IMG/VR virus record: IMGVR_UViG_3300009155_000004
Span: 1 to 63,610 of that record
Source of the DNA: a virus
Lineage: Duplodnaviria > Caudoviricetes
Direction: 5' to 3' (one strand)
Length of the DNA: 63,610 nucleotides
Shown here: piece after piece, positions 1 to 63,610 of the stretch
How positions within the stretch are numbered: position 1 is the first letter of the stretch
Layout of the letters: the number at the start of each line of letters is the position of its first letter
Position numbers and translations under genes: made by a program
Notes under the pieces: model-generated
Databases searched by the model: none
Seen by the model: only the letters and a program-made list of their open reading frames with translations
What the model was told of the DNA's origin: nothing

Positions 1-123
1 CAATATAATAAATTATCAACCAAGTTAACACCCGTAATTAAATTACTAGTACTGAACTTCAAGTACTCAACCGGAGCTCTACCAACGCTTTCTATTAACA
101 ATATATATGTCTCTCCTGTTCCG
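1..123. repeat. Terminal overlap, copy 1 (circular assembly)
   Basis: 1-123 is identical to 63488-63610, and an ORF reads in frame across the junction. Confidence 0.97.
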
Positions 124-437
124 TTTGCATTCTCATGGTATTTCACAACCATATTAAATATGCCCTTCACAAAGTAGTATATATTATTGTTTGCCTGATC
201 AACATACGAACCAATTGTTGTATATGTGCCCGGCAATGTTATGCCCATAGCCAATGCTGCGGCCCTTAATCCAGACACTTTGGTGTTACCCATTACATTC
301 TGCACGGAACCAACATTGGTTGAGTCAGATGTACCTACACGGATGTTTCTAGCATCTCTATATTGACCATTAGGGATAAGCCTCTCATCGAGGTCTTTGT
401 TCATTATGCCAGCGGCAAAGTTTCTTTTTAATTCCAT
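1..437 (-). CDS. N-terminal part of the tail nozzle/stabilisation protein; continues across the contig junction into 57706-63610
   Basis: ATG at 437 gives MELKRNFAAGIMNKDLDERLIPNGQYRDARNIRV, the N-terminal motif typical of crAss-like/P22 gp10-like stabilisation proteins. It is in frame with 57706..63588 (437-101=336 nt), giving about 2072 aa. Confidence 0.85.
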   Translation of the reverse strand, partial: MELKRNFAAGIMNKDLDERLIPNGQYRDARNIRVGTSDSTNVGSVQNVMGNTKVSGLRAAALAMGITLPGTYTTIGSYVDQANNNIYYFVKGIFNMVVKYHENANGTGETYILLIESVGRAPVEYLKFSTSNLITGVNLVDNLLY

Positions 438-439
438 AG

Positions 440-1333
440 TTATTTAATCCACTTATCTCTACCACGAAGAACCATTAATAATCTTCCTGGCTTAAGGTTA
501 CTCAATCTGATTTTAGCATTTCTTAGCATCGCTGACTTCTCTTCTCTTGCGCGCCTTACAATGTACTCCTGAACGCCAATTCTGTTGTTTAGAATGCACC
601 ATTTAATGTAAGAGTAGATAAACTCTTCAGCAAACTTGTGAACCTTTAATTGTGATGGGTCTGCGCTTTCAAGACCATCAGAGATATATTCAAGCACGAT
701 CAATCTGCCTGATACAGCTGATGAGAAGTTAATCACACCAGATGCTTTGTCAATTACAAACTTAGGGTTGACATTCGCTTCACTTGTCTCCATCCCAAAG
801 CGTCCGCCAATTCCATATCTAAAGTACCAGTAGCCATCATAGAACCATCCTTCTCTTCCGTAGTACCATCCATCAATATAAGCAATCTCCATTGCTGTAT
901 TCTTGATGCGTGAGATATCTAATTCAGATTGACCGGTGATAATGTTGCCATCTTGATCATAGATGAAATCATCTTTACTATCTTGCAAATATGCGTTAGC
1001 GTAATTAACTGTTGTGTTCTCAGTCAATTTGAATAATACGCCATTTGCTTCTAAAGAAATTCTAATATAGTCAACATAGTCAGGAGGTAAGATGAACTTC
1101 AAGTCATCCTTAACCTTCATCTCAAGAACTTTTTTGTTTCTTAGTGCGTCATAGTTTAGTTCCTGTAATGCTCTTTTTGCGTGGAACAACACATTATAAC
1201 GTGTCGCATTGTCAATCAATTTGTCAGGCCCAACATACATAAGCATGAAGTTGTTGACAATATCAGCCAATGTTGTATTCTGCCCTTCACCCCAAAGGTT
1301 TGAGTCGTTGTAATATTCTTGGTTTGTTGACAT
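440..1333 (-). CDS. Tail ring/adaptor structural protein (crAss-like)
   Basis: 297 aa; FHAKRALQELNYD and LPPDYVDYIRIS motifs; lies between the capsid module and the nozzle. Confidence 0.65.
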   Translation of the reverse strand: MSTNQEYYNDSNLWGEGQNTTLADIVNNFMLMYVGPDKLIDNATRYNVLFHAKRALQELNYDALRNKKVLEMKVKDDLKFILPPDYVDYIRISLEANGVLFKLTENTTVNYANAYLQDSKDDFIYDQDGNIITGQSELDISRIKNTAMEIAYIDGWYYGREGWFYDGYWYFRYGIGGRFGMETSEANVNPKFVIDKASGVINFSSAVSGRLIVLEYISDGLESADPSQLKVHKFAEEFIYSYIKWCILNNRIGVQEYIVRRAREEKSAMLRNAKIRLSNLKPGRLLMVLRGRDKWIK

Positions 1334-2022
1334 TATTGTTGTTGTTGATTATTTTGTTCCTCCGCAGTTGCTATTGCAACAATCTCATTTTCTCTAATAG
1401 TAACACCAGCAAACTTCAATATCTTGATAATCAAGTCGTTCTGAAATATATCAGCTACTTCAAAGTCTTTATAATCTGGAGCCGATTGGTCAAACAATGG
1501 TGCTTGCGTTGCCGGATCGGTGTAGTATGTCCACTTAGGGTCTAATGGGTATCTATTGTAAACAATTGACACGTTAGTCTGAATCGTTGATGGATAGACA
1601 GTTATTGTTGTGCCAGCTTGTGAGTATGCCGGATAGTATGTTGTTGGAGCTGTGTGATTAGAAAACAAAAAGTAAGGCAATTTGTTTTTCTCAATTCTCT
1701 CAACATCCTTAAGACTATACAATACATTTGTTACGCTGTACAAGTCTGTAGGCAGATTGTATATGCCACCAGAATATGTCAATGCAGCGCTGGTAGAAAA
1801 CTTATCAATGCTCTCAGACAAAAGCTTGGCAATGTCCGAGCTGCCACTATACGATACCCCTGTATTCCTCTTAACAAGCCACTTATTGTATTGATAGAAC
1901 ATATCTTCAAATACCTCTAATTGTGCTTGTCTGGCAAATGCATTGAATTCATCAGGAGTAAGATATCCATTGTTATCCTTATTAAGGAAGAACATTACGG
2001 TATTTCTTACGTTATTTATCAT
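1333..2022 (-). CDS. Tail ring/head-tail adaptor protein (crAss-like)
   Basis: 229 aa; LNKDNNGYLTPDEFNAFARQAQ motif; position in structural operon. Confidence 0.65.
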   Translation of the reverse strand: MINNVRNTVMFFLNKDNNGYLTPDEFNAFARQAQLEVFEDMFYQYNKWLVKRNTGVSYSGSSDIAKLLSESIDKFSTSAALTYSGGIYNLPTDLYSVTNVLYSLKDVERIEKNKLPYFLFSNHTAPTTYYPAYSQAGTTITVYPSTIQTNVSIVYNRYPLDPKWTYYTDPATQAPLFDQSAPDYKDFEVADIFQNDLIIKILKFAGVTIRENEIVAIATAEEQNNQQQQ

Positions 2023-2029
2023 TGTATCG

Positions 2030-2037
2030 CAAAGATA
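2030..2037 (-). promoter_or_regulatory. Bacteroidota -7 promoter element (TATCTTTG)
   Basis: Matches TAnnTTTG, 7 nt upstream of the ATG at 2022. Confidence 0.7.
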
Positions 2038-2039
2038 AT

Positions 2040-2070
2040 AAAAAAATAGCAGGGACTTGCCCTGCTATCT
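2040..2070 (-). terminator. Intrinsic terminator
   Basis: ATAGCAGGG/CCCTGCTAT hairpin followed by a U-tract on the minus strand. Confidence 0.75.
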
Positions 2071-2093
2071 TAATGAATGAAAGAAAGAAAAAA

Positions 2094-2387
2094 TTAAGCG
2101 ATTGCTACAGTAGTAACGCTGATACCGCTTGGTAATGTTGGCGTAATGAACTGCAAAGGTGCAGAGTTTGGTTTGTTGATAGCGATGATTGCATCAATGA
2201 TTGCATTTACAGTTGAAGTAGTTGCATTCGTTGTGTGAGTAATAGTAACGATGTCTGTAGACGCGCTAGCAGCAGTGTACGCAATAGTAACGGTAGTATC
2301 AGAAGCTTTAGCTACTAAACCGATGTTGTCTAGGCCGATCAAAACCGTTCCGGTAGTCGATGCCTCAATTTTTAAAAATTTGCTCAT
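2094..2387 (-). CDS. Small structural/decoration protein
   Basis: Thr/Ala/Ile-rich and beta-like; likely start MSKFLK at 2387 with TATATTTG at 2397-2404. Confidence 0.5.
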   Translation of the reverse strand: MSKFLKIEASTTGTVLIGLDNIGLVAKASDTTVTIAYTAASASTDIVTITHTTNATTSTVNAIIDAIIAINKPNSAPLQFITPTLPSGISVTTVAIA

Positions 2388-2408
2388 AGTTGTATGCAAA
2401 TATAATAA

Positions 2409-3155
2409 TTATTCTTGACTAATTCTATTAAGCATCTCTTCTGTCTCAATGCCTTCTTGAGTTTTGAAATACGCAGCGATTGCATTAATTGGATCTTCAC
2501 CCAAAGGAACGCTCATCATTTTGCGTTTGTTATCTTTCAAATTAAAGAATACATCTCTTTGTGAGTTTCTAAGGCTCAAATAAGACATCTCAATATACTT
2601 TGCTGCTTTGTTGCGTAATTGCAAGTCAGAGTCGTCAATCATCTCTAAGAAGTCTTCTGGATTGTTTCTGGCATACACCATGATGTCTCTTCTGATTTCT
2701 TGCGATGTCATTTTCTCTACACGAGATCCAATCATCACACGCAATACTGCCATTGCTGTGTCAATGCTAATTTCTCTTGCTGCAATTTGTGCGTCAAGTT
2801 CAAAGTTCAAATACTCAAGTTTCTCAGTTGCGTCTTTCTCTGGATCGAACTCTTCAAAAATATCTCCGTTAGATGGATGTAATGCTAGAAACTTTTGTAA
2901 TACTGGGTTATTCTTTTGAACAACCAATACGCCATCTTCAAATACAACTGGCTCTAAAATGTAATTGCCATCCTGCTCGTCTTCAAATGGAGACTTTTGG
3001 TTTCTGGCATATCTTAGTGCTCTGTTAGTGTTTGTCGCTTCATCGAAGTGTAATAAAGGGAAACGCTTGGTGTTGCGAGAAGGCAACATGAAAGATAATG
3101 GAGGTGCTACGTCCTTCAGAACGTACACTCTGTCTTTGATTTCTGGTTTTTTCAT
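2409..3155 (-). CDS. Conserved capsid-module protein downstream of MCP
   Basis: 248 aa; RALRYARNQKSPFEDEQDG; promoter motif at 3176-3183. Confidence 0.55.
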   Translation of the reverse strand: MKKPEIKDRVYVLKDVAPPLSFMLPSRNTKRFPLLHFDEATNTNRALRYARNQKSPFEDEQDGNYILEPVVFEDGVLVVQKNNPVLQKFLALHPSNGDIFEEFDPEKDATEKLEYLNFELDAQIAAREISIDTAMAVLRVMIGSRVEKMTSQEIRRDIMVYARNNPEDFLEMIDDSDLQLRNKAAKYIEMSYLSLRNSQRDVFFNLKDNKRKMMSVPLGEDPINAIAAYFKTQEGIETEEMLNRISQE

Positions 3156-3186
3156 TTGATTAAAATTTTACATTGCAAATATAAAC

Positions 3187-3214
3187 AAAAAAAGTGGGGC
3201 TATTAACCCCACTT
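3187..3214 (-). terminator. Intrinsic terminator after MCP
   Basis: AAGTGGGG/CCCCACTT hairpin with a U-tract on the minus strand. Confidence 0.75.
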
Positions 3215-3238
3215 AATTTATTGATTGATAATTACTTA

Positions 3239-4639
3239 TTAGTTACGGAACAAGAAGAAGTTGTTAGCTCCCAAGGTGCACAATGCACGCTCAGACAAGA
3301 AATGAACTTGCATAGCATCCAAGTCACTAGTAGTTGCACCACCAGCAGAACCAGTGATCCAAGTTTTGTAACGACGATCTTCAGTTTCGCTAGCTCTGTA
3401 ACGAACGTGCAAGAATGGACGTTTAGCGTTCTTACCTAACACTTGATCATAAACGCTGGTAGAACCTGCTGGCACCAACACACCATTTACAACACCACCA
3501 TTAAGACCACCACGCAAAGTAGCATCGTTAAGGTATTTCCAGTCAGTTTTGTAGAACTCATAGCTACCACGTTTGAAGCCTTTGAAGCCCAAAGTTAATG
3601 CCATGTTCTCGTCATTGTCAAACAAACCAAAGCTTGTTCCACCTGCACCATAGCTGTTTTGAGCAGCCAACATATCATCAATATCCAAAGAGAATTGACG
3701 ATTGATGAATAATGCGTTTTCTTGGATAGCTCCTTGTTTGTCAAGACGTTGCAAGATAGCATCAAAGTCAGCTAATGCAGTTGGGTTTCCACCGCCCCAC
3801 ACGTTACCACGGCTATTAACAACGTAGAATAAACCTTCAGAACCCTTGTTTCCAACGTCACCAGTAGCTGCGATAGCACCAGAGTTAGCTTCAGCAGGAA
3901 CTGCTTCAACCATAGACATTTCCAAATAGTCATCAAAACGTAAACGAGTTTCGTGCTCTGATTTCAAATACCACAAGTAACCTGTAGCACCGTTCTCAGT
4001 AGTAACTTCTACCCATCCGATTTGAGCCATGTCAGAACCAGAAACTTCATATTTGTCTTTGATAATGATTGGGCTGTTAGAGAAGATATCATCTTGTCCT
4101 TCCAAAGAACCAGTCATACCATTAGAACCTTTTTTGAATTCAGAACCGTAAACAAATGCAGTAGATGCAGTTGATACAGGGATAGTTTGTCCACCACCAG
4201 CATAGTATGCTACAGTGAAAGTCAAACCACTAACAGCAGTGATAATTGCTTTGTCACTTTGAGTTCCACCTGCATTCCTAGATAAGAATACAGTTTGACC
4301 AACTCTGAAGTTACAAGCAGTGATACCTGAGTCAGCTACAGTCCAAACAGCAGTATCATCACTAGCAGCACCAGCTGAAGTACAGCTAGAATACTTTGTG
4401 TGCAAACGACCTTGTTCAGCCCATTTGATTAAGTCGGAGTTACTTGGCATCTCCGCACCGACCATGCGTAAGAAAGATGCAATTGAACGATTACCATATC
4501 TTTCAAATTCTTTCTCGTAAGTATCAGGAAGATACTGGTTCAAGAAGTTGAAGTTGGTAATATAGTTAGTAGGCAATGTTGCCTTTACTGATGAGGGGGT
4601 TAATGCGAAACCCGGACTCGATAATACTGAACCAGCCAT
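3239..4639 (-). CDS. Major capsid protein (crAss-like)
   Basis: 466 aa; follows TerL-portal-scaffold; IKWAEQGRLH, GYLWYLKSEHETRLRFDDYLE and HFLSERALC motifs; strong codon bias; own terminator. Confidence 0.85.
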   Translation of the reverse strand: MAGSVLSSPGFALTPSSVKATLPTNYITNFNFLNQYLPDTYEKEFERYGNRSIASFLRMVGAEMPSNSDLIKWAEQGRLHTKYSSCTSAGAASDDTAVWTVADSGITACNFRVGQTVFLSRNAGGTQSDKAIITAVSGLTFTVAYYAGGGQTIPVSTASTAFVYGSEFKKGSNGMTGSLEGQDDIFSNSPIIIKDKYEVSGSDMAQIGWVEVTTENGATGYLWYLKSEHETRLRFDDYLEMSMVEAVPAEANSGAIAATGDVGNKGSEGLFYVVNSRGNVWGGGNPTALADFDAILQRLDKQGAIQENALFINRQFSLDIDDMLAAQNSYGAGGTSFGLFDNDENMALTLGFKGFKRGSYEFYKTDWKYLNDATLRGGLNGGVVNGVLVPAGSTSVYDQVLGKNAKRPFLHVRYRASETEDRRYKTWITGSAGGATTSDLDAMQVHFLSERALCTLGANNFFLFRN

Positions 4640-4662
4640 GTTTTTTTATTTTTTGTTTTTTT

Positions 4663-5754
4663 TTATTTTTTGTTGCTTTTTATAACTAATCTGTTGCCGT
4701 GGTCGTTGTCAAGAGAAGTTACCTTAAATCCACTTTTGCCCATATTTTCTGGTACGGATCTTACACCTCCCATATCTATGTTCTTTGATTCCTTTGCGAT
4801 TGTCTCTACTGCCTCAGATTTTCCCTGATCGTAGAAATATTTTGCAAAACCCTCCGGATTCCTGGCAACTGCTATCGCCCTATGATACGCAGCCGGATCT
4901 TTCATAAAACCGTTGTCATCTAAGAATGTCTTGATAAACTCGGTCAAATTAGATTGATCCTTCTTAATCGCTTCTGTCTCACCTGGTTTGTAAACAAATT
5001 CATTATCTCCAACTTTAAATCCAAAACCTTTGAATTCATTAGAGAATAACTCGTCAGTTTTCTTGGCGAAATATTCAGCTCTTTCTCTCTGCGCCTGTTC
5101 AACTTCTTTGGCACTCTGGGCATATTGCTTAAAAGCGGTGTACTGATCTTTTTCTTCATCCGGAATCCCAGCACCTCTTGACTCAAGAGGAACTTTGTAT
5201 TGGTCCTTCAGTTTGTTAAAGTAGTCCTTCGCTTTTGTAAGCTCTTGTTTGTGTGCTATTCGTTTCTTCTTAACATCCCTTTCATCGTCCATGTCTTCAT
5301 CGTACTTAAACTTGTTCTCAAGTTCAAATGCAACTTCATCATCGTCAAGGTCAGGGTTGTTTTGCTTATAGTAATCGAACAGCAACTTATTTGGGTCTTC
5401 GTTATCAATGTCTCTATTTACTTTATAGAAATCATCAATGCCTCGACCTGTTTCCTTTTTGAACTTTAAAAACGCTGAGACATCCTCTGGTAACTCTTCA
5501 GTTTGATTTCTCTCTTGAAGCAAGTCATCCAAAGTATTAATCTCTTTGTTATACCTATTCTTAATAAAGGACAGAACGTCATTCTCTTCAAGTTCCCTTT
5601 GCTGTGGAGCAATTGGTTCTTCAATTCTAACAGGCTCTTCAACCTGTTCTACTGGGTGCTGTTCTTCGTGCTTGGCTAGTAACTCCTGTTCGATTTCTTG
5701 AACAGACTTTTCTTCACCGAAACTCACAGCTTTTACTGATGTGAAATTCTCCAT
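4663..5754 (-). CDS. Capsid scaffolding-like protein
   Basis: 363 aa, very acidic and helical, between portal and MCP; promoter motif at 5782-5789. Confidence 0.65.
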   Translation of the reverse strand: MENFTSVKAVSFGEEKSVQEIEQELLAKHEEQHPVEQVEEPVRIEEPIAPQQRELEENDVLSFIKNRYNKEINTLDDLLQERNQTEELPEDVSAFLKFKKETGRGIDDFYKVNRDIDNEDPNKLLFDYYKQNNPDLDDDEVAFELENKFKYDEDMDDERDVKKKRIAHKQELTKAKDYFNKLKDQYKVPLESRGAGIPDEEKDQYTAFKQYAQSAKEVEQAQRERAEYFAKKTDELFSNEFKGFGFKVGDNEFVYKPGETEAIKKDQSNLTEFIKTFLDDNGFMKDPAAYHRAIAVARNPEGFAKYFYDQGKSEAVETIAKESKNIDMGGVRSVPENMGKSGFKVTSLDNDHGNRLVIKSNKK

Positions 5755-5796
5755 ATATTTTATTTGATTAATTTTTCGCTACAAAAATAGTGATTT

Positions 5797-8229
5797 TTAT
5801 TTTGGTTCAAATTGAGCCAAATCAAAACCATCTAAAGAGTCTTCGCTTGATTCAAAATCAATGGCAGGCAAGTCTTTCTTGCGTTGCTCAATTAACTTTG
5901 ATTGGTGTGTGCTTTGCATATCAATACGCTTGTCTTTAGCCATTTCTTTTTGCTCGTCAATTGTCTTAGCTGCATTTACCTCTAATCCTTTCAACTGCAT
6001 ATTCATCTCAAACTCCATTTGCATTAACTGCATTTTAAGTTGAGCTTCTTGCTTCATCTTCTCAATCTCAAACGCTGACTCGGCTTGCTTTAATTGCGCC
6101 TTCGCTTGGAATTCTGCCTGAACCTTTTGCAAGTTAGCTTGTGCTGCTGCCTGAGTAGATTGGATATTAGACTGCGTTTGCATCTCCATCTTTTGTTGCT
6201 CACGCTCCATGTCCTGCTCTTGCTTCTTCCTGCGTTTTAACTTAAGAAGCTCATTTGCTAATTTAATATTGCGAATTTCACGAATATCAATAGCGTCTTC
6301 AAGATCAATCTGGTCACGTTGTAGCGACGCTTGGATGTTAGCCTCAAGCTGAGACTTCTCCTCTTCGTCCGGAGATACTTCAATAAAGATACCAAAATCA
6401 TGTAAGTATAAGTCTTTTACGTCTTCCAATACACCAACATTGTACTTACCAATTTGGTTTATAAATTCTTCTTTGAACTCAGAATACTCAAGCACGTCAG
6501 AAATACGGCAAGATAATGCCTCCGCCAATCTCTTCGTAATGAATAATGTTCCGTCTAAGATATGTCTTGTTGCTGTGTTTGAATTAAGTGCAGCTAATTT
6601 CTGTACGCCAACCAATGATCTTGGATCAGGCATAGAGCCGTCTCTTGCTTCGTTTAAGCCAGTTACGTCCCTAATCATACTCAAGTAGTGGTTGTAAGAA
6701 TTAATCAACGCTGTGATCTTTCCTTGGCCGCTATTTGAGTTTAACTCTTGAATTGGAATCTTGCCTTGGTTGAACTCGCCATCTTGATTGTAAGAACGAC
6801 CAATGACACTACCCGTTTGGAAGTATAACTTAAGCGCGTCCTCTGGATTATAGTTTGCGCCATTACCCAAGTCAACATCATTCATACCATCGGCATCAAT
6901 GTATACACCATCTGGCACAACCTTAGCAATAACCTGTTGTAATTTAAGATGCGTAATTTGAATCAAATCAGCAAACGTAATCATACGCTTAACTAATGAC
7001 TCAATCACACCCTTGTACATTCTTGGGGCCATTGCGATATAGTTAGGCAAAGCATACTGCGTCGCAGACTTTGGTCTAACCATGTTCTTGCTGAGTTCCC
7101 ACTTAAGCAAATAGCTTGAGCCTAACACCATGACACCTTCGTACCATACGTCAATTCTCTTTTCTATTTTCTCAAATCTTTCGTCAGTCCCAGTTGGTGG
7201 GTTAAAGTTTTCATCCTTGCGAATGACACGAGTACCACCATTATCCAAAAACTTCTTCTTGTAGACAAATTTCTTATCGGTTTTATAATTGAAATATAAT
7301 AATGTTACGACATCTCTGTCGAATAATGTGTTCCTGTATGGTCTAATAATGTTGTACTGAGTGAACCAGATACTACTTAACTTAGATATTTTGTCAAGCT
7401 CCTCTTTGGTAATGGTCGGGTCAATCTTAATTAACTCACCAATATGTACTTGCTTGATCTCTCCATAGTAGAAGCAGTCGTCAAATGTTGGAGACTCTGT
7501 GTATGAATAAACAACAGACGCAGGGTCAACGTACTCAACCCTAATGCCGGCTCCTGCTTGGAACGTGTGTTTAACCATTCCGATACCCAAGACAGTCATG
7601 TCATAATCAACACGCCTTTTAACTTCTTGGTATCTGTTCTGTTCAAACAATGTATCAATCGCAATCTCTTCAGCAATCTCAATGGCAGGCTTATAGTTAA
7701 GCTGCATATGAAGATTAAGCTCTTGATCGTTCTCTGGCAAATCTTTAGGATTCGTATTGAAGGCATTGATACCAAATTGTTCTTGCGTTTGCACCAAGAA
7801 GTCTTTTGCTACCATATCCTTCTCAATCATCTCTTTGTAACCTGAACGCTTGCCGGCAGCTAACTCATCTTGAGCAAATGCCTTTACTGCGTACATTCTG
7901 TCAGACATACCGTTAACAACGATATCGACAAACTTAGGGATAATTGGAACTGGTTCCCAGTTAAGATTCAAGTAAGATAAGTCACCGTCAACGGCTAACT
8001 CATCCTTGTACTTTTGTACAGGCTGTTCACCACGAGCGTATAGTCTTAGCTTATGAAACTCAATCCACTGGTTGTAGAAACGACAAGAATTAGTATCTCT
8101 TCTGAACCATTCGTAAGAGATGGCTCGTCCCACTTTGATACCATATTCCTTGGACGCTTTTTCTGCATCAGTAGCCAGCTGACTCGGAAATGATGTTGGG
8201 CTTATTAATTCTTGAGTTGTTTGATCCAT
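5797..8229 (-). CDS. Portal protein
   Basis: 810 aa directly after TerL; PVPIIPKFVDIVVNG and RDVTGLNEARDG motifs; Gln-rich coiled-coil C-terminus. Confidence 0.88.
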   Translation of the reverse strand: MDQTTQELISPTSFPSQLATDAEKASKEYGIKVGRAISYEWFRRDTNSCRFYNQWIEFHKLRLYARGEQPVQKYKDELAVDGDLSYLNLNWEPVPIIPKFVDIVVNGMSDRMYAVKAFAQDELAAGKRSGYKEMIEKDMVAKDFLVQTQEQFGINAFNTNPKDLPENDQELNLHMQLNYKPAIEIAEEIAIDTLFEQNRYQEVKRRVDYDMTVLGIGMVKHTFQAGAGIRVEYVDPASVVYSYTESPTFDDCFYYGEIKQVHIGELIKIDPTITKEELDKISKLSSIWFTQYNIIRPYRNTLFDRDVVTLLYFNYKTDKKFVYKKKFLDNGGTRVIRKDENFNPPTGTDERFEKIEKRIDVWYEGVMVLGSSYLLKWELSKNMVRPKSATQYALPNYIAMAPRMYKGVIESLVKRMITFADLIQITHLKLQQVIAKVVPDGVYIDADGMNDVDLGNGANYNPEDALKLYFQTGSVIGRSYNQDGEFNQGKIPIQELNSNSGQGKITALINSYNHYLSMIRDVTGLNEARDGSMPDPRSLVGVQKLAALNSNTATRHILDGTLFITKRLAEALSCRISDVLEYSEFKEEFINQIGKYNVGVLEDVKDLYLHDFGIFIEVSPDEEEKSQLEANIQASLQRDQIDLEDAIDIREIRNIKLANELLKLKRRKKQEQDMEREQQKMEMQTQSNIQSTQAAAQANLQKVQAEFQAKAQLKQAESAFEIEKMKQEAQLKMQLMQMEFEMNMQLKGLEVNAAKTIDEQKEMAKDKRIDMQSTHQSKLIEQRKKDLPAIDFESSEDSLDGFDLAQFEPK

Positions 8230-10442
8230 TATTTGTCTATTATCCTGCTATTATACCCTTCGTTCTGGTATCTCGCAAATTTAATGCTTATTTTTGATTC
8301 TTTTTTTTCTGGCACATATAAGTGCTTTTGGTTCGCCATTATCGCTAAACCACTGCTAATTGTTGCATCAAATTTAGTTCTATTGTTGATATCAAACCTT
8401 GCCCAGTCCTCAAGTGTCCTTGTGAAATACATTGAGCCCATCTCGTCAGCATCTCTGTACACATTCTCAAAGTCTATGCCAACGTGCTTTTCAATGTACG
8501 TCTCAATAGCGGACGCGTGTGCTTGCTTCACGTCCTCAGATGAGTTAGGTATCCCACCAATCTCTTTCTCTGTCTTAGAGAGCTTGTGGGTGGGTTTGTC
8601 TGGCCTGTTTAACGCAAAGTTTCTGTACCCTCTGTTCTTGAAGTGATATAGTAGCCTTGGCTTGTTATTCTCCACAAGCACCGGCATACCATAGAACACA
8701 CACGCCATCAATACCTCCTCAAAGAATATCTCTGCCGTCTGTGGCCTTGCCACGTACTCTAAGAAGAATTGGTTGCTTGGCGCATCCTCCATGCTGAACT
8801 TCGTCATGCCATGGAGCGATCCGTTAGATCCACCTCCACCCACAACACCTGAGATGTCATAAGGGTCACATCCAAACGCGCCAAGGTGCTCATTGCCAGG
8901 ATAGAACAAACTACCCCTTTTAATAAAGTTATTTCTTAAATTCTCTGGTGGAACCCACGACACAAGGAACCGGCCCTTATTGTCTGGCGTCCAAACAACT
9001 TGACTATCCTTCACCCCGTCCTTCCAATGGAAGTAACCTCTTGTGAGAACCCTGTCCTTGATTAATGAGTCATTGTAGTCAATCTGTTGATAGATCTTCG
9101 TAAGATTAAACAAGGATGCCTTGCTCTCATCCCTGAACGCGTGTGATTCTGTGCGTGGGAACTGCCTGTAAAATTCGTTTAATGAATCTGAGTCGCTCTT
9201 CAAAGATGCAACCTCATTGTTCCAATACTCAATTACACCAATCTTAATCATCCTGCCATCGATACCCTTAATAGGCTTAGATGGTGTGTCAAACACCGGG
9301 TGACCATACTCGTCAATATATCCCTCGAAGTTCCATTCCATTGGGATAAATAATGAATACAGACCACTCTTTGTTTGCCCGTTCTCATTCTTCTTCCTTG
9401 GATCAGAGTCCTCGTATAATTTCTTAAAGTTAGAACCACCCTTGTCAAGCGCATTCGATGTAGAACCCATCATACACTTACCAATGATCCTACTACCCAG
9501 ACGCAAACACGTCTTGGTTACACGCCAGTTATTCTGTATGTTATTTGGCGCAAGCCATTTACCGCTCTCATCCTGAATGAGCATCCGTAATTTTTCTCCG
9601 TCATAACTGTTGTCACCTGTGTTCTTCCAGTCAATCGTGGTATTAAGACCCTCTAAGTGATCCTCCTCAGCCTTGGCAATACTCTTTCTTGTGAACTTAG
9701 ATGCCGGCACACGATACGCAAGCTCAGTCTTTGGCTTGTCCATACCATCTTGTATTGGCTTAAAAAAGAATGGATAGCTCAAAGATATATTCACGACCTT
9801 GTCTGTGAACATTTTCTTTGCATCATCTCCCGTCTTTGATAAGATACCAAACCTTGCATCCTTTGTAATTGTCGCTTGGTTGACCATCTCAGAGCTACTC
9901 ATAAATGAGAAACCTGAACGTCTATTTTTTAGATAGCACATACCAAAGCACCTATCGTCAGCCTTGCAAGCCTCCCAGAATATAAAGAATATCCTGTTAC
10001 TTTCACGGAAATCAGGTAAACCAACGTCTATCTTGCTCCATTGCAAGTACATATAATGTGTGCCGGTGATATATGTCGGGATGCTATTATTAATAAACCA
10101 GAATCCATTATCTCTACGATTGAACTCTTGATCTATGTAGTCATCCCACTTAGCTTTGAACTTATTGTCAGTCCTGTCCCAGTCAAAGATTGTCTTAATC
10201 TTTTGTAATTCTCTAGGATACTCAACGACCTCCCAGTGATTGCTTCTATTCTCAACATCTTCAGGCTGAGCTGGCAAGGCTATGTTAACACCATTAATGT
10301 TATATATCTCACCGATGGTTCCATCCTTAGATATAATGACAACGTCATATTTATCATTGTGGCCATACTTCCAGCTATTTGTAAGGTTGCCTTTCTCGAT
10401 AACCTTCGCACTAATAATATCTTTCTCAATTGTGTATAGCAT
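8229..10442 (-). CDS. terL: Terminase large subunit
   Basis: Walker A-like YLKNRRSGFS, Walker B LIQDESGKW, coupling motif MGST, RNase H-like FGCDPYD...ENNK...FDATIS. Confidence 0.92.
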   Translation of the reverse strand: MLYTIEKDIISAKVIEKGNLTNSWKYGHNDKYDVVIISKDGTIGEIYNINGVNIALPAQPEDVENRSNHWEVVEYPRELQKIKTIFDWDRTDNKFKAKWDDYIDQEFNRRDNGFWFINNSIPTYITGTHYMYLQWSKIDVGLPDFRESNRIFFIFWEACKADDRCFGMCYLKNRRSGFSFMSSSEMVNQATITKDARFGILSKTGDDAKKMFTDKVVNISLSYPFFFKPIQDGMDKPKTELAYRVPASKFTRKSIAKAEEDHLEGLNTTIDWKNTGDNSYDGEKLRMLIQDESGKWLAPNNIQNNWRVTKTCLRLGSRIIGKCMMGSTSNALDKGGSNFKKLYEDSDPRKKNENGQTKSGLYSLFIPMEWNFEGYIDEYGHPVFDTPSKPIKGIDGRMIKIGVIEYWNNEVASLKSDSDSLNEFYRQFPRTESHAFRDESKASLFNLTKIYQQIDYNDSLIKDRVLTRGYFHWKDGVKDSQVVWTPDNKGRFLVSWVPPENLRNNFIKRGSLFYPGNEHLGAFGCDPYDISGVVGGGGSNGSLHGMTKFSMEDAPSNQFFLEYVARPQTAEIFFEEVLMACVFYGMPVLVENNKPRLLYHFKNRGYRNFALNRPDKPTHKLSKTEKEIGGIPNSSEDVKQAHASAIETYIEKHVGIDFENVYRDADEMGSMYFTRTLEDWARFDINNRTKFDATISSGLAIMANQKHLYVPEKKESKISIKFARYQNEGYNSRIIDK

Positions 10443-10711
10443 TATTTGCCCCTTCTCTCAGCAAAGCCACCTTTTTTCTCTTGGATGTGTACGTTGCCCG
10501 TGATCATGTTGCGCTCTTCTTCTATCCTTGATAGAATCTCGAACGCATCAAAGATAGCCAACTTCTTGGTTGCCGCTGCATTTTTTAATTTGTCAGCAGA
10601 CACGTCACCCTCATCACCTGTCAAGATTTGCTCTTCAGCAACCTTAATAAGTTCTTTGATGGCCATCTCGCCTGCCTTGATTATTTTTAATTTATATTCT
10701 TCAGTTGTCAT
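10442..10711 (-). CDS. Small helical protein, possible terminase small subunit
   Basis: Immediately upstream of TerL; KNAAATKKLAIFDAFEIL; ATGA overlap with the upstream gene. Confidence 0.4.
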   Translation of the reverse strand: MTTEEYKLKIIKAGEMAIKELIKVAEEQILTGDEGDVSADKLKNAAATKKLAIFDAFEILSRIEEERNMITGNVHIQEKKGGFAERRGK

Positions 10712-11259
10712 AATACGATGCAAATATTTCTTTCAAACATTCTGTACAGTTTTTTTCCGTCAATATCAAACCTGTACTCTGTGTCAGGCTGATACGATAC
10801 CAATGTGCCAGCAGGGATATCAATGGCATCACTAATGTATGCGAGCTTACCAATCAATGGCTGCTCTACGCCAACCTCAAATACAGACAGATCCTTTTGC
10901 TTCTCAATTGGCTCCACAAAGCAATAAGGCGAGTGGGCCATCCATTCACTATTATTCTTTTTGTATAGGAAGAACTGATCAAAATCTAAAATGTACAAAT
11001 TATCTTTAAGGTGCGACATTGACTTGCGCTCCTTACCCTTCATATCGTAATAACTTCTAAATACATTATGATGAACCACAAGCTCATCTCCTGACTCAAT
11101 TGGACCATCATAGCCAATTGGTGTATTAATTACTGTAGCGAACCTATTGGTGGCCTTATGGTCTTCTTTTGATGTGCTAATAATTAGCCCACTCTCCCTA
11201 ACATTGTCGTAAGATTTACCACCAACCGGTTCTACAATAAAGTAGAACGGGGATCTCAT
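10708..11259 (-). CDS. GroES-like (divergent, probably two-domain) co-chaperonin
   Basis: ESGLII...ATVINTP...IESGDELVVHH followed by a second similar beta unit ending IDGKKLYRM. Confidence 0.55.
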   Translation of the reverse strand: MRSPFYFIVEPVGGKSYDNVRESGLIISTSKEDHKATNRFATVINTPIGYDGPIESGDELVVHHNVFRSYYDMKGKERKSMSHLKDNLYILDFDQFFLYKKNNSEWMAHSPYCFVEPIEKQKDLSVFEVGVEQPLIGKLAYISDAIDIPAGTLVSYQPDTEYRFDIDGKKLYRMFERNICIVL

Positions 11260-11480
11260 TATAAAAAGTCTATATTAAATTCAATTGATACAGGCATATT
11301 ATGTGTGAACTTCTTCCACACTAATACTTCTTTATCTCTTTCGATGTATATTAAAATAGCCCCATCATTCGTTGATAAAATTTGATGAATGACATAGCTA
11401 CCGTTAAGAACTGACTGACCTACAACGTAGTTCATTGCGTTCTTGTAGTCAGTACCAACTGCTATCTTTCTGATTATCAT
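11259..11480 (-). CDS. Hypothetical protein
   Basis: MIIRKIAVGTDYKNAMNYVVGQ; coupled to flanking genes. Confidence 0.55.
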   Translation of the reverse strand: MIIRKIAVGTDYKNAMNYVVGQSVLNGSYVIHQILSTNDGAILIYIERDKEVLVWKKFTHNMPVSIEFNIDFL

Positions 11481-11731
11481 ATAACAAGCACCCAGCCGGA
11501 TGTCTTTTTGATATACAGGTTCTCTGTGTCTGCTTGAAAACACAAAGCTCCTGGGCTAACAGTTAACGCAGTTCTTGCAGCAGCATTCGCTACACTGTAT
11601 GTATTTTTGTACACATAGTCTCTAAGTGCAGATAGTTGAATGTTTACTGTAGATAAATCGCTATTTGAAGACAACAATAATTCTGTGCCTGTTAAATCTG
11701 TATCTTTTGTATAACTTGATATTTTAGCCAT
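11477..11731 (-). CDS. Small fibre/structural-like protein
   Basis: MAKISSY start and GALCFQADTENLYIKKTSGW knob-like motif. Confidence 0.45.
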   Translation of the reverse strand: MAKISSYTKDTDLTGTELLLSSNSDLSTVNIQLSALRDYVYKNTYSVANAAARTALTVSPGALCFQADTENLYIKKTSGWVLVI

Positions 11732-11987
11732 TTTTGTATTCTCCTGTTTGTAAGTTTACTGTGATGTTGCCATACTCTTCTGACAACTCATGCTGAAACA
11801 ATTGTAGGTCTTTTGCAACACCTTCAATTCTTTCAATAAATTCTTGTTTTGCTACGTCCGCACTTACCATTTGAGCTTTTGCTCTTGATACTTGTATTTC
11901 TACGTCTGCAATTGAGTCCTTTAAATATCGTAAGTCACGATTTAAATTCACTAACTTTTCTAATTGGTCTTCTTTAATTTTATTCAT
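11724..11987 (-). CDS. Coiled-coil hypothetical protein
   Basis: Heptad pattern; C-terminal EEYGNITVNLQTGEY. Confidence 0.55.
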   Translation of the reverse strand: MNKIKEDQLEKLVNLNRDLRYLKDSIADVEIQVSRAKAQMVSADVAKQEFIERIEGVAKDLQLFQHELSEEYGNITVNLQTGEYKNG

Positions 11988-12379
11988 TTTAATAATTTAT
12001 ATAGTATGATTGCTAAGATAACCAACAGTACAAGGGGAAGACCCTTGTATAGATACTTGCTATCTTGATATTCAATTACCTTGTATGGCACTCTGTCATG
12101 CGTCACAACTCTTATTGTGTCTGGCTTGACAGTTGCCTTGAAGTATATTTTCTTTTCTTTAACGATGAACTTCAGCTTTAACACTGTGTCCTCGTATGTC
12201 ATTGTGTCCGTGATGTAAAAACTATCGGTGTGGTTGTACTCCTCAGTTATTACCGTGGTATCATGCACAATAACTTTTTCTTTATTGAATAGTGTTGGAT
12301 CCTTCTTAAGCGCACGGTTTAAGTGCCACTCAGCGGAGCATGATGTAAGTAATAATATGAGGAGTATCGACCTTAGCAC
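11984..12379 (-). CDS. Lipoprotein with C-terminal TM helix, putative unimolecular spanin
   Basis: Lipobox LLLTSC after a short signal peptide; beta-rich middle; hydrophobic C-terminus GLPLVLLVILAIILY. Confidence 0.6.
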   Translation of the reverse strand: MLRSILLILLLTSCSAEWHLNRALKKDPTLFNKEKVIVHDTTVITEEYNHTDSFYITDTMTYEDTVLKLKFIVKEKKIYFKATVKPDTIRVVTHDRVPYKVIEYQDSKYLYKGLPLVLLVILAIILYKLLK

Positions 12380-12483
12380 TTCTTTGAGTTCTTTGCAACA
12401 GGGTTGTTTGCTGTTCCTGGCTTGCCTTTAGATGTCATCTTTTTAGGCGCTGCCGGCTTGGTGTTTTTAATGGTAATTGCCAT
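12373..12483 (-). CDS. Small basic protein (36 aa, not in ORF track)
   Basis: MAITIKNTKPAAPKKMTSKGKPGTANNPVAKNSKKC fills the gap between neighbours. Confidence 0.5.
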   Translation of the reverse strand: MAITIKNTKPAAPKKMTSKGKPGTANNPVAKNSKKC

Positions 12484-12485
12484 GA

Positions 12486-12677
12486 TTATTTTTTTGCTGC
12501 GTTTTTAAACATCATTTTAGCTGCGGTAGCTTTACCTACTGCAACGGCCTTCTTAGCAGGCATACCTTTTTTCTCATAGCTTTTAGCTACGCTTTCAGCC
12601 ATAGGTGCAAAGTTTTTACCCTTCTTCCCGATGTCTTTACCAGCAACGGCTTTCTTTACGATTGTAGATTTTTTCAT
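12486..12677 (-). CDS. Small Lys/Ala-rich basic protein
   Basis: GKDIGKKGKNF motif; promoter motif at 12686-12693. Confidence 0.6.
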   Translation of the reverse strand: MKKSTIVKKAVAGKDIGKKGKNFAPMAESVAKSYEKKGMPAKKAVAVGKATAAKMMFKNAAKK

Positions 12678-12704
12678 ATTGCCTTCAAAGATAGTTATTT
12701 TTCA

Positions 12705-12902
12705 TTAATCTACACTAGTAATAATACCATTTGTAATGTGTAAGTTTTGTTGACCAGGAGGATTTGTTGGCACAGTAAATGTGCCGGTGTATCCTGTAGG
12801 AGCACTATCTATCAACTTCCATAGTGTCTTCAGCATCCAGTCAATCGACATTGGTACGCTGACACTATACTCGTTGTAATTTTTAGGGGGCCTTAAGATC
12901 AT
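12705..12902 (-). CDS. Hypothetical protein with fibre-like C-terminus
   Basis: GYTGTFTV...HITNGIITSV; promoter motif at 12907-12914. Confidence 0.5.
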   Translation of the reverse strand: MILRPPKNYNEYSVSVPMSIDWMLKTLWKLIDSAPTGYTGTFTVPTNPPGQQNLHITNGIITSVD

Positions 12903-12914
12903 AGCACAAAGATA

Positions 12915-13190
12915 CTACTTCTTTGTGGACTTATTGTTTGAGCCGTTACGCGCTCTGTTTGCTTTTGTCTTCTCAATCACAACGGAGCCATCCTTCTTGT
13001 GGCTTAGATCAACGCCTTTCGCTGCTCGCTTGCCATAGATGCCACGTTGGTGCGCTTCTTTATTGAGCTCTTCACGATACTTCACGCGTGCAGGGGATGC
13101 CTGATACGCTTTGTCGTATGAGTAATCTCTGCCAGTAGCTTTATTGCTGCCCGGTCTATTGTTCTTCGCTACTATTTTGTTCTTTGGCAT
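12915..13190 (-). CDS. Small basic protein with HNH-like remnant (DLSHKKDG...NRARN)
   Basis: 91 aa, basic. Confidence 0.5.
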   Translation of the reverse strand: MPKNKIVAKNNRPGSNKATGRDYSYDKAYQASPARVKYREELNKEAHQRGIYGKRAAKGVDLSHKKDGSVVIEKTKANRARNGSNNKSTKK

Positions 13191-13380
13191 TTGGCTTAAA
13201 CTTTTCTGCTACTGTTCCAATTCCGTATGCGATAGATATGTATTCTACGGCCTCAATTGCCTTTTCGTCTTTATGTATGAACATATATGCGATTAAAGAT
13301 ATAAACCCAATGGCTCCAAGCACTCTCTTATGAGAGGCCCCTTCGCTTGACGAGAACATATCTACAAAGAATTTTTTCAT
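13156..13380 (-). CDS. Putative holin
   Basis: 74 aa with two hydrophobic segments; SHKRVLG motif. Confidence 0.5.
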   Translation of the reverse strand: MKKFFVDMFSSSEGASHKRVLGAIGFISLIAYMFIHKDEKAIEAVEYISIAYGIGTVAEKFKPNAKEQNSSEEQ

Positions 13381-13712
13381 TGTAATATATCTGATTGCGT
13401 ACTTGTGATCTTCATCATCATACCGCCCTCAACTCTTTTGATCTCTTGACCATTGTTCAACACAATAATTGTTGGAACGGTTTTGATCTTCATTTTTGAC
13501 TTTAGCTCAGGGAACTTATCCAAAGATAAGAAGTAATAGTTTACTGAGTTTGCCGGCTTCCATTGATAGCTGTTCTGTTTATTCCATTCATAGTTCAACT
13601 GGATAACAACTTTTCCTTTATTGATATCAGGAACACCTTGCTCAGGTTTTGAAAAGCTAATCCAAATAAGTAATATTGGCAAGGATATGAATATGGCTAA
13701 AAACTTTTTCAT
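13377..13712 (-). CDS. Secreted/membrane-anchored thioredoxin-fold-like protein lacking CxxC
   Basis: N-terminal signal or TM segment; KIKTVPTIIVLNNGQEIKRVEG resembles a thioredoxin C-terminal half; no Cys. Confidence 0.5.
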   Translation of the reverse strand: MKKFLAIFISLPILLIWISFSKPEQGVPDINKGKVVIQLNYEWNKQNSYQWKPANSVNYYFLSLDKFPELKSKMKIKTVPTIIVLNNGQEIKRVEGGMMMKITSTQSDILQ

Positions 13713-13981
13713 CTCATTAAGCGTTCTTCCATTTTCTCAAGCCTAAGATCTATTTTCTCAACTTTCTTATCAATGTTATCTACTGTTGTTCGTAGCAATT
13801 GATCTTTTAGCTGATACTCTTCTGCTGATACCGCTGGTTTAGGTAAACTCTTCGCCTCTTCAATGTCAGATGAAAGCTTATAGTAAACACCCATTAATGA
13901 TACTAAACCACAAACTATAACCACCAAGAACTCTAATGTTAATGTAAACTTAGTGTTCTTCCCTACTTCAATATTATCCAT
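13709..13981 (-). CDS. Single-TM coiled-coil protein (lysis-associated?)
   Basis: TM helix followed by heptad repeats; promoter motif at 13986-13993. Confidence 0.5.
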   Translation of the reverse strand: MDNIEVGKNTKFTLTLEFLVVIVCGLVSLMGVYYKLSSDIEEAKSLPKPAVSAEEYQLKDQLLRTTVDNIDKKVEKIDLRLEKMEERLMR

Positions 13982-14012
13982 TATGCAAATATAACAAATC
14001 TATATTAAACGC

Positions 14013-14216
14013 TTATTCTGGAACAGGTGTATATTCAATTCTTTCAAGTTCGTTTAATTGGTCGTGAATATCTGCAAAATTAGGGTCGTCTAAAACTTCT
14101 AATCCTGTTATATATCTACTTGAACCATCTAAAGCAAATATTAGTTCCCAACAACCATTTTTATAGCCGTTTAATGCGTTGTATTGGTCTGGGTTTGGGT
14201 GTAATACTATTATCAT
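14013..14216 (-). CDS. Hypothetical protein (possible fibre chaperone)
   Basis: 67 aa, coupled to the upstream fibre-like gene. Confidence 0.45.
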   Translation of the reverse strand: MIIVLHPNPDQYNALNGYKNGCWELIFALDGSSRYITGLEVLDDPNFADIHDQLNELERIEYTPVPE

Positions 14217-14965
14217 AATGATGTCATATAAGTGTTCAAAATAGTATAGTAAGTACTCGCAAGTGAAGATAAATCAGCTCCAAGTGATTGAATGGAAATT
14301 TGATTAGCAGAATACGAAGTATTTGACCTTAATAATGCAGCAGCCCCTCCAGTTTGATTTCTAGTTTGCAAAGGACTTGCTAATAAAGTATTGTTATTGT
14401 ATTGATTATATCCAAGACTTGAATTTCTAGAATACATAATAAATCCAACTGAAGAAGTTGCATTGAGTGTTGTAGCATTCGAAGAATTTATACCATTATT
14501 TCCCGAAGATGTTTTTTGAATGTTTGAACGAGTTGAAGCAAAATTAGATGTTGCAATAGGGCTTGAAGGTGTAATATTTCTAACCCATACCATTTGGTGT
14601 GCGCTATCGTCTGCATAATTTACCCTCTGTGTTGCACCATTATAATTCAAGTCAATATAAGCACTCGTTCCATTGCCTGTAAATCCTTGATTAGTTGTAA
14701 AAGTAAGAGTTGGTATTCCCGTATAAGTTACCAATCGTTTCCAATCTATTAATGCATAATTACTATTACCATCAGTTGCAAAAACTCCAAACGTGTCTAA
14801 CTTATCCCAAATTCCTGCTGCTTTCAAATCTACAAGCATTTTATTTTGTTTAAATTGTTGTGATGCACTTGGTAAAGTTGAAATATCTTTTGCATACTGC
14901 AAAATCGCTTGATAACTTGGATCAAATGATGAGCTTGCGATTATGCCATTAATTCCTAAAATCAT
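14213..14965 (-). CDS. Putative fibre/lectin-like (ConA-fold) virion protein
   Basis: LKAAGIWDKLD and GFTGNGTSAYID motifs; Ser/Asn-rich. Confidence 0.5.
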   Translation of the reverse strand: MILGINGIIASSSFDPSYQAILQYAKDISTLPSASQQFKQNKMLVDLKAAGIWDKLDTFGVFATDGNSNYALIDWKRLVTYTGIPTLTFTTNQGFTGNGTSAYIDLNYNGATQRVNYADDSAHQMVWVRNITPSSPIATSNFASTRSNIQKTSSGNNGINSSNATTLNATSSVGFIMYSRNSSLGYNQYNNNTLLASPLQTRNQTGGAAALLRSNTSYSANQISIQSLGADLSSLASTYYTILNTYMTSL

Positions 14966-14968
14966 AGA

Positions 14969-15886
14969 TTATGTTGTTAAGCTACCAAATAAATACCACT
15001 CATCAGTTGCTATCTTAATTAATGTAGCACCACTATATTGAGTAGCTAATTTCAACCAACCAGAAGTGCTTCTTATTGTTACGCCACTTGTTGCGACAAC
15101 TGTGGTCTGACCAGCTCCATATTGTGATAATAAAATTTGTGTACCTGTAGGAAACGCAATGCTTGAGTTTAATGGAACAGTTAGATTATTTGCAGTTGCT
15201 ACGTTCATCTCAACTAACTTGTTTGCATCGCTTAATGCCAATGTATAGCTTGCTGTTTGTCTATTTGTTGTAATTACAGAATCTTGCTTTGCATTCCAAG
15301 TTGCTGCACTTGCTATTTTTGCATCTGCAATAGCTACACCATTCCAAGTTGCACTTGTTATTGAGCCAGGGTAGTCAAATGTATTTGTTGACCAACTTAC
15401 ATTTGATGGTGCTAATTCGTGACGCTCCCATGTGCCTGCTGCTGTAGCGTTGGATAATAATGTAATTATTGTATCACCACCACTTGGCACTGACGCAACT
15501 AATGTATTACTATTATTGTTTACTGTGATTGCACCACTGCTTTGATTATTGTTGAAGTAAAATGATATACCATTATCTAGCGTAGTTGCGTCTGGCAATT
15601 TTATTACTTGACCACCACTACCAGTCACTACATAGCTTGGCGTAGATGATGCAGTTAATACAATTTGTGTTCCGCTTGCGGCAACACTTGTAAATCCTTC
15701 AGTGAATCTATTTGCGCTTGCTTTATTTGTAAAGTTTATTGCACTTGTTGATGCTTGCATTGGCAAGTCATTACCAGCTCCATCAGATAATGTTTTTAAT
15801 GTACCATCAAGTGCAGCACTATCTCCCGTTTTAATTAAACCAGTATACGTGTCTTGCGGTTTTGTATTTATTAATGAAGTTCCCAT
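14969..15886 (-). CDS. Tail fibre-like protein
   Basis: Thr/Ser/Ala-rich; QTASYTLALSDA...FPTGTQI...LIKIATDEWYLFG C-terminal module; likely start MGTSL at 15886. Confidence 0.6.
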   Translation of the reverse strand: MGTSLINTKPQDTYTGLIKTGDSAALDGTLKTLSDGAGNDLPMQASTSAINFTNKASANRFTEGFTSVAASGTQIVLTASSTPSYVVTGSGGQVIKLPDATTLDNGISFYFNNNQSSGAITVNNNSNTLVASVPSGGDTIITLLSNATAAGTWERHELAPSNVSWSTNTFDYPGSITSATWNGVAIADAKIASAATWNAKQDSVITTNRQTASYTLALSDANKLVEMNVATANNLTVPLNSSIAFPTGTQILLSQYGAGQTTVVATSGVTIRSTSGWLKLATQYSGATLIKIATDEWYLFGSLTT

Positions 15887-15888
15887 TT

Positions 15889-16035
15889 TTATAAGCAATT
15901 ATTCCAATTTGTATTTATATTGTTCCAATTTTGTGCATCGTATAAGTTCCAGTCAGTCGTAGCAAAGCACAAAACAGGCGGAGCTCCACCGGATTTAAGT
16001 ATTGTTGCTATTTCAATGACGATACCAATAATCAT
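15889..16035 (-). CDS. Small hypothetical protein (48 aa, not in ORF track)
   Basis: MIIGIVIEIATILKSGG...QNWNNINTNWNNCL fills the gap. Confidence 0.45.
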   Translation of the reverse strand: MIIGIVIEIATILKSGGAPPVLCFATTDWNLYDAQNWNNINTNWNNCL

Positions 16036-16036
16036 A

Positions 16037-16291
16037 TTACCAGATCGCTACAATATTTGATGCCGCTGTTCCGGTTGCAAACACTTGAAGTACCTGTACC
16101 GGCATATATCCAACTGGATGATTAGCAAATAAAACATTATCACCACCAACTGTTTGAACAGTAATATTACCTGCGGTTCCAATGTATAGAACGCATCCAT
16201 TACTGATGCCATTCATTACTGAGGGAATTAATGCTGAATCTGATGGGGTTACCGCTGCTGCTCTATACCCCTGTAGTTTTTGATATGCCAT
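16037..16291 (-). CDS. Small virion protein
   Basis: AAVTPSD...LYIGTAGNITV...PVQVLQVFATGTAASNIVA, a pattern common in podovirus structural modules; promoter motif at 16301-16308. Confidence 0.6.
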   Translation of the reverse strand: MAYQKLQGYRAAAVTPSDSALIPSVMNGISNGCVLYIGTAGNITVQTVGGDNVLFANHPVGYMPVQVLQVFATGTAASNIVAIW

Positions 16292-16320
16292 AATTTTCTA
16301 CAAATATAGTTAATTTTGGT

Positions 16321-16605
16321 TTAGCACTTCCATCTTTTTCTGGCCTGCCTTAATCTTGAATTGGGATCAGCGGCTGCCTTCGGGAAGTCTTTCATCTGCC
16401 CAGCACTGCGCGCACAGAATGACTTACGTCTCTTTGCGTCAGCACTACCAGGTTTTACATCACCCGTTACGGCGGTACGCAGACGGCTGCCTGGGTTTGC
16501 TTTACGATACGCAGCCACGCCTTTTGCTGTCATGCCGGCCCCTTTGCTTGTCGGCAAATAGTTAGCACTTTTGCCTGTTGTTGTTTTAGGTATAGACTTT
16601 GCCAT
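16321..16605 (-). CDS. Small basic phage protein (DUF6321-like)
   Basis: GMTAKGVAAYR...RRKSFCARS...DPNSRLRQARKRWKC signature. Confidence 0.7.
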   Translation of the reverse strand: MAKSIPKTTTGKSANYLPTSKGAGMTAKGVAAYRKANPGSRLRTAVTGDVKPGSADAKRRKSFCARSAGQMKDFPKAAADPNSRLRQARKRWKC

Positions 16606-16606
16606 A

Positions 16607-16732
16607 TTATCTTCCTTGCCCTCTATATTTCTTATCAGGTTTATTATTTTTACTATGAACGCCAGGTCTACTAGCCTTCGGTTTCAGAGTGAACTTCTTG
16701 CTCGACTCCGTCTGCTTCTTTGGTTTCGCCAT
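16607..16732 (-). CDS. Small basic protein ending YRGQGR (41 aa, not in ORF track)
   Basis: MAKPKKQTESSKKFTLKPKASRPGVHSKNNKPDKKYRGQGR; its stop abuts the next ATG. Confidence 0.65.
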   Translation of the reverse strand: MAKPKKQTESSKKFTLKPKASRPGVHSKNNKPDKKYRGQGR

Positions 16733-16862
16733 AAGGGAATAATTCGTTTAGTTTTTCTTGTCTTGCCTCACATCCGCAATCTTCGCCCACAACAGCCTTC
16801 ACAACAGCCTTTACGCCTGTCGCTTCCATTATTGCTGCAATTGTATCGCCTAATCCGTGCAT
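16671..16862 (-). CDS. Hypothetical protein (GLGDT...DCGC...KLNELFP family)
   Basis: Recurrent small-phage-protein motif; promoter motif at 16869-16876. Confidence 0.6.
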   Translation of the reverse strand: MHGLGDTIAAIMEATGVKAVVKAVVGEDCGCEARQEKLNELFPYGETKEADGVEQEVHSETEG

Positions 16863-16868
16863 TTTATG

Positions 16869-16886
16869 CAAATATAAGTATCTTTG
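16869..16886. promoter_or_regulatory. Back-to-back divergent -7 elements
   Basis: TATATTTG on minus (16869-16876) and TATCTTTG on plus (16879-16886). Confidence 0.65.
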
Positions 16887-16891
16887 TTGAT

Positions 16892-17404
16892 ATGAAAAAA
16901 ACTGGAATCAAACGATGTGAAGAAAGAATTGAAAAACAAAGAATACGCGAAGCCAAGAACCATATCCCTGCCCCAATCGAACCTATCAAGTATAATTACC
17001 TAAAATATTGGAGGCTTGTAAAGTACTGGGCACAAGTTGAGATGAAGTTAATGGAGACTGACGTGTATATGCTTTTGTACATCTACGCAGAGCGTCCGTT
17101 CACCATGACATACTTTAAGCAATATGACTCAACCTTCACACATCAACACTCAAAGTTTGACCGCTTCCTACGCGAAGGCTATATCGTTAAGTTCAGGCAA
17201 AACTATAAGACTTACGGGACCCTCTACACCATTTCATTTAAAGGCAAGAAGATCTGCGATGACATCTATAAAATCTTAGAAGGCAAGAAGCACGTCCAAG
17301 TTGGTGGTAAGCAGCACTATGTCAAGCAGGTCACCAATATTGCCCTTCGCAGAATGAAGAGAGACACTACGCCTGTAGAAGAACGACGACGTCCGCTTCT
17401 TTAA
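16892..17404 (+). CDS. Winged-helix-like DNA-binding protein (the only plus-strand gene in the late arm)
   Basis: Start MKKTG at 16892 after a -7 element; FDRFLREGYIVKFR...LYTISFKGKKIC wing motif. Confidence 0.55.
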   Translation: MKKTGIKRCEERIEKQRIREAKNHIPAPIEPIKYNYLKYWRLVKYWAQVEMKLMETDVYMLLYIYAERPFTMTYFKQYDSTFTHQHSKFDRFLREGYIVKFRQNYKTYGTLYTISFKGKKICDDIYKILEGKKHVQVGGKQHYVKQVTNIALRRMKRDTTPVEERRRPLL

Positions 17405-17630
17405 TCACACCGTACACCGCGCCATCAATGCGCACCTGATGCCCATTGCGCTTGTCAAAGTATATCATGTCGCCCTCTTTTACTGCCAGCACCTCGTTGC
17501 CAACACTCACAACTGTGCCTTTGCCGTAGCGCATCTCGTCATTCTCGACGTTTGTCAATAGCAAACCAGAGGAGGTCTTAGCCTCCTCGATGATTTGATT
17601 GATGATTATGTATTTATTTACAGCTCTCAT
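17367..17630 (-). CDS. groES: Co-chaperonin GroES
   Basis: KTSSGLLL, GTVVSVG, VKEGDMIYF, IKEADVV; ATGA-coupled to groEL. Confidence 0.9.
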   Translation of the reverse strand: MRAVNKYIIINQIIEEAKTSSGLLLTNVENDEMRYGKGTVVSVGNEVLAVKEGDMIYFDKRNGHQVRIDGAVYGVIKEADVVVLLQA

Positions 17631-19165
17631 TTAGCTCTCATGTTATAGATGATACAATTGGTCCCTAAGATTGTCGTAGATACACTCACAGCGTTCTCTA
17701 AGGCATTCTTTGTAACTTTTGAGGGGTCTATGACGCCCATCTCCTTTAAATCGCCTGTAGCGGCTGTTTTGACATTGTATCCAAGGCCCGTTTGTGCAAA
17801 ATTTTCTCTAATCACATCAGCATTGTCAACATTGATGCCTGCATTCTCTAAAATTATGTAGAATGGAGCCACAATTGACGCTGCCATAATCTTTCTGGCA
17901 ATACTATGCTTGTCTTTGGCCCACATTTTCTCGACAATTGACAGTAATGCGTACCCACCACCTGGCAGTATCCCCTCTTCAAGGGCTGCTTTGGTCGCGC
18001 ACACCGCGTCATCCACCCTGTCTTTCTTCTCTTTTTGCTCAATATCACTGCTTGCACCCACATAAATGACAGCAACACCACCTGCAAGGTTCGCAATGCG
18101 CTCTTCTTTGAACGCTGCATCGTCTGTTGTCATCCCTTTGATCTCTTCAATGCGAGCTTTGGCGCTTGCGCTGTCCTTTAGGATCACAACACTGGCATCT
18201 TTACCAACCACGACCTTATTTGCTTGACCAAGGTCACTAATTGTCATCAATGAGAAGTCATCACCCGTGTCATCAGTGATATACTTGCCGCCTGTCGCAA
18301 TTGCCAGGTCAGACATCAGGTCCTGCTTCTTATATCCAAATTGTGGAGGCAAGATCACTGCAACCTTTAATACTCCCTTCATCTTGTTAAGATTCAACGA
18401 GTTAAGCGCATTCTCGCCCATCTCAGAGATGATAAGTATGCTGCGATTCTGTCTGTGCACTTCTGCCAGAATGTGCTCAATGCTTTGTAGTGACGCTATT
18501 TCTTGATCTGAGATCAAGATGTACGGGTTCTCCAGCACAGCCTCTTGTCTCTTCTCGTCTGTCACCATGTACTTGCTTGAGTAGCCACGCTTGATGCGCA
18601 TCCCGTTCACCACCTCAGAGTATGTCATGCTTGTCGATGAGTTCTCAACAGTCACAGCGCCATCCTTGCCCACTTTAATGTACGCGTCAGCCACAATCTC
18701 TCCGATCTCTTTATCGTTGTTTGCAGATATTGTCGCCACGTCAAGCAAGCTGTCGTTTGTTACCGGCACAGCCATGTCGCTCAGGTCTTTGATAATCTCT
18801 TTTGATACTGCCACAATGTCTCTTAGCACAGATGGATCTTTCTCAATCCCTTCAGCGGTGTACGCGTCGATGATGGCCTCTGCGAGCACTAGGGCCGTTG
18901 AAGTTCCGTCTCCCGATATTGTCGCTGTCTTCTCGCTAGCTTCCTTCATCATTGTAACCGCAAGGTTCTCGATTGGATCGTCTAGCACAATTGACTTGGC
19001 AACAGTGACACCGTCCTTCGTTACAACAATACCACGTGTGTGATTCTCTGACTCAATCAGGACAGTCTGCCCCATTGGTCCTAATGTAGACTTGACCGCC
19101 TTCGCTATTTTGCGAACGCCACTCATCAGTCTATCTTGGTTAAATTCAATTTCTTTTACAATCAT
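17627..19165 (-). CDS. groEL: Chaperonin GroEL
   Basis: VKSTLGP, VTKDGVTVAK, GDGTST, EKKDRVDDAVCATKAALEEGILPGGG, GVIDP; promoter motif at 19173-19180. Confidence 0.95.
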   Translation of the reverse strand: MIVKEIEFNQDRLMSGVRKIAKAVKSTLGPMGQTVLIESENHTRGIVVTKDGVTVAKSIVLDDPIENLAVTMMKEASEKTATISGDGTSTALVLAEAIIDAYTAEGIEKDPSVLRDIVAVSKEIIKDLSDMAVPVTNDSLLDVATISANNDKEIGEIVADAYIKVGKDGAVTVENSSTSMTYSEVVNGMRIKRGYSSKYMVTDEKRQEAVLENPYILISDQEIASLQSIEHILAEVHRQNRSILIISEMGENALNSLNLNKMKGVLKVAVILPPQFGYKKQDLMSDLAIATGGKYITDDTGDDFSLMTISDLGQANKVVVGKDASVVILKDSASAKARIEEIKGMTTDDAAFKEERIANLAGGVAVIYVGASSDIEQKEKKDRVDDAVCATKAALEEGILPGGGYALLSIVEKMWAKDKHSIARKIMAASIVAPFYIILENAGINVDNADVIRENFAQTGLGYNVKTAATGDLKEMGVIDPSKVTKNALENAVSVSTTILGTNCIIYNMRAK

Positions 19166-19232
19166 TTTGTCGCAAATTTAAACAAAAAATGCGACATATA
19201 GCCGCATCTTTATAAGTTTGTTTGTTTTGATG

Positions 19233-19592
19233 TTAACGTTTTTTCTTTGTAGGGATTTTGTATCTTCCTTGTGATCTTTCTTCTGCCTCATTAGCCTTTG
19301 CTTGTGGCATATCTATCTTCTTTTGTTTTGCATCAGCAGCTTGATATCCGGCAGCTCTTCTTTCCCATGCCTTATTCATAACTGAATCTTGTTGAAATCC
19401 CCCTAGCTTTGACCCTCTTTTAATTTGAGTTACAGGTAAAATCTCTCTTTCGTATTTGGTCCTAGAATCTCCCATGATTTTCTCAGGAGTTCTTCTTTCT
19501 AACTGATTAGCTCTGCTTAATGATAAACTATTAATTGGCTCCGGAGTAGTACTCAACGGATAATCTCTGCCTTTTGGTTTTGGTGTTGCCAT
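19233..19592 (-). CDS. Hypothetical basic protein
   Basis: 119 aa; promoter motif at 19600-19607. Confidence 0.55.
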   Translation of the reverse strand: MATPKPKGRDYPLSTTPEPINSLSLSRANQLERRTPEKIMGDSRTKYEREILPVTQIKRGSKLGGFQQDSVMNKAWERRAAGYQAADAKQKKIDMPQAKANEAEERSQGRYKIPTKKKR

Positions 19593-19608
19593 AATGGTAC
19601 AAATATAA

Positions 19609-19734
19609 TTACTTTATTTTTGGTTTTACTTTTGGTGCTTTGACGATTAGCTTCTTGATCAGATGGTTGTTTGACTTGCCGTCCTTCTCAAGCATCTTAC
19701 CGTATACCTTGCCTAGGCCTTTGTCTTTTCTCAT
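19609..19734 (-). CDS. Small Lys-rich protein (41 aa, not in ORF track)
   Basis: MRKDKGLGKVYGKMLEK...PKIK; ATGA overlap with the amidase stop. Confidence 0.45.
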   Translation of the reverse strand: MRKDKGLGKVYGKMLEKDGKSNNHLIKKLIVKAPKVKPKIK

Positions 19735-20360
19735 GATAAACTCTTTAACATTGCGATTAGTCTCGGGCATGGGTATGTGTCGCTCTTGTCATTGCGGACG
19801 CTGACGTGAGTGTATACACCTGGCTTACCTTCTAAGGCATCCTTGCAGACTGCCCACATATTCTCGTTGTATGTCAGTGGGATATTATACTTGTCGTTCC
19901 AAAGCAACAATAGGTGCTTTACAGCCTCGATCTGCTTGTCAGTGTACTTGTGATAATACTTGTACCCTTTAAACTCCGTAGGTAGCTCCTCGACATCGCT
20001 CTGTGGCACCTCGCCGTTCACGTAGTTGTAGAACTTGTCGCCCTTCTTAGTCAAGCCGCCCCATGCACATAGCTCAATGCCAATACTTGAGCGGTCAAGA
20101 TTTTTGTACGGAAGCTTATTGTTCGCAAAAGCCTGGTTCGTTAGGCCCAAATGGTATGCCCACTTAGAACTTGGGAACCCCTGCACGATCTGGCCATCTT
20201 GCCCGATCACAACGCAAGTCGCTACCGGTGTCGCATCTGCTTGCCAGAACTTGAACACATTCTCAGCGTTCGGACCGCCAGCAGTATGATGCAAGTATAT
20301 CTGCGTCTTTGGCGTTACCTCATTCTTGTAGTTCGTAAACTCAACTTGTTTGATATTCAT
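19731..20360 (-). CDS. Endolysin, N-acetylmuramoyl-L-alanine amidase (Amidase_2)
   Basis: IYLHHTAG, WAYHLG, SIGIEL, YTDKQ, YTHVSV...KSDTYP zinc-amidase motifs. Confidence 0.9.
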   Translation of the reverse strand: MNIKQVEFTNYKNEVTPKTQIYLHHTAGGPNAENVFKFWQADATPVATCVVIGQDGQIVQGFPSSKWAYHLGLTNQAFANNKLPYKNLDRSSIGIELCAWGGLTKKGDKFYNYVNGEVPQSDVEELPTEFKGYKYYHKYTDKQIEAVKHLLLLWNDKYNIPLTYNENMWAVCKDALEGKPGVYTHVSVRNDKSDTYPCPRLIAMLKSLS

Positions 20361-20363
20361 ACG

Positions 20364-20891
20364 CTACAAAGTTACCCAAAAATATTCAAAGTCAATTAAT
20401 GGTCTGTCCATGCCTCGACGGTATAAGTACACATCTTTGTCAAGCCCGAGAGCTTTGCAAGCATCAGTGATCGTCTCGTACAACTGTTGGCTTGCAATGT
20501 GACGTACCATGCGTACCTTTGGCTTCACCTCCTTCTTACGTGGCTTCTTGAGGGCCTCGCGTTGACTCTCGCTCATGGTGCGCTTACCACTTTGCCAGTC
20601 CTCTTGCATCATCTCGGAGGCGGTGAGCCATCTTAAATTGCTGACATTGTTGTTCTGCTTGTTCCCGTCAATGTGCCTGACAAGCTTCTTGCCATCAGGG
20701 TTTGGGACAAACGCATCAGCAACCAACTTGTGAACCATAAATATCCTAGGCCTTCTGGCAACAGATAGCGTAATCTTTCTGCATCCGTCCGCAGATGGTT
20801 GATCCTTTAAAATCTTTTTGCCTCCGCCAATTAAACTCGTGATGATTCCGGCATCACTTACCATGTAACGTTCAAATATAATTTTATTCAT
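20364..20891 (-). CDS. HNH homing endonuclease (NUMOD4-like N-terminus)
   Basis: VHKLVADAFVPNP...VRHIDGNKQNNNVSNLRW; likely start MNKII at 20891 with TATATTTG at 20896-20903. Confidence 0.8.
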   Translation of the reverse strand: MNKIIFERYMVSDAGIITSLIGGGKKILKDQPSADGCRKITLSVARRPRIFMVHKLVADAFVPNPDGKKLVRHIDGNKQNNNVSNLRWLTASEMMQEDWQSGKRTMSESQREALKKPRKKEVKPKVRMVRHIASQQLYETITDACKALGLDKDVYLYRRGMDRPLIDFEYFWVTL

Positions 20892-20920
20892 AATGCAAAT
20901 ATAGGTACAATATACCATTT

Positions 20921-21230
20921 TTGTGTCGGTTTTTATTTTTTGGGGTCTCCCTTCTTTTATTTATACTTTACTTTTAATATTTCTTTTTTAATTTTTTTTT
21001 AAAATATAAATTAACCAATGACACTGAAAATTATTAAGTTATTGATTATCAATAAAAGTAGTAGAGGCATTGTTTATGAATATCGACACAAAGTCGACAC
21101 AGAATCGACACAAGATGTCGAAAATCGACACAAAGTGGGCTGCATTGTGTCGGTTTTGGGGTGTGATTCATCACGACGTAGTAATTAAATTCATTGGAAT
21201 TAATTATTTTGTGTCGGTTTTTGTGTCGGG
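20921..21230. repeat. CGACACA(A) iteron-like cluster with a T-rich tract and an IHF-consensus-like site (candidate origin)
   Basis: TCGACACA at 21083, 21094, 21105, 21125; inverted TTGTGTCG at 20921, 21145, 21209, 21221; TAAGTTATTGATT at 21035-21047. Confidence 0.65.
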
Positions 21231-21780
21231 AATGTCAGGGCAATGTCAAAAATATGTCGCAAATTTTGAGGTTGTGGGTATCCCCCCCAAACTGGATCAG
21301 CCCCCTCGAAAAGAAAACGGATCCTATCCGCATAGGGGGGGTGCCGTTTCGGAAAATTCCGTGCCGATTTTTTGCCTTTTTCCTAGGTGCTTGGTTGGGG
21401 TGCAATCGCTTCGCGCTTGCTTCCGATTTGCGCCCGTTTACTTCGCCCGTTCCCTTGTCCGTTCCATTGGGACGGGGTGAACTTTTCTCGATCTGATTTG
21501 TTCCCCGTAAACAATACGAAAATATCGTACGTTTGATTTGGTATTGTTTGCCCGTTAATTCCCTGTACAATCTTTGCGCGTTTATCAGGTAAATTCCCTG
21601 TACAATTTTAAGGCGTTTCACTTTGCGCCCGTGGGATATATCCCCTCTTTATTTTCGCCCTAATAAAAAAACCTTTTTAAAAGCGCCCTTGTAAATCATT
21701 GATAATCAATAGCAATGTCACAATAATGTCATACTTTTAATTATTTTAATCTTTTTTCTTGCTTATTCACAAATTATACA

Positions 21781-21788
21781 TATCTTTG
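21781..21788 (+). promoter_or_regulatory. Early promoter -7 element (TATCTTTG)
   Basis: TAnnTTTG upstream of the first rightward gene; TTG at 21759-21761. Confidence 0.7.
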
Positions 21789-21817
21789 TATTGTTAAGAA
21801 AAACTAAAAATAACAAC

Positions 21818-22411
21818 ATGAGGAAACAAGGTCTATCGAATTACGAAAAGCAATTAATATCTAAACGTTTAGATATTATTTTCAACAAGGCAACTGCAAA
21901 GGATATCAACGACGGCAAAAATTGGTATCTAAGCGCATACAACGAAGCGCAAAAGTTAGCAAATGAGTTTAATTTATGCCCGTTAAAATGTGCCGGGGTA
22001 ATTAGTGCGCTAAGCCCAAATAACAAATGGGCGCAAAACTTAAAGGACGCGCACAAAGTATGCAAAGCATTCACTGAAAATAAGGGCGCAAACGACGTTA
22101 AGGTTTGTACGTTCAATACTAACAAGTTTAAAGCCTTTGCAATACTTAACAATTTAGTTGAAATTACAAACGACTCACGTAAAACGTATTCATTCATTCG
22201 CAATGTGGGATACCTTGACTCAGAGCGCGTGACGATTGATATATGGCATTTACGCGCTTGTTATGGCAAAGATAAAGGCACCCCAACCCCTTTAGTTTAC
22301 GACCAAATCGAAGCACTTACTTTAAGAAAGGCTAAAAAATTAGGACTAACAGGTTACAAATACCAAGCCATTATATGGGTAGTAATCAGACAAATTTACA
22401 CTTATAAATAA
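21818..22411 (+). CDS. First early protein, HhH DNA-glycosylase-like phage family (DUF7178-like)
   Basis: GKNWY, GVISALSPNNKWAQN, VTIDIWH and YQAIIWV motifs. Confidence 0.55.
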   Translation: MRKQGLSNYEKQLISKRLDIIFNKATAKDINDGKNWYLSAYNEAQKLANEFNLCPLKCAGVISALSPNNKWAQNLKDAHKVCKAFTENKGANDVKVCTFNTNKFKAFAILNNLVEITNDSRKTYSFIRNVGYLDSERVTIDIWHLRACYGKDKGTPTPLVYDQIEALTLRKAKKLGLTGYKYQAIIWVVIRQIYTYK

Positions 22412-22416
22412 ACGAC

Positions 22417-22584
22417 ATGATAACATACATTTTTTATACATTCGACGAAAACAGAAACAAAACGATTCACTTTGAGGTGAAATGCATTCAACCAAAAAGG
22501 ACAAAAGCCTACAAAACTGTTTTAAACTTATTCAAAAATCCACCTTTTGTTTATGGATTCGGCTTCAAACCAATAACCAAATAA
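22417..22584 (+). CDS. Small early protein (55 aa, not in ORF track)
   Basis: MITYIFYTFDEN..., fills the gap. Confidence 0.45.
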   Translation: MITYIFYTFDENRNKTIHFEVKCIQPKRTKAYKTVLNLFKNPPFVYGFGFKPITK

Positions 22585-22597
22585 AAACTAAACGACT

Positions 22598-22795
22598 ATG
22601 ATACAACTAACTGAAATTATCGGAAACGGGTTAACGCAACCTATTTTACTAGAAGTTAATTCATTTAACTATATGGTAAACAATTCAAAAGGATACGGCT
22701 CAATAGTTTACTATGGTACGGGCTGTATTGAAGTAACTGAATCAACTAAACAAATCAACCAACTAAGAATATTTGAAATTAGACGTAAAAAATAA
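22598..22795 (+). CDS. Small early protein
   Basis: 65 aa; IEVTESTKQI motif. Confidence 0.55.
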   Translation: MIQLTEIIGNGLTQPILLEVNSFNYMVNNSKGYGSIVYYGTGCIEVTESTKQINQLRIFEIRRKK

Positions 22796-22799
22796 AACT

Positions 22800-23039
22800 A
22801 TGAAACAATTAACCGACAAACAACTGCTAAAATTAGACGCGCAAATTTGCGCCCTAAGTGACAAACTTACAAAGGTGTGTAATCAACACAAAGTAAGCGA
22901 CAAAAAAATGGAATTAGTGAACGTATCGTGGTGCGATTGGGACGCGTACGAAACTCAAGAGGGTATTGTAAATGCATTGCACAATATCGACATGGAACTA
23001 TCTGATCTCTCATATTACATAACACAACTAACAAAATGA
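22800..23039 (+). CDS. Small early protein
   Basis: Start MKQLTD at 22800. Confidence 0.55.
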   Translation: MKQLTDKQLLKLDAQICALSDKLTKVCNQHKVSDKKMELVNVSWCDWDAYETQEGIVNALHNIDMELSDLSYYITQLTK

Positions 23040-23269
23040 AGCACTTAATCAGAAAATCAATTGAATTTTGCAGTGTTATTTTATTAACTGCATGTGTTAC
23101 CTTGGTAACAATGTTTATCCTTTCCTTATTGGTTGCTATAATTTCGGGCAACCCATTGGGACCCATCTTTCACAGCACTTTTATAAGTGTAGCAAGTATT
23201 ATCTTTTTCCTTACTTGTTTAATTGCATACTCTCATATTTTATCACAAAAACAAATCTATGAAGCATAA
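23036..23269 (+). CDS. Small two-TM membrane protein
   Basis: Two long hydrophobic segments. Confidence 0.55.
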   Translation: MKHLIRKSIEFCSVILLTACVTLVTMFILSLLVAIISGNPLGPIFHSTFISVASIIFFLTCLIAYSHILSQKQIYEA

Positions 23270-23636
23270 CACACTATTTCACCACTTGCACAACGCACAA
23301 ACAAACCTTATCGGTTTCAGTTACAACATTTACAACGGAGGCTTAAATCCTGACAAGGGCTACATGGTCGCAGTAAAAGGCTACGAGGAAACGGCACCAA
23401 AAGACAGCGACATTATCGCATTCGGTAGGGATTACTTTCTTCGCCACGCGACCAAACTAGCCGACCCACACTATTACATGGGCTGTTGGTACAACGACGG
23501 GGAATTTGTTTTCGACATCTCAGAAAATATCCAAACAAAGGAGGTCGCCATCGCCCTAGGTGAACAACAAGAGCAAAGTGCGATATGGGACTGCACTAGT
23601 GGTACCGAGTATCGCTTAATGCGAGAGTTCGATTAA
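23259..23636 (+). CDS. Early protein, possible SAM-lyase-like fold
   Basis: MGCWY...FDIS...AIALGEQQEQSAIWD. Confidence 0.5.
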   Translation: MKHNTLFHHLHNAQTNLIGFSYNIYNGGLNPDKGYMVAVKGYEETAPKDSDIIAFGRDYFLRHATKLADPHYYMGCWYNDGEFVFDISENIQTKEVAIALGEQQEQSAIWDCTSGTEYRLMREFD

Positions 23637-23643
23637 TCACCCA

Positions 23644-23691
23644 TCCCAAGCCATAGGAATGCCGTCGGTTCGAGTCCGACCTTGGGAACCA
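23644..23691 (+). ncRNA. tRNA minihelix-like RNA (acceptor stem + T arm + ACCA)
   Basis: TCCCAAG/CTTGGGA 7 bp, GTCGG/CCGAC 5 bp, loop TTCGAGT, ends ACCA; only 13 nt where the D and anticodon arms would be. Confidence 0.7.
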
Positions 23692-23693
23692 CT

Positions 23694-23954
23694 ATGAATA
23701 AATTACATCAAATCAACAAGGCGCAAAGGTCACTAGGTGCTGACTTTATGCAAGGATTAATTAACAACGGACAAGCATGGCAAATGGAAGGCTCTATGGG
23801 TCGCCAATGTATGGATGCATTACGTTCGGGCATGTGTATGTTACCTAAGAAGGCATTTACTGATGCTTATGGGAATAGGGTACCTAGCCGTGACGAACTA
23901 AAGCAAGGAAGCATGGGAACCTATGTAAACACTTTAAACTATTATAACATATGA
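23694..23954 (+). CDS. Early hypothetical protein
   Basis: MQGLINNGQAWQMEGSMGR...DAYGNRVPSRD. Confidence 0.6.
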   Translation: MNKLHQINKAQRSLGADFMQGLINNGQAWQMEGSMGRQCMDALRSGMCMLPKKAFTDAYGNRVPSRDELKQGSMGTYVNTLNYYNI

Positions 23955-24112
23955 CAAACGAACAAATAAACGACATGATTATGTCAATTGACTACGCTAT
24001 TAATTTAATAGAGTTAAATTACAATAGTGATATTGACGACAGGGAAATTATTGTACACAACTTACAACAACTAGACAACGCAATTGACGAATTAAAAAAA
24101 CTAAAACTATGA
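23951..24112 (+). CDS. Small early protein (53 aa, not in ORF track)
   Basis: ATGA overlaps at both ends. Confidence 0.5.
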   Translation: MTNEQINDMIMSIDYAINLIELNYNSDIDDREIIVHNLQQLDNAIDELKKLKL

Positions 24113-24420
24113 ACGACTTACAAAAACTAGACAGGCAATACTTTTGGGTGGAACGCCCAAAGGTAGTACTCGAGGAACTACAAAAATATTTTGACCATGT
24201 TGAAGACGTGACCTACATGAACGACGGCGCACCAAGTTTAGAGATAAATGAGAGGTACTATCTATTCATGCCGACATCAACGCGCACAAACCACGACAAC
24301 GAGGAATACAATTATTATATGATAGTGGAGAGTGAAAATTACGGCACAAACGCGCGAACAATTGAGTGTGACACCTTAGACAAAGCAATCGACGAACTAT
24401 ATCAAATAATAGCATTATGA
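24109..24420 (+). CDS. Early hypothetical protein
   Basis: EDVTYMNDGAPSL; coupled to neighbours. Confidence 0.55.
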   Translation: MNDLQKLDRQYFWVERPKVVLEELQKYFDHVEDVTYMNDGAPSLEINERYYLFMPTSTRTNHDNEEYNYYMIVESENYGTNARTIECDTLDKAIDELYQIIAL

Positions 24421-24659
24421 TAACGAAACGCGAATATTTCGACAAGTTGACAACGGGCGCAAAATTGGATTACCCCGACCTTTCGATCCAAATTGATGAC
24501 ATCATCGACGAGATGCTAAGCCAATGCGAGATTGAGAACGAACCAACTGATGCCGACCTTTTGGATGCCGAGCAACAATTGAACGACCTTATCGAGCGCA
24601 ACCAAGAGCCAGTACAAGAGCCAACACAATGGTGTACAATTAAAGAGATAGAACAATGA
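24417..24659 (+). CDS. Acidic early protein
   Basis: Asp/Glu-rich, 80 aa. Confidence 0.55.
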   Translation: MITKREYFDKLTTGAKLDYPDLSIQIDDIIDEMLSQCEIENEPTDADLLDAEQQLNDLIERNQEPVQEPTQWCTIKEIEQ

Positions 24660-24925
24660 AAAGGATATCTAAACAAGCAAAGGCAATTGCTGATGCTCAC
24701 ATTCAGGCAAGGATAAACGGAACATTTGACGACCCAAATTTCAGCACAAAGGATGAACTTATACAACTATTAAATGAAGGCAAAACATTTTCGGGATTGC
24801 TTGACAGAATAGAAATGAAGTATACCTCAATCACTTCAATTTTGCTATCTAGAACAATGTTTTTCAATAGCCAAAACTACAAGAGTGGTATATACAAGGG
24901 ATTCAAAATACTTTTAGATAATTAA
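24656..24925 (+). CDS. Early hypothetical protein
   Basis: ATGA-coupled. Confidence 0.5.
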   Translation: MKRISKQAKAIADAHIQARINGTFDDPNFSTKDELIQLLNEGKTFSGLLDRIEMKYTSITSILLSRTMFFNSQNYKSGIYKGFKILLDN

Positions 24926-24990
24926 AAAACTTTACACAAAACTGACAAAACTATTTTTTTATTCACAAGATAACAACTAATATTGCACTG

Positions 24991-25314
24991 ATGATTACTA
25001 AACAAGATATTTTAGACGTGGCACTACAATTAGAGATGCCAATTACTGACAAGCAAATAAATTACGTTTTAGAGAACTATTCTGAGACGGGCGAAATTTG
25101 GAACGTACAAGTTGAAGACTTGTTATACCAATGCGAACCAAAAGTTTGCGACATCACGGGTGAAACCATGACTGAGGGATGGGTTGCCAATGATGGCGAA
25201 ATGTACTTCAAGTACGAGAAAGATGCCCTTGCATGGTGCATTGAGAATGGCTACGAAAGTATTGAGGATGCCTACAACGAAGAGGCAATCTACTATACTG
25301 AGTGGGAGGATTAA
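24991..25314 (+). CDS. Highly acidic early protein
   Basis: 26 D/E vs 5 K and 0 R in 107 aa; C-terminal YYTEWED. Confidence 0.6.
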   Translation: MITKQDILDVALQLEMPITDKQINYVLENYSETGEIWNVQVEDLLYQCEPKVCDITGETMTEGWVANDGEMYFKYEKDALAWCIENGYESIEDAYNEEAIYYTEWED

Positions 25315-25356
25315 TACATTGCTCTAATGGGGTAACTCCCCATTAAAGCAACCAAG

Positions 25357-25565
25357 AAGTTCTTTGACGTACGGGGCGAATTAAGTGTAACAACTTAATA
25401 GGTGGGTGCTAACAATCCGTTAGCGTGAATTGACGAGGACTAGTCAATACCTACTGAAGGCGAGAATACATGGTTGCGAGAGTCCCTCGCATTGAATGAG
25501 CACGGAACAACTCAGCCAACCACACGACAAGCGCAGAGCGATACTTCGGTGTATCCGTGTGGGCA
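25357..25565 (+). ncRNA. Candidate multi-stem structured RNA preceded by a boxA-like motif
   Basis: At least six stems in an ORF-free gap; complementary loops GGACT (25437-41) and AGTCC (25481-85); AAGTTCTTTGAC at 25357. Confidence 0.6.
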
Positions 25566-25611
25566 ACTTAACACTAAATTATAACAAACACACAACACTA
25601 AAATATAACTT

Positions 25612-25839
25612 ATGAACCTATTTAGAATTAACACCACGGCATTTCACGAGGAAGATTTCACAATCTACACCGACTTAAACAAAGAGCAAGTTACTGACAT
25701 CATCACACCCATTGTAAAAGATGAACGTGATGGTGGCTACGGTTACTACAACGACGATTTGGTTAGCGCATTAAAGAACGCATATCCAAACAACTTTATC
25801 TCACAACGATACAACGAACCTGAAATGATATCAATATGA
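25612..25839 (+). CDS. Early hypothetical protein
   Basis: INTTAFHEEDF...YYNDDLVSALK. Confidence 0.6.
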   Translation: MNLFRINTTAFHEEDFTIYTDLNKEQVTDIITPIVKDERDGGYGYYNDDLVSALKNAYPNNFISQRYNEPEMISI

Positions 25840-26042
25840 ATATAACAATAAACATTTTGGAGGTTGCAAGTGATCTTGCACACCAAAGATTAATCGAAGA
25901 CTGGGCATCAATAGGCAATAGTGATATTCCATTGTACAACGGAGAGAATTATTGTGAAGAGGCTCAAGACATTTTTAACGATTACTAAGACACTTATTAT
26001 TTAATATTAGAAAGCGCAAACTATGAAACTAACGAACGATAA
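25836..26042 (+). pseudogene. Small gene with a possible premature TAA at 25986
   Basis: ...EEAQDIFNDY*DTYYLILES...; the frame stays open to the next gene. Confidence 0.35.
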
Positions 26043-26325
26043 CTTTGTATGGGACATTGTCTCAACGAATGAGGTAACAGATGCCTACGCAAAAGGTGAA
26101 GTATTTATTTTGCACGACGATGACACAGAGACGTTGTACACGGGCGAACCAATTGACGAGAGTTTAACGTACGGCACTGAGATTGGGTGGCTTAAAGATA
26201 TAGACGACAGACAAATCTTAACATTGTTAGCAGTACGCAAGTACGGGCATCTAAAAGACCATGACCTAATATGGCGCTTTGTTGCGCTTTCAACCAACGG
26301 ACTAATTAACATGATATGCAACTGA
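26023..26325 (+). CDS. Hypothetical protein
   Basis: VFILHDDDTET. Confidence 0.55.
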   Translation: MKLTNDNFVWDIVSTNEVTDAYAKGEVFILHDDDTETLYTGEPIDESLTYGTEIGWLKDIDDRQILTLLAVRKYGHLKDHDLIWRFVALSTNGLINMICN

Positions 26326-26651
26326 TTAACGGCAAGTTCTACGTTAACGGCAAAGAAGTGCCAGTAGAGATAGGGAACAAGGAGCAAATCGCATTGCTCC
26401 AAGAAAGGCAGAAGTTAATGGATGAGGGCGCAAAGATTGACATAATAACCGACGAGGTGATAACGCATACAATCGCAGCGACATTCAAATGCCCGTCATG
26501 TGGCAAAACCAATTACATAGACGACGATAGCGAATACCACTTTGATGATTCGGACATTAAAGATTTGCTCGAATCAGAAAGTTCTTGTAATCATTGTGGT
26601 CAAGACTTTGAATTAATTTTAAGGGACGGAAAATATAAGTATATGTTATGA
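26316..26651 (+). CDS. Zn-ribbon protein
   Basis: CPSC...CNHC. Confidence 0.6.
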   Translation: MQLINGKFYVNGKEVPVEIGNKEQIALLQERQKLMDEGAKIDIITDEVITHTIAATFKCPSCGKTNYIDDDSEYHFDDSDIKDLLESESSCNHCGQDFELILRDGKYKYML

Positions 26652-26926
26652 CAGAAGTCGTCTGCATTAAAACACATAGCCAAGGGATTGTCAAGGAGGG
26701 GGAGATTTACCCTCTGCTTGACACGAGGGCTGACTGCTCATGTGGTGCAACGATGTACGACATTGGAGCAACAAACAATGCCATGTACCAAACGTGTTGG
26801 TGTGGCAAGGAGTCTATAAGAAAGAGTAAGACATGGTGGTTAGATAGCAGATTGTTTGCCATCCCAAATTTGGAGGAAATATATGGAGAATTATATCTTG
26901 AAGAGGCACAGAATGGGGCTCACTAA
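26648..26926 (+). CDS. Cys-rich hypothetical protein
   Basis: VVCIK, CSCG, CWCG, DSRLFA. Confidence 0.55.
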   Translation: MTEVVCIKTHSQGIVKEGEIYPLLDTRADCSCGATMYDIGATNNAMYQTCWCGKESIRKSKTWWLDSRLFAIPNLEEIYGELYLEEAQNGAH

Positions 26927-27188
26927 GACCCTTGACGACGCAGCGCATGAGTTAAAAGATTTACTCGCATTGACCACGGGTAAAACAGTAAAAGATTGCA
27001 AAATGAGATTACAAGTAAAGCAAATATTAAATAGTTATGACATGGGGTTCCACACGACCTTGTCCGATATGGTATCGGAGTTTATGCTGATCGTTAACTT
27101 AACTGACAAAAAGAATTTAAACTACAAAGAATGCGAAGAATTATTTTTATCTTATTGCTCGGTATTGGGCAGACAAGGGCTCAAGTAG
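26913..27188 (+). CDS. Hypothetical protein
   Basis: Likely start MGLTKT. Confidence 0.45.
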   Translation: MGLTKTLDDAAHELKDLLALTTGKTVKDCKMRLQVKQILNSYDMGFHTTLSDMVSEFMLIVNLTDKKNLNYKECEELFLSYCSVLGRQGLK

Positions 27189-27439
27189 TTGAGAGTTTGG
27201 ATAGCCAACGGCTGACATCATTAGATACGGCTATAGGTAAGGGATGGGTAACAAGTGTATACTTGAATACGGGATACGACAAGGAGGGGTTAGATTATAT
27301 CCCTCCGATACAATTAAAGAAACTCTCAAGGATGGGCGACTATTACATACGATGTATGCTAGACGACTACTATTATTTTGAGATAATAATTATTAATTTT
27401 AAACTAGAATATATATATACAAACGACAAAGATGAATAA
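27131..27439 (+). CDS. Hypothetical protein with signal peptide
   Basis: MRRIIFILLLGIGQTRAQ. Confidence 0.5.
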   Translation: MRRIIFILLLGIGQTRAQVVESLDSQRLTSLDTAIGKGWVTSVYLNTGYDKEGLDYIPPIQLKKLSRMGDYYIRCMLDDYYYFEIIIINFKLEYIYTNDKDE

Positions 27440-27752
27440 CATAATAAAAGGCGATAAGGTATTTATTGCAAAATTAGAGGATGTAATATTCCAGTACACG
27501 GGAATAGATACAGAGGTAATCAAAAGCAAGACAAGGAAGTCAGAGATTGTAACAATTAGATTCATCCAAGCATGGCTGATGAAGAAGTACACGTTCATGT
27601 CATTGTGCAGTATTGGGAAGCACATGGGTGGACGTGATCACAGCACAATCATCCACGTGATCAAGACAATTGAGGATTGGTACGAGCAACCTAAGATGTT
27701 TGCACCTGAATTAAGGATGCTTGAGGCAATAGAGAGAGAGGTAAAGATATGA
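27432..27752 (+). CDS. Stand-alone DnaA domain IV-like HTH protein
   Basis: SKTRKSEIVTIR...SLCSIGKHMGGRDHSTIIH matches the DnaA C-terminal signature. Confidence 0.85.
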   Translation: MNNIIKGDKVFIAKLEDVIFQYTGIDTEVIKSKTRKSEIVTIRFIQAWLMKKYTFMSLCSIGKHMGGRDHSTIIHVIKTIEDWYEQPKMFAPELRMLEAIEREVKI

Positions 27753-27943
27753 CAATTGAATGGTTATTAAATGAATGGCCTATACTGAATGCACAATTGC
27801 CACCTCACATAATTGAACAAGCCAAAGAGATGGAGATTGCAGGTAGAGAAAGTAGTTATGCTGATGGCTATAGCGAGGGCTATAAACGAGCATTAGAATT
27901 AATTGAATGGATGATAAAAACTGAAATAAAAAGAAACAAATGA
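27749..27943 (+). CDS. Small protein, EQAKEME family
   Basis: MTIEWL...IIEQAKEME. Confidence 0.55.
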   Translation: MTIEWLLNEWPILNAQLPPHIIEQAKEMEIAGRESSYADGYSEGYKRALELIEWMIKTEIKRNK

Positions 27944-28218
27944 TAAACGAAACAAAACAAACGACATTAGAATGGTATTCCGAAATAACATCAAAAATTA
28001 AACATACTGCTGTTGAGTACTATGCTATTGAAATATGTGAATTGATGCGCAATAAATATGGAGAAGGAATAATTGATTTAGATGTTTTAAACAAAGCAAA
28101 AGAAATGGAGAAGGAGCAAGCCCAAGCTTATACAGCATTCTGTGTAGCGTGTGATAGAAAAAAATTGCCTTTACTAGAGTTTGAAGGTTGGATTACATTA
28201 CAAGGAGGTAACAAATGA
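27940..28218 (+). CDS. Small protein, KAKEMEKEQ family
   Basis: NETKQT...TAVEYY...KAKEMEKEQ...GGNK. Confidence 0.55.
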   Translation: MINETKQTTLEWYSEITSKIKHTAVEYYAIEICELMRNKYGEGIIDLDVLNKAKEMEKEQAQAYTAFCVACDRKKLPLLEFEGWITLQGGNK

Positions 28219-28379
28219 AAATACTAGAGATACGTGCGATTTTATCGCCAATTAACGAGCACAATCCACGAGCGATGAGGGTAGTATACCCCGATGTCAA
28301 GATTGAATTCAATGACTTTCAAGAAAACTTAAAAAAACAAATCGATGCACGGACGACCTACATTCAAGGGAAAAAATAG
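28215..28379 (+). CDS. Small protein (54 aa, not in ORF track)
   Basis: Starts at the GAGGTAACAAATGA junction. Confidence 0.45.
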   Translation: MKILEIRAILSPINEHNPRAMRVVYPDVKIEFNDFQENLKKQIDARTTYIQGKK

Positions 28380-28671
28380 TATCTACATTATTGACAACGG
28401 GTGCAAGGTAGAGAAGTTCGACAACGGGAATGTTGTGATATACAACACGAGAGTTGGTGGAGACTTCTACGAAAAAGTTGACCCAAGTTATTATGAGATG
28501 TATGAGAGGGATGGATTTGATTTGATGTCGATCCAACTATCTATTGACACATTTAAAATTGCATTGGAAAAGAATCCAAGCAATCAAGAAACAATTCAAA
28601 AATTAAAACAATATGAGAAAAAAATTAATTTCTATCGACCAAGAAACGATGGCAATCAAGAGGGTATTTGA
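28345..28671 (+). CDS. Hypothetical protein
   Basis: 108 aa in operon. Confidence 0.5.
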   Translation: MHGRPTFKGKNSIYIIDNGCKVEKFDNGNVVIYNTRVGGDFYEKVDPSYYEMYERDGFDLMSIQLSIDTFKIALEKNPSNQETIQKLKQYEKKINFYRPRNDGNQEGI

Positions 28672-29122
28672 CCTTAGATTTCCATTTTGGACAAGCATTG
28701 CACTTAATATTGTTACTTTGAGTGTTATATCATTTATTCTATTGAAGGAGCGTTCAATCTTAGTAAAGTACAAGACGATGATAGTGGAGAAGTTGGTCGA
28801 GGACATTCCATTGACTGATAGCGCAATCATCAGTGAGTTGACTCACCTGGGATGTATGCAAGTGCCCGTGGCATTGGCTCAGTTTAAGATTGAGACGGGG
28901 CACTTCAGTAGTAATATATGCAAGCAAAACAAGAACATTGCAGGCATAAGAAATTCAAGGTCTAAATTAGTCATCGGCATGAAGAATGACCACTGCGCAT
29001 ATGCGACATACAGAGACTGCCTAAGAGACTATGTGGCGATACAGAACAGATACTTAACAAATATCAACCATCGTTACGCAGAGGATCCAAATTACATATC
29101 TAAACTAAAACAAATAAGATGA
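28613..29122 (+). CDS. Membrane-anchored glucosaminidase-like (GH73-like) peptidoglycan hydrolase
   Basis: TM helix; ALAQFKIETG, NIAGIR, YATYRDCLRDY and YAEDPNYISKL motifs. Confidence 0.75.
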   Translation: MRKKLISIDQETMAIKRVFDLRFPFWTSIALNIVTLSVISFILLKERSILVKYKTMIVEKLVEDIPLTDSAIISELTHLGCMQVPVALAQFKIETGHFSSNICKQNKNIAGIRNSRSKLVIGMKNDHCAYATYRDCLRDYVAIQNRYLTNINHRYAEDPNYISKLKQIR

Positions 29123-29361
29123 CAGCAGTAGACACACTATGGGACATGATACCAAAAGACACTCAGAACTACATTGTTAAGCAATTCAACGGTCTTGAGA
29201 AAGCCAAAGCAATGGAGAATGATCGACTAATATCTGCACAAATGGATATGTTTCATTTTTTAAACAATTTAAAATCTGGAATGATGTATTTAGAAAAAAG
29301 AGAAGAAGCAGAAAAATTTGCTAAACAATACTACAACGAAACAAATGAAAGCGATCTTTAA
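29119..29361 (+). CDS. Small protein, KAKAME family
   Basis: MTAVDTLW...EKAKAME...KQYYNET. Confidence 0.55.
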   Translation: MTAVDTLWDMIPKDTQNYIVKQFNGLEKAKAMENDRLISAQMDMFHFLNNLKSGMMYLEKREEAEKFAKQYYNETNESDL

Positions 29362-29764
29362 GTTTAACAATGGGAATGGGGCACTGCTCTGCAATTGTTG
29401 TTCGGGCATCATTAAGACGGGGATAGACTTCTCTGACTTTGAACGCGAGGCAATGCTCGGTAATCAAGAGATGTCTGCTAAGTTCTGTAAAGCGTGCCAA
29501 GACATTGTTAAAATGGCTATTAATCTGGCACATGAATATGATGTGAAAAACCATTTAGACGTATTCACAAGTACAAGAGACTTGAGAGTGAATAAGTGTA
29601 AGCAAGGCCTTTGTTTTAACTTGTACCAAGTTAAAGACTTTCACGTAAAGGACATTGCACATCACCTTAGAATCAACCAATCAACTGTATATAAGTACGT
29701 TAAAAATTATAGAAAATTATTTGACGAAAACTTGTATTTCCAAAACTTAGTTTTAACTTTGTAG
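29345..29764 (+). CDS. Zn-binding N-terminus plus DnaA domain IV-like HTH
   Basis: FKFNNGNGALLCNCC, CKAC; DIAHHLRINQSTVYKY. Confidence 0.5.
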   Translation: MKAIFKFNNGNGALLCNCCSGIIKTGIDFSDFEREAMLGNQEMSAKFCKACQDIVKMAINLAHEYDVKNHLDVFTSTRDLRVNKCKQGLCFNLYQVKDFHVKDIAHHLRINQSTVYKYVKNYRKLFDENLYFQNLVLTL

Positions 29765-29768
29765 TCCG

Positions 29769-30044
29769 ATGAAAGATACTAAAGAAAAAATAACAGAAGT
29801 ATGCAACGAAATTAAAGAATTGCTACTAGAAAAAAATAGAAAATATGGAGATTCGGCACTTAATCCAATCCGTATTTTAAGTAAATCAGATTCAGTTGAA
29901 CAATTAAAAGTCAGAATTGATGATAAATTAAATAGATTGAAAAATTTACAAGAAGATGAAACCGAGGATACAATAACTGATTTGATTGGTTATCTTATAT
30001 TGCTTAAGATAAGTATAACAAAGCAAGAAATGGTTTTTTTTTGA
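29769..30044 (+). CDS. Nucleotide-modification-associated domain 1 (DUF1599-like) protein
   Basis: EKNRKYGDSA...RIDDKLNR...DLIGYLIL; promoter motif at 29754-29761. Confidence 0.75.
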   Translation: MKDTKEKITEVCNEIKELLLEKNRKYGDSALNPIRILSKSDSVEQLKVRIDDKLNRLKNLQEDETEDTITDLIGYLILLKISITKQEMVFF

Positions 30045-30250
30045 AAGTAAAAGTATAAGTGGAACATCAGACGTGAGTTATTGGGGAGGCAAGTTATGAA
30101 AGTATACCAGAACGAGACATTCACAATAATAAAGTACAAAGAACTATACCATGTCTTTTTTACTTGGGAATATAGTCATGCATTATTTATTGACCATAGC
30201 ATCTATAGTTGCTACTGGTTTATGTTTAAACAATACCTAAAAAATCTAAT

Positions 30251-30829
30251 ATGAACACAACATTTGAAAAACTATCGAGCATCGACGTAACGAAGTACGT
30301 TGAGAAGAAACAAGGACAAAGTTATTTGTCATGGGCTAACGCGTGGAGACTTGCGTGTATCAATTGCCCGAACACAAGCAGAACCATCTATGAGAATGTG
30401 GATGGCAAGAACTACTTTACTGATGGCAGAACTGCATGGGTTAAAGTTGGTGTAACTATCGAAGGCGTTGAGCACATTGATCAATTGCCAGTAATGAACT
30501 TGCGCAATCAATCAGTGTTAGTTGACGTGATTACATCATTCGATGTGAATAAAGCGATTCAACGTAGCACTGTGAAGGCCTTGGCATTACATGGCCTTGG
30601 TATCAACATCTATGCCGGTGAAGACTTCGAGGAGGCTGACACATCTAAGGACGATGGCAAGCAGACTCAGATCGTGTTAAACATTGGCGATGAGAATTGG
30701 ACGAAGGCAATTGCATATGTGCAGGCTAACAGAAAACTTGGAGCCAAGAAGTTGATCGATCAATTAGCCAAGAAGTACGTGATTGATGACGTGATAAGCA
30801 CGGAGATTCAAAAAGAAATCACTCAGTAA
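30251..30829 (+). CDS. Sak3/DUF1071-like single-strand annealing protein
   Basis: VEKKQGQSYLSWANAW...LPVM...NKAIQRSTVKALALHGLGINIYAGED. Confidence 0.85.
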   Translation: MNTTFEKLSSIDVTKYVEKKQGQSYLSWANAWRLACINCPNTSRTIYENVDGKNYFTDGRTAWVKVGVTIEGVEHIDQLPVMNLRNQSVLVDVITSFDVNKAIQRSTVKALALHGLGINIYAGEDFEEADTSKDDGKQTQIVLNIGDENWTKAIAYVQANRKLGAKKLIDQLAKKYVIDDVISTEIQKEITQ

Positions 30830-31026
30830 TGATCAAGGATGATTGGGTTGCCTACAGACCACTACTGGCAACCCATACAATATTCGGTAAGTACGTCTCA
30901 AATGTAGACAAGAATTATTGTCTCGTCCAATTTGAAGGCGTAGCCACCAAGTGCGAGAGCAAATCAGTAACTAAAATATACGAAAACAATCTAATTAAAC
31001 AATTAAATGAAAAAGATAAACACTAA
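30829..31026 (+). CDS. Hypothetical protein
   Basis: Coupled ORF. Confidence 0.45.
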   Translation: MIKDDWVAYRPLLATHTIFGKYVSNVDKNYCLVQFEGVATKCESKSVTKIYENNLIKQLNEKDKH

Positions 31027-31489
31027 AGAGCAAGTTGCTGATAGCAATGGTGCTCAAGCAGAACAACCAGTTATTAATCAATTAATTAATGAGTTCAGAG
31101 AATGGAATCGTCAATGGGATTTGAGTCAAACAACAATGACTATAGATGAATTTAGCGAATCATTAACTAAAAAGTATCATGTATCTTTAAGCAATTCAGG
31201 CACTAATGGTATTCAAGATTCTAATCTTAAAGGAACAATTGGTTCAACAAACAAAACATTATTGCCAGACAATGTAAACACACCTGAAGAATATTTAGAG
31301 TATTTAAATGCTATTGGATATTGGGATTACGTTAAAAACTTGGAAAAGTTTAAAGAACAAATGAGCAACGAAACAAAACAAACAATAATAGAGTGTCAAT
31401 TTGAAATGGACACATCTACATCAAGTGCTACTAAATGTAAATTTTGTGGCAAAGAAAAATGGCAACACAATAACGGAGGTAACAAATGA
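31007..31489 (+). CDS. Mosaic hypothetical protein ending in a NETKQT...GGNK cassette
   Basis: AT-rich; ends at the shared junction motif. Confidence 0.5.
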   Translation: MKKINTKEQVADSNGAQAEQPVINQLINEFREWNRQWDLSQTTMTIDEFSESLTKKYHVSLSNSGTNGIQDSNLKGTIGSTNKTLLPDNVNTPEEYLEYLNAIGYWDYVKNLEKFKEQMSNETKQTIIECQFEMDTSTSSATKCKFCGKEKWQHNNGGNK

Positions 31490-31716
31490 AAGAGATAAAA
31501 TTATTTTATTATAGAGCATTTAAGATTCTTACTGAAAAAGAAGCAATTGAACTTGATTTAAAATTTATTACAAATCTTTATGGTGATTTAATAAATAAAT
31601 ACAATTGTCGGAGTATTTGGAAAGATAAGAAAGGTAGAAGTTATAGGGTTTATGAATTATTTAAAGAAGAATATTTAAAACAAAATATTAAATCTACCGA
31701 GGTAACAAATGAATAA
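31486..31716 (+). CDS. Hypothetical protein
   Basis: Bounded by GAGGTAACAAATGA at both ends. Confidence 0.5.
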   Translation: MKEIKLFYYRAFKILTEKEAIELDLKFITNLYGDLINKYNCRSIWKDKKGRSYRVYELFKEEYLKQNIKSTEVTNE

Positions 31717-32101
31717 CGTAACAGAAAAAGCAAATGAACTAATATCTACTTTTGGTAAGAATTTAGCAATAAAAGTAGTTAATGAAATAATCCATTCAAT
31801 GCCAACATACCCACAATCAAGTAATTCAAAAATGAAAAGATTAGATACAATTACATTTTGGATGCTTGTAAAAGAAGAAATAAAACAAAAAAATATGACA
31901 AACGAAGAAATTAAAAAAGATGTATCTGTTAGTAGTAGACTAAAAGACATCACAGACGAAAAAGACCTTAAAGTTGTAGAATTTATTTTAGAGTACAGCT
32001 TTAAAGATGACAAAGAAATCTATACTAATGGAACAAGGTTAGTTCCTTTATATAGAGTATTAGATGCAATTGCTCAAAAAGGCGAACAATATAAAAGCTG
32101 A
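31709..32101 (+). CDS. Hypothetical protein
   Basis: EKANELI...VNEII...FWMLVKEEI; bounded by the junction motif. Confidence 0.5.
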   Translation: MNNVTEKANELISTFGKNLAIKVVNEIIHSMPTYPQSSNSKMKRLDTITFWMLVKEEIKQKNMTNEEIKKDVSVSSRLKDITDEKDLKVVEFILEYSFKDDKEIYTNGTRLVPLYRVLDAIAQKGEQYKS

Positions 32102-32109
32102 GGTAACAA

Positions 32110-32829
32110 ATGAACCTAGAACTATTAAAGGATGACGCCAACTATTATGGCGAGATGGGAAAGCAATTCCTATCCAACTCAGATATTGATGCCTTGTTAA
32201 GGGATCCATCAAGTTTTAAAAAGAACAAAGAAAAGACTGTCGACATGGTAAAGGGAAGTTACTTCCATACCTTGTTGATCGAGCAGAACAAAGTTTTTAA
32301 CTTTGAGATTGTAAATGCATCTAGCAGAAACACAAACATCTACAAGGATGCGTGTAAGGATGGTGAAATAAGATTATTATTGTCAGAACAAGACATGATA
32401 GTGAAGATGGCAGAGGCCATTACAAGTAACATCACAACGTACGACATGGTTTACGATGACGTAATTGGCTACGAGGTTCCAATGGTCAAGGAAATCATGG
32501 GACTGATGTGGAAAGGGAAGGCTGACATTGTAAAGGCTGACGTTATCTACGATCTGAAGACAACCTCAAAGATAGATGATTTCATGTTCAGCGCCAGGAA
32601 GTACAACTATGACTCTCAGGCATGGCTATATAATCAATTCTTTGGCAAGCCTATGGAGTTTATTGTTGTCGAGAAGGAAACTAACCGCGTTGCTGTTTAT
32701 GATTGCTCTGAGGAGTTCTTAGACAGAGGCAGAGAAAAAGTATCAAGGGCAGTTGAGCAGTACCACAAATTCTTCGGCCCAAAGAAGACTGAGGACGTAA
32801 GCAATTTTATTATTAAACAAACATTATGA
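32110..32829 (+). CDS. RecE/exonuclease VIII-like PD-(D/E)xK nuclease (DUF3799-like)
   Basis: LSNS, GSYFH, KGKADIV...YDLKTT, YDSQAWLY, FIVVEK. Confidence 0.85.
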   Translation: MNLELLKDDANYYGEMGKQFLSNSDIDALLRDPSSFKKNKEKTVDMVKGSYFHTLLIEQNKVFNFEIVNASSRNTNIYKDACKDGEIRLLLSEQDMIVKMAEAITSNITTYDMVYDDVIGYEVPMVKEIMGLMWKGKADIVKADVIYDLKTTSKIDDFMFSARKYNYDSQAWLYNQFFGKPMEFIVVEKETNRVAVYDCSEEFLDRGREKVSRAVEQYHKFFGPKKTEDVSNFIIKQTL

Positions 32830-33020
32830 CAAGAGAAGAAAAATCATACATGTACCAAGGGGTATATGACGAGATATTTGGTCTATGGCCAGTATCGAAG
32901 GACGATGTGATGGATGACAAAGAGTTAATTAGCCTAATCTACCATTACAACAAAGCATTACAAGAATTATTAGACTATCTTCAAGAAAAGATGGACGCAT
33001 TAGAAACAACAGAAGAATAA
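32826..33020 (+). CDS. Acidic hypothetical protein
   Basis: Coupled ORF. Confidence 0.5.
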   Translation: MTREEKSYMYQGVYDEIFGLWPVSKDDVMDDKELISLIYHYNKALQELLDYLQEKMDALETTEE

Positions 33021-33025
33021 AACAT

Positions 33026-33322
33026 ATGGCACAATTAGTATCAGTATCAATCGACGTGACTAAGATCACAAAGAGCAAGTTAAAAGATGGTAAGTATTTG
33101 AACTTTACCGTAGCACTTAACAACGAAACAAACGAATGGGGTAAGAACGTCAGCGTTTGGGAAGAGCAATCTAAGGAAGAGCGTGAGGCAAAAGACAAGA
33201 AAAACTATCTTGGATCAGGCAAAGTAGCATGGTCAGATGGTCAACTTGTCGAGCCACCTGCAAAAACCGACACAAATAAGTCTTCTAAAAAGAAAGAAGA
33301 CGTGGACGATTTACCGTTCTAA
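33026..33322 (+). CDS. Single-stranded DNA-binding protein
   Basis: OB-like IDVTKI...GKYLN...YLGSGK; acidic tail DDLPF. Confidence 0.75.
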   Translation: MAQLVSVSIDVTKITKSKLKDGKYLNFTVALNNETNEWGKNVSVWEEQSKEEREAKDKKNYLGSGKVAWSDGQLVEPPAKTDTNKSSKKKEDVDDLPF

Positions 33323-33363
33323 TCTAATCACCGACAGACACATAGCATCACTTAAGGTGGTGC

Positions 33364-33535
33364 TTGTGTCGAGTGTTGGGAAAAGTTGCCAATTTCACTA
33401 TATATTTATTTCTTTATTCTATTTTATTTTTATTTCATTTTAAAATAAAAAAAACGACACAAATAGGTTAAAAGAATAAAAACCAATAATTTAACCTCTA
33501 AAAAATCGACATAAAACCGACACAACATGACACAA
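33364..33535. repeat. Second CGACACAA cluster with a T-rich tract upstream of the primase (candidate origin)
   Basis: TTGTGTCG at 33364; CGACACAA at 33455 and 33518 (also 33268); TGACACAA at 33528. Confidence 0.6.
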
Positions 33536-35899
33536 ATCACAGTTTTTCGAAACATAAAAGACACGTCAACACCTTTCTTTAGGCCGATTGACGGGATACT
33601 TGCCCGAATTAAGGAAGGCAAGAATAAAGACATTATAAAACGCATCAGAGAAGAGAAGAACAAAGATGTTCGCAATGTCCTTAAACAGGAGTTGCCAGCG
33701 ATTTGTTTCTCAGGGACATTCAATACGCGAAACGATAAAGCACTTATCGATCACAGTGGATTCATTTGCCTTGACTTTGATGGGTTTGACAAGCAACACG
33801 AGTTGATTGCTAAGAAACAAGAATTAACAAAAGATAAGTACACCTATAGCGTGTTTGTTTCTCCGTCAGGAGACGGCCTTAAATTGATCGTAAGGATTCC
33901 AAAGGATGCAGACAACCACAAGCACTACTTTAAGTCCTTAGAAGGCAAATATAACAGCCCTAACTTCGATGTGAAGTGTAGTAACATCTCACGGGTATGC
34001 TACGAGAGTTATGACCCACTAATTTTTATCAATCAAAATAGTGCCGTGTGGATGGATATGTCTCAAGGCAAGTACGAGGAGATGATAACAAACGTCTCCA
34101 AGTCAACGATAAAGTTAACCGATCAGAATGAAGTTATTAGACGACTCAGGGTATGGTGGGACAAGAAATATGGCATGGTCGTAGGTGAGCGCAACAACAA
34201 TGTGTTTATTCTGGCATCAAGGTACAACAAGTTTGGTATCAATAAAGACTTGGCCATGTACGCGCTTAGTGAGTTTGCGCATGAGGGCTTCGAGATGCCT
34301 GAGATAAAAGTTATCTGCGACAGCGCATACCGAAATAAGGATGAGCACAACACAAGGTTCTTTGAAGACATCGACAAGGTTGACTCAATCAAGAAGCAAC
34401 TTAAGGCAGGTGTATCAAAAAAGGAAATCCGTCTTCAACTGAGGGAGTCAGACATTGAAGACGATGTAATAGATGCTACAATCAATAGCATCGAGGATGA
34501 CTCCCACCATGTTGAGTTTTGGGAACGATCAGAAAAAGGGGCGATTAAGTTATTGCACTATAGATTCAAAGAGTTCTTGGAGGACAATGGATACTACAAG
34601 TATTCTCCTGAAGGAACAAAGAATTACATCTTTGTGAAGGTGACCAACAACTTGATTGACAACACAACGGAGGAAGAAATAAAAGATTTCATTCTCACGT
34701 ATATTCTGAAGTGTGGTGACATGGAGGTGTACAACTTCTTTGCTGACAAGACAAGGTTTTTCAAGGAAGATTTTTTGACCATGCTATCTCACGTTGATGT
34801 TTACTTTATCTCAGACGAGAAGGACAATTCATATCTTTACTATAAGAATTGTGCTGTCAAGGTAACGTGTAAGGATATCACAATTGTTGACTATTTAGAT
34901 CTTGGTGGATATGTGTGGAAAGATCAAGTTATTGATAGAGACTTCACAATACAGCCAGTCAAAAGTTGCGACTACAAGAGATTCATCAGCAACATTGCTG
35001 GCAATGAACCAGACAGAATCATGTCGGTTGAGAGCACCATTGGTTACCTTCTCCATGGCTTTAAGAATGTTGGGTATTGCCCGGCCGTTATCATTAACGA
35101 CGAGGTCATATCTGACAACCCTGAGGGTGGAACAGGGAAGGGGTTATTTGTGAATGCCATAAGTAAGATGAAGAAAATGGTCATCATCGATGGTAAGCAG
35201 TTCAGCTTTGAGAAATCATTCGCTTATCAGCTTGTCTCGGCAGACACACAGATACTGACATTTGATGACGTTAAAAAGCACTTTGACTTCGAGAGGTTGT
35301 TCAGTATCGTTACCGAGGGGATCACGCTTGAGAAGAAGAATAAGGACGCGATTAAGATACCATTCAGTAGATCGCCAAAGATTGTCATCACGACAAACTA
35401 CGCAATCAAGGGAAAGGGTAACTCATTTGAGAGAAGGAAGTGGGAGCTTGAGTTTAAGAAGCACTATAGCAAAGACTTCACACCTGAGGATGACTTCGGC
35501 AGATTGCTATTCAGCGATTGGGATGAGGATGAATGGCTTAGGTTTGACAACTACATGATATCAAATCTTAGGCTATATCTGTGCGAAGGATTTGTTAAGA
35601 GTGACTTCAAGAATCTTAAGACGCGTAAGTTTATTGCTGAGACAGACCATAACTTCTGGGAGTGGGTGATCAATGATGGAACGATTGAAACAGAAACTAA
35701 ATATTACAAACAACAACTATATGATATGTTTGTCTCTGATAACCCTGACTTTGGTCCGAGGGCTAAGATGTCAATCTCAATGAATAAGTTTTATTCTTGG
35801 CTTGACGCGTATGGTCTTTATACGACTGGCATCCTGCCAGAGAGTGGAAGGGATGGACGAGGTAGATGGATCATGTATTATAAGCACAAACAATTATGA
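33527..35899 (+). CDS. Primase-helicase (BT4734/VirE-N primase-like domain + PriCT + SF3-type ATPase)
   Basis: KQELPAICFSG, CLDFD, FVSPSGDGLK, GERNN; Walker A GGTGKG, Walker B LTFDD, ITTN. Confidence 0.85.
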   Translation: MTQITVFRNIKDTSTPFFRPIDGILARIKEGKNKDIIKRIREEKNKDVRNVLKQELPAICFSGTFNTRNDKALIDHSGFICLDFDGFDKQHELIAKKQELTKDKYTYSVFVSPSGDGLKLIVRIPKDADNHKHYFKSLEGKYNSPNFDVKCSNISRVCYESYDPLIFINQNSAVWMDMSQGKYEEMITNVSKSTIKLTDQNEVIRRLRVWWDKKYGMVVGERNNNVFILASRYNKFGINKDLAMYALSEFAHEGFEMPEIKVICDSAYRNKDEHNTRFFEDIDKVDSIKKQLKAGVSKKEIRLQLRESDIEDDVIDATINSIEDDSHHVEFWERSEKGAIKLLHYRFKEFLEDNGYYKYSPEGTKNYIFVKVTNNLIDNTTEEEIKDFILTYILKCGDMEVYNFFADKTRFFKEDFLTMLSHVDVYFISDEKDNSYLYYKNCAVKVTCKDITIVDYLDLGGYVWKDQVIDRDFTIQPVKSCDYKRFISNIAGNEPDRIMSVESTIGYLLHGFKNVGYCPAVIINDEVISDNPEGGTGKGLFVNAISKMKKMVIIDGKQFSFEKSFAYQLVSADTQILTFDDVKKHFDFERLFSIVTEGITLEKKNKDAIKIPFSRSPKIVITTNYAIKGKGNSFERRKWELEFKKHYSKDFTPEDDFGRLLFSDWDEDEWLRFDNYMISNLRLYLCEGFVKSDFKNLKTRKFIAETDHNFWEWVINDGTIETETKYYKQQLYDMFVSDNPDFGPRAKMSISMNKFYSWLDAYGLYTTGILPESGRDGRGRWIMYYKHKQL

Positions 35900-36177
35900 A
35901 CGTAGAAGAAATTATTAAAGAGATTTGCGATGATCACGGAGTGAGGCCAGAGCAAGTAATGCGCAAGACAAGTGTGCACGAGTTGGCGGCAATCAAGGCC
36001 GTAATCGCTTATGTATTATACTGGTATGTCAACAAAACCAAGTATGAGATTGCTGACATGATGCACATCCATCATTACACTGTATGGAGGTACAAAGAGA
36101 TTGTCGAGCGACGTGTAAGACACGAGAAACCACTTGAGAAAAAGTTATTAAGTTATGTATTTAAAGAAAAGTTATGA
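35896..36177 (+). CDS. DnaA domain IV-like HTH protein
   Basis: IIKEICDDHGVRPEQVMRKT...EIADMMHIHHYTVW. Confidence 0.55.
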   Translation: MNVEEIIKEICDDHGVRPEQVMRKTSVHELAAIKAVIAYVLYWYVNKTKYEIADMMHIHHYTVWRYKEIVERRVRHEKPLEKKLLSYVFKEKL

Positions 36178-36344
36178 CAGAGAAAGAAGCAATAATCATC
36201 CTGGAATATTACAACGACTGGAGAACGGGTGAAGACATCCCCATGCAAAAACCAGCTGTAATCACAGAAGCAATTAAAGTAATTATACAAAAATTTAAAG
36301 AAAGAACCAATGTTCACGAAAGCGTGAACGAACAAAAATTATGA
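36174..36344 (+). CDS. Small protein (56 aa, not in ORF track)
   Basis: MTEKEAIIILEYYNDWRTG; ATGA overlaps at both ends. Confidence 0.55.
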   Translation: MTEKEAIIILEYYNDWRTGEDIPMQKPAVITEAIKVIIQKFKERTNVHESVNEQKL

Positions 36345-36604
36345 ACAACAAACCAAAATTAGAAAAGTGCTCATTTACATTTGGGCAAGAAGGCAACACC
36401 AATGGATCAACAGATACTTACGAAGAATTAACTATCGAGTGTGAGTCTGGACTTGGTATAGATAACGATGAAGGTTGTTATTATGTTTTAAAAACAGAAT
36501 CTGGTTGGAGCATAGATAATGTAAATGACTTGCAAGAGTTATTCGATAGGATTAGTAAATGCATTTATGATTCAACTAAGGGACTACCAAAAGCAAATAG
36601 CTGA
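36341..36604 (+). CDS. Hypothetical protein
   Basis: FTFGQEGN...YYVLKTESGWSID. Confidence 0.55.
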   Translation: MNNKPKLEKCSFTFGQEGNTNGSTDTYEELTIECESGLGIDNDEGCYYVLKTESGWSIDNVNDLQELFDRISKCIYDSTKGLPKANS

Positions 36605-37847
36605 TCAGTCCACTGCAATATTGCAGTCAAGCCAATTCGTATACCTGGCACTTGAGGTTCGCACTGGTAAGACGCTGACATCATTACAGATAGCCTCACA
36701 AGTTGGAGCCACATCTGTCTTGTTTGTTACAAAGAAAAAAGCAATTGGATCTATACAAAGCGACTACGACAAGTTGGCTCCTGGGTATAGCCTTGAGATT
36801 GTAAACTATGAGAGCCTTCACAAGATTAATATGTCAAGTTTATCGCTCATAATACTTGACGAAGCGCACTGCTTTGGGAAGTTCCCTAAGCCAAGCAAAC
36901 GGGCAAAGGATGTGAAGGCCATTATTGACAAGCACAGATGCAAGGCCATCTACTTGTCAGGCACGCCATCCCCTGAGTCATACTCACAGATGTACCATCA
37001 AATGTGGGTGCTTGGATCTGCCTCACCATTTGCTGCCTACACGAACTTCTACAAATGGGCCAAAGATTATGTGGACATAAAGCAGCGTAAGATTAATAGC
37101 TTGTTTATCAATGACTACTCACACGGCATACAAGAGAAGATCGACGCAAGGATGAAGAAGTATCTTATCTCATTCACGCAGAAAGAGGCAGGCTTTGAGT
37201 CAAGTGTTGAGGAAGAGATTCTCAGGGTTGATATGCCAGAGATTGTAAGTAAGTTATGCGATGACCTTGTCAGAGACAGAGTAATCGAAGGTAAGAAAGA
37301 GATTATCCTTGCAGACACTGGAGCCAAGCTGATGCAGAAGCTACATCAATTATGCTCTGGCACAATAATATTTGAGTCAGGGGCATCAATGATCGTGAGC
37401 GACTTTAAGGCAAAGTTTATACGAGAGAGGTTTGCCGGGAAACGAATAGCGATATTCTACAAGTTTAAGGCAGAGCTGATGGCGATAGAATTAGCGTTTG
37501 GTGATAGTGTAACGACAGATTTGGCCACGTTTCAAAATGGGGATTGTAACAATTTTGCTATACAAATTGTTACGGGAAGGGAAGGGATTAATTTGAGCGT
37601 TGCTGATCACATTGTGTTTTACAACATTGACTTCAGTGCAACAAGTTATTTTCAGGCAAAGGATAGGATGACAACCAAGGACAGGATGCACAACAAAGTT
37701 TACTGGGTATTTTCAAAGGGTGGAATAGAAGAAAAAATATATAAAGTTGTGCAAAAAAAGAAAAATTTTACAATTTCTCATTTCAAATCTTCATACAAAT
37801 TATTATCTTTGCAGACCCATGTTAACCGAACAACAGGTACAAACTAA
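36567..37847 (+). CDS. Superfamily 2 (SNF2-like) helicase
   Basis: LRDYQ, VRTGKT, ILDEAH, LSGTP, GREGINL, QAKDR. Confidence 0.9.
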   Translation: MIQLRDYQKQIADQSTAILQSSQFVYLALEVRTGKTLTSLQIASQVGATSVLFVTKKKAIGSIQSDYDKLAPGYSLEIVNYESLHKINMSSLSLIILDEAHCFGKFPKPSKRAKDVKAIIDKHRCKAIYLSGTPSPESYSQMYHQMWVLGSASPFAAYTNFYKWAKDYVDIKQRKINSLFINDYSHGIQEKIDARMKKYLISFTQKEAGFESSVEEEILRVDMPEIVSKLCDDLVRDRVIEGKKEIILADTGAKLMQKLHQLCSGTIIFESGASMIVSDFKAKFIRERFAGKRIAIFYKFKAELMAIELAFGDSVTTDLATFQNGDCNNFAIQIVTGREGINLSVADHIVFYNIDFSATSYFQAKDRMTTKDRMHNKVYWVFSKGGIEEKIYKVVQKKKNFTISHFKSSYKLLSLQTHVNRTTGTN

Positions 37848-44901: not shown

Positions 44902-47900
44902 GTAGTCTGGCAAAGGGGTATTAGTAGATTTATAATATTCTTTTATTTTATACTTATCTTCACTCAATGCTCTTTTCTTAGCAATTCTCTCGGCTTGACT
45001 TACTACTGTTGATGCCTCTGAAGGTAGTAATCCAAAATCTGCAACCAATTGAACTATAGTTAACCAAGCAAGAATTTCTCTATCGTTATCTCTTAAGTAC
45101 TTTGTTGTAACTTTTCCTTGTTGATATTCTTTTTCAAATTTTCCAGAATATGCAGTATTCATTAATTCAATGAGATCAAGAGTTCTTGTTATTGTAATTC
45201 CGGCAGCACCCCAGTTTTCAAACAATTTAGCTTCTCTGTCTTCAGAAAGTTTAAACTCTGTTCCATCTTTTTCATAGCTTTCTCCGCTATATATCTTGTC
45301 ATACTGATCAAGAGCTTTATTTATAGCAGCAACAATAGCTGCATCCGTTAATGGCGCTGGAGATAAAAAGTCTTTAGCAATATTGGTTGCAATTTGTTCG
45401 TTTCTTCTTTTTCTTCTTTTTTCTTTTTCTTCTTCACTTTCCTCTACGCCCATCATGCTTAAAACGCCATTATAAATAATATCTATCAAATATCCACTTA
45501 CAATAGAAAATGTTGCCATTTCTGGAGAGAGAGCACCTAAAGATTTTGCCGCAAGTAGTTTATCTTTTTTTGTAGACACCTTAGATGTCAACGATATAAT
45601 GTCAGAATACATTCTTGTTTTTTGATTTAAAGTAAAGCCCATGAAGGCAAACAATGATTTCTTAATTGCTTGGCTTTTTGGATCTTTAGATGTCATCAAG
45701 TTACCCAATAATGCAGCATCAGATGGGTTTTGTTGCCTATCAACCATGTCTTGAGCATACTGAGCAGCTGATTTATCTACCTTATGTGTTGCCCAATCTA
45801 TATTAGATGTGTCTATTCCTTTTTTCTTAAGTTCTTTTTTATAATAAGCCATAAAAGAAGCTCTTGCAACAAATGTATCTGTATTTTTCAAGAACGTATT
45901 AAGATAATATCTGTTAGCTTTTTTAATTAATTCAATAACTTTTCCTCCTTTAGATCTAGCAGCCTCTTCTATATATTTATTTGCTGTTTTTATTGCTATT
46001 ACAGATTCTAAACTTCTGTTTGCTATTGGAAAACCACAATTATCAATCCAATCATTTACTGCGGCATCAAAAGCAGCTTTTAATCCAAGATACCCCCCAG
46101 AGTTTATAAATGTATTTACCATAACTCCTGCACTCTGTTTTGGTATTTGAGAAATACCACCAAGAACCATTGCCGCACCAGTTGTTCCTATTTCATCTAG
46201 TACTTTATTTAATTCATCTAATCTTGATTTAGGAACAAAGTTCATTCCTTTGATTTCTGCGATATATCCATTTATTCTTGCTTTTATTAAGTTAACATCT
46301 TCAGATCTACCTAATTTAGAGAAAAGTTTTGAATTAAGAAATCCATCAATTCTTCTAATTGGAGCTGCTGTTTCAATATCAATCAATGCAGCCTCGTATG
46401 CGTTTAAATTATTTGTGTCAAAATTAAAATTAATAACTCTATTCTCTCCAAGTCTTGATGGTTTTTTAGCTTCTATTAACACACCTGCTTTTTTCTTTAC
46501 AGTATAGTCCTTAGTTGACATCATGAAAGCAGATTTTTTTTCTTCTCCTATTTCTTTTTCATTATTTATTTTAGAGTGAACATCTGGGGTATAGTTTTTA
46601 TCTTTTCCAAGAGTAGAGTTGTAAATGCTAAGAGATATGTTTTCAAGGCGATCATAAATATCAGACCAAGTATCAATCCACCAATTAACAGCTTCTCTAT
46701 TTTCTTTGCCAGCAGCATCAAAAACTTCTTGAATTGTATTTGCATTCTTTCCAATTCTTTCATATACTTCTTTTATTATTTCGGCTTGAGCTTTTTGCTG
46801 CTCATCGCCTTCCATCATTTTTTCAATGCTTTGTTCTATTAAACCTTTTCTTCTTGCTAACTCATCTTCAGATTCGTTTGTTCTAACTAAAAAAGCAAGT
46901 ACTTCTCTTTCAATACTATTTTCAAGTGTAAAGAAATCTTTTACATCTTTAAATTTTTCATAGTATTCTTCTGCTTTTTGTGAAGCTTTTTTTCTTGCTT
47001 TAGCATTGCCATTAACTATGTCATTAAATCCGCTTAATCCCCTAAATAATGATGAACGATCTTGACCACTTAATGCTGTTTCAAGCAATATATTTAAAGT
47101 AGTAATTTCTTCTGCAATAACGCCACCTATTCTTTTTGAGAAAAATAATTTTAAGTCTCTGAATTTAGCTCCTGTGCTTTGAAATTTCTTTAGGTTTTCT
47201 GATCCGGCATAAGACTCAACAAGCGCACCCATTCCATCTGTTATGCCATTTGTAATAAAATTAGATAAATAATCTAAAGCTAATTTAGCGTTTTGTATAG
47301 ACATATTTTCTATGTCCATATTTAAGAATTGTTTAAGAACTACTTTTTGATCATCACTTAAATCAACAGGCAAACCAGTGACAGGATCAACTCCACTTTC
47401 TAATATTTCTTTTCCTATAGCAGACAAAGAGTTAAACATCTTAACAAGGTATTGCCTTACATCTTCACCCTTGTCAATTGCATCTTGGGTAGCATTATCT
47501 TCAATACCGTCAATTACTTCAAGAATATCGTCTATGCTCATAGAGTCATCTAATATGCCGGCATCTACTAATCCTTGGTACTCAAGAAGAAGGTCATTCT
47601 TAATTTTGTCCGCTTGTTCTTTTGCAGTATCCTCTATGTATTTATTAACGACCTTAATATCAGCCGGTTGCGTGCGCATAACCGCTTGCAATATTTGATT
47701 AGAAATAGACAAGTATTGATCAATATCAGATAAATATTTAGGATTTAATGTCAAGAAATTCTTAGCCATTAAACTAACAGTTGCCTGAACATTTTTTCCT
47801 TTATAAAGTCTTTTTATCTTTTTGATATTATCATTTGCTATTCTAATCTTGTCAGCATATTCAGCATCATTGAATACTTTTGTCATGTAATCAACAAACC

Positions 47901-50900
47901 TATTAACAATAATAGGGTTCTCAAGATTTATCTTTCCAAGTCTATTTATAATAGTTTTAGACTGCTTTGCTGTAATTTTTCCTCCTTTTTCAAGGGCAGC
48001 TATTTCGGCTGATAAGTTTTTTCTTAGCTCATTAATATACTTAACAGCATCTTTTGCAGCTTTTACCTGTAACTTAATTTGTTCTTTTAAAGCAACTGCT
48101 TCATTTATAGTTACCTTAGTAATGTCTTTTATTTTGCCAAGGATCTTATTTACAGATGGTGCTTTCTTAAGCTTTTCTCCTCTGATTTTGTTGAATTCAC
48201 GTATGATTTGCTCACGCTGAGTATCGTCTGCATTTATGTATGCTAATGACTTTTGAATATAGCTAATAGCGTTGGCGGTTGCCTTGTTGTAAGATCCATT
48301 TCTGGCATTCATAGTTTTATCCATAATCCCCTCAACATTATTCATCATTCTGTCGTATCCAGGAATAACCTTAACATCTACCCTTTGTGCACGAGTAGTG
48401 ACAACTGGCTTAGCCTTCTCAATCATGATGGCATTAGATCTATTAATGTCAAAAACACCACTTACTGCACCTCCGTACTGGTTTGTTCCCTCGTATCTTA
48501 CAATGTCCCCGTTAACGTCTGTTACCTTTGCATAGTTCCCATAAACAAATACTTCATCGCCAACCTCAAACACATCGTCCTCTATTTTTTTAAATCCAGT
48601 GTACTCAGCTTCAGGTTTTAATCTTTTTGTTGTCTGTGCTCGATAACTCTTAGGTCCTTTCCAGTTGGTAACAAGCATATCGTATCCGTTCTCTCCGGCA
48701 ACTTTAGCCACCCAAGCTGCTGCGTTGTCCGCGTCAAATGCATATTTTGTTGGATTTTTTTTATTTCCACGGTTTTTGTACTCTTGGAATCTTCTTCTTG
48801 CCTCTTCCTTGAATCCTTGTGGATCGTGAAACACGGTTCCCTTATTTGTGGTTCCGTAGAAATATACTTTATCTTTTGGAACTAAGACTGTATGCGCAAC
48901 ATCTCCAACACCGCCCTCTTTCTGGCCAGCCTTTGTGTAGTACATAGCAACGCCACCAACAGATGATATGGCAGATACCTCTTCTCTGCTTGTAAAGTTT
49001 TTATTAGATCCTGACATCGGCCTAATAACATCTCTTTTCTCGTCAGAGTAATGCACGAACAAGTAATTGCCCTTACCATCGTCTGTCAGAACTTCGTCAA
49101 CCACTTGTGGTACGTTCTTCTGTGAGCGTGACTTTGTTACGCCTTCTTTGGTCTTGGCCTTTTTGCCTTCTCTAAAGAAGCTTGACACGTCCTCACCTTT
49201 AGCAACCTTCTCAGATATGGTAATCATGAATCCAAGGATATCCTCTGGAGTCGCCTGATCTAAAAACTGTTTCTTGCCAGTAAATAGCTCAGCAAATTTA
49301 TTTATGATGTCACCTATCTTCTGTAATAATGTCTTTTGTTGTGCTGTCAATGGTCCCTTCCCGAAACCAGACTCTACTAACATACCACCAAGCTCAGCCA
49401 TGTACTCAGAGTACTTGACATTCTCGTATCCTTTTTGGCTGGCAAATGCATTCAATGCATCTGCGATATCATCAAATCCTTGAGCTCTTAGTTGAGCATC
49501 AATTCCTTCTGTAAATTCTTTGAACTTAGCTTGGTCATTTCCGAAAGCATCGTTCAACATTACTTCCCATGCCTCATGCCCTGCGGTACGGCTATCTGCG
49601 GTAGTCTTATCAAATACCACAGCGAACGGCTTGCCGTCAACAAAGATCGTTTGACCTTTGGTTCCGGTAGCAAATTCCTCAGCTGTCTGTCTCGCCTGTC
49701 TCTCGCCAATTAATGGTGTAAGGGCTTCTATAATTTGATTCTGTACATCTTCAATATTCTCTCCCACTATTACTTTCAATTCTGGAGCCACTACATTAAG
49801 TGCTTCAGCAGATTTATTTAAAGCTTGATCGAAGTTTGAAGCAACCTCTGTGATCTGAGAAAACTCTTCTGGCATAAGGGCCATCTTCTGAGGGGCAAAA
49901 TCCCTTTCTTTTGGAGACAAGTAACCTTCGTCACCTTTCTTTTTTAATGAACCATCAGCGTTTCTCATCTGTGGTCCAAAGTTTACCCAAGAATTTTGAC
50001 CTCTGGTCTCAGTGGTCATCGCTCTTCTGGCCTTTGGGGTGTACATTCTTGCGTGCACGTCCCAAGCATTCTCTTCTCCAACTGCACCAAATCCGTTACC
50101 TCTCTCTGTGTGGCCAAAGAAATCGTGAACAAATCTAAACAAGTCATTATAAAGAAGAGTCTTTCCGGTCTTGTCCTTGAAGCCAGAATCTTGAAGCAAT
50201 TTATTTTGTTTTCTTTGCTCATCTGTGATCGGGGTGTTTCCAAATCCTTGCTCAGTAGAGTAGATGTACATATGCTTGTTATTCTTCACATCGTCAATCA
50301 TCTCCTGTGCGTTAGCATATGGCTCACCTTCTCCTTGCCAGATCTCTACCTCGTATCCAGCGTCTATGATGTCCTGATGCTGCTTTGCAGTCTCATCGGC
50401 CATCGCGTTGTAAGCGTCTTGTACCTCTGGATCGTCTGGAGTGTCTTCTAGGGCCTCGTATGCGTCTGCAATTTTTGATGCGTTATCTATATCTACTGAT
50501 TCTATCTTAACACCCTCTGGCTCAACAATGCCATTTTTTTCTTTGTAAGACTTAGATATCTCTACAGTCTCTGGGTTTGGCTCATTGAATAAACGCTTTC
50601 CAGCAGGTGCTACTTTCCCTTTACTTTCTTCGGTAACGACTTGAGGTTTTGCTTCGGGTTTTCCTTGCTCCACTTCTTGGCCAACTCCGGTTTTTGGCTG
50701 TACAGGTACTTGACCTGAGCCTTGCTTTTGAATGGCATTTGCTTTATTTATTAATTCTTTACGTTTAGTTACTAATTCATTGTATCTCTCATTTAGTGGC
50801 TCCATTACTGCTTTCTTGGCAGCATCAGACATTTCTTTATTGTTCTTTATTGTAATGTACTGATCTTTTATCTGTTGTAATTCTTGATAATTGTCAGCAC

Positions 50901-53253
50901 CTTCTCTTATTTCTTCTGGAGTTAAGTTATTTATTACATCAACTCCGCCATAAATAATTGCTTCGTTTTTCTTTTTTAACTTCTCAATAGAATTGCTAAT
51001 AATTTCCTTTGTCTTTTCATCTTGAATTTCTGGCAAGGTATTGGACAACTCATTTATTTTCTTTGTATTTTTTCTTAACTCACCGCTTTCATCGCTTACA
51101 AATGGAGCAACAATCTTGGCACCTATAATTGGAGATGCAGTAATTACTCCCCCCATAATAGCTCCTGTAAGGTAAGCATCTTTTAATCCATCAAATACAT
51201 TTACATTTTTGTTATTTAGAACATATCTATCTACAAGATTACCACCTACTTGTGCAACAACTTCAGATATACCTTCTTGGTTTGCGCTCAAACCAGCTTC
51301 GGCTACATTTTCAATTGTTCTTTTAGCTGCATTCTTTAATCCTCCTTTTAGCTCTGCCCTCATAGCATCAAGCTCAAGCTTGGTTGCGCCATTAGCAGCA
51401 GCAGACATTACCCTATATGATGGTAATGCATTTTTAAGCATATTGCTTTCAATCTTTTCAGATACATATTCAAATGCACCTGTTGCAATTGATGCAATAA
51501 TTTTTTGAGACTCTGTAAAGTTTTCTTTATCTTTTATTTCATTGTATTTTGTTCCGGCAGCAGACGAAGCTAACAATCCCAATCCCCAAGCAGATCCACC
51601 TGTTGATGCGTTGATGAATAATTGAGGCAACTGTTCAGCCATAATTCCTCCAGAGACATTAAAGAAATCTCCAACTGAATTAATATCGTCAATTGATTTT
51701 CTTCTTTCAACAGCACCTTCAATTTTGGATGCCATCTCGTCCAAGAACTTTATCTTATCTGTATTTGCATAATCAACAGAAACACCAGGAGCATACTTGC
51801 CAACCATTTGAGCAGCACCCATTAATCCTGTTGTCAACCTAACACCTGATGCGCCAACTTTTGCAGACAAGTTTAATAATGTGTTGTAATTTCTTTTAAA
51901 TAAATCAAGTTCGTTTTGAAAGTCACCTAAGTTATTTACATCATTATCAATATTTTTATAGTTATCAAGCAAATCTGTATTGACAGCCATTGCCTTGTCA
52001 TATGTCTCTTTGTATGCTTGAGCTTGTTCTGGTGTAAGATTGTTTAAGTCTTTTCCATATGAAGACAATTCATTTGTAAGAGATTGAAGTTCAAGTGCTT
52101 TAGATTTGAAACTTGCTTCTTGTGCCTTTGTTTTGTTAACTACAGATGATAATGTTGCCCGAATTTGTTCAGCTTGATTTTCATCTTCTGGCATATAAGG
52201 CTGGCCAGTATTTAGGGCCCACCATTTTGCATATCCTTCAGTAATTCCTCTTTGATTGTCGCCTACAAAATCTTCAATAAGGCTGTCAGTTGCTTTCCCT
52301 TCTAACTCTTTTCTTCTAATATCCTTAGCCATTTGAAGTATTTCTTCTTCATTTGCCTTGCCATTAGGGTTTTGCTTTGCGTACATTGCTGTTGCTTTGA
52401 TAAGAGCCTTATCCCTTCCTGTCTCTGCCATAGGCAAAAGATTTGCAACATTTGCATTTTTCAAAAATGAATTGTATAGACCTGCAATTTTATCAGTAAA
52501 TGTACCTTCTCCAAATTCCTTATTTAATTGGTCTTCTGCTTCTGCAAGCTTCTTCTTACCCTCTTCTGAAAATCCAAGTTGAATATTGTCTTTTACAAAT
52601 AAGTTTTTAATATCTTCATCATCAAGTTGGATGTCGCTCTGTAATGACTTATCAAGAGCGTCAAGCTTATCTATTCTTTCCTGCGTAGGAATAGGTGCTT
52701 TTGGCTTTAAGTCTAATCTAACAGGCTCTATTGGCTTTTGCGTTGCAGCACCAGTAGGCTGTAATGATACAGTAGGAATATTCTTTTGTATAATCTTATT
52801 GGCAGTCTGTAGATCCTCGTTCAATAATGGATCGCTGGCAATATTTTTATTGCTTGCTCTTAATTGTTCAAGTTGTTTTGATGCATTCTTTATAGTTAAT
52901 GCGTCATTCTTTTGAGCAGCATCTTGAATTGTACGAGTTAACTCTTGGTGTCTTTGCCAGTCGCTTGACTCAATTTTTTTATTATACGCTGACGGATTCT
53001 TTGGAGATGCCGACAAACCAATTGGCTGACCCGAAGACGAAACAGATGCCCCAACGTCTTTTTTTTTTACCTCAGAGAAATACTTACTTTTAAAAGTATT
53101 TATGTCGTTTGTATATAATTCTTGCTCACTGAGTTTTTTATACAATTCATTTTGACCTTCTTCAGATCCATATTTAGCAACAAAATCATTGTAGCTATTT
53201 GTATATAATTGTTCGCTATATAGCTTGTCGTATAATTCTTTTGATCCTGGCAT
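44893..53253 (-). CDS. Giant internal virion/ejection protein (polyvalent multidomain protein)
   Basis: 2786 aa, last of three ejection-type genes; contains an FVHDFFGH...GEENAW...TETRGQNSWVNFGP domain, a degenerate HEAWE metallopeptidase-like motif and an HYS..YYT ART-like segment. Confidence 0.75.
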   Translation of the reverse strand: MPGSKELYDKLYSEQLYTNSYNDFVAKYGSEEGQNELYKKLSEQELYTNDINTFKSKYFSEVKKKDVGASVSSSGQPIGLSASPKNPSAYNKKIESSDWQRHQELTRTIQDAAQKNDALTIKNASKQLEQLRASNKNIASDPLLNEDLQTANKIIQKNIPTVSLQPTGAATQKPIEPVRLDLKPKAPIPTQERIDKLDALDKSLQSDIQLDDEDIKNLFVKDNIQLGFSEEGKKKLAEAEDQLNKEFGEGTFTDKIAGLYNSFLKNANVANLLPMAETGRDKALIKATAMYAKQNPNGKANEEEILQMAKDIRRKELEGKATDSLIEDFVGDNQRGITEGYAKWWALNTGQPYMPEDENQAEQIRATLSSVVNKTKAQEASFKSKALELQSLTNELSSYGKDLNNLTPEQAQAYKETYDKAMAVNTDLLDNYKNIDNDVNNLGDFQNELDLFKRNYNTLLNLSAKVGASGVRLTTGLMGAAQMVGKYAPGVSVDYANTDKIKFLDEMASKIEGAVERRKSIDDINSVGDFFNVSGGIMAEQLPQLFINASTGGSAWGLGLLASSAAGTKYNEIKDKENFTESQKIIASIATGAFEYVSEKIESNMLKNALPSYRVMSAAANGATKLELDAMRAELKGGLKNAAKRTIENVAEAGLSANQEGISEVVAQVGGNLVDRYVLNNKNVNVFDGLKDAYLTGAIMGGVITASPIIGAKIVAPFVSDESGELRKNTKKINELSNTLPEIQDEKTKEIISNSIEKLKKKNEAIIYGGVDVINNLTPEEIREGADNYQELQQIKDQYITIKNNKEMSDAAKKAVMEPLNERYNELVTKRKELINKANAIQKQGSGQVPVQPKTGVGQEVEQGKPEAKPQVVTEESKGKVAPAGKRLFNEPNPETVEISKSYKEKNGIVEPEGVKIESVDIDNASKIADAYEALEDTPDDPEVQDAYNAMADETAKQHQDIIDAGYEVEIWQGEGEPYANAQEMIDDVKNNKHMYIYSTEQGFGNTPITDEQRKQNKLLQDSGFKDKTGKTLLYNDLFRFVHDFFGHTERGNGFGAVGEENAWDVHARMYTPKARRAMTTETRGQNSWVNFGPQMRNADGSLKKKGDEGYLSPKERDFAPQKMALMPEEFSQITEVASNFDQALNKSAEALNVVAPELKVIVGENIEDVQNQIIEALTPLIGERQARQTAEEFATGTKGQTIFVDGKPFAVVFDKTTADSRTAGHEAWEVMLNDAFGNDQAKFKEFTEGIDAQLRAQGFDDIADALNAFASQKGYENVKYSEYMAELGGMLVESGFGKGPLTAQQKTLLQKIGDIINKFAELFTGKKQFLDQATPEDILGFMITISEKVAKGEDVSSFFREGKKAKTKEGVTKSRSQKNVPQVVDEVLTDDGKGNYLFVHYSDEKRDVIRPMSGSNKNFTSREEVSAISSVGGVAMYYTKAGQKEGGVGDVAHTVLVPKDKVYFYGTTNKGTVFHDPQGFKEEARRRFQEYKNRGNKKNPTKYAFDADNAAAWVAKVAGENGYDMLVTNWKGPKSYRAQTTKRLKPEAEYTGFKKIEDDVFEVGDEVFVYGNYAKVTDVNGDIVRYEGTNQYGGAVSGVFDINRSNAIMIEKAKPVVTTRAQRVDVKVIPGYDRMMNNVEGIMDKTMNARNGSYNKATANAISYIQKSLAYINADDTQREQIIREFNKIRGEKLKKAPSVNKILGKIKDITKVTINEAVALKEQIKLQVKAAKDAVKYINELRKNLSAEIAALEKGGKITAKQSKTIINRLGKINLENPIIVNRFVDYMTKVFNDAEYADKIRIANDNIKKIKRLYKGKNVQATVSLMAKNFLTLNPKYLSDIDQYLSISNQILQAVMRTQPADIKVVNKYIEDTAKEQADKIKNDLLLEYQGLVDAGILDDSMSIDDILEVIDGIEDNATQDAIDKGEDVRQYLVKMFNSLSAIGKEILESGVDPVTGLPVDLSDDQKVVLKQFLNMDIENMSIQNAKLALDYLSNFITNGITDGMGALVESYAGSENLKKFQSTGAKFRDLKLFFSKRIGGVIAEEITTLNILLETALSGQDRSSLFRGLSGFNDIVNGNAKARKKASQKAEEYYEKFKDVKDFFTLENSIEREVLAFLVRTNESEDELARRKGLIEQSIEKMMEGDEQQKAQAEIIKEVYERIGKNANTIQEVFDAAGKENREAVNWWIDTWSDIYDRLENISLSIYNSTLGKDKNYTPDVHSKINNEKEIGEEKKSAFMMSTKDYTVKKKAGVLIEAKKPSRLGENRVINFNFDTNNLNAYEAALIDIETAAPIRRIDGFLNSKLFSKLGRSEDVNLIKARINGYIAEIKGMNFVPKSRLDELNKVLDEIGTTGAAMVLGGISQIPKQSAGVMVNTFINSGGYLGLKAAFDAAVNDWIDNCGFPIANRSLESVIAIKTANKYIEEAARSKGGKVIELIKKANRYYLNTFLKNTDTFVARASFMAYYKKELKKKGIDTSNIDWATHKVDKSAAQYAQDMVDRQQNPSDAALLGNLMTSKDPKSQAIKKSLFAFMGFTLNQKTRMYSDIISLTSKVSTKKDKLLAAKSLGALSPEMATFSIVSGYLIDIIYNGVLSMMGVEESEEEKEKRRKRRNEQIATNIAKDFLSPAPLTDAAIVAAINKALDQYDKIYSGESYEKDGTEFKLSEDREAKLFENWGAAGITITRTLDLIELMNTAYSGKFEKEYQQGKVTTKYLRDNDREILAWLTIVQLVADFGLLPSEASTVVSQAERIAKKRALSEDKYKIKEYYKSTNTPLPDYLK
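50610..50738 (-). CDS. Nested out-of-frame small basic protein (42 aa)
   Basis: MPFKSKAQVKYLYSQKPELAKKWSKENPKQNLKSLPKKVKGK with an A-rich leader AATAAATAAAGCAA. Confidence 0.65.
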   Translation of the reverse strand: MPFKSKAQVKYLYSQKPELAKKWSKENPKQNLKSLPKKVKGK

Positions 53254-53254
53254 T

Positions 53255-54775
53255 TTAATTTAATATTCCTTTTTTACTTGAAGACACTGGTATTGGTTGT
53301 GATGATCCTGAATATTTTTCAATATCTGGGAACGCAAATTTAGTTCCGTATTTTTGATTTATCAAAGAATTCATAACATTTTTATATTCACGCTCATCAT
53401 TTCCAATTTCTATATCATACTCTTCGTCTTTAATACGCGCTTTTGTATTTGGATCATATGTAGGCTTGGCTACCCTTATTAATCTTTTGCCTTTATTGTT
53501 AAATCCTGTTCCTATTCTTAATCCAATAACCCTTCCTTCTTCTTTAGGAAATGCTACGCTAACATCTGCATTTTTTATAAGTCCAACATATTTAGAGCTA
53601 GCTTTATTCTTATATATGTCGTTTAATTGTTTAAGTCTTTCAGACATATCTAAAGCTTCTTCTCCCCCCTTTGCAATATCTTTTTGTTCAGTATATGTCA
53701 TTTGCTGCGGCTTCTCAGGCTTCTCTACTTTGTAGTCAATCTGAGATTCAATTACATCGTCTACAATTGATTTAGCCTTCTTCATCTGCTCTTCACTTAA
53801 CTTCGGTGTAAAGATACCATTCTCATCTCTTACAAGCAAAATTGTTTTGTCACGTTGAGAAGATAAAGTATTAATTTCTTTTTGTATTGCCTTCTTGTCT
53901 GCCTCAGATTTCACAGATTCCCTTTGTGCAGAAAGCTTGTCAATCTGGCTATTAATTGCCTGAATTTCTTTAGCATTGTTTGTGAAAGAATATTTCTCGT
54001 CAGTATTGTCAGCCAATACACTTGCAGCCTTTCTTGGGTTGTTTGTGATGGCATCAATAATCTCTGGCTTAGTTTTGCTATTAAACTTACCTCTAATTGC
54101 CTGAGAGATAACGTATTTCCCATTAACCATTCTTGCCTCTGACCCTAATTTTTCAACATATGAATTTACTTCTTTAGAAACATTAAGCTTGTCTACGTTC
54201 TGATTCAATCCGGCATTTATAGTTTGAACGTCATATAAATCAGCGTCACCTATAGCCTTTCCAGTTACTGGATCAACTTTAGCAATGTACATTCTGCCAT
54301 CCTTAGGATTCATAAATGTAGTCTTACCTTTTAAGTTAAGTAAGTCAGCTGTCATTTGTCTTTGATATAATTCTTGACCGGCAGCTTTGCCTTCTTCAAC
54401 TCTCTTCAATCCTTCCTCATAGTTTGCATCATACTGCTTAGTTAGGTCTGCAAGTCTTGACCATCCATCTTTACTAGTTGATACAATTCTTGAGTATTCG
54501 CTTGGAGTGATCACTCCTCTTTTAAGCAATTGGTTTTGTTCATACAAGAAATTTCTTACATTGTTTGCGCCATCCATTACAAACTGATTGAATGTAGGAG
54601 ACTTAGATCCTTGATACTTATCTACAATAGATACTACGTCAGAGTATTGCTTATCTAACTCAACTCGTTTCGCTTCTCTACCTTCTTCTACTTTGTCAAG
54701 TTTCTCTAATATGTTCTGTGTTATGCCGCCCCAATCAATTGGGTTGGTGGCTTGGTATTGTGAATATTCTGGCAT
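53255..54775 (-). CDS. Internal virion/ejection protein
   Basis: 506 aa, helical; second in the ejection trio. Confidence 0.6.
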   Translation of the reverse strand: MPEYSQYQATNPIDWGGITQNILEKLDKVEEGREAKRVELDKQYSDVVSIVDKYQGSKSPTFNQFVMDGANNVRNFLYEQNQLLKRGVITPSEYSRIVSTSKDGWSRLADLTKQYDANYEEGLKRVEEGKAAGQELYQRQMTADLLNLKGKTTFMNPKDGRMYIAKVDPVTGKAIGDADLYDVQTINAGLNQNVDKLNVSKEVNSYVEKLGSEARMVNGKYVISQAIRGKFNSKTKPEIIDAITNNPRKAASVLADNTDEKYSFTNNAKEIQAINSQIDKLSAQRESVKSEADKKAIQKEINTLSSQRDKTILLVRDENGIFTPKLSEEQMKKAKSIVDDVIESQIDYKVEKPEKPQQMTYTEQKDIAKGGEEALDMSERLKQLNDIYKNKASSKYVGLIKNADVSVAFPKEEGRVIGLRIGTGFNNKGKRLIRVAKPTYDPNTKARIKDEEYDIEIGNDEREYKNVMNSLINQKYGTKFAFPDIEKYSGSSQPIPVSSSKKGILN

Positions 54776-54777
54776 AA

Positions 54778-55563
54778 TTATCTTTTAGTAACTAAATAAT
54801 CTGGTACATAAAAAGGTTGAAATGGGCTAGATGATTGACCAATGTTTGGGATCATCTGAAAGTTAGCCAAAGGATTATTTTGTGAATTCTCCCAATACTT
54901 TGATTGAATTTTTGGTTGAGGCAAATCAACTGATGGATATTGATTTAAAAGTTTTTCAGGATTTGATACTGGTTGTGGTGCACCTAATTTATTTGGAACT
55001 TCTTCTTTTTCTGTCTTATACAATGGTCTAGTCTTATCATATTGAACAGCTAATGCGCCAAGCGTTCCAGCAGCACCAGTAAGACCAGCGTTAACATTTG
55101 CTTGGCCTTGTGCTCTTGCCATTTGTGCTCCCTGTAATTGAGATGTTAAGAAGTCATTTTGTTGTGCAATCTTACGAGCTTGCATCGCTTGCTCTTGTTG
55201 TGCAACAAATGTATCTCTCTCGTATTTAGCCTGATCAAGTTGAGCAGCTAATTGTAAGTCTTGATTTGTGCCTTGTTGTCCAACACCTGGCAAGCCACCT
55301 AATACAGCAGCAGCGCCAGCACCTTGTAATGCTTGCACCTGATTTGCTGTTCTTTGTGCGCCAGATTGTTGCGCTAACTGATAACCAAGCTGTGGCACTT
55401 GCACGCCAGCAACTCTGTTTTGCTCAGCCAACATTTTTTGTTGTGCTCCAATGTCAGCAGCTGATTTAGCAGCAGCTTTCTCTTGTTGTACTCCTTCGTA
55501 TGTTTGATATGCGTTAAGAGCTAATCCAGCCCCTGCAACCAATGTAGATGTTAATGCAGCCAT
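54778..55563 (-). CDS. Internal virion/ejection protein (T7 gp14-like position)
   Basis: Ala/Gln/Gly-rich with hydrophobic GxxG segments. Confidence 0.65.
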   Translation of the reverse strand: MAALTSTLVAGAGLALNAYQTYEGVQQEKAAAKSAADIGAQQKMLAEQNRVAGVQVPQLGYQLAQQSGAQRTANQVQALQGAGAAAVLGGLPGVGQQGTNQDLQLAAQLDQAKYERDTFVAQQEQAMQARKIAQQNDFLTSQLQGAQMARAQGQANVNAGLTGAAGTLGALAVQYDKTRPLYKTEKEEVPNKLGAPQPVSNPEKLLNQYPSVDLPQPKIQSKYWENSQNNPLANFQMIPNIGQSSSPFQPFYVPDYLVTKR

Positions 55564-55566
55564 GTC

Positions 55567-55977
55567 TTATTGTTTTATAAATATTAATTCTGTGCATCCT
55601 GTAGAACCCTCCAAGAAGCCAAACTCTTTCATGCTATTTATCAATGATGGGTTCTTCATTGACGAGTAAATATATGTTTTGCCAGATAAGACTGCCATTG
55701 CTTTTGCAACCTCAATCATATAAGACAACGCATTTTTCCTCAATACTTTATCTTTTACTTCAAAGTTGCTAACGATAAATTCTAACCAGCAAATCTTTGA
55801 GTTTGTCATGTACAAAAAGCAGGCACAGATATCTACGCCATCTTTTGAAACCATAACTCCTTCTAAATTAAAAGGTAAGAAATCCTTAGCAGGGGCATCC
55901 CATCTCCAATCTTTCCACCATTTCTTTAAAATGTTCTCGTAATCAGATTCTGAAATGACTCTTGTTTCAAACTTCAT
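55567..55977 (-). CDS. GNAT-fold protein (T7 gp13-like position)
   Basis: Beta-rich core; helix ending EFGF; precedes the ejection genes; promoter motif at 55985-55992. Confidence 0.55.
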   Translation of the reverse strand: MKFETRVISESDYENILKKWWKDWRWDAPAKDFLPFNLEGVMVSKDGVDICACFLYMTNSKICWLEFIVSNFEVKDKVLRKNALSYMIEVAKAMAVLSGKTYIYSSMKNPSLINSMKEFGFLEGSTGCTELIFIKQ

Positions 55978-55997
55978 ATTAATGCAAAGATACTAAA

Positions 55998-63610: not shown

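Follow-up and report, generated by a model that had tools for sequence, protein, structure and literature searches.

An ORF-free gap of a phage genome (the window, a complete virus record of 63,610 bp with direct terminal repeats) encodes a conserved plus-strand structured RNA that has no Rfam family. Near the 5′ end of this RNA stands a box that, by its sequence, is a match to the boxA of the rRNA operons of the host group. The reading preferred here, to which we give a probability of about one half, is that the element is a nut-like site for the loading of NusB and S10, joined to a new modular structured RNA in the replication-side operon, and that it would serve anti-termination. The RNA family is new and has good covariation, with 17 sequences in two sub-families and one relative that keeps a junction only; that it recurs and is inherited as a block points to a function worth looking for.

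Genomic setting and parts of the RNA

Minus-strand blocks of the genome encode the terminase, the portal, the virion proteins and a GroEL-like chaperonin, the last at 17627-19165 (-) with a match to PHROG 5725 (E 2.6e-128). The plus-strand block, at ~21.8-44.9 kb, begins with ~30 small ORFs lacking an assigned function; later in it come a Sak-like annealing protein, exonucleases, a primase/helicase, a helicase and ribonucleotide reductase, and ORF 40300-40779 contains tandem repeats of 12 nt and ~90 nt (40365-40561, +). By comparison of the primase, the nearest named phages are those of Flavobacterium, Polaribacter, Cellulophaga and other Bacteroidota. The DNA runs that contain parts of the phage are mostly labelled as freshwater metagenome, and no RNA run carrying it is among the 22 runs listed. 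Neither the ORFs beside the element nor the giant proteins gave an informative family or a solved relative. No phage RNA polymerase was recognised among the window proteins; a 2786-aa protein without assignable function is a possible candidate for a divergent virion RNA polymerase, which would ignore Nus factors.

The gap spans 297 nt (25315-25611), between ORF 24991-25314 and ORF 25612-25839, and the element lies ~3.6 kb inside the operon, away from its start. As candidates for a promoter upstream of it, sigma-70-like sites occur at chance level (23 found, 22.0 expected) and were set aside; no Bacteroidota -7 promoter motif was seen by eye after the box in the window.

Regarding the fold, the minimum free energy (MFE) of the plus strand is -78.6 kcal/mol, compared with -64.2 ± 4.6 kcal/mol in shuffled sequences (z -3.14), and 0 of 200 shuffles were as low; the minus strand folds comparably (-86.6 kcal/mol, z -3.19). 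The parts of the RNA are collected in Table 1. All the stems that the preliminary description had listed for this ORF-free gap of ~300 nt are present as described, and its loops GGACT (25437-25441) and AGTCC (25481-25485) are complementary; its outer stem TGGTT/AACCA, instead, is not the best-supported pairing. At that place, TGGT (25471-25474) with GCCA (25515-25518) is preferred, because it fits the most divergent relative (L202, with GGGT/GCCT) and because it leaves intact the 7-bp stem of the 3′ domain, which covaries in the sister family.

P1 starts 6 nt past the stop codon of ORF 24991-25314; its sequence is variable and its structure is retained. The box is unpaired in the centroid structure and has 6 nt paired in the MFE structure, where its partner lies in the linker, a segment deleted or replaced in two relatives (L201 and L205). 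As for the 3′ end, the A/C-rich leader (25563-25611) is outside the conserved block; the tail is unstructured and the start codon of the downstream ORF is not sequestered in the predicted fold. This leader (25577-25609 of the window) is found repeated before extra small ORFs at two other loci (L002:1182-1225; L003:2505-2544 and 2734-2763), like a portable translation-start cassette.

Table 1. Parts of the structured RNA in the gap (positions of the window)
Feature	Position	Strand	Composition
P1 hairpin	25320-25350	+	TAATGGGG 25325-25332 / CCCCATTA 25338-25345, extended by TGCT/AGCA
boxA AAGTTCTTTGAC	25357-25368	+	core GTTCTTTGAC 25359-25368; conserved extension to 25379
P2 hairpin	25380-25399	+	ATTAAGT/ACTTAAT, 7 bp; optional; directly 3′ of the box
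Three-way junction 1	25401-25455	+	7-bp outer stem, hairpins h1 and h2
Junction 1 h1			GCTAAC/GTTAGC, 6 bp, loop AATCC
Junction 1 h2			ATTGAC/GTCAAT, 6 bp, loop GAGGACTA
Variable-length linker	25456-25470	+	in L201 and L205, shorter by 9 nt and of other sequence
Three-way junction 2	25471-25518	+	outer stem TGGT/GCCA, spacer TTGAA between the hairpins; common to the sister family
Junction 2 h1			TGCGAG/CTCGCA, loop AGTCC
Junction 2 h2			TGAG/CTCA, loop containing GGAACA
3′ domain	25520-25562	+	CACG/CGTG, extending to 7-bp CCACACG/CGTGTGG, around hairpin GATAC/GTATC
A/C-rich leader	25563-25611	+	unpaired in MFE and centroid; ends at the ATG of ORF 25612-25839

Searches for a described relative of this RNA were made with Rfam release 15 (4227 models). 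The scan of the whole window at gathering score gave 0 matches, and in that of 25200-25700 with permissive filters the sole match was to a miRNA, at chance level (E 9.1); it is this second scan that counts, because the first missed the tRNA at 41100. The sister-family loci had no Rfam match at gathering score, and neither ARAGORN nor the Rfam tRNA model found a tRNA in the gap or in the sister loci. The proposal of a structured RNA outside the described families was therefore borne out, no Rfam family matching it. By sequence, blastn of the gap against 50,697 phage records gave no match, and a sequence-only nhmmer profile recovered the close clade only among 76 loci. One pattern scan returned 15 stretches, the real ones being the known clades and the contig of L041 only; another returned 71, with the hairpin in the two families only. 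Two candidates were rejected, namely a three-way junction at L055/L073, which lies inside a 310-aa ORF, and GenBank MW202828.1 (primase 58.7% identical), with no large gap in the syntenic 7 kb and no match to R1, the model of the window clade.

Conservation and covariation in two families

Nine distinct window-type sequences, the window included, came from searches with the flanking proteins, from DNA patterns and from one metagenome scan. Covariation was evaluated for a 64-pair structure on their MAFFT alignment, with slid partners and 500 column shuffles as controls. Pairing holds in 98.7% of 554 cells, compared with 34-40% for slid partners, and both sides have changed in 17 of the 64 pairs, compared with 0-3; 0 of the 500 shuffles reached the observed values. 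G·U cells outnumber A·C cells in the window type (25 vs 4) and in the sister family (18 vs 3), an excess which indicates that selection acts on the plus-strand fold, at the level of RNA.

Covariation is strongest in P1, in h1 of junction 2 and in the 3′ hairpin. In P1, 8 of 12 pairs have changed on both sides and 97.2% of the cells are paired over the nine sequences; both-sided changes occur also in four of the six h1 pairs and one of the four h2 pairs of junction 2, and in two of the five pairs of the inner hairpin of the 3′ domain. The P2 hairpin is present in seven of the nine sequences and absent in L201 and L205, with a single both-sided change, in L202. As for junction 1, its helices (3-5) are 100% paired, h2 has an AT to GC compensation in three of the nine sequences, and the outer stem alternates between G·U and G-C; in this stem, as in that of the 3′ domain, changes are one-sided or absent. 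A small protein encoded by the gap was considered and discarded: the ORFs are not conserved, and L202 has lost the ATG at 25496.

In relatives with 82-90% identity in the flanking proteins, the identity of the element itself is 91-95%. The block 25359-25566 is retained in contigs of four DNA runs, with 7 differing letters out of 208 and with its flanks swapped; the joints fall at 25273>25359, where P1 is replaced, and at 25564/25566>25577, where the downstream leader is replaced. In one relative's contig, the P1 segment is replaced by 87 other letters, and the downstream gene is variable: in L002, L003 and run X13 the element is followed by an insertion, either of other ORFs or of 240 letters. 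More generally, over 23500-27500 of the window the contigs of relatives have a gene-by-gene mosaicism in which small ORFs are skipped or replaced and the joints lie at gene borders.

The sister family has eight members (L015, L096, L165, L174, L182, L186, L198 and L211), from phages with a primase 65-67% identical and a gap of 350-400 nt at the syntenic place, ~8.6 kb upstream of the primase gene. The box, one three-way junction and the 3′ domain are common to both families. The sister sequences fold with z between -4.2 and -4.7, and their 77-pair structure is 98.3% paired, with both-sided changes in 17 pairs compared with 0-3 for slid partners; these include 6 of the 10 pairs of a hairpin at the place of P1, and junction B and the stem of the 3′ domain covary as well. 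The covariation anticipated for the RNA is thus found in both families, with 17 covarying pairs in each. R1 gives end-to-end alignments for L165 (26.6 bits, E 1.6e-7) and L174 (32.5 bits, E 2.4e-9), pairing box with box, junction 2 with junction B and 3′ domain with 3′ domain; in both sequences, junction B has the loop AGUCY, the spacer UUGAA and a loop with GGAACA.

The 3′ domain of the sister family consists of a 7-bp stem, a small hairpin and a T-loop-like hairpin, GGGG-UUCAAAU-CCCC, that adjoins the 3′ strand; as modelled, it looks like a tRNA-like acceptor/T-arm minihelix, and its match to the mascRNA model is weak (21.3 bits, E 1.7). A further 3′ hairpin is followed by 5 U in L015 and L096 and by none in L165, with shorter or interrupted U-runs in three other members. 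Modules come and go, L096 having no junction A. In a third relative, L041 (primase 59%), only junction 1 is found at the syntenic place, by R1 (17.6 bits, E 0.0018), with both its hairpin stems changed.

The loops GGACU and AGUCC can form 5 bp in nine of nine window-type sequences, where the only changes, C to U and A to G, give wobble pairs. In the sister family, the complementarity is 4 bp in five of seven members and 2 bp in the other two, and in L096 the partner module of the pair is absent. As an alternative, a 3-bp GGA:UCC contact could form within each junction, and this one is broken by U to C variants of the loop. A kissing-loop pairing between the junctions is put forward as a hypothesis.

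The box and the boxA of rRNA operons

The box has a consensus common to both families, GTTCWTTGAC-R-TA-N-K-GG-R-CGA, of 21-23 nt (25359-25379 of the window), which is the only long block of primary sequence found in both; it is nearly invariant, whereas the surrounding stems vary. The window has a single copy, on the coding strand and in the orientation of all the ORFs at ~21.8-44.9 kb, so that the structured RNA and ~19 kb of operon are downstream of it. In five of the nine window-type sequences the box reads GTTCATTGAC, with an altered U-run, a change that, judging from the letters, could weaken the binding of NusB.

A metagenome scan for the box pattern gave 40 stretches: 6 of the window type, 5 of the sister type, 1 bacterial rRNA operon (L197) and 4 further phage-like stretches (L175/L191 and L183/L190) in which the box follows a tRNA-like element; most of the other 24 read as coding sequence. 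Locus L197, which by Rfam contains 16S, two tRNAs, 23S and 5S, has the exact 21-mer of the sister family 85 nt before 23S, and a second core copy, AAGAAGTTCTTTGAA, ~89 nt before 16S, with 14 letters in common with the window box and its 5′ flank. The presence of boxA in both the leader and the spacer is the classical arrangement of rRNA operons. Two observations concern the L197 spacer itself: on its minus strand, between the tRNAs (6337) and the box (5741), a structured unit of ~117 nt is repeated three times in tandem, and a T-arm-like fragment is found upstream of boxA there too.

The sample of bacterial genomes covers one phylum, identified via a Chitinophagaceae genome and hence Bacteroidota. 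The motif GTTCTTTGA occurs 95-125 nt before the 23S start motif in at least 18 of 301 genomes and 75-105 nt before the 16S start in at least 15 of 101, both being lower bounds because many of the sampled genomes are incomplete; the reversed pattern gave 0 in each case. One genome spacer has 18 letters in common with the sister-family box. Another genome pattern scan returned 33 stretches, and no start motif of 16S or 23S stands within 400 nt of any of them. The likeness to the boxA of Bacteroidota rRNA operons, proposed in the preliminary description, is real, since the core precedes 16S and 23S in L197 and in sampled Bacteroidota genomes; the comparison with rRNA leaders gives a match at the level of the phylum, not of the phage's own host. 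Some 16S leaders of Bacteroidota (genomes G021 and G095) also contain GAGTCCCAGTCC ~20 nt after the leader boxA, and this 12-mer is the loop and 3′ strand of junction B h1 in the sister family (L015:1428-1441); the shared letters could be due to chance (a few percent by a rough estimate) or to further mimicry of the leader.

The window box resembles the boxA consensus of both E. coli, UGCUCUUUAACA, and B. subtilis, AUGAUCUUUGAAA, as given in PMC13753749, where rRNA leaders are also described as a hairpin followed by boxA. No report of boxA anti-termination in Bacteroidota or their phages was found in open-access texts.

Viral contigs were scanned for GTTCTTTGA at a distance of 12-42 nt after a T-loop motif, a pattern that requires a T-loop, so that the association with tRNAs is there by design. 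At least 116 IMG/VR contigs (loci L257-L371) have the box after tRNA or tRNA-like genes. Among the matches listed, the box is often 0-12 nt after the tRNA end, sometimes between the tRNAs of large phage arrays; at 62 of 119 sites, ARAGORN reports a same-strand tRNA whose end is 0-40 nt upstream, and over the 109 unique sites with sufficient sequence downstream the bases after the box are non-random, with the consensus M-A-T-A-T-T-G/A-R, as in rRNA spacer boxes. A promoter reading of the box was rejected, the Bacteroidota -7 motif following it in 2 of the 109 sites among the matches listed. The extended box after tRNA or tRNA-like genes in these contigs fits an action of the box next to untranslated RNA genes and suggests a wider rule for the expression of untranslated RNA in phages.

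Two other phage-like loci have the same box. In L175:2259-2445, a stop-codon hairpin and then a cloverleaf-like element, whose 'anticodon' loop AUCCA has 5 nt, precede the box, and one hairpin and an ORF come after it. In the GC-rich L160:4108-4768, a non-coding stretch of 660 nt, the box is preceded by a T-arm-like hairpin, and several CUGUGAAGG hairpins are present. Elsewhere on the former contig (L175:40-97, +) there is a complete core of a type III hammerhead ribozyme, at 36.3 bits (threshold 48.5; E 7e-5). The window itself has a second ORF-free stretch, of ~800 nt (40978-41780, +), with a tRNA at 41100-41186 (37.3 bits) that has an 8-nt anticodon loop and a long variable arm and that ARAGORN reports as tRNA-??? 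with anticodon ttga; two tRNA-like units of ~125 nt with large insertions follow, at 41351-41476 (25.1 bits, sub-threshold) and, as a repeat, near 41591-41714. At 41008-41043 (+) there is a hairpin similar to the abiF RNA motif of Rfam, with 28.5 bits against a threshold of 37 (E 0.0075); should the likeness be real, this could be a phage copy of an RNA linked to abortive infection, possibly used in counter-defence.

Proposed action, rival explanations and known systems

In the anti-termination reading, the RNA would be co-transcribed with the rightward operon, that is, with the small genes of unassigned function and then the replication genes; its parts stand in the order P1, boxA copy (predicted to be single-stranded), optional hairpin, two three-way junctions and 3′ stem domain. 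As the nascent box leaves the host RNA polymerase it would be bound by NusB-S10, which, with NusG and NusA, would make the polymerase resist termination, chiefly by Rho; the resistance may extend to intrinsic terminators. The polymerase would then cross the untranslated RNA of 300 nt and the rest of the operon, including the tRNA-like stretch of 800 nt at 40978-41780; both untranslated segments would be natural targets of Rho. The junction modules, in turn, may be a cargo RNA that is folded under the complex and then cut out.

On the plus strand, no intrinsic terminator is recognisable from the element to 43593, and the one at 43593 is the sole convincing one downstream, so that before this position Rho-dependent termination is the only possible target. 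In the sister family, the layout is box, structured RNA, terminator-like hairpin and next gene, which resembles a nut/terminator checkpoint. Against the anti-termination reading stand this want of a recognisable intrinsic terminator before 43593, the GTTCATTGAC variant of the box, the position of the element ~3.6 kb into the operon and the possible phage polymerase; it should be noted that even this best explanation leaves the role of the junction modules unaccounted for.

Tentatively, the element can also be seen as the gene of a stable small RNA that acts in trans, with modules cut by RNase III, P or Z and directed at a host target, where they might serve as a tRNA-like decoy or as a protein sponge; the box would then protect the synthesis of this RNA or be incidental. 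Several features fit: conservation is higher in the structured part, which moves as a unit, than in the genes beside it, the downstream gene differs among relatives, most sister members end in a hairpin and a short U-run like a stand-alone RNA gene, and the 3′ domain is acceptor/T-arm-like, with the weak mascRNA-like match (21.3 bits, E 1.7). Conversely, no promoter is evident upstream (23 sigma-70-like sites, 22.0 expected) and the window type has no terminator. Such a small RNA is compatible with anti-termination and not exclusive of it. In a broader proposal, which we regard as improbable, phages of Bacteroidota would mimic the leader or spacer of host rRNA operons, with boxA recruiting the full anti-termination and RNA-chaperone complex to the polymerase within a phage operon, in the making of tRNA-shaped three-way-junction RNAs that are cut out and act in trans. 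If this were true, such RNAs might be decoys for tRNA-targeting host defences or, as an alternative to decoys, RNA-only assemblies held by the conserved GGAYU:RGUCC loop pairing; moreover, the presence of the box behind tRNA genes, seen in at least 116 viral contigs, would mark a general phage strategy for untranslated RNA genes.

The mosaic flanks, with joints right at the edges of the block, and the phage contigs L175 and L160, in which the box directly follows a tRNA-like element, an arrangement known from spacers, could be read as traces of a captured fragment of a host rRNA spacer or tRNA region, a functionless recombination module kept by hitch-hiking. This is quite improbable, given that 17 compensatory pairs in each of two diverged families imply selection on the fold and that the box is nearly invariant while the surrounding stems change; beyond the box, furthermore, no likeness to the L197 spacer is seen by eye, and R1, with the box included, has no match in L197. 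We give little credit to the view that abundant phage boxA RNA titrates NusB-S10 away from host rRNA operons and so aids host shut-off: the sister box is identical over 21 nt to a host-type spacer boxA and is embedded in a highly structured, hence probably stable, RNA, but the U-run is changed in five of the nine window-type copies, a single copy per genome makes a weak sponge unless very highly expressed, and among the 22 runs listed there is no RNA run with the phage to speak for abundance. An element acting at the level of DNA, be it a replication origin, a hairpin promoter or a recombination site, is very unlikely. In its favour, the minus strand has an equally good fold (-86.6 kcal/mol, z -3.19) and the cumulative GC skew is lowest near 22-26 kb. 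This low point, however, falls together with the change of coding strand near 21-22 kb, the gap contains no iterons or direct repeats, and G·U is tolerated on the plus strand only (25 vs 4 and 18 vs 3 A·C). Least likely of all is a riboswitch or cis-regulator of the downstream 75-aa gene, for which the place of the element, directly upstream of that ORF, would be suitable. In riboswitches, too, there are three-way junctions whose loops interact; nevertheless, the downstream gene is not constant (L002, L003, run X13), no expression platform is visible, the tail being unstructured and the start codon free, and there is no Rfam match.

Returning to anti-termination, the system brought about by boxA and the Nus factors is textbook knowledge for lambda and for enterobacterial rRNA operons. 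With the boxA of rRNA operons, the element shares the core GUUCUUUGA(C/A), the one found before 16S and 23S in Bacteroidota, and the sister family shares 18-21 letters with the spacer boxes; in addition, the box is predicted to be single-stranded in the centroid fold, and a hairpin precedes it, as in the rRNA leaders described in PMC13753749. The differences are that the phage operon places it between protein genes and that a phage-specific structured RNA follows, not rRNA. Since the defined box of 21 nt is identical, in the sister family, to a host-type spacer box, the use of boxA in phages becomes testable.

As for lambda nutL and nutR, the likeness is that of a phage boxA on the nascent early-side transcript with a hairpin after it, and the presumed common outcome would be processive anti-termination dependent on Nus factors, as set out for lambda (PMC2800207, PMC2724277). 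Unlike lambda nut, the box is of the host rRNA type, the host is of another phylum and ~200 nt of extra conserved structure are present. The element does not qualify as a nut site of the lambda type: P2 is absent in two of the nine relatives, and Pfam and PHROG searches found no N-like protein among the neighbouring ORFs, bearing in mind that small N-like proteins could escape such searches.

Another comparison is with the gammaproteobacterial boxA found before CRISPR arrays and suhB, which keeps Rho off long untranslated RNA (PMC13753749). Likewise, what follows the box of the element is a structured RNA that is not translated, and other phage contigs have the box next to tRNA arrays; it differs in its phage context and in the phylum, and a similar function would be suggested by analogy. 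The put RNA of HK022 and EAR are cis-acting anti-terminator RNAs that act on the polymerase itself and are not known to carry a boxA. By analogy with them, a multi-hairpin RNA in a long operon could modify the polymerase, and the difference is that the element has a boxA and no Rfam family match. Finally, the 3′ domain of the sister family, with its stacked T-loop-like hairpin, is like that of tRNA-like RNAs such as mascRNA-type minihelices and viral tRNA-like structures, whereas neither ARAGORN nor Rfam at threshold reports a tRNA and the loop of the window type is TTCGGT, not a T-loop. In conclusion, the element joins a known kind of signal, boxA, to a new family of structured RNA.

What the first reader, a model, noticed from the sequence alone, without database searches (positions are those of the whole stretch)
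50610..50738. Overprinted small gene nested out of frame inside the 2786-aa ejection protein
Seen: an alternative frame encodes MPFKSKAQVKYLYSQKPELAKKWSKENPKQNLKSLPKKVKGK behind an A-rich leader typical of Bacteroidota initiation. In the host frame this segment is a low-complexity linker (NAIQKQGSGQVPVQPKTG...) at a domain boundary. From memory, MPFKSxxQxxYL...PExAxxW is the pattern of a widespread free-standing small basic phage protein. Inference: a real dual-coding region that standard gene callers miss.
Basis: partly seen in the sequence, partly recalled or inferred. Interest (0 to 1): 0.75.

Follow-up and report, generated by a model that had tools for sequence, protein, structure and literature searches.

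The report
Small gene nested inside giant gene
A 42-codon gene for a small, very basic protein is read in a shifted frame inside a giant phage virion-protein gene, and comparison with many related phages indicates that selection keeps both readings.

Summary
Window 50610-50738 (-) is a complete ATG-to-stop ORF of 42 codons in the +1 frame of the 2786-aa gene 44893-53253 (-).

- **Homology.** An HMM built only from N-termini of 142 long, in-frame proteins finds this ORF alone among 1786 six-frame segments (E 4.2e-18). The family has 4826 clusters and no Pfam model.
- **Conservation.** Among 76 complete giant genes found through their C-terminal module, not through the peptide, 64 carry the nested ORF, always at +1.
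- **Selection on the small frame.** Inside the overlap, host third-position differences fall from 0.394 to 0.058, and change concentrates on the small ORF's third positions.
- **Selection on the host frame.** 0 of 1728 stop-making codon junctions occur in nested copies, against 110 of 493 in free-standing copies.
- **Start site.** The ATG is kept in 84 of 84 sequences, behind an A-rich, Bacteroidota-type leader.
- **Copy number.** It is the only copy in this complete genome.

Translation itself is not shown, and the peptide's function is unknown. This scan's first readers noted the same nested ORF on five other genomes. Verdict: a new, unannotated member of a known kind, a nested out-of-frame phage gene.

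The parts
50610..50738 (-). Nested small gene: ATG to TAG, 42 aa, 13 K+R against 2 D+E, in the +1 frame of the giant gene
   Evidence: ORF listing. Profile trained on non-nested proteins gives E 4.2e-18. Own-genome search finds a single copy, E 4.6e-26. AlphaFold2 gives pLDDT 84.6 with helices 6-15 and 17-26. Composition.
50739..50758 (-). A-rich leader (-20..-1) of the nested gene, lying inside host coding sequence; putative Shine-Dalgarno-less initiation region
   Evidence: 65% A here. In 84 unique nested loci the mean is 0.575, against 0.356 at other internal ATGs. A frequency is 0.88 at -13, 0.77 at -12, 0.76 at -11, 0.64 at -6 and 0.67 at -3. The host codon at -13..-11 is AAA 45 times and AAG once, against 59% AAA elsewhere. 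These positions match the F. johnsoniae determinants (PMC6847099 section 15).
44893..53253 (-). Host gene: 2786-aa mosaic giant virion-protein gene, read straight through the nested gene
   Evidence: ORF. No Pfam family. The homologue in Elemovirus is annotated 'structural protein'. Mosaic similarity to relatives. Host frame kept open in 84 of 84 giant-nested and 19 of 19 mid-size-nested copies.
50610..50741 (-). Dual-coding segment as read in the host frame: low-complexity Q/G/P/V/E-rich linker (about residues 838-881) between modules
   Evidence: Translation. Host-frame identity among relatives is 52%, against 80% in the small frame.
49969..50583 (-). First recognisable downstream module of the host protein (residues 891-1095; coordinates by my arithmetic)
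   Evidence: phrog_3170, E 1.2e-21.

Best explanation
This is a true dual-coding region. The giant virion-protein gene is translated straight through, using the segment as a flexible inter-module linker. Ribosomes also start independently at the internal ATG (50738) on the same mRNA. That start sits in an A-rich, Shine-Dalgarno-less context of the kind Bacteroidota ribosomes use. The product is a separate 42-residue, strongly basic protein: a two-helix hairpin followed by a Lys-rich tail.

The small gene is the older partner. It belongs to a very large phage family that elsewhere stands alone or forms the extreme N-terminus of long proteins. The giant gene's linker frame was laid over it, so two flanking coding regions became one ORF by reading through the small gene in the -1 frame.

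Shown: the homology, purifying selection on the small frame, selection keeping the host frame open, conservation of the ATG and of the leader's adenines, and single copy in a complete genome.

Inferred: that initiation is internal and independent, and which frame is older.

Guessed (about one chance in three): that the peptide or module acts in head assembly or virion loading as a small adaptor, roughly as MuF/gp7-type domains do.
For: - ORF and frame.
- Homology independent of nested copies. An HMM from 142 N-termini of long in-frame proteins hits only this ORF among 1786 six-frame segments of the window, E 4.2e-18. The family has 4826 clusters at E <= 1e-3 and 859 at <= 1e-10.
- Unbiased conservation. 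80 loci were fetched with the giant protein's C-terminal module. Of the 76 with a 5'-complete giant ORF, 64 carry the nested ORF, all at +1. Three have it free-standing 6 nt after the giant stop, and 9 have none within 10 kb.
- Selection on the small frame. In 23 loci, differences at small-frame positions 1/2/3 are 0.182/0.101/0.375, and aa identity is 80% against 52% in the host frame. In 25 pairs with alignable flanks, host positions 1/2/3 differ by 0.232/0.187/0.394 in the flanks and 0.208/0.094/0.058 in the overlap.
- Selection on the host frame. The -1 frame is open in 84 of 84 and 19 of 19 nested copies, but in only 4 of 25 other copies, which average 4.4 stops. T-ending codons before AA/AG/GA codons number 0 of 1728 and 0 of 396, against 110 of 493.
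- Start site. ATG in 84 of 84 while the host residue varies D/N/Y. Leader adenines as listed under parts, matching PMC6847099 section 15.
- The motif sits at residue 1 in 103 of 120 longer homologues and in 136 of the 150 best representatives, so this Met is a used start.
- A folded product is likely: pLDDT 84.6. Cysteines appear only in pairs: 14 of 359 N-termini have two, none has one.
- It is the only copy in a complete genome with terminal repeats.
- Cultured relatives keep it. 68 Elemovirus records match at 64-66% identity over the full length, with the same +1 offset and 42 codons in MT497067.1, although blastn of 3.5 kb finds nothing.
Against: - There is no direct evidence of translation. 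The one RNA run laid covers only 50845-51211, not the ORF.
- 9 of 76 related giant genes have no copy within 10 kb, so the peptide may be dispensable or encoded elsewhere in those phages.
- The host of this uncultured phage is unknown. The Bacteroidota-type leader argument leans on the Flavobacterium host of the Elemovirus relatives.
- The leader's adenines also lie in host codons, so part of the A-richness could reflect host Lys/Asn codons. The 45:1 AAA:AAG bias argues against this only at one position.
- Loci are related and partly redundant (L101/L102 and L116/L117 print identical peptides and positions), so the counts are not independent events.
- Function is not established. Free-standing copies sit in heterogeneous contexts: next to ligase, portal, terminase, ribonucleotide reductase, tail-fibre and lysis genes.
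- One homologue, P0139, carries the module in frame at the C-terminus of a 1075-aa protein. That fits a frameshift product better than a separate gene.
Confidence: 0.85

Rival explanations
1. Programmed frameshifting rather than a separate gene. There are two versions. In one, ribosomes on the giant frame slip +1 into the small frame and make a truncated N-terminal protein with a basic tail. In the other, ribosomes start at the internal ATG and slip -1 near the Lys-rich tail, making a module-tagged C-terminal protein that resembles the many long proteins which begin with this module.
For: The module heads long proteins in 103 of 120 longer homologues. P0139 has the N-terminal part in frame with the module at its C-terminus. 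The window has an X_XXY_YYZ-type heptamer two codons before the stop (one search lists one AAAGGGA; my reading).
Against: Canonical slippery heptamers occur in the last 16 codons of only 7 of 84 nested copies, fewer than the 14.6 expected from codon shuffles. Lysines there are mostly AAG, not A-runs. The ATG is invariant in 84 of 84. The small frame is closed 1-14 codons upstream in the first 24 giant-nested loci of the peptide-based set, and up to 30 in three of the more distant ones. Free-standing copies with the same tail exist.
Confidence: 0.07
2. The conserved island reflects a constraint at the nucleic-acid level, such as a recombination joint between modules, an RNA structure or a binding site. 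On this view the open +1 frame is a by-product or a decaying relic that is no longer translated.
For: The segment sits at a module junction of a mosaic gene. It is a sharp island of similarity: metagenome contigs of other phages match only about 50619-50717, which gives a depth spike at 50636-50709.
Against: Change concentrates on the small frame's third positions. That is a protein-coding pattern, not a structural or site pattern. ATG, stop and length are kept (37-84 codons; 43 in 20 of 84). There is strong profile homology to non-overlapping proteins. Cysteines appear only in pairs. A relic would accumulate stops over the divergence seen, where flanks are only 15-17% identical.
Confidence: 0.03
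3. The 'giant gene' is really two genes with the small gene between them. The uninterrupted host frame across the small gene would then be accidental and not translated.
For: Modules on either side recombine freely. In three relatives the small gene stands alone just after the giant gene's stop.
Against: The host frame is open in 103 of 103 unique nested copies, while free-standing copies average 4.4 stops in that frame. Stop-making codon junctions number 0 of 2124, against 110 of 493. That requires selection on the host frame. There is no gap and no restart context. In the mid-size hosts a conserved N-terminus lies upstream of the overlap.
Confidence: 0.03

Closest known systems
Lambda Rz/Rz1 (a spanin gene wholly embedded in the +1 frame of another); recalled from established knowledge, not retrieved here
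   Same: A small complete gene lies entirely inside a larger phage gene on the same strand in the +1 frame. It has its own start codon, and both products are made from one mRNA.
   Different: Rz1 is a lipoprotein that works with Rz in lysis. Here the product is a soluble-looking basic helical hairpin with no lipobox (sequence). The host is a giant mosaic virion-protein gene. The nested gene is the older one, and it also exists free-standing or as an N-terminal module.
Classical overprinted genes of small viruses (such as the phiX174 overlaps), as reviewed in PMC8227390 (search listing and start of abstract only)
   Same: Two proteins come from one DNA stretch in different frames. One frame is compositionally odd and disordered-looking. 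Synonymous sites are suppressed.
   Different: In the usual model a new ORF is born inside an older gene. Here the low-complexity 'new' frame belongs to the large gene, and the small ORF has thousands of non-overlapping relatives.
phrog_1375 (PHROGs family of unknown function)
   Same: It is the only catalogued family that the peptide touches: E 1.8e-4, 22.8 bits, residues 3-27 against profile positions 17-41 of 70.
   Different: The match is partial and weak, and the family carries no function. Pfam has no model for the peptide at E <= 10. PDB sequence and fold searches gave nothing significant.
MuF / SPP1 gp7-type head-incorporation domains at the N-terminus of polyvalent phage proteins (Iyer et al. 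2017, PMC5512222: search listing and start of abstract only; the portal-binding role of gp7 is recalled)
   Same: A module that occurs alone or at the N-terminus of long multi-domain phage proteins. In some genomes it is encoded next to the portal gene (L038, L056, L079).
   Different: No sequence or fold relation was found. This module is about 40 residues, far smaller than a MuF domain. Contexts are heterogeneous. Binding to the portal is not shown.

Membership tests
Nested out-of-frame (overprinted) protein-coding gene | Complete ORF with start and stop in an alternative frame, wholly inside another gene | tested here: met
   50610-50738 (-), 42 codons, +1 frame of 44893-53253 (-).
Nested out-of-frame (overprinted) protein-coding gene | ORF preserved in relatives that were found without reference to it | tested here: met
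   64 of 76 complete giant genes fetched by their C-terminal module carry it, all at +1. Nine have none within 10 kb and 3 have it free-standing.
Nested out-of-frame (overprinted) protein-coding gene | Purifying selection on the alternative frame, with suppressed host synonymous change | tested here: met
   Host position-3 differences are 0.058 in the overlap and 0.394 in the flanks. Most change falls on the small frame's position 3. This is a descriptive test on related pairs, not a phylogenetic codon model.
Nested out-of-frame (overprinted) protein-coding gene | Host frame also maintained | tested here: met
   0 of 2124 stop-making junctions in nested copies, against 110 of 493 in the others. 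The -1 frame is open in 103 of 103 nested copies, against 4 of 25.
Nested out-of-frame (overprinted) protein-coding gene | Translation of the nested frame shown directly (ribosome profiling or mass spectrometry) | not testable with these tools
   Only one RNA run was found, kept as contigs, and it does not cover the ORF.
'MPFKS' small-protein / N-terminal-module family (unnamed; no Pfam model) | Significant match to a profile of members, N-terminal Met-Pro-Phe start, conserved Gln8/Pro17 and a Leu-Pro followed by a basic tail | tested here: met
   E 4.2e-18 to a profile of 142 non-nested members. Invariant or near-invariant columns M1 P2 F3 K4 S5 Q8 P17 L35 P36.
phrog_1375 | Profile match over most of the model | tested here: inconclusive
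   E 1.8e-4, and only profile positions 17-41 of 70 are matched.
Pfam DUF3008 (a lead from the Atlas and from recall) | Match to PF11450 | tested here: not met
   No Pfam family at E <= 10. The Atlas lead scored only 0.85, with the family on 15% of the cluster's members.
Programmed -1 ribosomal frameshift site | Conserved X_XXY_YYZ slippery heptamer in the zero frame near the junction | tested here: not met
   7 of 84 nested copies have one, against 14.6 expected from shuffles. There is no conserved heptamer. Downstream RNA structure was not tested.
Bacteroidota Shine-Dalgarno-less translation initiation region | Adenines at -14..-11 (especially -13 and -12), -6 and -3; few G; AUG start (PMC6847099 section 15) | tested here: met
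   A frequency is 0.63/0.88/0.77/0.76 at -14..-11, 0.64 at -6 and 0.67 at -3. G is at most 0.07 at -14..-11. AAA:AAG is 45:1 at that codon. Paper text read. The host phylum of this phage was not determined.

The most novel reading that the evidence does not exclude
The roughly 40-residue 'MPFKS' module is a general, so far unrecognised N-terminal adaptor that loads phage proteins into the head or onto the packaged DNA for delivery, playing the role of MuF in miniature. Giant virion proteins of these aquatic phages grew by fusing neighbouring cargo genes across the adaptor gene, reading through it in another frame. The adaptor therefore survives as a free peptide made from inside the giant gene's own mRNA, and it may set how the giant protein is loaded.
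Probability: 0.15. Interest if true: 0.8.

Novelty: new member of a known kind. Interest (0 to 1): 0.6.

Why it matters
- **Annotation.** This is a clean, statistically strong example of a conserved gene that annotation pipelines miss because it lies out of frame inside another gene. Only 'structural protein' is annotated over it in 40 of 40 listed GenBank rows.
- **An unusual route.** An old small gene is overprinted by the linker of a growing giant gene. The same dual-coding cassette sits in two unrelated host genes: giant virion genes, and 385-440-aa genes after the portal.
- **An undescribed family.** The module has 4826 clusters, no Pfam model and no function. It heads many long phage proteins.
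- **Testability.** Cultured Elemovirus phages of a Flavobacterium carry it, so internal Shine-Dalgarno-less initiation and the peptide's role can be tested directly.

Tried and rejected
- Pfam on the peptide: 0 families at E <= 10. Pfam on the giant protein: 0 families.
- blastn of window 49000-52500 against phages: no match.
- PDB profile search: one chance hit, E 0.76. Foldseek against PDB: 0 matches at E <= 0.001.
- ESM Atlas: only unnamed small viral clusters, plus a weak DUF3008 lead.
- Flank codon alignment across 23 and 21 loci failed because the flanks are only 15-17% identical. I replaced it with pairs that have alignable flanks.
- PHROGs and Pfam on four mid-size hosts gave nothing, except a sub-threshold SBP_bac_3 hit.
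- Slippery-heptamer test for -1 frameshifting: not supported.
- No TAnnTTTG motif (consensus recalled) in the 300 nt upstream of the nested ATG, so there is no sign of an internal promoter of that type. The sigma-70 scan tool was not used.
- Complex prediction, portal alignment A4 with peptide alignment A3: no verdict, score 0.00. This is neither for nor against binding.
- Sequencing runs. The best holder may be the source sample. The one RNA run (X17, contigs) lies only on 50845-51211 and says nothing about the ORF.
- tblastn with a free-standing copy found only 7 Streptomyces phage records. The copy in FlowerPower is an annotated 72-aa hypothetical protein between 'peptidase' and 'holin'.
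- Literature. No paper in the held library prints the motif in this sense. The one phage hit was an unrelated C-terminal string. General searches on overlapping genes named no case like this. No description paper for Elemovirus was found, only papers that mention the name. Supplementary files, for example virion proteomics, were not consulted and could bear on whether the peptide is in virions.
- The portal-synteny argument was weakened. Neighbours of free-standing copies are heterogeneous.
Full report
**1. The observation.** The window's minus strand carries an ATG-to-TAG ORF of 42 codons at 50610-50738. It lies inside the 2786-aa ORF 44893-53253 (-). Since 53253-50738 = 2515 and 2515 mod 3 = 1, it is in the +1 frame of that gene. 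The host frame over it is a Q/G/P/V/E-rich stretch between two modules. Similarity of the N-terminal part to relatives ends near residues 878-882. The only PHROG match of the giant protein, phrog_3170, begins at residue 891. An ORF of this length is not remarkable in itself: 5 of 75 ATG-ORFs in the +1 frame of this gene reach 42 codons. The window is a complete virus record of 63,610 bases with direct terminal repeats, and this is its only copy of the module.

**2. The peptide belongs to a real and very large family.**
- Pfam has no model for it. PHROGs gives a weak partial hit to phrog_1375 (E 1.8e-4).
- A word-indexed search returned 29 small proteins of 30-54 aa.
The best 80 were kept.
- An exhaustive profile search returned 4826 cluster representatives at E <= 1e-3 and 859 at <= 1e-10. 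The match starts at residue 1 in 136 of the 150 best.
- A search among longer proteins gave 245 hits of 122-2000 aa. In the 120 listed, the five-residue start motif is at residue 1 in 103, internal in 11 and not exact in 6. Most partners are unannotated. A few carry DUF5661, DUF3293/SAM-lyase-like, Phage_lysozyme2 or LigD_N.
- An HMM trained only on the first 46 residues of 142 such long, in-frame proteins finds one hit among 1786 six-frame segments of the window. That hit is the nested ORF, at E 4.2e-18. The homology therefore does not depend on other nested copies.

**3. Three genomic situations.** Of the 80 loci found through the peptide, 76 contain an exact motif.
- In 32 the ORF lies in a giant ORF, or a giant ORF truncated by the contig end.
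- In 18 it lies in a 385-440-aa ORF.
- In both of these groups the host frame is always the small frame minus one.
- The remaining 26 are mostly free-standing. In 21 of 25 unique sequences the equivalent frame is broken by stops, 4.4 on average.

Named contexts are as follows.
- L038 reads portal, small gene, scaffold, major head protein.
- L056 reads terminase, portal, then a 387-aa acidic gene with the small ORF at its codons 27-77, then a structural protein.
- The window has the same terminase, portal and phrog_13704 head genes, but carries its small ORF in the giant gene.
- Mid-size and giant hosts resemble each other only around the overlap.
- Other free-standing copies sit next to ligase, portal, terminase, ribonucleotide reductase, structural or tail-fibre genes. 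In Streptomyces phage FlowerPower the copy lies between 'peptidase' and 'holin'.

**4. Conservation without ascertainment through the peptide.** I aligned the C-terminal 1000 residues of the giant protein with six relatives and fetched 80 loci with that module. An HMM of the peptide was then run on all six-frame segments.
- Of the 76 loci whose giant ORF is 5'-complete, 64 have the small ORF nested, every one at +1.
- Three (L152, L156, L158) have it free-standing 6 nt after the giant gene's stop.
- Nine have none within 10 kb, even at E <= 50.
- Four truncated loci have none.
- Some loci are duplicates or share contigs with the first set. Both sets together give 84 unique nested sequences.
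- Cultured Elemovirus phages of Flavobacterium sp. BAL314 also keep it. 68 records match at 64-66% identity over the whole peptide. In MT497067.1 it is a 42-codon ATG-to-stop ORF at the same +1 offset, with only 'structural protein' annotated there. Yet blastn of 3.5 kb finds no DNA similarity.

**5. Selection acts on both frames.**
- In 23 close loci, pairwise differences at small-frame codon positions 1/2/3 are 0.182/0.101/0.375. Amino-acid identity is 80% in the small frame and 52% in the host frame.
- In 25 pairs whose flanks align (55-98% aa identity), the flanks show the usual host pattern of 0.232/0.187/0.394. The overlap shows 0.208/0.094/0.058. Host 'silent' sites are nearly frozen, and change falls on the small frame's third position.
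- Conversely, nested copies never place a T-ending codon before a codon starting AA, AG or GA, which would make a host-frame stop. The counts are 0 of 1728 (giant hosts) and 0 of 396 (mid-size hosts), against 110 of 493 in other copies.
- Both readings are therefore maintained.
- Flanks are otherwise so diverged (15-17% identity) and mosaic that the overlap is an island of similarity. Metagenome contigs of other phages that match only about 50619-50717 show the same thing.

**6. The start site.**
- The ATG is present in 84 of 84 unique nested copies, while the host residue it overlaps varies among D, N and Y. All three use xAT codons.
- The small frame is closed 1-14 codons upstream in the first 24 giant-nested loci of the peptide-based set (L001-L029). 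Three of the more distant loci reach 17-30.
- The 20 bases upstream are 57.5% A on average, against 35.6% (SD 11.6%) at other internal ATGs of the same genes. Only 3.4% of those reach the nested-start mean. A frequency peaks at -13, -12 and -11 (0.88, 0.77, 0.76), with 0.64 at -6 and 0.67 at -3.
- The host codon at -13..-11 is AAA 45 times and AAG once, although AAA is only 59% of Lys codons elsewhere in these genes.
- Section 15 of Baez et al. 2019 (PMC6847099, read) reports A at -14 to -11, especially -12 and -13, and at -3 and -6, as positive determinants of initiation in Flavobacterium johnsoniae, which lacks Shine-Dalgarno use.
- In the window the leader is 65% A. No TAnnTTTG motif (consensus recalled) lies within 300 nt upstream. 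The likeliest route is therefore internal initiation on the giant gene's mRNA.

**7. The product.** AlphaFold2 with a 49-sequence alignment gives mean pLDDT 84.6. It predicts two helices (residues 6-15 and 17-26) and an extended Lys-rich tail. The peptide has 13 K+R and 2 D+E. Among 359 unique N-termini, 345 have no cysteine, 14 have exactly two (at positions 12 and 22, or 13 and 20) and none has one. That fits two helices in contact. No solved structure resembles it.

**8. Rivals.**
- *Frameshifting.* The N-terminal use of the module in long proteins, and P0139, where it lies in frame at a C-terminus, suggest this. The invariant ATG, the upstream stops and the scarcity of slippery heptamers (7 of 84 against 14.6 expected) disfavour it.
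- *A nucleic-acid-level constraint or relic.* This does not explain the codon-position pattern or the profile homology.
- *Two separate genes with an accidental open frame.* The complete avoidance of host-frame stops excludes this.

**9. Function.** It is not established. My best guess, at about one in three, is a role in head assembly or virion loading as a small adaptor. The grounds are the module's position next to portal and scaffold genes in some genomes, its place at the N-terminus of long proteins (one with a lysozyme domain), and its nesting in virion-protein genes. The heterogeneous contexts weigh against this guess.

**10. What is known, and the verdict.** Nested +1-frame genes in phages are a known kind; Rz/Rz1 and the phiX174 overlaps are recalled examples. 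My searches of the held library found no mention of this motif or this case. First readers of this scan noted the same nested ORF on five other genomes, and those notes were unchecked. The present work tests and supports them in general. I class this as a new member of a known kind. It has an unusual history, an old small gene overprinted by a giant gene's linker, and it exposes a large undescribed protein module. Confidence that this is a real dual-coding gene is 0.85. Interest is 0.6.

Noticed in passing
L056:9931-11094 (small ORF from 10001); also L017, L020, L031, L032, L040, L043-L045, L047, L049-L051, L055, L067, L071: In a second group of phages the same small ORF is nested, again at +1, in the first 27-124 codons of a 385-440-aa acidic gene. 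That gene sits directly after the portal gene, in the scaffold position. These phages share terminase, portal and phrog_13704 families with the window. Mid-size and giant hosts resemble each other only around the overlap.
   Followed up: partly
L152:13225-13395, L156:13315-13485, L158 (same peptide and position as L156): In three relatives of the giant gene the small gene is not nested. It stands alone 6 nt after the giant gene's stop, with 6-11 stops in the host-equivalent frame in the two unique sequences scored (L152, L156). This may be a snapshot of the un-fused arrangement.
   Followed up: partly
L001:5605-5637 (MT497067.1): Elemovirus elemoC has a second, truncated 10-codon copy of the start of the small ORF about 400 nt upstream of the full one. 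It goes with a repeat of the host-frame motif QEDAVQKQ.
   Followed up: no
Proteins and loci (for example L100, L101, L122, L057): A subfamily that includes the Elemovirus copies carries two cysteines, at positions 12 and 22 after a two-residue insertion. One free-standing copy has them at 13 and 20. No member has a single cysteine: 14 with two and 345 with none, of 359. This suggests a bridge across the helical hairpin.
   Followed up: partly
P0139 (1075 aa, from a 45.6-kb contig): One called protein has an N-terminal giant-gene-like part in frame with the module at its very C-terminus, starting at residue 1034. It could be a natural frame variant, a sequencing indel or a hint of frameshifting.
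   Followed up: no
window 50636-50709: In three freshwater DNA metagenomes the summed contig depth jumps here to 39-72, against about 5-10 beside it. Contigs of other phages match only this stretch.
   Followed up: partly
L163:4001-4219 (Streptomyces phage FlowerPower gene 48): A cultured actinophage has an annotated free-standing 72-aa 'hypothetical protein' that begins with the module. It lies between genes called 'peptidase' and 'holin'. This context differs from the head-module contexts.
   Followed up: no
window 1-63610: The window is a whole virus genome with direct terminal repeats, rated 100% complete. It holds two giant virion-protein genes: the 2786-aa one, and one of at least 1960 aa at 57706-63588 (-), which matches phrog_14478. 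The best run holders are freshwater metagenomes.
   Followed up: no
L103:7539: One nested copy starts Met-Phe-Lys-Ser and lacks the Pro codon. This is a 3-nt deletion that preserves both frames.
   Followed up: no
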